Assembly: GCF_006345805.1 (NCBI RefSeq)
Contig: NW_021835723.1
Coordinates: 1 to 39,122, forward strand
Origin: Octopus sinensis
Taxonomy: Eukaryota
Length of the DNA: 39,122 nucleotides
Direction of reading: 5' to 3'
Shown here one piece after another: positions 1 through 39,122 of the stretch. The number at the start of each line of letters is the position of its first letter. The first letter of the stretch is position 1. Both the position numbers and the translations under genes were made by a program. The notes below the pieces were generated by a model. That model worked only from the letters and a program-made list of their open reading frames with translations, did no database searches and was not told the DNA's origin.

Positions 1-80
1 ACTTCACTCAACTGGCAACAATGGGTTGTGTCTGTAATTCAAAGGACGAGCATTGCACATATTCTGTGCGACGCTGAGCC
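1..80 (+). mobile_element. Degenerate internal fragment of SINE family A
   Basis: ctgtaattcaaaggacgagcattgcacatattctgtgcgacgctga aligns by eye with ctgtatttcaaagggccggccttgtcactctttgtgtcacgctga in the copy at 248-632. Confidence 0.55.
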
Positions 81-247
81 ATGCACCTTATTATACAGGT
101 AAATCGTTACCTAATTCAATTTCAACTTACATCATGTATAAATACGTAGATCTATATTTATCGAAACAATTGTAGTGATCAATGAAAGGCTACTTAACCG
201 TAATTACTCTTCCTTTTTACTCTTATACTCCTTATATATATATATAG

Positions 248-629
248 TGGAGGCGCAATGGCCTAGTGGTTAGGGCAGCGGACTCGCAGTCATAGGATCG
301 CGGCTTCGATTCCCAGACCGGGCGTTGTGAGTGTTTATTGAGCGAAAACACCTAAAAGCTCCACGAGGCTGCGGCAGGAGATGGTGGTGATCCCTGCTGT
401 ACTCTTTCACCACAGCTTTCTCTCACTCTTACTTCCTGTTTCTGTTGTACCTGTATTTCAAAGGGCCGGCCTTGTCACTCTTTGTGTCACGCTGAATATC
501 CCCTAGAACTACGTTAAGGGGCACGTGTCTGTGGAGTGCTCAGCCACTTACAACGTTAATTTCACGAGCAGGCTGTTCCGTTGATTCGGATCAACCGGAC
601 CCTCGTCGTCGTAACCGACGGAGTGCTTC

Positions 630-632
<3 letters not shown>
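248..632 (+). mobile_element. tRNA-derived SINE, family A, full length, inserted in a (TA)n tract
   Basis: A-box-like TGGCCTAGTGG at 259-269 and B-box-like GGCTTCGATTCCC, with a tRNA-Arg(TCG)-like head. Near-identical copies at 1353-1734 and 8946-9315. (TA)n on both sides. Confidence 0.9.
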
Positions 633-681
<49 letters not shown>

Positions 682-688
682 TATAATT

Positions 689-750
<62 letters not shown>

Positions 751-755
751 GATAC

Positions 756-787
<32 letters not shown>

Positions 788-878
788 TATAATATATATA
801 CATATACATATATATATGCAGAGAAGGAGAGAGAGAGAGGGCGAGAGAGAGAGAGAGAGGGGGTGAGAGAGACAGAGA
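633..878. repeat. Compound microsatellite (TA)n-(TAGA)n-(TA)n-(GA)n
   Basis: Directly visible. Confidence 0.95.
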
Positions 879-1352
879 GACTTATACACACGGTGGGCTT
901 CCAATATAATTCCTATCCCTCAAACTCCAGCTCTTAAAGCTTTAGTGAACTCAAGAGCCTATATAAAAAGAGAAAGAGAAATAGAAAAAGAAAGTAGCCG
1001 AATTCACAACGGGGCGGGATCGATCTACAGAAGACGGATTTGTGATGCAAATCCTATCATCCAACTTTGAATATCTACTAATGGAACCTGGATATACACT
1101 CACTGGGATTGCGCTGAAACAATCGCTAACAATGACTCTAATCCTGGAAAGCCAGCAGGACTCATTCATATTAATGGTGTTATGAATATTAAAGTGACTG
1201 TCCTCTCATGCTGATCTTACACAATCGCGTTACGCTTCTCTCCATAAGAGCACCTGCACTCAGTTATGTCAGGGTCTCTCTGAGTACCTGTCTGCCTACT
1301 TGCGGCGTGTGTGTATGTGCGTGCGTTGGTACGTCTGCTTGTGTGTTTGTGT

Positions 1353-1734
1353 GGGAGGCGCAGTGGCCCAGTGGTTAGGGCAGCGGACTCGCGGTCATAG
1401 AATCGCGGTTTCGATTCCCAGACCGGGCGTTGTGAGTGTTTATTGAGCGAAAATGCCTAAAGCTCCACGAGGCTCCGGCAGAGGATGGTGGTGATCCCTG
1501 CTGTACTCTTTCACAACTTTCTCTCACTCTTACTTCCTGTTTCTGTTGTAACCGTATTTCAAAGGGCCGGCCTTGTCACTCTCTATGTCATGCTGAATAT
1601 CCCCGAGAACTACGTTAAGGGTACACATGTCTGTGGAGTGCTCAGCCACTTACACGTTAATTTCACGAGCAGGCTGTTCCGTTGATTCGGATCAACCGGA
1701 ACCCTCGTCGTCGTAACCGACGGAGTGCTTCCAT
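1353..1734 (+). mobile_element. tRNA-derived SINE, family A, full length, with 14 bp TSD
   Basis: A box TGGCCCAGTGG and B box GGTTTCGATTCCC. TSD TTGTGTGTTTGTGT at 1339-1352 and 1735-1748. Confidence 0.92.
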
Positions 1735-1931
1735 TTGTGTGTTTGTGTTGTGTGTGTGTGGTGTGTGTGTGTGTGTATATTTGTGTATGTTTGTGCGTGT
1801 GTGTATGTGTGCGTGTGAGTGTGTATCCTGGGTACGCGTTTAAATTGAATCCAGTAGTAGGTCTCTGGTTAGATATTACAAGTCTTTGAGGAATTTTAGA
1901 ACCAGCAGTTAACCAATATGTTTCCCATGAA

Positions 1932-2307
1932 ATGCGGCGAGGTGGTAGAATCGTTAGCGTGCCGGGCGAAATGCTTACGTTCTGAGTTCAAATTCCGCCG
2001 AGGTCGACTTTGCCTTATATCCTTTCGGAGTCGATTAAATAAGTACCAGTTGCGCACTGGGGTCGATGTAATCGACTTGATTCGTTTGTTTGTCCTTGTT
2101 TGTCCTCTCTGTGTTTAGCCCCTTGTTGGTAGTAAAGAAAGAGGTATTTCGTCCCTCTGCTACGTTCTGAGTTCAAATTCCGCTGAGGTCAACTTTACAT
2201 GTCATCCTTTCGGGTCTATAAATTAAGTATCAGTCGCGTACTGGGGCCGTCTAATCGACTGGCCCCCTCCCACAAAATTTCAGGCCTTGTGCCTAGAGTG
2301 GAAAAGC
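1932..2307 (+). mobile_element. Dimeric SINE, family C (two monomers sharing a central domain, different tails)
   Basis: Head GGCGAGGTGGTAGAATCGTTAG, then the unit GTTCTGAGTTCAAATTCCGCCGAGGTCGACTTT...TCCTTTCGG...AAGTACCAG twice. Same layout as 27268-27640 on the minus strand. The central domain resembles the MetaSINE-type conserved domain (from memory, unverified). Confidence 0.85.
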
Positions 2308-2499
2308 TTCGATTCCGCAACAACAGCTATGAGCCGCGTGTGACGCATCAGCACCTAAACTTAAGGCTGTAAGTCGAAGCAGATAGGGACATATCAAATA
2401 AATGTGATCGTGTCATAGTTGAGCTTACTTTAACATTGCATTGCAACACTCAGGACCGAAATATAACAATATTTTGCATTGTCGAGAAATTAAGTAGCA

Positions 2500-2622
2500 G
2501 TTACGGGGTCGACAAACTAAGTACCAATTACACACTAGGGTCGATGTAATTGACTTAATCCCTTTGTCTTTCCTTGATTGTCCCCTCTACGTTTCGCCCC
2601 TTGTGGGCGATAAAGAAATAAG
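2500..2622 (+). mobile_element. 5'-truncated SINE family C fragment
   Basis: ggggtcga...aagtacc...ggtcgatgtaattgacttaatcc...gccccttgtggg...aaagaaata matches the 3' half of 14431-14662. Confidence 0.8.
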
Positions 2623-2624
2623 AA

Positions 2625-2778
2625 ACCAGCCTTGTCACTCTCTGTGTCTCGGTAAATCTACTGGAGGACTACGTTAAGTGTAGACGTGTCTGTGGAGTGC
2701 TCAGCAACTTGCACGGGCAGGCTGTACCGTTGGTCGGATCAATGGAACCCTCGTCGTCGTAACTGACGGACCGCCAGT
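2625..2778 (+). mobile_element. 3' fragment of SINE family A
   Basis: ccagccttgtcactctctgtgtc...gtgtctgtggagtgctcagc...ccctcgtcgtcgtaactgacgga. Confidence 0.8.
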
Positions 2779-2780
2779 AG

Positions 2781-2821
<41 letters not shown>

Positions 2822-3190
2822 ATATATATTGATGTATATGTGTGTGCGTATGTTTCTGTGTGTGCGTGGGCGTGTGTCTGGTCACATAGGAATTTGGCTG
2901 CTGTGTCTAGCAGGTGTTATATCATCGTAGATGCTCCGCTGTTAACGCGAAAGCCACCTTGTTTATTAGCATTAATACTAATAGCTCTCAGGATTATGTG
3001 TAAACAGTTAAATATAATCATATATAATATTTTTTTTCCACTGGATTCTTCTTAATGTATGTCCATTTAGCAGCTGCGCTTACCGATTTCAAATCACTAA
3101 TGGAACAAGACAAAGAGACATTTGAAAAACAACTTAAATTCAATATATACAACCATATATTACCGCATACACACATGATACAGGCATACA

Positions 3191-3244
<54 letters not shown>

Positions 3245-3256
3245 TATATATGTACA

Positions 3257-3294
<38 letters not shown>

Positions 3295-3949
3295 AACATT
3301 CATACATATATCATTTATGTTATACAGGTCACGTGGCTAGAAAGAAAATATAAAAGTCGTAAAAAGGTATTTTTTGAAAAACGAAAGAGCTTAATAGAAA
3401 ATTGTAAAATGGCGTATCACATTGTTCGCCATATTACAGTGTAAAAACGCAGGCGTTTCTGTGTATCGTTTTATGATATGTGAGCATTGCAAAGAGTTAT
3501 TGATTTGCTTTTTGTATTAAAATTTATATATAAAAAATATAATATATTTCTATAATAATTTTAAACGTGATTTCATATTTTATAGTATTTTTTTTTATTT
3601 GTTTTTGCTCAGTTTTTGAGTACATTACATATTTTATATTTATTTATATGTATTTGTTTGTTTTGCCGTTGTTGCTGTTGCTGCTGCTGTTGCTGATGCT
3701 GCTGCAGTTATTTTCTTCATTCGGATATGTTTTTGTGTTTTTATCTAATTTCATATTTTCGTTTTCTTTCATTTCTTTTTTTTCTTCTTCTTCTCCTTAT
3801 GAAATAGGTTACTTTCTTCTCGAGAGAAACCATTAACGCGCGATATGAAATTGTTTGAAAATAATACTGCGAAGATTTCGTGAAAAAATGGAAGTTCTTA
3901 GACAATAACAAATACAGCTACATACTGCTGCTTGTGTTCTTGCTTATAA

Positions 3950-4255
3950 TGATGGTGGCTGTGGTAGGCGTGGTGGTGATGCTGGTGATGGTTATGATGA
4001 TGGTGATGATGATGATGAGGATGAGGAAGTTTCACCTTCGGCAGATGTTATGGCGGTTAATGGTGTTAAGGATGGTGTCGTTATTGACATTAACGTCTCT
4101 ACAAAAACACCATCACCACAGCAATCTTCAGCGCCACCACAAAAGCCACCATCACCAACAGCACAGAACCACTACAACCACCAATATCAACACCATCACC
4201 ACCACCAGCAAAAGCACCGCTACCATCACCACCGCTGCCACCGTCAGCGCTGTTG

Positions 4256-4308
<53 letters not shown>

Positions 4309-4345
4309 GCTACTACTACTACTACTATTACTATTACTACAACAA
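3950..4345. repeat. Low-complexity trinucleotide region: (GGT/GAT)n, then (CAC/CAT)n, then (TAC)n
   Basis: Directly visible. It generates the ORFs at 3880-4392, 4050-4385 and 4152-4403. Confidence 0.85.
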
Positions 4346-4469
4346 CAGTCCTAGAAAGGTATATTGTGACAGTTACAAAACATAGAAAGTAATGTAACAA
4401 CAAGGACTGTATAATCTCAGTTACACCATCATAAATGGAATTACTATTTAAACGTAAAATACAACGTGC

Positions 4470-4558
<89 letters not shown>

Positions 4559-4773
4559 CTTACAGTACGGGGTCAGTGATCAGGTCGCAATCTCGAAGCG
4601 ACGAAAATATTTTTGGGCAAATTCAATTTAAATCTTGAAGTGAATCTAACGTTTTTTTTATTTTTTTAAATGGCTTATAAACACCTTCCATGCTGCAATT
4701 GTCTTCGTTCCACACACACGATCTCCGATCAGGTCACTTGCTATGCAAATACTTCTCCGTAATATATATATGT

Positions 4774-4868
<95 letters not shown>

Positions 4869-5052
4869 ATATATATATATATATATGTATATACTTATAT
4901 GTATATATATATATGCATATATATATGTATATACATATATAATATATCTCTATATATATACATACATATATATATACATAATATACATATATATATATAT
5001 ATACATTCATAAATACATGTATATTACATATATGTATATACACACACTATAC

Positions 5053-5107
<55 letters not shown>

Positions 5108-5125
5108 CATATATATATATATATG
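4470..5125. repeat. Long (TA)n tract interrupted by a ~200 bp unique insert at 4561-4762
   Basis: Directly visible. Confidence 0.9.
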
Positions 5126-5612
5126 CACGAGTGTAAAAGTACAAGGAACACGCTGCCATAATTGCAGAAACATGATCCCACACAACGAAACGAACATCAA
5201 GACTGCAGGCATTTCACCCCAAATATACGTGAAGCTAGAAATGAAGAGATATTTAGATAAGAAACTTTTCGATTTGTTCATGCAAAAAATAAAAACACGC
5301 AGTAATGAAACACCAACGCATAACTTATGATTACAGAGAAAACATTATTAACGTTGTGTAAAATTCATACATATATACATCTATACACACACATACACGC
5401 ACACACATATATAGATATGTATATGCACACATTCATATACAGATAGACATGCACAGACACACACAGTGTTGTGTGTAGGACTCTCTCTCTCTCTCTCTTT
5501 GACACCTATACATGGAAAACAACAATAATGGCGCATTTTACGATGAAAACTTCAAAAGTGTACATATATATATATGTATTTGAATATATATGTATATATA
5601 AATATACATACA

Positions 5613-5645
<33 letters not shown>

Positions 5646-5648
<3 letters not shown>

Positions 5649-6060
5649 CGCGGGAGTGGCTGTGTCGTAAGTAGCTTGCTAACCAGCCACATGGTTCCGG
5701 GTTCAGTCCCACTGCGTGGCACCTTGGGCAAGTGTCTTCTGCTATAGCCCCGGGCCGACCAAAGCCTCGTGAGTGGATTTGGTAGACGGAAACTGAGAGA
5801 AGCCTGTCGTATATATGTATATATATATATATGTATGTGTGTGTGTTTGTGTGTCTGTGTTTGTCCCCATAGCATTGCTTGACAACTGATGCTGGTGTGT
5901 TTAAGTCCCCGTTACTTAGCGGTTCGGCAAAAGAGACCGATAGAATAAGTACTGGGATTACAAAAGAATAAGTCCCGGGGTTGAGTTGCTCGATTAAAGG
6001 CGGTGCTCCAGCATGGCCGCAGTCATATGACTGAAACAAGTAAAAGAGTAAAAGAGGAAA
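5646..6060 (+). mobile_element. tRNA-derived CORE-like SINE, family B, with internal (TA/TG)n microsatellite
   Basis: Head GGCGCGGGAGTGGCTGTG...GGTTCAGTCCC, then CORE-like CACCTTGGGCAAGTGTCTT, an internal microsatellite, and a tail ending GACTGAAACAAGTAAAAGA. Second copy at 7381-7790. Confidence 0.9.
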
Positions 6061-6071
6061 GAGTATATATA

Positions 6072-6103
<32 letters not shown>

Positions 6104-6356
6104 CATATACATACATACATATATACATACATATATATACATACATAGATACATGCATGCATATATATATACATGCATAAATTTATGTATTTGCTTTTGA
6201 AGATTCTAGATGTGAAATCGTGTACAGATATAGATATTTTAATATTTCTCCATGGTCCTTTTTTTTTGTTTACTCAAGACCCAAATGCACTCCATGTTCT
6301 TTCTTCAGGTCTCATCTTATTCTCTTTAGACGATTCTGGCTTAAGTGAGCACTAAA

Positions 6357-6621
6357 ATAGTAAAAATAATAAATGCGCTCTTTTAAAGCCTAGCCTGGCT
6401 CACGGGCCCGGTTTCCCGGTTTCTGTGGCGTATGTGTTCCCCAGCTGGACGGGACGCCAGTACATCTCACCGTTACACAGTTTTGCCAGTTGAATGGACT
6501 GGAGCAACGTGAAATGAAGTGCTTTGCTCAAGAACACAACGCGTCGCCCGGTCCAGGAATCGAAACCATAGTCTTACGATCATGATGCTGACACCCTAAC
6601 CACTAAGCCACGCGACTCCAC
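6357..6621 (-). mobile_element. tRNA-derived SINE, family D, with 15 bp TSD
   Basis: Minus strand reads TGGCTTAGTGG (A box) ... GGTTTCGATTCC (B box), TTGTGTTCTTGAGCAA, then ACTGGCGTCCCGTCCAG (V-SINE-like, from memory). TSD TAAGTGAG(C/A)ACTAAA at 6342-6356 and 6622-6636. Confidence 0.85.
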
Positions 6622-6737
6622 TAAGTGAGAACTAAACAGAACACTAAACAGTCACGCTGGATGGAGAGTTGTTGAAATGGTCCTAGGATGTGCTTGACGA
6701 AAGATTTCAAAACAAGAGCTAAAAACACATTATAATA

Positions 6738-6892
6738 ATAGTTTCAAATTTTGCCACAAGGGCAGCAGATTTGAGGATGGGGATGAGTCAATTACATCTA
6801 TCCCAGTATACAACTGGTACTTATTTTATCGACCCCTAAAAGGATGAAAGATAAACTCGACCTCGGCGGAATTTGATCTCAGAACACAGCGA
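6738..6892 (-). mobile_element. SINE family C fragment
   Basis: ctggtacttattttatcgacccc...ggatgaaag...cgacctcggcggaatttga is the reverse complement of the family C core. Confidence 0.8.
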
Positions 6893-7380
6893 TTGTCGAA
6901 AGAAATCCGAAGTGAAGAACGAATATATAGTGAGCATATTTATTTAGCAAAAGCAACCGCCTGAAATCTAAACAACAAAAACCCTGACATACACAAAATG
7001 TTTCAACACGCGATTGCACATAAGGAATGTTACGCAGGCATATACCTAAACGTATATTTAAATTCACTTACCTACATTTCTGTATATTTTATAGCTAATA
7101 TTTTCATTGAGAACCTACAAGATTCACAGACATGCTGTAGACTTGAGTTGACATTTATGTTCAGCAAAACGAAGCAGATGTTTTGATAGTGAAGTGTGAC
7201 AAACAGTCACAGCCCTCAGCTTAGCCTCCGTACAAGCACGTTCAAGCAACACCTCATCATTTTCCTACAAGATTCGATGATATGTTTTCAAGAAACACTT
7301 ATCCAACAATTTAGTATTCGCCAGGTTTGCTGTAAGAAATCTCACTTGTATGACATCTTACCTGTTTAAAATTTTACCTC

Positions 7381-7790
7381 AGTGGCTGTGTGGTAAGTAG
7401 CTTGCTTACCAACCACATGGTTCCGGGTTCAGTCCCACTGCGTGGCACCTTGGGCAAGTGTCTTCTACTATAGCCTCGGGCTGACCAAAGCCTTGTGAGT
7501 TGATTTGGTAGACGGAAACTGTAAAAAGCCTGTCGTATATATGTATATATATATGTGTGTATGTGTGTGTGCATATGTTTGTGTGTCTGTGTTTGTCCCC
7601 CACAACATCGCTTGATAACCGATGCTGGTGTGATTACATCCCCGTAACTTAACGGTTCGGCAAAAGAGACCGATAGAATAAGTACTTGGCTTACAAAGAA
7701 TAAGTTCTGGGGTCGATGTGCTCGACTAAAGGCGGTGCTCCAGCATGGCCGCAGTCAAATGAGTGAAACAAGTAAAAGATTAAAAGAATA
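7381..7790 (+). mobile_element. SINE family B, near full length
   Basis: Co-linear with 5646-6060. Confidence 0.9.
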
Positions 7791-8162
7791 TATATTTATA
7801 TATATATATAGAATACACATGTGTGTGTGTTTGCGTTGTCATATGTATATATGTGTATATGATCTATATATGTATGTGTGTGTGTGTGCATGTATGTTTA
7901 TTATTAGTGTGTATAGGAAAGACTTGTGTAATTATTGCTGTGTTTTTCCTCCATCGATGCTAGATCGTGTAACATATGAGATTTCGTACATCTGTCGCCA
8001 ATATTCCCAACAAACCTCCCGTTAGGCTATTTTCACTATCAATTCATTTCCTGCAATCAATATACATATTGGTATGTATTGAATATACTTGACGCTGGTA
8101 CATACGCCAGCACATCCCAACACATATGTGCACGTACACACATACGCATACACACAGGCACT

Positions 8163-8199
<37 letters not shown>

Positions 8200-8423
8200 G
8201 TATATATATATTTATACACATATATATGTATGTATATATATATGTTTATATATACACATGCATATATATGCACAAATATGTTTAAATATGCAATATGACT
8301 ACGTACCATTCTACACACACATATAAACGCTTACATATATTTCTATAGATATACATATGTATACATATGCATATTTATCCACCTATATTCACATATTTAT
8401 ATAGAAATAATAAATACACATCC

Positions 8424-8454
<31 letters not shown>

Positions 8455-8508
8455 ATATATTTAGAAATATATATATATTTATATATATATTATACACATG
8501 TAGTATAC

Positions 8509-8562
<54 letters not shown>

Positions 8563-8945
8563 ATATGTGTGTGTGAGTGTTGTGTGCTTGTGTGCGTGTG
8601 TGTGTGTGTGTCACTACTTTGCTGTTGACAGATAATGGTATTTGACAATACCTTGGGTTGCTTCAATTATTTTCACCAAAAAGATGTTCTGATATTCTTT
8701 TCGTATTAACTCAGTCACTTCCTTCCCAACACCTTCCTCCCTCAATGATAATATTACTTTAAAAAAATCCAGCTACTGTTTTTTTTTTTTTTGCCATAAT
8801 GTGAAACACACATACATACGCATACTCACACGTACACACACACACGTGTAACTAAATGGTAAAGTGTTAAAATATATAACGTTCGACCACATTATTAACG
8901 GCAGCAATACGCGGATTCCTCGTCTCCTGGTGTAGTTACTGACTG

Positions 8946-9315
8946 TGGAGGTGCAATGGGCCAGTGGTTAGGGCAGCAGATTCGCGGTTTCGATTCCCAG
9001 ACCGGGCATTGTGAGTGTTTATTGAGCGAAAACACCTAAAAGCTCCACGATGCTCCGGCAGGGGGTGGTGGTGAACCCTGCTGTACTCTTTCACCACAAC
9101 TTTCTCTCGCTCTTTCTTCCTGTTTCTCGTGTACCTGTATTTCAAAGGGCCAGCCTTGTCACACTCTGTGTCACGCTGAATCTCCTCGAGAACTACGTTA
9201 AGGGTACACGTATCTGTGGAGTGCTCAGCCACTTGCACATTAATATCACGAGCAAGCTGTTCCGTTGATCGTATCAGCTGGGACCCTCATCGTCGCAACC
9301 GACGGATTGCTCCTA
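8946..9315 (+). mobile_element. SINE family A with 13 bp TSD and a short deletion in the tRNA head
   Basis: TSD TAGTTACTGACTG at 8933-8945 and 9316-9328. It lacks the segment between the two TCGCGG repeats seen in the 1353 copy. Confidence 0.92.
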
Positions 9316-9382
9316 TAGTTACTGACTGGTTTTGTAGAATCGTTGAGTTTGATTTGCTCTTGAAATAAATGCACCCTTTCCT

Positions 9383-9552
9383 GCGTTCTGAGTTCAAATT
9401 CCGCCGAGGTCGATTTTGTCTTTCATCCTTTCGGGGTTGATAAATTAAGTACCAGTTACGGACTGGGGTCGATGTAATCGACTTAATCCGTTTGTCTATC
9501 CTTGTTTGTCCCCTCTCTGTTTAGCCCCTTGTGGGTAGTTAAGAAATAAGTA
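9383..9552 (+). mobile_element. 5'-truncated SINE family C monomer
   Basis: Matches 14498-14662. Confidence 0.88.
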
Positions 9553-9604
9553 GGACCACATTTAAATTTGACCTCTAATCTACTCCCGTTTCCTTCTCAG
9601 ACGA

Positions 9605-9897
9605 AGACGCGTGGCTAAATGAACTGGAAATTAGGCTGACATTTCAATACCTGGTGGCACGTTGTGTCCTTGGGCAAGACACTCTTCCACGATGTTCCTG
9701 CATATTGAACTAGTAAAAATGAGTAGTACTTGTCTTTCAGGCTGCCAGACTTTTCACTTTCTGTGTCATGCTGAAGCTCCCCGAAGGGTACTCATATCTG
9801 TGAAGTGCTCGGCCACTTGCACGTTAATCTTATGAGTACGCTATTCCGTTGATTGGATCACCTGGAACCATTGTCGTCGCAACCGACGGAGTGCCAC
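9605..9897 (+). mobile_element. Older, diverged family A-related SINE with CORE-like segment
   Basis: Head gcgtggctaaatg, then TTGTGTCCTTGGGCAAGACACT, then the family A tail gtgctcggccacttgcacgttaat...gtcgcaaccgacggagtgc. Confidence 0.7.
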
Positions 9898-10064
9898 TTT
9901 TTTTTGCTTTCGATTCCTTCTCAAAAACTTTCTGCGTTCCCGAAGATTTCTTTTCGATTTCTTCCACCTACTTCTGAACATATTATTTATGGTTTTGGAG
10001 GTGTAAATTCTAGGCACGTGATTTAATCCGAGAACCTGTGTTGAAACTAAATCGATGACGCATA

Positions 10065-10482
10065 GGACTTTCAAATGTTGACACAAAGTTAGCAAATTCG
10101 ATGAAGAGGATAAGAAAATCGACTCCAGTACTCAACTGGTATTTATTTTATCGAACCCCAATTTACGAGAAGCAAAGTCGTTCCTCGGCGGAATTTGAAC
10201 TCAGACCGTAAAGACGGATGAAATGTCGGTTAGCATTTCGTTAACTATGCTAACGGTTCTGCCAGCTTACAGACTCTCTCTTCTTTAATATTGTTTCCAA
10301 ATTTTGGCAAAATGCTAGGAAGTTCAGGAAAGGAGTTAAGTCGATTAGATTTGACCCCAGTGCTAAATGGTACTTATTTTATCGACCCCCAAAAGGGTAA
10401 ATGGTCAAATCGAACCCGGCGGAATTTGAACTCAAAGCTTAAATAGGAATGAAATACCTACTAAACATTTCGCCATCTCACC
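10065..10482 (-). mobile_element. Two tandem diverged family C SINE monomers (about 10065-10270 and 10293-10482)
   Basis: ggta(t/c)ttatttt(t)atcga...ggcggaatttgaactca occurs twice. Confidence 0.75.
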
Positions 10483-10769
10483 GTCTGTAAAAGACACCTT
10501 TAAGCCATTCAAATCCACACAAAAACTGTTAATTTCACGTTGATATTTAACCATCACCCGCCTCACCAATAATCATAGAACGGGCTTCTGATAGTTTCCG
10601 TCTCTCGTTTGCACTAACACGTAAATACGCCTCCATCAAAGAAAAACTTGGTAACGTCCGGCACCAGGTAGTCCAGTGGGAAGACCACCGTGCATGGATG
10701 GCTCGACAGGCCTGTTTCGACTTCAAAATATTTTGGCTTGTTCTGTGTAAGAGAGCGACGTCAAACAAA

Positions 10770-10857
10770 GAATTTTGCTCATGACATTGCACGGATCAGG
10801 AATCGAAACCACAGTTTCACGAAGTATAACACCCCTAACCACAAAGCTACACGCCTA
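10770..10857 (-). mobile_element. tRNA-like SINE head fragment (family D-like)
   Basis: caggaatcgaaaccac...cctaaccac is the reverse complement of the B box and A box region. Confidence 0.55.
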
Positions 10858-10876
10858 AAATGATCTTCTTTCTAAA

Positions 10877-11460
10877 TTTTACTTGTTTCACTCGTTAGAT
10901 TGCGGTCATGTTGGAGCATCTCTTGAAGGATTTTTAATAGACTGATTCGGCGCCAATTCTTTTCTTAAAGTCTGTTACATATTGTGTTGGTCTTTTGCCG
11001 AAACCCATGGTTACAGTTAATAAATACATCAACCCCGTTTGTCAAGCGGCGGTAGGCGACAAACATATAAACACACACAGATGCAGATACACAACGTACA
11101 CACATACAGACAACGCAGATACATACACACAAACAAACACACACACACAGACACGCACACCCAAATGCAGACACATACAGATACAACACGCACTCAGAGA
11201 CACACACTCACTCACAACACAGATTACACACACACGGACACACACACACAACTCACATATACACGCACAGACACACAGACACACACAACACAGACATAAA
11301 CAGACACACACACACACGCACGCACACACTCAAGAATACCAGACTTTGGTTGGCCTGAGGCTTTAGCAGAAGACACTTCCTTAATATACACGCCACATGA
11401 TTGAACCCAGAACCATACTTCTGGGAAGGGATGTTCATACTACACAGCCACGCCTACACC
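10877..11460 (-). mobile_element. Diverged family B SINE with an expanded internal CA-rich tract (~11060-11335)
   Basis: Tail ttttacttgtttca...ggagcatc at the left and head gctttagcagaagacactt...cagccacgcctac at the right. Confidence 0.75.
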
Positions 11461-11599
11461 AATAGAAAAAGAATTCAACAATGCTTACTGCTATTTCTAG
11501 CAAATTAAATAACCACATAGATGGCCTACTCATTGATTCAATGTACATTTATATTTAGCATAACACTGTAGCATATGCCCTAAATTTGCAGTCGTAATA

Positions 11600-11760
11600 G
11601 CTGCCCATATATCACGGAATTTATGCAGTTTATATGGATGTGACCAACCTGATGCATAATTGAGGTCCTGAATCAATGCTAATAATGTGGAAACGCCGTA
11701 TTTAGGTATTCTGCGGAGAACGTTCCATTATGTCTCTGAATTTATTGACATGGAAAATTG
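11600..11760 (-). mobile_element. Possible highly decayed RTE-type reverse transcriptase remnant
   Basis: Minus frame reads SINSET*WNVLRRIPKYGVSTLLALIQDLNY, resembling the RT segment SV.RE.LW.VLR.YG.P..L..LI..LY. Recognised by eye only. Confidence 0.3.
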
Positions 11761-11881
11761 TTCATTCGATTTGTAGATTCATTGTCCTAACACACAAAGA
11801 GAGACATTGCCTTCTTCTTTTCTCCTATTCTCCACACTCACAAATTCTGCTAATATGCATGTAACAATACTCGATATTCAT

Positions 11882-12610
<729 letters not shown>

Positions 12611-13199
12611 GAAAGTCATTGAAATGAATTGAGAAAGAGAGAATGGAAGAAAGAACGAAGTGTTTCAACTTAGTATATTTCGCTGTTATTATGCAAGTAT
12701 CGCAATTGGTGGCTGGTTGAGTGGCAACGAGATAAATTCTTTCTAATAACTGCTGTGTCACACGAAAGATTCGAATAAATATGAAGCATTCATCTACCAT
12801 GGTAAATCTATCTGACTAGAATCACAATCAAAAGTACGCGTCACGCATGACTAAAAGATGCCTTCGATAAATTACGACTACGTTACCATTACAATGAAAG
12901 TCAATAGACTTCCAGAAATTCCATAGCGAGAATACCAAATTATTCTGGATTATCTCAGGTTCAAAGGTGAATTTCTATCGATATGGCTCTCAGTTAATGC
13001 TGGCAATGCGTTAAAGGTTATTATGTGATCGGTTACAGAATGTTACAAATTTGAATGTTGTATCCTCGTGATATACGTTCAATCCCAGTCAGAAAATATT
13101 CGTTTTAAGGCATCACTCACATTTTTGAAATTTTCTTTCGCTTTCTAGCATCAGGTCATCCCTGACTGAGCAATCATCTTAGTCTTATCTCCTCCCGTG

Positions 13200-13506
13200 T
13201 GAAAGCGCGTGGCTGAGAGGTTAGTGTATTCAGCTCACGGTTTTAGGGCTGTGAGATCGAATACCGGCGGTACATTAAATCCTTGAGCAAGACACTCTTT
13301 CTCCCGTTGTTGCATACTACTCTGCAGACAAAAAGGAGTAGCGTCACGCTAGATACTGCGGAATGTTTCTGTGCCACACTGATTATTTCGGAGAACCCTG
13401 TTAAGGGTGCACATACCTGAGAGGAGCTCAGCCACTTACAAGTTCATCAGGCTGTTCCGCTGTTGTTCCGGATCAGGTTGAGCCCTCGTCGACGTAACCG
13501 ACGGAG
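13200..13506 (+). mobile_element. Older, diverged family A-related SINE
   Basis: gcgcgtggctgagaggttag...ccttgagcaagacact...gctcagccacttac...ccctcgtcgacgtaaccgacgga. Confidence 0.7.
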
Positions 13507-13509
13507 AGA

Positions 13510-13690
13510 TGGTTCTACCAGTCCAGTTGGCCGATACATCTGGCAGCAAGACGTCTCCAGTCATCCCAGTTTTCTGCAGTGTCACCGGCATCTTCACAGA
13601 CGATGCTTTAATTGCTTCAGGTCTTCTTTGAAAATGACACTCCATGTTCTCTTCTTCGCCTTTCTGGTGCTACCTATTTTATAGCTGTAT
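13510..13690 (-). mobile_element. RTE-clade LINE ORF C-terminal remnant
   Basis: Minus strand reads RKAKKRTWSVIFKEDLKQL, frameshift, then EDAGDTAENWDDWRRLAARC. This matches the RTE terminal pattern GRPK.TW....KEDL......A.DR..WR.L...C. Confidence 0.65.
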
Positions 13691-13709
13691 GAAGTATTGA
13701 CTTCAACTT

Positions 13710-13902
13710 TCGGCACAAATGAAGTAATCAGTGGGGTAGGTGGTAAGTCGATTATATCGATCCTAGTGATCAACTGGTACTTATTTTATCGACCACAAAA
13801 GAATGATAGCAAATTCGACCTCAGTGAAATCTGTACTGGGAAAGACCGACAAAATGCTGCTAAGCATATTTTCCGGCGCGGTAACGACTCTGCCAGCACG
13901 CC
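13710..13902 (-). mobile_element. Diverged SINE family C monomer
   Basis: ctggtacttattttatcgacc...cgacctc...gctaagcattt...tctgccagc. Confidence 0.75.
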
Positions 13903-14430
13903 GTGTTACATATAATGAAATTTTAGATTCCTAAAAAAGCTGTTTTCTATTCCGAATTGCTTCCTTTTATCTTAATATTTTTCTTCTATTCAGTCCACTA
14001 CTTTACTCCTACTCTAAAATATGAGACCAATTAACTGATTTTAATTAATTGATCTTTGACACAATCTGCAATATATTTGGCAACGGCTTGGTTTTTTTTT
14101 TATTTAGAAAACAAAATCCTTTTCGTTATCGTTTGTGGAATTCATTGCTGTCAAGGCAACTTGCTTTAATTTTGTAATCCATTTAGCCAATCATCTGCTA
14201 CGCCCATTATTCCTCGGAAGCTTGTGATGTTCGAATCTTAAGGCCCCTCCTTCAGAGGATCCTATCAGAAGCAGCCGTTATTAGAGTTGGCAGCTGGATT
14301 CAAAAGCGTGGCCAACTGAGGCTGTGGATATTATCCAACCATCCCATTCTTTGCCTACTGCATAAGTCTCCTACAAATTGGCTTAGCGTGAAGCATCTGT
14401 CTGCGATTCTATCCTACGATATTCTGATCA

Positions 14431-14662
14431 TGGCGGCGAGCTGGTAGAATCGTTAGCACGCCGGGCGAAATGCGTAGTCGTATTTCATCTGCCGTTACGT
14501 TCTGAGTTCAAATTCCGCCGAGGTTGACTTTGCCTTTCATCCTTTCGGGATCGATTAAATAAGTACCAGTTACGCACTGGGGTCGATATAATCGACTTAA
14601 TCCGTGTGTTTGTTCTTGTTCGTCCCCTCTGTGTTTAGCCCCTTGTGGGTGGTAAAGAAATA
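14431..14662 (+). mobile_element. SINE family C monomer, full length, with perfect 13 bp TSD
   Basis: TSD GATATTCTGATCA at 14418-14430 and 14663-14675. Head GGCGGCGAGCTGGTAGAATCG and B-box-like GAGTTCAAATTCC. Confidence 0.93.
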
Positions 14663-15717
14663 GATATTCTGATCACATGTTTATTGTACCGGAGCTGTGA
14701 CCTCAACGCGCAGAGTAGTAGCAGTTTGACCCCAAGAAGACCTTGATTTCCACGGTACACAAATTGTTGAATAACGTTACTCTAGAAATCCTTAGGGGCA
14801 TTTTTGTAACTGTTCTTTTAAATTTAGAGAAAAGGCTTTTGTTTCCTTCAAAAATAAACTTTCTTGCTTGCTACCATGACTTTTATTATCCGACGCCTGA
14901 TACATTATACTAATTTTCAATGTATAACCAACCGGCACCTCTCGGTGACTTATGCTATAGTCCAGAGTAAGCTATAAGTTTTGTTTGGTTAGTATTTTAC
15001 TCTTTACTTTGTAACAGATGTTGCTGTTTCAACTCATATATATATATACAATTCTATTTTCGATTGTAAGCGGGGAATATCTTGTATGGTAATTCGAGAT
15101 CAGAAGACAGAAAACTCCGGAGCTAAAATCCACTTCACCATTCCTTCTCATAAGTAGATATCATTAAGCTTCTGTTGCTACTGCTTCTCTTATTGCTGTT
15201 TATCTCGAGATGAGACCTGATCGACTAGACGTGTGATCAAAAGATTTTAGCTGTCAGCTTCTCCTCGTTGTTGAAGAGATGCTGAAGTCTATATTATCTA
15301 ACTTATTTAAGAAGGTACGATAAGAATTCAATTAGTTCTGTCGGTTATTTTTGACTGTCGAAGTAATACCGCCAGAATTCCTTTGTTGTCTCTGATATTA
15401 TTATGTAAAGGACAGAAGAGAAGAGTCGGTGGATTGCGTAGTCCTTGGGGGGAAGTAATGCACAGTTAAATATGTACAGAGCCGTAAACTATGTGGTATT
15501 AGTATCAAAGTTTGCTTGTATATATCAGGAAGTGAGAGTGTGTGAATCGATCGAGTAAGTCTTTCGGATACAATGCAGTGATCTATATATATGAATGTGT
15601 AACTGTATCGTAGTAATAAATACAGGAGCAATTCTCCATTACGTGAAGTAGAGATTGTGAGCGTAGATCCAATGAAGTTGATCGTAATACACGATTGATA
15701 ACATATTTAATGTATAA

Positions 15718-15919
15718 AGGTAGCGATTTGGAAAGATCGCTGGAACGCTCGGCAAAATGCTTAGCTCTGTCTTTGCACGTCTTTAAGTGCAAAAGTTCAA
15801 ATTCCGCCGAGGCTAACTACGTGTTTCATCGTTTCTGGATCGATAAAATAATTACCAGTTGAGCACTGGGGTCAATGTAGTCAGCTTAACCCTCCCCGAA
15901 ATTGCTGGCCGTGTGTCAC

Positions 15920-15920
<1 letters not shown>
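15718..15920 (+). mobile_element. Diverged SINE family C monomer
   Basis: gcaaaatgcttagc...agttcaaattccgccgagg...taccagttgagcactggggtc. Confidence 0.7.
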
Positions 15921-15952
<32 letters not shown>

Positions 15953-15954
<2 letters not shown>

Positions 15955-16205
15955 GTGGATTTGGTAGACGGAAACTGAAAGAAGTCCGTTTTCCATATAA
16001 ACGAGTGTGTCTTTGTGTTTGTCCCTACATTACCGTTTAACAACCAGCGTTGTTGCACTTATGACCCCATAACTTAATGGCTCGGTAAAAGAGTCTGATA
16101 GAATAGATACTAGGTTTAAAAGACTTGCTGGGGACGATTTGTTTGATTGAAACTCTTCCAGTATGGCCACACTGAAATGAGTGAGTCAAGTGAAAGAATG
16201 AAATG
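15953..16205 (+). mobile_element. 5'-truncated family B SINE
   Basis: gtggatttggtagacggaaactgaaagaag...gatagaata...ccagtatggccac. Confidence 0.75.
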
Positions 16206-16259
16206 TGTGCGCGTGTGTGTGTGTGCGTGTGGATGTATGTATATATATGTATGTATATA

Positions 16260-16425
16260 TGATGGCCGTCTTTCAGTTTCCGTCTACAAAATCCACTAAC
16301 ACAGCTTTGTTTGGCCCGAGGCAACAGTAGAAGCGACACGTTCGTGGTCATGGTTACCCACAATACAGGGACCGAACCCGAAAACCTGCTGGTTGGGTAG
16401 CAAAGTACTTAACCACAAAGCCATG
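16260..16425 (-). mobile_element. Family B SINE 5' part, inverted relative to 15953-16205
   Basis: tctttcagtttccgtctacaaaatccac is the reverse complement of 15955-15982 with one mismatch. Confidence 0.7.
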
Positions 16426-16815
16426 ACAGTAATTTTATTACACAGTGAAACACTGAACACATTGAAAAGGTGCCACCCGCCCTTCCCAAGATATTCAGAT
16501 TTGTAAATAATAAATCAAAGAGAACGGAAAATACGACATAGTGGCCATCATGGCATTCTCTAAGAATTACTAGATAAAGGGAAATGACTTTCTTCACAAT
16601 GGAATAGTTTTAATATGGGTAACAACAATGTCTAGTGGCCGAATCAATAGCGTGTGCATAGAGAGAACGGTCCGGTTCGATGATTTATATCTAATATAAT
16701 AAACCGAATATCGGAATATTAGTTGATTCCAACTAAGTAGAATAATTTTGCAGTTTATTCAAATTGAGAGTACAAATTCACACTAAATGGGAAGCAACTT
16801 GAATGTAAGTGCTTG

Positions 16816-16909
<94 letters not shown>

Positions 16910-16931
16910 CATCATCATCTATCTATCTATC

Positions 16932-16962
<31 letters not shown>

Positions 16963-17002
16963 ATTCTATCTATCCATCCATCTATCTATCTATCTATCTA
17001 TA

Positions 17003-17037
<35 letters not shown>

Positions 17038-17044
17038 TTATCAT

Positions 17045-17089
<45 letters not shown>

Positions 17090-17350
17090 ATATATATATA
17101 TATATATATATCTTTCTTTCTTTCTTTCTTCCTGTCTGTCTGTCTATCAATCTATCTGTCTACCTACCTATCTATCTGACAATCTATCCATCTATCTATC
17201 TGTCTGTGTGTCTGTCTATCTTATCTACCTAGTTACCCACATATCTATCTGGCTATCAATCTATCCATTGATGTATGAATGTATGTATATATGCATCTAT
17301 TATGTATCTATCTATCTAACTGTCTATTTCTTTCTCTATCTCTATCTCTC
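16816..17350. repeat. (CTAT)n tetranucleotide microsatellite, degenerating rightwards
   Basis: Directly visible. Confidence 0.95.
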
Positions 17351-17589
17351 TCCAAACAAACACACACACACACACACCTATGTACATCTACAGGTATAAA
17401 GCAAGAAGAATAAGCTTTCTCCTTGTATTACATCAATTTACAATTGTTTCACCTAAATTCGATCTCATATTATTCCATAATACAGCATGATTAATGAGAT
17501 CGGTAGTAAATGATTCCATAATTGCTGCATATAACAGTAACAGGCTAAGGATAGTCGTTCAATCTATACTCTCTTCCCTTGATCCATTA

Positions 17590-18717
17590 CTTTAGAAACT
17601 GGAAGCTTTGAGGGGCATCCAGCGTAATCTACTGTGTAGAAGGACAGTAATGGCGTATATGGACGATATCTGCACCTTGTAGGTGATGCCATTAGGGAAT
17701 ACGAAGAGGTATCAGGGGCAAAAATTTACTGTGAGGAGTCGGTCGATCTGCAGTCAGCACCTGGAGAGGCAGGTCGATGCCATCCAACAACGTCGCAGGG
17801 AATTCGACAGATGGCCCAGTGAAATTGCTCGGAATCTGGTTCGGTTCTGACCTCCAGATAGAGGGAAAATGGGGTGAGGTTTCGAGCAGAGTGGTCAATC
17901 TCACCCAAAAATGGGCCGAGAGGAAGCTGTCTCTGAAAGGGAGGGTGGAGGTAGAGAACGTGTTTATCACATCCGTCATCTCCTACAACCTCACAGTCTT
18001 GACTTGTCCAGTTTCGTGTCTGGTCAAGCTGGAGCGCCTACTTTTCCCATTTTTGTAGTTACACAGAGGTCCACCGGTCAGTCACCCTATTTGCTGTGAA
18101 CTATCGCTAAATGAAGGGCTGGGTATGTCTTAGCTGAAAATGCGCAGACATGCACTAAGGCCGAGGCGTCGCCAGCTCTACCTTGACGGTGAACAGGTAT
18201 GGTCACCCTTGGTGAAACTAATCTTTCTATGGATCAAGAGTTGACCTAGGTTGGGTGCTTAGCAAGCAGAGTGTCGTCAGGCCCTCTTGCTTCTCTGCCT
18301 GACGGTCAATACAAGCAGCGGGGATTTCACCTCGTATTTGTATAGATGGTAGTGGCCAGGAAGTGTGATGAAGCTCTGGGAAAACCCTGGGGGAAAATCA
18401 GGGCCACGATGACGGTCAACTCACCAGTCTGTTCCGGAGGACGTTCGGGCAGGGGCCCATCGATAACTACCAGAAATCCCTGGCCTGGCAGTGCTGCCGA
18501 AGAGCTCTGCCTGTTCGCGATAGACTCCTCAGACACAGATGAGCTGATACACGGTCAGGTCCGAGATACGAACAGAGCAACGGATCCGTTCTGCACGCTA
18601 CCGTACAGCGTCCGTTCATTTCAGATCTATGGCTTTAGGTAGAAAACCTGATGTCGCTTCTGGGAGGAGTACAGCTGTCAGCTGAGTCTTTCATTGAAAT
18701 TGTCCCACCTCCTTCCG
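17590..18717 (+). mobile_element. Decayed L1/Tx1-clade LINE ORF2 fragment (RT C-half to zinc-knuckle region)
   Basis: AYMDDI (YADD motif) at ~17654. ORF 17777-18058 VKLLGIWFG...KWAERKLSLKGRVEVENVFITSVISY...LERLLFPFL matches the L1/Tx1 pattern KYLG...W..R.LSL.GR....N. Further on, EGLGM (GGLG) and decayed CCHC-like GPRYEQSNGSVLHATVQRP. Multiple stops and frameshifts. Confidence 0.85.
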
Positions 18718-18817
18718 TTTGCTCAAGAACACAACGCAACGCCCGGTCTGGGAATCGAACGCACGATCTCGCAGTCGTGAGTGCAACACTCGAACCACTA
18801 ATTCATGCGCATTCACT
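18718..18817 (-). mobile_element. tRNA-like SINE head (family D/A-like)
   Basis: gctcaagaacacaacgc...cccggtctgggaatcgaa...aaccacta matches 6525-6620. Confidence 0.7.
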
Positions 18818-18885
18818 ATATATATATAATAAGTATATGTATATCAATCAATCTATCTATCTATTACTCTCTCTCTCCCTATGAA

Positions 18886-18924
<39 letters not shown>

Positions 18925-19040
18925 CTTATATATATATATATATATATATATCTTTTGTGATACAACTGGAATGACAGAGTGAGGGTGTTAAATGCAAATC
19001 TACTCTATTGCATAATAAACAGCGCTACTGCCAGTGCTGT

Positions 19041-19104
<64 letters not shown>

Positions 19105-19469
19105 GTTGCTGCTGCTGTTGCTGCTACTACTACTACTACTACTACTAACTACTACCACTACTACTATCTTCCATTTATCCATCGTAGAGTTTACCACTTC
19201 ATGTCTCACTCGCTATGATATAAATAAATTCTAGCAAACTGCTCTTGGCGAAACATTGAAACAGCTGTCACATGAGAATTCATTTGTATACACCGGTACC
19301 ACCTATCCCACCCCCACACAAGCACATATACAATTTTATATATATATATATATCTGTGTTTGTGTGTGTGTCTGTAAGAATATGTGTGTGGATGTATAAT
19401 ATGCATAATTGGTTACACACACACAAACATCATATATATATATATTTACATACCCATCTGTATATATAT

Positions 19470-19515
<46 letters not shown>

Positions 19516-19905
19516 CATATATACATGTATATATATATAATATATATACATTTATATATATACTATATATAATATATATATATATAATATACATGTATAT
19601 ATATATGCATATATATACATGTATGTATACATATATATATGTATTATATATATGCATATATACCAATATTGTTTATCTATTTATGTATATGTATTTATAT
19701 ATATATTATGTTGTATATATGCATATATATATGAAAATGTATATATAGGTAGGTATGTATATATATATGTAATATATATATTATATGTCCACATACATGA
19801 TTGTGCATCTATTTATAGTTGCATATACATACATATTCATGTATATATAGGCATACACATATGCATATGTATGTATGTATAATATATATATATATAATAT
19901 ATATA

Positions 19906-19950
<45 letters not shown>

Positions 19951-19965
19951 TATACATATACATTT
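18815..19965. repeat. Microsatellite field: (CT)n, (CTAT)n, (TA)n, (TAC)n at 19040-19165 and degenerate (TA)n
   Basis: Directly visible. Confidence 0.9.
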
Positions 19966-20604
19966 ACATGCACACACTCAGACACAGACAAAGACAAACA
20001 CACACACAGATATATACAGTTAATGTATTTCTGCTGGAATCATTGACATTTAATAGTATGTAGAGACACAAAAATCTGTCTGCGCCGTCACATTTCTGAT
20101 GGTGGCAAAATAGTCACTTATTTTAATATCACAATCATTCTTCAGAAGACACAGTTAACATATCACATAGTTATTCCAGTGTAACTGTGGCGATGGTGCA
20201 ATGCGAAATCGAAGGAAATTCGCACAATACATTCACCATAACAAAAACGAAAAATCTGCTGCAAAAATGTTAAGAAATAGAATTGCAAGAGAATTTTCAT
20301 TAACTTCGTTAACAGGAATTATGAAATTAAATGTAATTGCTGTTTTGTTTCCTAAGACGAAGATAAGATATGCATGCTTAACTTGCACTTAATTTCTATA
20401 GAATCAAACATGTCCTGTTAGCAAATCACAGTAATAATAGACGCTCGTTGGAATACGGTTTTGAGGTATTATGAAATTGGGAGAACGTGAAATAATTGTT
20501 CTATTGGAATTGAATCTCGAAGCAAATAAATGTATTTAAATATTGGGTTTAAATGGCCCTTTTTGGAACACAAGAATCATTGAGATTTATATGCTCCGAG
20601 ATCC

Positions 20605-20790
20605 AATTGACAACCGATGTCTGTGTCTTTACATCTCCGTAAATTAGCGGTTCGGTAAAAGGCACCGTTAGAAGAAGTACTAGACTTACAAAGAATAAGC
20701 CCTGGGTCGATTTGTTAGATTAAGGGCGGTGCTCCAGCATAGCTGCAGCAGACAAGATGACTGAAACAAGTAAAACAATAACAATAAAAG

Positions 20791-20793
<3 letters not shown>
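20605..20793 (+). mobile_element. Family B SINE 3' part
   Basis: ttgacaaccgatg...ttagcggttcgg...ggcggtgctccagcat...gactgaaacaagtaaaa. Confidence 0.8.
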
Positions 20794-20835
<42 letters not shown>

Positions 20836-20920
20836 ATATATATACACATAATACTTACATACATAAATACATACTATATATATTATATATATATAATATA
20901 TATGCATACATACATACATA

Positions 20921-20971
<51 letters not shown>

Positions 20972-21179
20972 ATATATGCATACATACATATATATATATA
21001 ATGGAAATAATTCATTTTTGAAATTGGATCTCGAAGTACATAAACGTTATAAACAACAGCACCGAAATATTGAATCAAAAAACGTACCCGGATCTACGAG
21101 TGTGTGCGTGCGCGCGGGCGTGGTGTATTGAGAAATAGATTGCCAGTTAGATCGATATAGAGATTCCTAGAGAGGTTCT

Positions 21180-21960
21180 CTATCGTCTGCTAATTTTCTC
21201 GCGGTTTATCTTCTCTGGATGTCTTGCTGACTTCTTTTGTTCACCACCTGTAATAAATCCTCATAATCTAGCCGTTTTACGAGAAGGCAGGTAATCTCTA
21301 CGTTTCTTTCAGCTGACTTCTCTTTTCTCTCCTGCGCTATTTTATTATAACTTATCTCTCTCATCTCCGCCATTTTCTTGCTCTTACTTATTCCATTTTC
21401 CCTTATTTTCACCATGTTTTCCATTTCTTTGTTACGCTATTTCTCCTGATTTTATTTTAACTCCTACCTGGTTTTCTATTCCCAGACTTCGCGTTATTTT
21501 GTAATTCTTTATCACTATTCTTTCTTTCCTTCTGATTTCTGTATTTTTTTTCAAATCCTTTTTTATATATTTCTTTTGTGTAAGCATACATTTCTTTTAT
21601 TTTTACCGTTTAACCAAAAAGAGGTCACACACCTATTAAGAATACCTGCTTGTTGGGAAAAGTTGGTGGATTTTTAATCCTGCAACTGTATTCGGGTACA
21701 GCTCCGCTCATCTCCCCTTTAGTCCGTGTAACACACAACCGAGTTTAAAATTGACACTAATTTAATGGCTACTTTTGTCACAAGTTATTCACCTGCAAGC
21801 TCTTGGGTAATTTCTGAGATTAGGTATTCCTTTAGCTACTTATATTTAACACGTATTAAATCCCCATTAGTTGATTCTAAACTTTCAACTCTACTTAATA
21901 TACTTTTGAACAAATATCCGTGGAATTCTCAAGCAAATTTTAGCGGGATCAGTTGAAAAG
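21180..21960 (-). mobile_element. Decayed purine-rich, coding-like segment, possibly a LINE ORF1 remnant
   Basis: Minus strand gives interrupted K/E/R-rich frames such as LFKSILSRVESLESTNGDLIRVKYK*LKEYLISEITQEL and TEIRRKERIVIKNY. The latter resembles the RR.N.VI motif of CR1/L2-type ORF1. Weak. Confidence 0.25.
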
Positions 21961-22098
21961 AACGTCCGCTGCTTTCCCCAGAATCTTTCTTTAGATTTCA
22001 GGAGTTCACCATATGGATATCAAGGAAAGTTTTGTTGGTCGATTCTCATGAATAAAAATTACACGGTTACAATTATGTTTTCTTTAATTTCATTTTAG

Positions 22099-22233
22099 GA
22101 ACAACATGAATGTAAATGTTATGGTAACGGAGTGGGGTTTATAACAAAACAAAATGTGACTTTGGATCGACTTTTCGATTTCATTGAAGGCTTGGGCTGG
22201 ACATACACATTTGTCATAGACAGAGAAGATAAG
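22099..22233 (+). CDS. Candidate 135 nt phase 0-0 internal exon of an unidentified gene: EQHECKCYGNGVGFITKQNVTLDRLFDFIEGLGWTYTFVIDREDK
   Basis: Strong acceptor ttttctttaatttcattttag|G, donor AAG|GTGTGT, 45 codons without a stop, complex amino-acid composition. No partner exons confirmed. Confidence 0.4.
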
Positions 22234-22689
22234 GTGTGTGTAAGGCAACAAATATTGTCACCTTCACTTAAAAACAGTTTACCTGTAATTAGCGAAATGA
22301 TTCATTTCAGTTATGCGATCAAGTCTGTAGTGGTAGAATTTCATGGACTGAAGACAAAATCCAACGTAAAATAGCAATCAATAATACTCACTCCATTGGA
22401 ATAGGTCCTCACCTTTTTTGCTGAGCCTGAGAAAAATTCAGCTTAGTGATACTTCAACGAATATCCCTAGTTTTCACAGGCCCAGACTGGCAGCTGAGTG
22501 TGTGTCTTGTGCAACATTTGAGGTTTCCTGACTACATTATATCAAAACACTCCTCCTGGACTTATTGATCTCAAATGTTACCAAACTGACTATCACATGG
22601 GAACTGACTCTGTTTTCAAAGCACAAACGGAGAAGTCTCATGAGTAGATGCTTGCAAAATAGCCGGAAAGTGATACAGTCGCGAAGCGA

Positions 22690-23560
22690 ACAGGATTGGC
22701 AGCTATGTAAACAACAAACTGAAACCATCAATCATGTTGTCTCCGTGTGCAGCCTATTTACGCCCTCGGAGTATCTCAACAAGCATGATGGAGCAGCACA
22801 GTATTAGCTGAGCAATTTACAAGGATTTGGACTTGCCCCATGATAGAAAAAAATCTGTCGGGAAAACGAACCACCATCATATCTCACTCGTATGGAAATT
22901 CTCTTTCAAACTGACAGAAAGATAGACGCAAATAGGTCAGACTTGCTATCGAATGATTTCAGAAAAAACTGAACTCACGCGTCTTGTGTCTCGATCTACG
23001 ACCAGCCAAAAACTGAGCAAGTTTAAACATCTTGAAATAGAAATTGGCAAAATGTGGTAACACCAATACTAGAACAAACCTATTTTTGTTTCCATTGATA
23101 ACTTAGGAATGATTTTAAAAAGGATTGATTGTTGTTTGTCTGAGATTCAAGGAAATCCATAAATGCAAAAAAAAAATTCAAGTAGATAATGCTCCCAGGA
23201 ACAGCACACACAAAACATACTCTCAGTGTAATTCCGAAAACATTTTCATCTGTAAAAGGTAAAACTACTTTTAAATGTACCTAATAGCAAAAAGCTTTTA
23301 CTGTCATCTTCAGATCACACTAGCATTTTATCACCAAACTACTTTTAAACCTAACATATATCTTACTGATTTATTAGTATATGTTTTTTTCTTTTTGGTT
23401 TTTGACAGGCATTGCCTTCAAGAATTCTTTGTAAAAAATCCAAAAACATGGCAATTATCAACCACCTAAGTCATAATACCGACTTGAACTTCTAACTTGT
23501 TTCTTGCGGGTCTCTGGATGAGACATAGAATCAACTTGTATAAACACAAGCGAAGTCCAA
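22690..23560 (+). mobile_element. 3' remnant of an R4/Dong-like (restriction-like endonuclease) non-LTR retrotransposon
   Basis: CCHC-knuckle-like LCKQQTETINHVVSVC...EYLNKHD, then QTDRKIDANRSDL (RPD motif), QKLSKFKHLEIEIGKMW, NLGMI and IMLPGTAH. A putative 3' UTR runs into a (TGA/TAA)n tract. Confidence 0.85.
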
Positions 23561-23607
23561 TGATGACGATCATGATGATGGTAGTAATAATAATGATAAT
23601 AATAATG

Positions 23608-23641
<34 letters not shown>

Positions 23642-23762
23642 TAATAATAATAATAATAATGATAACAAAAATAACAATAATAATAATGATGATGATGATG
23701 ATGATGATGATGATAATAATAATAATATAATAATAATAATAATAATAATAATAGTAATAATA
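23560..23762. repeat. (TAA/TGA)n microsatellite
   Basis: Directly visible. Confidence 0.95.
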
Positions 23763-24310
23763 AATGCCCTGATGCAGTAGTACCAGGCAGTGGCTCTCAT
23801 GGCTTCTGATCTTAACTGATGGAAGTGTTATCTGTACAGTGTTTTGTCTTGGTATAAAAAGATGGGCTACAGCAAATATTCTGCTCAATACCACAGATTG
23901 CTTGTCAGTTGTTTGACCTAACCAGTTGAGCATGTCCCTTAGTGGCTGCGATATGTGCATCTATGATCACGAGCAGAAGTAGTGGGGAGCATAATAGCCA
24001 TGTGTGAGAGGGATGCTTTGGGGTTTGAATAGTTACCTCTGGAAACATGGGTGGTTCTTTCAACATCCTTAAACAAACCTTATTCGGGGACCGTTTGAGC
24101 GGGATGGGCTACTAACTGAAGAAAATTCAAACTGGGCCCCACCTGCAAGGTCATGTGTTTATCTGATATGAGATCACATGTCGCGCACATATGGTTGTGA
24201 TGCATGTGCCTGGTGTACCTTTATCAGACGGGTAGTCATGATGGGTATATTGGGCTTCGTATATTTTACCCCAGGGTCACTTTGATGGCATGAACTGCTC
24301 TCTCACTCAG
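23763..24310. mobile_element. ~550 bp non-coding interspersed element flanked on both sides by (TAA)n
   Basis: GC-richer, complex sequence with sharp boundaries to TAA repeats at both ends and no convincing ORF. The interspersed-repeat status is inferred. Confidence 0.6.
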
Positions 24311-24412
24311 TAATAATAATAATACAAATAATAATAGTAATAATAACAGTATTAATAATAACGATAATTAGTTGAACTTCAATCGGCCATTACCTTTTCT
24401 TTTCAACATAGT

Positions 24413-24863
24413 TATCATCATCAACATCAACATCATCATCATCATCATAATCATCATCATCCCCATCGTTGTTGTCTTCGTCGTTGTCGTTATCTTCATC
24501 ATGATCATGATGATGATCATTACCATCATTACCATCACCATCATTATCCTTCTCCTCCTCTTCTTCCACCTCTTCCTCATCAACGTCACCCTCATCTTCA
24601 TCATCAGTTGCAGCAGCAGGAGCTGCTTCTACGGCAGCAGCATCCTTCATCATAACAGTATTATTTCTAGTGTGAATCATTAAACTCTTTAAAGAGCGTC
24701 GCTGAATCAGCATCCAAATAAGTGATGAGCATCTGTCAACATTTATGTCCCTTTCAGCATAATTTTTCTTGAAAATTGCACTTCATCAAAATCCAATTAT
24801 AGAAAATATTATGACAAGCCGACCAGGATTTAATAGGATGTTCATCATCCTCATCCACACCAC

Positions 24864-24905
<42 letters not shown>

Positions 24906-25104
24906 AATTATCATCGTCGTCGTCGTCACCAACGCCGTCGCCGTCTCAGTCGTCGTCGTCGTTGTCATCGTCCTCATCAACTTCATTATCGTGATCATGA
25001 TCATGATCATAATAACCGTCGTCAGCGTCATGATGATCAATATGATCATCATCTTCGTCGACATCATTGCCGATTCCATTATCTTCATCAAAACATCATC
25101 ATCG

Positions 25105-25142
<38 letters not shown>

Positions 25143-25177
25143 ATCATCATCATCATCATCATCATCATCAACATCAA

Positions 25178-25225
<48 letters not shown>

Positions 25226-25613
25226 TATCATCATCATTATGATCATCATTATCATCGCCGTCATCATCATCATCATCATCATCATCATAATCATCATCAT
25301 CATAATCATCATCAACATCATCATATCATCATCATCATCATCATCATCATCACCATCATCGTCATCATAATCATCATCATAATCATCATCAACATCATCA
25401 TCATCATCATTATCATCGCCGCCGTCATAATCACCCTCCCTCCTCCTCCTCATCATCATCATCCTCATTAACATCAACATCAACATCATCGTCTTCGTCC
25501 ACGTCGTTGCCGATTCCATCATCTTCATCAAAATCCTCCACCTCCTTCTCCTCCTCATCATCATCATCGTCATCGTCGTCGTCGTCGTCGTCATTTTCCG
25601 TTTCTGTCATCAT
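24413..25613. repeat. (ATC/GTC/CTC)n low-complexity region, Asp/Glu-rich when read on the minus strand
   Basis: Directly visible. Contains a 43 bp complex duplication at 25051-25093 and 25491-25533. Confidence 0.9.
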
Positions 25614-26093
25614 CGACGTTTTTTTTTTTTTTTATAAACTCCATTATCGAAATCGTGTTGCGTCTTGAGGCATTTCTCTCTTGTCATACCCTAAAAGCTG
25701 CACGCAAATCGTAAGTCTTATTAAGTGGAGAAAGAAAAGGAAAAATTGAAGAATTTGATGCGTTTGTTAAGATTTCAACTGCGAAAATGGATGACAAATC
25801 GAAAGCAGGTTTGCCAGCTCGAATTGCCAATGGCTCATATTTTGGTTTTCGCTCTTCTTATAGTTTCATCTTACTCTCCGTTCGTTGATTCTTATAATTG
25901 GTTGTTTCTTTCGTCCAGGCAACAAAGTTTGTATTGCTTATCGTGGAATAAAGTGGTGGTGTTATTTCTGCCATTTGTTTTCCAGTTGCTTTGCCACAAG
26001 TATGCCCTCAGAAAAAAAAAACAATACCTAATAACAAAGTTATTCCAACCGTAATCATACGGCCACCATTTTAAAACTTTGAAAATGCTTCTA

Positions 26094-26372
26094 GGCGCTG
26101 GCGTGGGAGCGAGGCAAGCAGTTGGTTTCTCAACCACATGGATCTGATCTCAGTCCCATAGCATGGCACCTTGGGCAACGATGTCTTGTTATAGCTATGT
26201 TCTGAAAATAAAATTCTTCAGATTGAAATTGGTACAGGGGAAATGTCACACCTAGGAAATGAAAAACCGATTCTTATAGTTAAATTAAATGAGAAGGAAC
26301 GAGAATAAAACACGACACACAACACAATGTCAAATCCAAGGTAGAAGAATTTATATGTATTTGCGTATGTAT

Positions 26373-26414
<42 letters not shown>

Positions 26415-26760
26415 ATATAGTATATATATATATACATATACACATATAAATATACATACATACATGTATATATAGAGAGAGGTGTGTGTGTATGTGTGTG
26501 CGTGTGTGTGTTTTGTGTGTGTGCGTGTGTAAAACTTTGTTTGTGTTGTTCACCACCACCACCACCACCACCACTTTTGGTATGTTTACGTCCCTGTGAC
26601 ATAGTGGTTCGGCAAAATAGATCCATTAGAATAAGTATCACATTATAAAAAATTAACAGTTCTACTGCCGATAAGTATCATTAAATATTTTTAGTTTTGT
26701 GCTCCAGCATGACCACAGTCCAATGATTGAAGCAAGTAAAGGATAAATAAGTGAAAGAAT
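26094..26760 (+). mobile_element. Family B SINE head (26094-26200) and tail (26576-26760) separated by unique and microsatellite sequence
   Basis: caaccacatgg...cagtcccatagcatggcaccttgggcaa and tgtttacgtccc...ggttcggcaaaa...gtgctccagcatgacc. Confidence 0.65.
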
Positions 26761-26807
26761 GACATTATTTTCCATGAACTATTTGCAATTAGACACATGT
26801 AAATATT

Positions 26808-27251
26808 GCTTCCAAAATTTGGCACTAGGCCAGCAACTTCAGGGCAGTGGGTAAGTCAATCACATCAAACCCAGTACTTAACTGGTAATGAATATTTTTC
26901 GACCCCGAAAGGATAAAATGCAAAGTCGACGTCAGCAGAATTTGAACTCAGAACTTAAAGACGGACAAAATGACGCTAAGCATTTTGCCCAGCGTGCTAA
27001 CGTTTCTGCCAAATCCACGCCTTTTATTTCTTAAGTACTAGTTTCAAATTTTTGCGCAAGCCCAGCAGTTTTGGGTGGGGAATTAATCGATTACATTGAC
27101 CCCAGTAGTGAACAAGTGTTTATTTAATAGACCCCTAATTGGATGAAAGGGAAAATCGACATAGAATAATTTGAACTCAGGATTTAAAGACGGACGAAAT
27201 ACCACTGAACATTTTGACCGGCTTGCAAACGATTCAGCTAGTTTGCCGCCT
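26808..27251 (-). mobile_element. Two tandem family C SINE monomers (about 26808-27022 and 27040-27251)
   Basis: caaattt...gacccc...ggat(g/a)aa...aatttgaactcag...aaagacggac...gcc occurs twice. Confidence 0.8.
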
Positions 27252-27267
27252 TATGAGGAGGACTTTA

Positions 27268-27640
27268 CCTTTTCCTTTCTAATGTAGGCATAGGGCCTGA
27301 AACTTTTGGAGAAGGAGCAAGTCAATTACATCGACCCCAGTACTCAATGGGTACGTAATTTACCGACCTCGAAAGGATGAAAGGCAAATTCGACGTCGGC
27401 GGAATTTGAACTCACATTTGAATTTACTACCCACAAGGGACTAAACACAGAGAGGACAAACAAGGACAGACAAACGGATTAAGTCGATTATATCGACCCC
27501 AGTGCGTGACTGGTACTTATTTAATCGACCCTGAAATGATGAAAGGCAAAGTCGACCTCGGGGGAATTTGAAACCCAGAACGTAGCGGCAGGCGAAATAC
27601 CGCTAAGAATTACGCCCGGATTCTGCCAGCTCACCGCATT
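27268..27640 (-). mobile_element. Dimeric family C SINE with 12 bp TSD
   Basis: AGGAGGACTTTA at 27256-27267 and 27641-27652 brackets both monomers. Same left/right tail order as 1932-2307. Confidence 0.85.
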
Positions 27641-28171
27641 AGGAGGACTTTAAATATTGACCGTGGTTTTAGCTACTATTTCCAGTAGCTCAACTGGCTC
27701 CATAGTACCCTGCTGTCGTTGGCACACTAACTAGTTAGTAATCGGAAGTTAAACCATGTTATAAAGGGTGTAATGCCATGTTTTATAAATGAGACGTTTA
27801 ATGACTGTCATTAACGCTGTGAGGGAATGAGTTGGAGGAAATCGTTGGCAGATAACAGAACTTCAATGCTGGGAAGTTTTTTGTCTCTGATTCAGCCTTT
27901 TCAACGAATGACATGACTAAAGAAATATATTAATGAGAATATTAAAAAAAAATACGATTTTATTCACGCTTGCTGTTGAAATACACATTATAGACGATCT
28001 TCTAACACAGATTTCCCATTGAAGGTCGCGTCGTGTATTATCCTCATCCATTCTCTCAACAGTTAGATTCCCTCTACTAGATTTGACAAACGTTCGCATT
28101 TTTGGTCGTTCTTAGTGAGAGAAGCAGCACTGTTTTTGAATAGTATTCTCTATACGTCACTTTACATGAAA

Positions 28172-28730
28172 GTACTGTAGAAAGCCAAAAGACCGCGGTA
28201 TTCCTCATGTGAAAGTTTCTCTTATAGACGCACAATGTTTAAAAACACATAAATACATCAGTAGCAGAAGAAAGGCGTTCGGCAATGTAGCACAGGACAT
28301 AATCCCCATGAAAGGGATTATCGAATTAAGGGAAATGTTATAGAGAAGCACAGATGTACTGTAGAAAGCCAGAAGACTGCGGCATTCGTCTTGTGAAAGT
28401 TTCTCTTATAGACGCGCAATGTTTAAAAACACATGAATACATCAGTAGCAGAAGAAAGGCGTTCAGCAATGTAGCACAGGACATAATCCTCATTAAAGAG
28501 ATTATCGAATTAAGGGAAACGTTATAAAGAAGCACAGATGTACTGTAGAAAGCCAGACGACTGCGGCAATCGCCTTGTGAAAGTTTATCTTATAGACGTG
28601 CAATGTTTAAAAACACATAAATAGATCAGTAGCAGACGAAAGGCGTTTAGCAATGTAGCACAAAATATAACTATAAGTAGTGACACAAAGGGATTATCGA
28701 ATTAAGGGAAATGTTGTAGGGAAGCACAAG
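28172..28730. repeat. Tandem repeat, 3 copies of a 184 bp unit
   Basis: GTACTGTAGAAAGCC starts at 28172, 28356 and 28540. The third copy has a small insertion near its end. Confidence 0.95.
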
Positions 28731-29408
28731 TCGAATGCAATGAGTAATTGATCAAAATTACTGGACGATCGTTCCCAAAGACCGTGGCTGCTGTATTAAA
28801 TTCATTTTCAATTCATCGGATAGAAAGCCGACGAAGCCCACTTAGTCTTTCGCTCTTCCTGGATTAGTAAAATAATTGTCATGTACAAGGATGTAATATA
28901 ATAAATTATTGCCTCCAAATTATTGGTGCTTCTGTAATTTTTGGAAAATAACATTTTCAGAACATATCTGACCTTTGTATCGCTAGTCTTGTGTTTCAGA
29001 CAGTAACTCTGAAATTCAAGGAAAAAGAAACATGTGTAAACATGTATATATATTATATATAGAATATATATATTAAATATATATATATATATATATATCT
29101 ATATATATATATATATATAATATATATACATGCGCGTGTGTGTGTGTCAACTATCTATCTCATATGTATTATTACATGTGTATATATATATATATATATA
29201 TATTATGTGAATAGAAAGATGAATATCTTGTAGTAGATTAATCAAAAGATTAACCGATACCTAGTAGCAAAATCACAGCAGTAAACAGCACGGTTGGAGG
29301 TACAACCATATGGTGTTGCAACCGTGCGTTGGTGCGGTAATTGAAATTAAAACATTATTGGTGAATTGAAGAAATGGAGCTGAACGCAGATTGAACAGAA
29401 ATCGTTTA

Positions 29409-29497
29409 CTTCATTCTACACGTGTTTCGAAAGCACAAATTACCAAAATCCGATTGAATAATGGGACCATATTGTGTCTTTCTCTTCAGGAAGAAAA
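29409..29497 (-). ncRNA. Type I hammerhead ribozyme motif (Penelope/retrozyme-like) with extended stem II
   Basis: Minus strand: stem I TTTCTTC, core CTGAAGA, stem II GAAAG(A)CACAA...TTGTGCTTTC, GAA, palindromic stem III ACACGTGT, cleavage-site A (GUA, position 29417), stem I' GAA(T)GAAG. Confidence 0.75.
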
Positions 29498-29627
29498 TAG
29501 GAAATCCGTTGGAAAAACAAAACAGAACCGAGGCGGAGCAAAAACAAATCGAACTATGTCCTAAGAGCCCATGGCGAAAACTGTTTATCAGTGTATGTTG
29601 AGAACCGTATATATATGTATATACATT

Positions 29628-29672
<45 letters not shown>

Positions 29673-29685
29673 ATGCATATATATG

Positions 29686-29760
29686 CACTGTATCTAACAG
29701 AAGTGTGTACACCCCTTAAAATTCCCGTAAAATTGTCATTACTCTAATATCGAACGAAAT
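29686..29760 (+). mobile_element. Possible Tc1/mariner terminal inverted repeat remnant
   Basis: CACTGTATCTAACAGAAGTGTGTACACCCC resembles Tc1-type termini (CAGT...AAAAGTGAGTACACCCC, from memory). No partner TIR seen. Confidence 0.4.
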
Positions 29761-29864
29761 CAAAAGTAATTTATTCTGAATAAAATATATTATACATAAT
29801 ATTTAATACATATATACATAAAGTATAACATCGAAAATACAATACACCAAAAAAGGTCAGCAAT

Positions 29865-29980
29865 GTGTGGTGGGGACAAACGCACACAAACACACTTGCG
29901 TAAGGTGACACACGGTGGTATTGAACCCGACGCCATATGGTTGGGAAGTAAACTTCTCACCAAGCAGTCATACCTGCACC
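29865..29980 (-). mobile_element. Deleted, diverged family B SINE fragment
   Basis: ggggacaaacgcac...ttgaacccgacgccatatggttgggaagtaaacttctcacc. Confidence 0.6.
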
Positions 29981-30054
29981 TCTATATATCTCTCTGTATT
30001 TTCCTCTCCTGTCTCTCTCTCTCTCTCTCTTTCTCTTTCTCTCTTTATATATAT

Positions 30055-30092
<38 letters not shown>

Positions 30093-30274
30093 AGTAGATA
30101 AATGGTACAAGGCACCAATATATACTGGAAAATAGCAATCGATATAAATACGACGCTATTGTATAGCTTCACTGCGTATATACTAGCAAAGACACGTGTG
30201 TTCAGCAAACATGTAAAACAATTTGTCTTACCTCTAGGAAGAATATTAGATAAATGGACAACTTAGAATCAGAT

Positions 30275-30347
30275 AATGCAGGACCGGTTTCTAACTCTTC
30301 AAATACGTTTGACAACGTAAATTTGATTAGTCTTCATCAGCTGCATT
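30275..30347 (-). ncRNA. Type I hammerhead ribozyme motif with perfect 7 bp stem I and extended stem II
   Basis: Minus strand: AATGCAG, CTGATGA, [A GACT AA TCAAA TT TACGTT gtca AACGTA TTTGA AG AGTT A], GAA, ACCGGT, C (GUC, position 30282), CTGCATT. The first stem II pair is an A-A mismatch. Confidence 0.8.
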
Positions 30348-30374
30348 TACCTAGACAAAATTTATATATAAAAT

Positions 30375-30478
30375 GCACTCAAACAGCTTTGGTCAGCCTG
30401 AGGTTATACTTGAAAACACTTAGCCTGTAGGACTGGACGGGGAACCATCTTCTTACCACACAGCCACATCTGCACCCA
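30375..30478 (-). mobile_element. Family B SINE head fragment
   Basis: gctttggtcagcctgagg...aacactt...ggaaccat...cttaccacacagccac. Confidence 0.6.
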
Positions 30479-30980
30479 TAATGTAGAGAAAACATTCTTG
30501 AATTATAATTTTACTTTTCACGAAGCAAAAATAACCATGAATATATTGTAAAAGACGATATATAGTTAATATACAATACAAAGAAATACTGCGATAAGAA
30601 CCATTTGAAATTCTACAGCTTACCATGAAACCTTTCACCGCTAGTATTTGAGTTGCGAAAACTAGAGTTGGAATACTTGTTATCAAACGTATATAACGTA
30701 ATGGATGTATTTGTCTGGTATTTTATTAATTGCTTCCGAAACAGAATCAAAATGGGTCTACTTGTTTGGTATTTTATTATCTCTTTCTGAAATAGTGTTT
30801 CATATAGAATTTTCTCTTCACGTTTCTATAATTTCCTTCCTTTCCAAGATTTTGCTACAGTAATCGAAAGTAATGTTGTGTGGATTGCAATATAATGATT
30901 ATTGATGAGAGTATATATATACATACATACATATATGCATATATAAACATATATATATACCTATATAGATATATATATAC

Positions 30981-31027
<47 letters not shown>

Positions 31028-31825
31028 TATATATATATATACATATATATAGACATGTATATATAAATAGAGATATTGTACAATATATATACATACATAC
31101 ATACATGCATACATACATACATACATACATACATACACACGCGCATATATTGTACAATGTATGATACTTTTCAGGATTTAAAAGATTTAGGTATTTAAAT
31201 AGTGAAAGCATCAATGTAGAGACAGGTATAACATACTTCTGCACCGACAATATACACTGGATATACGGATGTGTCCTTCCAGTTTTGCATACATTCTGAC
31301 TGAATACACTTATCAGCCAAGCCACCCAGGGCTACATTCACTGACAGCATTCCACTGTCGACTAAAGACAGCAGAACCAAATGTATGGAAAGTTCCGATT
31401 TATGTGAAAAATAAAGTATGTCACAGATGTGTTACTGTTCTCTACAGTTGTTTCAGACGTGTTGTTTATTGATGAACAAAGGTGTTGCATCGTAGGAAAA
31501 AAAAAACCTTTTCATCAGGTGAATGGAGTTGAAAATTAACAATAAGAACGCCTTACAAAACAGAGCATAGTGTCAAATGACTAATCCGACCTAGTTTAAA
31601 CCACTCAGTCTCCTGTCGAAATAAGATCGGTTGAGTTATCTGGCACTATGATCTGTGTTGTGAGGTGATCTAACTGTAAATTCTAAATTGAATTCACTAG
31701 GTGAAATCGTGATTTTTTTTAATAGTGTAACAGTTTTCTTCATCTATGAAGAACACGTCTGATACAGCTGGAGTGAATTACAATATACCTGTATTATTAC
31801 AAAAAAAAGGAAACAGAAAGAAAGA

Positions 31826-31966
31826 AGGCGGCAAGGTGGTAGAATCGGTGGCGTGCCGCACGAAATGCTTAGCGGTATTTCACCCGTCGCTACATTTACA
31901 GTTCAAATTCCGTCGAGGTCGACTTCAGCTTTTTCCTTTCGGGGTCGATAAAATAGGTTCCAGTTG
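31826..31966 (+). mobile_element. Family C SINE, 3'-truncated
   Basis: aaggcggcaaggtggtagaatcg...cgaaatgcttagcggtatttc...gttcaaattcc...cctttcggggtcgataaaata. Confidence 0.8.
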
Positions 31967-32047
31967 AACCTATAGTGCCAGATCTTGTGATCGTGCGTGC
32001 AACTCCCTAAAACATTAAGCCATATGATTTCGCATAATATAATATTT

Positions 32048-32255
32048 TTTACTACAGGCACAAGGCTTAACATTTGAGGATGTGGGTGAGGTTTTTTTTA
32101 ATTTCATTGACCCCAGTACTTGACTGGTATGTATTCTATCGACGTTGAAAACATGGCAGACGAATTAGACCTCGCCGGACATTGAACTCAGAAAGTAAAG
32201 CCAGAAGAAATAGGGAGAAGCATTTTGTCTGACTTGCTAAAATACTGCCAGCCCG
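32048..32255 (-). mobile_element. Diverged family C SINE, tail-to-tail with 31826-31966
   Basis: aggcacaagg...gaccccagtacttgactggta...gacctcgccgga...ttgaactcagaa...ctgccagc. Confidence 0.7.
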
Positions 32256-32928
32256 TTGTCTGAACCCGAAGAAAATATGAACCTTCGTAGCTGAAAATTT
32301 AAGAAACTCTTTTATGAAACATTCAGTTGGTCGTGCGCATTGGTTCACTGCAATGCCTATGGTGGAGTCACTGATTCTGAAATGCATGTATAAGGAATTC
32401 TTGACCTTGTTATGTATACTGGGGTGATATATACGTGATATGTTTTATTTCTATATTCATTCCGAAGTATGAGGTGATGTTTCGGTCTGAATACGTATGT
32501 GTGATTGAATGCATGAATAAATGTATGGAGGTATGTATATATTTATGTCGCGTTTGTGTGTATACGTATCTCGTGTTTTAGACGCAAGAATCGTCGGAGC
32601 GTAAGAAAAATATAAAAAAAAAACAACTGTCCCTTTTGTATTTAGTTATGTCCCTTGACGTCTGAATTTATAATCCTACCACGCCACTTTGCCATTCCTT
32701 CACTGCGTTCAATGAATCTTATAAGAGAACAAATTAACAAGATCGATATGAATCAGCTGAGCCCATAAAATCGATACTACAGTATGGCCGCCTTTCAAAG
32801 ATTAAAACTAGTTACAAATATAGAAGTTTATATGTATGCATGTATGTATATATGTATGTGTATGTATGTATGTATGTATGTATGTATGTATGTATGTAGC
32901 TAGGTATGTATGTATGTATGTATGTATG

Positions 32929-33006
<78 letters not shown>

Positions 33007-35014
33007 CATAGATACGTACATGCACACTCACACAAACATATTCATAGCAAACGCTCATACAAACACACACACGCACATATATGCATGTATTTATATTTTA
33101 TATATATATATGGCAATATTTTTTTTGTCTCGGATACTAACGACAAACATTACTTTCAATAAGTTGGTGCAAGATCTAAGCAATGAAATGAAATAAAATA
33201 AAATGAAAAAGTCAGACATAGAATAACATTTTACGCACTTAGGATTGGATAGAAGGCCGAACCAATGAAAAACCATCTACGCGGTTGGTCGACCGCCTAG
33301 AAATAATATCCCACATGTCTCACTAACCAAACTCAGATGTTTCTTTATTTAAAAAAAAACGTGGACGTATGTAGATTATGTGTGGAAAAATTAGATTGGG
33401 CAGTGAGGCCTGAAGTCCTTTGATCATCGATCTGTTGTCTGAAAGAAGACCCGAGTTTAAACATCAGCAATTATGGATAATTTAATAGAACCACTTTTTC
33501 CCGTATCCTCTCGTTCTCCAGTTACCAGAACTAACAAGAAATACATTCCCACAGGACACGTTAACTTCTAAAGAAGGATACATTGTGTAATTAATTCTTG
33601 TATGACTTATGCCTAAATAACTCAGTGGTGGTGGTCATGAATGCAACGCTTTGATGTAATGGTGGTCATAAATGTAATGATATGTTTGTTTGATTGTGAC
33701 TATCTCGGAAGCGAAACTAGCCACACGGTAACGAGTGACAGAATGAGAGTCAGCGCCATCTTTTGACGGCCAAATCGTTCTCTAACTTTCAAAACAAAAA
33801 ATCTGTCGGCGTGTTTAAAAATATATATCCTGGCATACAAATCATGTATATCGTCGTGGCTGGAACGCTTTTGAATTTAGTCCTGCCCGACTGGGTGTTA
33901 TCAGAGGCTTAGCATCGATAACGATATAAAGGACATAGAACGATAACGAATCTTCGGATTTCTTAAGACAAGTAAATGAGTTATATTCTCCGATACTTAT
34001 AAGTTTTTCTTCCACCAAATCGAATGTCAAAGATTCATTAAGGCGATGACGACAAAGTGTCGAACGTCTGACAATTAATTGTTTCAACTGGTACTAATAG
34101 AAATTTGTAGCAATGTTATGTTGTTTCAAAATAACACTTTATGGAAACCCAATAAAAGTATATAATAAAACTTATGAAGCTCAATAAATGCTATTTGTTT
34201 TTCTCTTCCGTTACGTTCTCTTAAACTGAATTTATTCACGATGTTTATATAATAAAATAAAGCAAAGAATCAAACTGATAAAAGAAAAACAAACATGGCG
34301 GAAATGCTATGCGCTCTTGTTCAACTATCGTTAATTTTATCGGCCATTGTTATTTTTGTTACCTTCATTATTAAGTAGCGTTGTTTTTGTTGTTGTTGCT
34401 GTCGTCGCGTGTGTAATGATTAGTGGTTCTTTACTTTATGTATACGTCAGCTTGTATGTTTGTTCCATCGTTGTTTTTGCTTCTATCGATATGTTTTCTT
34501 TTTCTTTCTCTTCTGGCCGTTGTTCTTGTTTTAGTAGCTGTACGTCATTAGTTTCGTGTTATCGCTTATGTTTCTTCTTTCGTTTTTTTTCTTCTTTACA
34601 CAGTATTTTGTTCATTTCGTTGTTCTTATAATGTATATATTGTAGTTCTTCTCGGTATTAGTTAAATAACTGCTGTTCCGTTTGTTCTTCTTTGTTATTT
34701 CACATTTTAAATTTTATTCTGGTGTTCTTTTCTTGTATTTTAAATTACACATTGTTACAGTTATTGCCGCAACTGTTTATGTTAGTTCTATGTATGTTGT
34801 GTTTGTTGTTGTTGTTGTTACTCAACGTTGTGTGCAGTTGTACTGCAAACAGTTTCATTGTATTTTTGTTTTGTATATGATTTTTCTTTTTACCGGCGTT
34901 TTATTTCCTTATTCACAATATTATTATTGTTGCTATTTATCGCTGTGATTTGTTATATTAAATCATTTCGGGTCGTTCTTTATTTTCAATGCCAATATTA
35001 TCACAAGTAGTCGT

Positions 35015-35016
35015 AC

Positions 35017-35047
<31 letters not shown>

Positions 35048-35296
35048 TGTAGTAATAGTAGTAGTAGTAGAAGTGTTACTATTATTATTGCTCTTATTAT
35101 TATTATTATTATTACTATTATTATTAGTATTATTATAATTATTATTATTATTATAGTAGTAGTAGTAGTAGTAGCAGTAGTAGTAGTAGTAGTAATAGTA
35201 GTAGAAGTGTTATTATTATTATTGCTCTTATTATTGTTGTTGTTATTATTATTAAGATTATTATCATTATTATTATTATTATTATTATTATTGTTA

Positions 35297-35338
<42 letters not shown>

Positions 35339-35341
35339 GCC

Positions 35342-35375
<34 letters not shown>

Positions 35376-35420
35376 CAGTAATATTGCATAGTAATTGTTG
35401 CTGTTGGTATCACTGCTGCT
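35015..35420. repeat. Compound (TAG)n/(TTA)n microsatellite with a duplicated junction
   Basis: The junction AAGTGTTA...ATTGCTCTTATTATT occurs at 35071 and 35205. Confidence 0.9.
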
Positions 35421-35710
35421 GTTGCTGTTCTAGCAGTTCTTGGTTTAATTATTTTTTTCCGCTATACTCTGCCTAAACTGACATTTTTAAATATACGATG
35501 CGAGAAAACACATTAACTTTTTTCGCCATATTTGTGTTATTTGCACATATAGTTACATACAGGCATACTTAAACAGACGAACAGAGAGAGTTTAGATAGA
35601 TAGATAAATAGATATATATATATAGAGAGAGAGAGATTGAGACCTGCATATATGTTATTGTACTTAGGCATTATGAAAAGTGCATATATATATATATATA
35701 TATATCTATC

Positions 35711-35757
<47 letters not shown>

Positions 35758-37169
35758 GTATATATATGTATTTATATGTATACATGTATATTAGATATAT
35801 AGGCATATATATGTAATATATATTATATATATACATGTATACATACATATACATATGCATATGTGTGTGTCTCTCTGTGTGTATATTGATATATATATAT
35901 ATATATATATAATATATATACATGCATACAGAAATACATACATGCATACATACATATAATCGTAGACTCACACATGTAGGCGTGTAGGCGTTATTTGATT
36001 TCTCTGGCTCGATTTAGGAAACAACATTTCATAGAGGTCGACACAATACAGCACAGACGTTTCATAAAATTCACATCAAGCGCCGAATCAGTGCAACTTG
36101 GACAAATTTCTGCTATTCCACCTTTCAACTACACCAAAATAACGTCAAATCAATAAGCTAACATTTTAACATACATCGAACTCAAATTGTCCAAGAGGTC
36201 ACTTGACTCTAGTAATAAAAATAAATCTCCTTAGATTTATTAGCGAAAATATTGGCTGTAATATGGCGGAAATGTTTGCTAATAAGTCCATTGTAAAAAC
36301 AAATAAACAAAAAAAAAAAGAAAGTACTAAATGACTTACTATAAAGAGATTTCAGGGTCTCGAGAGTTTTCTGATAATGACAGAATAACCGTTTAATTTT
36401 ATTCGTAAATTCGTTTTCAGGATTAGCCTCTTCTCAGAGGTTAACGTGAAAATATGTACAAGATTAAATGAATGTTCGCACAGTTATTGCTGAATAAATC
36501 TTGAAATAAAGTCTATTTAGGCATATACAGGTATTCCTAAGTTACGCATACAGATGTATATGCATGCATGCATATATATAATATATATATATATATATAA
36601 TTATATATATATATAATATATATGTATGTATAATACATATACATACGTAATACATACACAGACACACACACACATATATATATATGAATATATGCATCTC
36701 TTTCTCTATACATACAGATACACACACACACACACACACACCACACATATATAATATATATATATATATATATAATTATTATTTTTGAGGAAATATAAAT
36801 CCAAACTTACAGGGAAAAAATTCAATTTAGAAATACTAAATCAAATTTCACACTATATAATATATATATAAAAAATTAGAAAACAAAAACACCTTTTATC
36901 AATTCAAAATGAACAATTAAATTACACTAGAAAATTACATTTAATAGAAGTATTAAAATTAAAATAACAATAAAATATCAATGATTATTAAATTGCAAAA
37001 TAAAAAAAATAATACAAACGTATATAAGTGGTAGATTATATAACACGTAAACAATTGGTTATTCTACCAATTATATACGTTTTTACTACATGTGTTCGCC
37101 GGTATCTCCTCAACAATTTCTTTAGCGAATGTTATCGCTGTATGATAGGAAGTTTATCAGACATAAGAC

Positions 37170-37500
37170 ACCCGTCGGTCGCGGATGACCATGGGATTGC
37201 ACCAAGAAAGTTCCCACCTGAGGCACAAGTCCGGGCAAATTTGTTTATGGAAGACCAGCTGTTACTCATGTATACCAGCCACCCTTCTCCAAGCCACCGA
37301 TGTTATTCAAGGGAAATGCAAAAGCCAATGAAGCTTGCCACTAGCGACGCCGCAACTCATTTCCACAGCTGAATGAACAATAGCAACGTGAAATAAAGTG
37401 TTTTTCTGAAGAACACAACATGCAGCCCGGTCCGGAATTCTAACTCACTACCTCATGATAATGAGCCCGATGCACGAACCACTGAACCACGCGCATTCAA
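37170..37500 (-). mobile_element. tRNA-derived SINE with family D-like head and a different tail (family E)
   Basis: 37365-37500 matches 6488-6620 (gcaacgtgaaat...aagaacacaac...gcccggtcc...aaccact...ccacgcg). 37170-37360 does not match the family D tail. Confidence 0.65.
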
Positions 37501-37820
37501 GGTTGATAGACGCCCTATTAAAACATAAGTTAAAAAATGTTTAGGGAATATAAAATAGATAGGGATTTGATCTGAGGTCTTGTGTTGAAACTAAAGCAAT
37601 TTTGGATTAAACGGCACATATTAGCCATTAAAAAGAAATCAAAGACTGCTAACCTTATTTGGCGACTTGTCTAAATTTTCGTCACTAATTCTACGACCTG
37701 GTCATTGACATGACTTCACTACAGTCTTAGTGTGTATCTGAAGCTCTGAGATGCGCCTTCCACGGTGCAGTATAATTTCTCCTTACTTCTATGACCTACG
37801 TTCATATCTGGTGTGTTTCT

Positions 37821-37873
<53 letters not shown>

Positions 37874-37940
37874 TTAACCACACAACTCAATACAAAACAC
37901 CACTAACCCCTATACACTCCCTATACCATTCACATCTCTA

Positions 37941-38004
37941 AATCCAGAACTACTTACCTCCCTTAAAAATAATCCAGAACTACTTAACTCCCTTACAAAT
38001 AATC
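37941..38004. repeat. Tandem duplication of a 30 bp unit
   Basis: AATCCAGAACTACTTACCTCCCTTAAAAAT followed by AATCCAGAACTACTTAACTCCCTTACAAAT. Confidence 0.9.
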
Positions 38005-38054
38005 TTTTTTCTCAGGAACTATTAGACCTGACACCGTGTATTAGCCGGTCTTTT

Positions 38055-38095
38055 CAAAGCGATGAATAGAGTTGCGGAAACCATGGTACGCTTTG
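38055..38095 (+). ncRNA. Degenerate type I hammerhead motif, core lacking CUG and probably inactive
   Basis: CAAAGCG, ATGA, atagagttgcg, GAA, ACCATGGT, A, CGCTTTG. Perfect 7 bp stem I and palindromic stem III, but truncated core and poorly paired stem II. Confidence 0.5.
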
Positions 38096-38806
38096 TTTTC
38101 TCACTTTATTATCATCTTATAATCATCCCATAATAATGGCTTTTATGACTCTTATTACTACCTCAGTCCATCTAAATGTATATATTTGTCGTTACCTGCC
38201 ATAAATAGCCTTTTTTTATTTACAATGTGTATTTTCGTCGATTTTTCATATTTCACCCTTACATTTCCACGGGTATTTTATATTTTCTTTTTGTAACATA
38301 TTTCTACTATACATATATATGTATTAGTACAAATGGGTATATATAGACTTCAGTAGGATAGAAATATCCAAATTAGACTGATTGAATATCTCATAATATT
38401 GCCACAGGCAACAATGAAATTTTAGGTAACAGAGAGACGAGAGAGAGAGAGAGAGGGGGAGGGAGGGGAGGAAGGGGGAGAGAGATAGAGAGTGCGCTGC
38501 ATGTGTAGACGTATACCCGTGATTGTATGCGTAAATATCAATAAGATTTGTATATTAACTTTTAATATTTATAGACATCATTTTCCCCTCTTTATACATA
38601 CATACATGCACATACCTACATACATACATAATTATTTATATATATATATATATATGTGAACAAGAACATATTTTTGTATATATATATATTATTTGTAGAT
38701 ATCCATATATAGATGTGTATATGTATACTCACGCAAACACACAACACAAAACACAACACACATATATGTACAGACACATACACACATATATATATATGTA
38801 TATGTA

Positions 38807-38845
<39 letters not shown>

Positions 38846-39122
38846 GCGTGTGTGTGAGCACTTCTGCATTTTTCAAACTAATAATTATTAAAAACGATTT
38901 ATATATATATATATATAGAATATATATATATATTATATTATAATATAATAAATATGAAAGGAGGAGAGATAGAGAGAGAGAGAAAGAGAGAAGAGAAGAG
39001 AGAGAGAGAGAGTGACAAATAGAGAGATAGAAGTAGAAAGAGCAAGATGGATAGAGACAATACGCAAATTGAAAAGTGATGCAGCTACTAAAATAGAACG
39101 CAGGAGAGACGCATTGTGAAGC

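What the first reader, a model, noticed from the sequence alone, without database searches (positions are those of the whole stretch)
29206..38310. Short TA-microsatellite-associated modules, each carrying a hammerhead ribozyme with a different palindromic stem III (retrozyme/Penelope-like system)
Seen: three non-coding modules of ~270-440 bp with no visible similarity to each other (about 29206-29607, 30092-30360 and 37875-38310). Each abuts (TA)n and contains a type I hammerhead layout. Their stem III palindromes are ACACGUGU, ACCGGU and ACCAUGGU. Established: type I hammerheads with a short palindromic stem III occur in Penelope-like element LTRs and metazoan retrozymes and cleave efficiently as dimers. 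Inference: these are several families of non-autonomous, TA-targeting ribozyme retroelements, and the distinct palindromes would restrict dimerisation to same-family partners. No Penelope RT or GIY-YIG ORF is visible in the window, so any mobilisation would be in trans.
Basis: partly seen in the sequence, partly recalled or inferred. Interest (0 to 1): 0.8.

Follow-up and report, generated by a model that had tools for sequence, protein, structure and literature searches.

The report
Penelope transposon ends with variant hammerheads
The three modules are copies of abundant Penelope-type jumping elements that sit in TA repeats and carry predicted self-cutting RNAs, which is mostly known biology, except that one belongs to a group whose predicted ribozyme has an A-U core pair that I found in over 1,000 places in this genome but in none of the papers I could search.

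Summary
The motifs are real, but the interpretation needs correcting. Module A (29197-29607, minus) is the truncated 3' end of a young autonomous Hydra-clade Penelope-like element with an open 895-aa ORF elsewhere in the genome. Module C (37875-38310) is the 3' end of a Neptune-type element and still holds the last codons of its ORF. Only module B (30092-30363) belongs to an ORF-less family: a 430-bp unit in head-to-tail partial tandems. All three families abut (TA)n (3' junctions 96 of 106; background 6-9%), as published for these elements. The stem III palindromes are not family barcodes: each is reused by many unrelated families. The new point is module C's core, AUGAAUA instead of CUGANGA, fixed in its family. 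Genome-wide, 4,346 ACCGGU motifs lack C3 and G8 (control 10); 3,090 are U3:A8 and 1,050 are A3:U8, so 95% restore the Watson-Crick pair. Many sampled ones lie behind Neptune endonuclease genes. Natural U3:A8 is published; natural A3:U8 was not found in my searches, though four key papers were unavailable. Cleavage is untested, and family C itself looks partly decayed (G12 lost in 19 of 30).

The parts
29197..29607 (-). Module A: 5'-truncated 3' pLTR plus about 150-nt tail of an autonomous Hydra-clade Penelope-like element
   Evidence: 96.7% to both pLTRs of the natural full-length copy L092; ORF in L091:1738-4434; 2141 first-look candidates, 40 scored
29409..29497 (-). Hammerhead A: canonical CUGAAGA/GAAA core, long stem II, stem III palindrome ACACGUGU (29425-29418), predicted cut after 29417
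30092..30363 (-). Module B: positions 157-430 of a 430-bp ORF-less unit, likely non-autonomous
   Evidence: 92% to the natural unit in L044; tandem maps; 1783 and 2139 first-look candidates
30275..30347 (-). Hammerhead B: CUGAUGA core, one extra base on each side of stem II, palindrome ACCGGU (30288-30283), predicted cut after 30282
37875..38310 (+). Module C: last ORF codons (37877-37906) and 3' UTR/pLTR of a Neptune-type Penelope-like element
   Evidence: 89-91% to L093 and L063; RVT_1 and GIY-YIG in L093:5708-7396; 2054 first-look candidates
38055..38095 (+). Variant hammerhead C: 7-bp stem I, core AUGAAUA (A3:U8, 38062-38068), weak stem II, palindrome ACCAUGGU (38080-38087), predicted cut after 38088
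29608..29658 (.). (TA)n tract at the 5' junction of A; a further tract lies at about 29181-29205 at its 3' junction
30046..30092 (.). (TA)n tract at the 3' junction of B
37826..37874 (.). (TA)25 tract at the 5' junction of C

Best explanation
Modules A and C are 5'-truncated ends of two high-copy, protein-coding Penelope-like retrotransposon families and module B is a copy of a 430-bp ORF-less unit that is likely mobilised in trans; all three abut (TA)n and carry a hammerhead motif predicted to cut the element RNA as a dimer, and C's motif has an A3:U8 core pair in place of C3:G8. Mechanism: a GIY-YIG endonuclease likely nicks a (TA)n tract and the reverse transcriptase copies the element RNA from a fixed 3' point, usually stopping early (shown: fixed 3' ends, ragged or inverted 5' ends, TA on both sides; inferred from established Penelope biology: nicking and priming). 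The template is longer than one unit or circular (shown for B: up to about 1.6 units head-to-tail across the predicted cut site; circularity inferred). Two hammerheads likely pair through the palindromic stem III (folding prediction only). The 3:8 pair is kept as a Watson-Crick pair while its letters change among Neptune families (shown by counts); activity of A3:U8 cores is inferred, not tested.
For: Full-length pLTR-ORF-pLTR copies of A (L091, L092) and an inverted 5' copy (L097). Hydra marks in the A protein: DKT, RIRW, GxYRDD, CxLC..E, terminal CxH, no CCHH. C protein has RVT_1 and GIY-YIG and a Cys linker KCGRSNCGTC in most copies. B: no ORF in six frames; 12 of 52 distinct loci carry the unit's own end directly upstream and 7 of 52 a 65-77-nt tail of its start (my count). 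(TA) run of 8 or more within 25 nt: 3' junctions A 23/24, B 48/52, C 25/30; 5' junctions 7/15, 26/52, 12/23; background 514/5586 and 852/13611. B and C homodimers fold with intermolecular stems I and III, A with stem III only. In C, A3 in 29/30 and U8 in 28/30; one stem I pair is A-U in 15, G-C in 13, G-U in 2, mismatch in 0 of 30. Genome-wide 4,346 vs control 10; U3:A8 3,090; A3:U8 1,050. Stem I, not part of that pattern, is 5 bp or more in 13 of 20 loci vs 1.5% at random places. A3:U8 occurs in three separate groups on the endonuclease tree.
Against: No cleavage, RNA end or circle is shown; only contigs of runs guessed to be RNA were available. Family C has U in place of G12 in 19 of 30 and U17 in 17 of 30 copies and often a one-pair stem II, so many copies may be dead. 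In 5 of the 20 sampled non-canonical motifs stem I was under 3 bp. The 4,140 motifs are copies of a few families, so they represent few independent changes, and the tree backbone is unresolved. Only the 40 best copies per search were scored, so a coding parent of B could be missed.
Confidence: 0.8

Rival explanations
1. One reading: all three are non-autonomous ribozyme elements, and the different palindromes confine dimerisation to the same family.
For: Isolated palindromes pair far better with themselves (-8.3 to -11.2 kcal/mol) than with each other (-1.1 to -3.4). Palindromes vary among families while staying self-complementary (ACUGCAGU, ACUAUAGU, ACCGCGGU in one lineage). B fits non-autonomy.
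Against: A and C have coding parents. With spacers that exclude the full A, B and C motifs, canonical cores with ACCGGU number 491 (control 117), with ACCAUGGU 394 (control 6), with ACACGUGU 183 (control 9), from many unrelated families. Stem I sequence and covalent tandem linkage would give partner choice without a palindrome code.
Confidence: 0.07
2. The A3:U8 motifs are inactive vestiges: the structure is kept for another role (protein binding, priming, RNA stability) or by descent, and the pairing reflects one or two chance changes amplified by transposition.
For: G12 is replaced in 19 of 30 copies of family C, a sub-family that still amplified. U17 could trap A3, by analogy with the C3-G17 trap described in PMC3884650. 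Naiad elements thrive without canonical hammerheads (PMC8557442). Published Penelope hammerheads cleave weakly in vitro (PMC4209133).
Against: Other A3:U8 families keep G10.1-C11.1, GAAA, the palindrome and their own stem I. Mismatched 3:8 plus G:C cases are only 206 of 4,346. C to A and G to U need two transversions that happen to be complementary.
Confidence: 0.3
3. Module B is the pLTR of an autonomous element whose coding copies were not among the best hits.
For: Only 40 of about 2,100 candidates were scored per search. B's extra base on each side of stem II resembles published Hydra-clade hammerheads.
Against: No B locus of 59 (52 distinct) continues into an ORF; complete units run into their own end. 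The seven loci with Penelope protein hits have them on the other strand, beyond a TA tract or beyond an inverted end.
Confidence: 0.15

Closest known systems
Hydra clade of Penelope-like elements (Craig et al. 2021, PMC8557442), including Hydra-1_Obim from Octopus bimaculoides
   Same: C-terminal GIY-YIG-type domain without CCHH, DKT, RW motif, CxxC and CxH, canonical hammerhead, (TA)n insertions, pLTR and inverted 5' copies.
   Different: Family A is a different family from Hydra-1_Obim (different N-terminus and hammerhead). Unit 3.6 kb rather than under 3 kb; 895 aa against about 700 aa in relatives, with a low-complexity insert; the CxCX5C linker, proposed to aim at (TA)n, keeps one Cys only (present in 106 of 120 homologues); tail about 150 nt against 30-40 nt.
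Neptune clade of Penelope-like elements
   Same: RT then Cys-rich linker then GIY-YIG with Cys pair, 3' hammerhead, microsatellite bias.
   Different: Hammerhead cores A3:U8 or U3:A8 with a two-pair stem II. Five relatives from other hosts in which a 3' motif was found (among 48 loci) had C3:G8.
Non-LTR retrozymes / non-autonomous Penelope derivatives (Cervera and de la Pena 2020, PMC7229834; Li et al. 2026, bioRxiv 10.64898/2026.07.22.740005; MRC1-type elements in PMC8557442)
   Same: Unit of a few hundred bases, no ORF, type I hammerhead, low GC, head-to-tail arrangement.
   Different: B is dispersed as 0.6-1.7 units with Penelope-style inversions and tails; no long arrays among scored copies; circular RNA not shown.
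Hammerhead core variant U3:A8 (Perreault et al. 2011, PMC3088659; Schistosoma Cercyon elements, PMC4209133)
   Same: Covariation of the 3:8 Watson-Crick pair.
   Different: Here the reversed pair A3:U8 also occurs, in 1,050 exact motifs plus family C.

Membership tests
Penelope-like element, Hydra clade (family A) | Single ORF with RT and C-terminal endonuclease, flanked by pLTRs | tested here: met
   L091:1738-4434 open for 899 codons between direct repeats 973-1553 and 4594-5174; L092 likewise. Pfam found nothing in it or in three homologues, so domains are assigned by motifs and 399 homologues.
Penelope-like element, Hydra clade (family A) | DKT, RWK-like motif, no CCHH, CxxC and CxH around the catalytic E and N | tested here: met
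   RWK reads RWL
Penelope-like element, Hydra clade (family A) | CxCX5C linker | tested here: not met
   reads SGCRSRNEY; motif present in 106 of 120 homologues
Penelope-like element, Hydra clade (family A) | Placement in the clade by RT phylogeny with reference elements | not tested
   no tree with published Hydra sequences was built
Penelope-like element, Neptune clade (family C) | RT plus C-terminal GIY-YIG with a CX2-5CxxC linker | tested here: met
   RVT_1 E 4.9e-7, GIY-YIG E 3.7e-6; linker KCGRSNCGTC in most copies. Nematis shares the linker, so Neptune versus Nematis rests on recalled motifs, not on a tree.
Penelope-like element, Neptune clade (family C) | Intact full-length copy with two pLTRs | tested here: inconclusive
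   longest open frame 563 aa among four long loci
Non-LTR retrozyme (family B) | Short ORF-less unit with type I hammerhead | tested here: met
Non-LTR retrozyme (family B) | Tandem repeats with a hammerhead in two or more consecutive units | tested here: inconclusive
   one scored place has positions 165-430 followed by 1-430, hence two motifs; no longer arrays among scored copies
Non-LTR retrozyme (family B) | Expressed as circular RNA | not testable with these tools
   only contigs, none on record as RNA
Type I hammerhead ribozyme (A, B) | CUGANGA / GAAA / NUH core with stems I-III | tested here: met
Type I hammerhead ribozyme (C) | C3, G8, G10.1-C11.1, G12 | tested here: not met
   A3 and U8; G12 in 11 of 30; extra base before GAAA. 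It works like a hammerhead by covariation, but is not a canonical member.
Type I hammerhead ribozyme (all) | Self-cleavage | not testable with these tools
   needs in vitro assay or RNA-end data

The most novel reading that the evidence does not exclude
Neptune-type elements of this genome use a natural, active A3:U8 hammerhead that standard descriptors miss, so that one lineage has run through three of the four Watson-Crick options at the catalytic 3:8 pair (C:G, U:A, A:U), and non-canonical cores are among its commonest ribozymes; hammerhead censuses of animal genomes would then be undercounts.
Probability: 0.45. Interest if true: 0.6.

Novelty: new variant of a known kind. Interest (0 to 1): 0.4.

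Why it matters
What this genome adds is a natural series at the catalytic 3:8 pair, with thousands of copies, intact and decaying families side by side. That makes an open question testable: whether Penelope hammerheads must cleave for the element to move (PMC8557442 calls their function unclear). Family A also tests the proposal that the Cys linker aims at (TA)n, because it has lost that motif yet ends at (TA)n in 23 of 24 copies and is very young (median identity between copies 99.5%).

Tried and rejected
Whole-window Rfam scan: the 150 listed of 216 hits were microsatellite artefacts, none a hammerhead. Pfam does not recognise Hydra-type proteins in this copy. Expression: no RNA holder listed; contigs of four runs guessed to be RNA cover 28-30 of 30 bins of the A unit and include an end-to-start joint, but the same joint exists in genomic DNA, so it shows neither a circle nor cleavage. 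5' ends at the predicted cut site of B (unit position 238): one upstream piece starts at 239 (L123), others at 165 to 395; anecdotal. Coding partner of B: not found among 59 B loci or 45 loci of similar families. A3:U8 outside this genome: a metagenome pattern scan gave 120 loci, 4 with stem I of 4 bp and none with a Penelope protein hit, read as chance; 48 prokaryote-binned contigs with related proteins showed only C3:G8 motifs. A pattern for non-canonical cores with any 8-base stem III had high background (734 vs 426). A pair count on alignment A1 failed on a malformed structure string and was replaced by scripts. Two look-ups of earlier findings returned nothing. The 184-bp tandem at 28172-28662 gave no hit in the motif scans.
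Full report
Observation. The window is microsatellite-rich animal DNA from a 2.72-Gb genome. I infer an octopus from recalled repeat types, a named homologue from Argonauta and the similarity of family A to the published Hydra-1_Obim; this is not confirmed. The three motifs are at the stated places. A: core 29489 (minus), palindrome ACACGUGU, cut site 29417. B: core 30340 (minus), ACCGGU, 30282. C: core 38062 (plus), ACCAUGGU, 38088. My three criteria gave 1, 1 and 2 hits in the window and none in any of 20 shuffles. Rfam recognises only B, below the gathering score. The modules are unrelated to each other.

Each module is a high-copy family. First-look candidates were 2141 (A), 1783 (B) and 2054 (C); only the 40 best were scored and 30 fetched per search, so these are not copy numbers and the samples lean to near-identical copies. 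Median identity between fetched copies is 99.5%, 94.2% and 92.8%.

Family A is autonomous. Sixteen of 30 loci hold open frames of one protein next to the module (my count). L091 has an 899-codon open frame between two direct repeats, L092 a frameshifted copy between two 0.9-kb repeats, and L097 an inverted 5' copy. The protein has DKT, RIRW, GxYRDD, CxLC..E and a terminal CxH and lacks CCHH, as described for the Hydra clade (PMC8557442 section 11). It lacks the CxCX5C linker found in 106 of 120 homologues and is about 190 residues longer than most. Copies end at two fixed points about 150 nt apart; the window's copy has the longer end.

Family C is also the end of a coding element. At least 22 of 30 loci carry the thumb/endonuclease region, L093:5708-7396 scores RVT_1 and GIY-YIG, and the window copy starts with the last nine codons. 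The Cys linker suggests Neptune; I did not separate it from Nematis by a tree.

Family B has no ORF. Its unit is 430 bp. Of 59 loci, 52 distinct after removing duplicates, 12 have the unit's own end directly upstream, 7 have a 65-77-nt tail of its start, and several have inverted 5' pieces; none continues into a coding frame. The longest scored tandem is about 1.6 units and crosses the predicted cut site, so the template was an uncut multimer or a circle. This matches non-autonomous Penelope derivatives and non-LTR retrozymes (PMC7229834 passages; bioRxiv 10.64898/2026.07.22.740005 parts 1-3 of 5). Loci found through similar motifs also look short and mostly ORF-less.

(TA)n. A TA run of 8 or more within 25 nt lies at 23/24, 48/52 and 25/30 3' junctions and at 7/15, 26/52 and 12/23 5' junctions, against 9.2% and 6.3% of background positions (junctions at locus edges and duplicate rows were dropped: 26 of 30 A loci and 52 of 59 B loci were kept). 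Enrichment on both sides favours insertion into existing tracts over a synthesised tail. The preference is published for Hydra and Naiad and hypothesised to depend on the Cys linker in Neptune.

Palindromes. They favour self-pairing: homoduplexes -8.3 to -11.2, heteroduplexes -1.1 to -3.4 kcal/mol; B and C fold as symmetric dimers. Dimer cleavage through a palindromic stem III is established (PMC4209133 parts 1-2 of 4; PMC6765202 passages). But the palindromes are not family-specific. With spacers too short for the full A and B motifs and a core that excludes C, canonical cores number 491 with ACCGGU (control 117), 394 with ACCAUGGU (6) and 183 with ACACGUGU (9), visibly from many families. 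The barcode idea fails in its strict form.

The variant core. In family C, positions 3-9 read AUGAAUA: A3 29/30, U8 28/30. C3 and G8 form a Watson-Crick pair in the active ribozyme (PMC3884650 passages), and A3:U8 would restore it. One stem I pair is A-U in 15, G-C in 13 and G-U in 2 copies, probably one inherited change. A related element in L181 (57% protein identity) has U3:A8. A genome-wide pattern allowing any base but C at 3 and any but G at 8, with G..C stem II and ACCGGU, gave 4,346 matches against 10 for the reversed control. Of these 3,090 are U3:A8 and 1,050 A3:U8; 206 remain for G:C and six mismatches. In 20 fetched loci stem I, which the pattern did not ask for, was 5 bp or more in 13 (random 1.5%) and under 3 bp in 5; 13 of the 20 had a hit to the family C protein, two of them on the opposite strand. 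On a tree of 21 endonuclease-region segments (chosen from 44), family C (A:U), a U:A group and a second A:U group are separate, with L197 (A:U) on a long branch; the backbone is open, so the number and order of switches are unknown. The counts are copies of a few families, not independent events.

Against activity: family C has U for G12 in 19 of 30 copies, U17 in 17 of 30 (a possible A3-U17 trap, by analogy), an extra base before GAAA and often only one pair in stem II. The window's own copy has lost the second stem II pair. The other A3:U8 families look intact. No data here show cleavage; the laid contigs show only presence of the A unit in runs guessed to be RNA.

Literature on the variant. 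Natural U3:A8 is reported (PMC3088659 passages; PMC4209133). That passage also says that covarying 3:8 ribozymes were shown active in vitro. A3:U8 was not found in full-text searches for A3-U8, A3U8, C3A with G8U, Neptune with covariation, or octopus with hammerhead, nor in the alignment of 56 Penelope motifs (supplement parts 1-2 of 3) or the Hydra/Chlamys motif table. Lunse 2017, Przybilski and Hammann 2007, Nelson and Uhlenbeck 2008 and Arkhipova 2017 were not held and may report it; bioRxiv supplements are closed. From memory, engineered A3:U8 cleaves but more slowly than C3:G8. The O. vulgaris repeat paper lists recently active Penelope families and does not mention ribozymes (PMC13282606 passages). 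Outside this genome I found only C3:G8 next to related proteins (five loci among 48) and chance matches in metagenomes.

Verdict. The worthwhile residue is an abundant A3:U8 hammerhead core, with covariation support and no test of activity, and a young Hydra family without its Cys linker. New variant of a known kind; interest 0.4.

Noticed in passing
L091:973-5174; L099:4933-7560: Very young Hydra-type family with an open 895-aa ORF, a Ser/Asn/Gly-rich insert in the linker and only one Cys of the CxCX5C motif, yet ending at (TA)n in 23 of 24 copies.
   Followed up: partly
G000, listed (L151, L155, L156, L216-L225): A lineage with repeats spaced about 355 bp in which both the 3:8 pair (C:G, U:A) and the stem III palindrome (ACCGGU, ACUGCAGU, ACUAUAGU, ACCGCGGU) change while stem II stays similar.
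   Followed up: no
L130-L159, L172-L194: Many further short hammerhead families ending at (TA)n, mostly without a nearby ORF, often with inverted 5' copies and one extra base on each side of stem II.
   Followed up: partly
L046, L143, L019, L105: Other palindromes in single motifs: ACAAUUGU, ACGAUCGU, ACUAAUUAGU, ACAUAUGU.
   Followed up: no
window 28172-28662: 184-bp unit in 2.7 tandem copies, 92% alike; no hammerhead hit in my scans; not searched in the genome.
   Followed up: no
L346-L393: Penelope-like RT genes, several with 3' hammerheads, lie in contigs filed under prokaryote genomes; likely host DNA contamination.
   Followed up: no
window 17726-18058: A 107-aa frame on the plus strand resembles a fragment of a LINE (L1/Tx1-like) reverse transcriptase; label recalled, not tested.
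   Followed up: no
L059, L108, L111, L112, L119, L181: Different Penelope families often lie within 1-2 kb of each other, as expected if they share (TA)n tracts; modules A and B in the window are 485 bp apart.
   Followed up: partly
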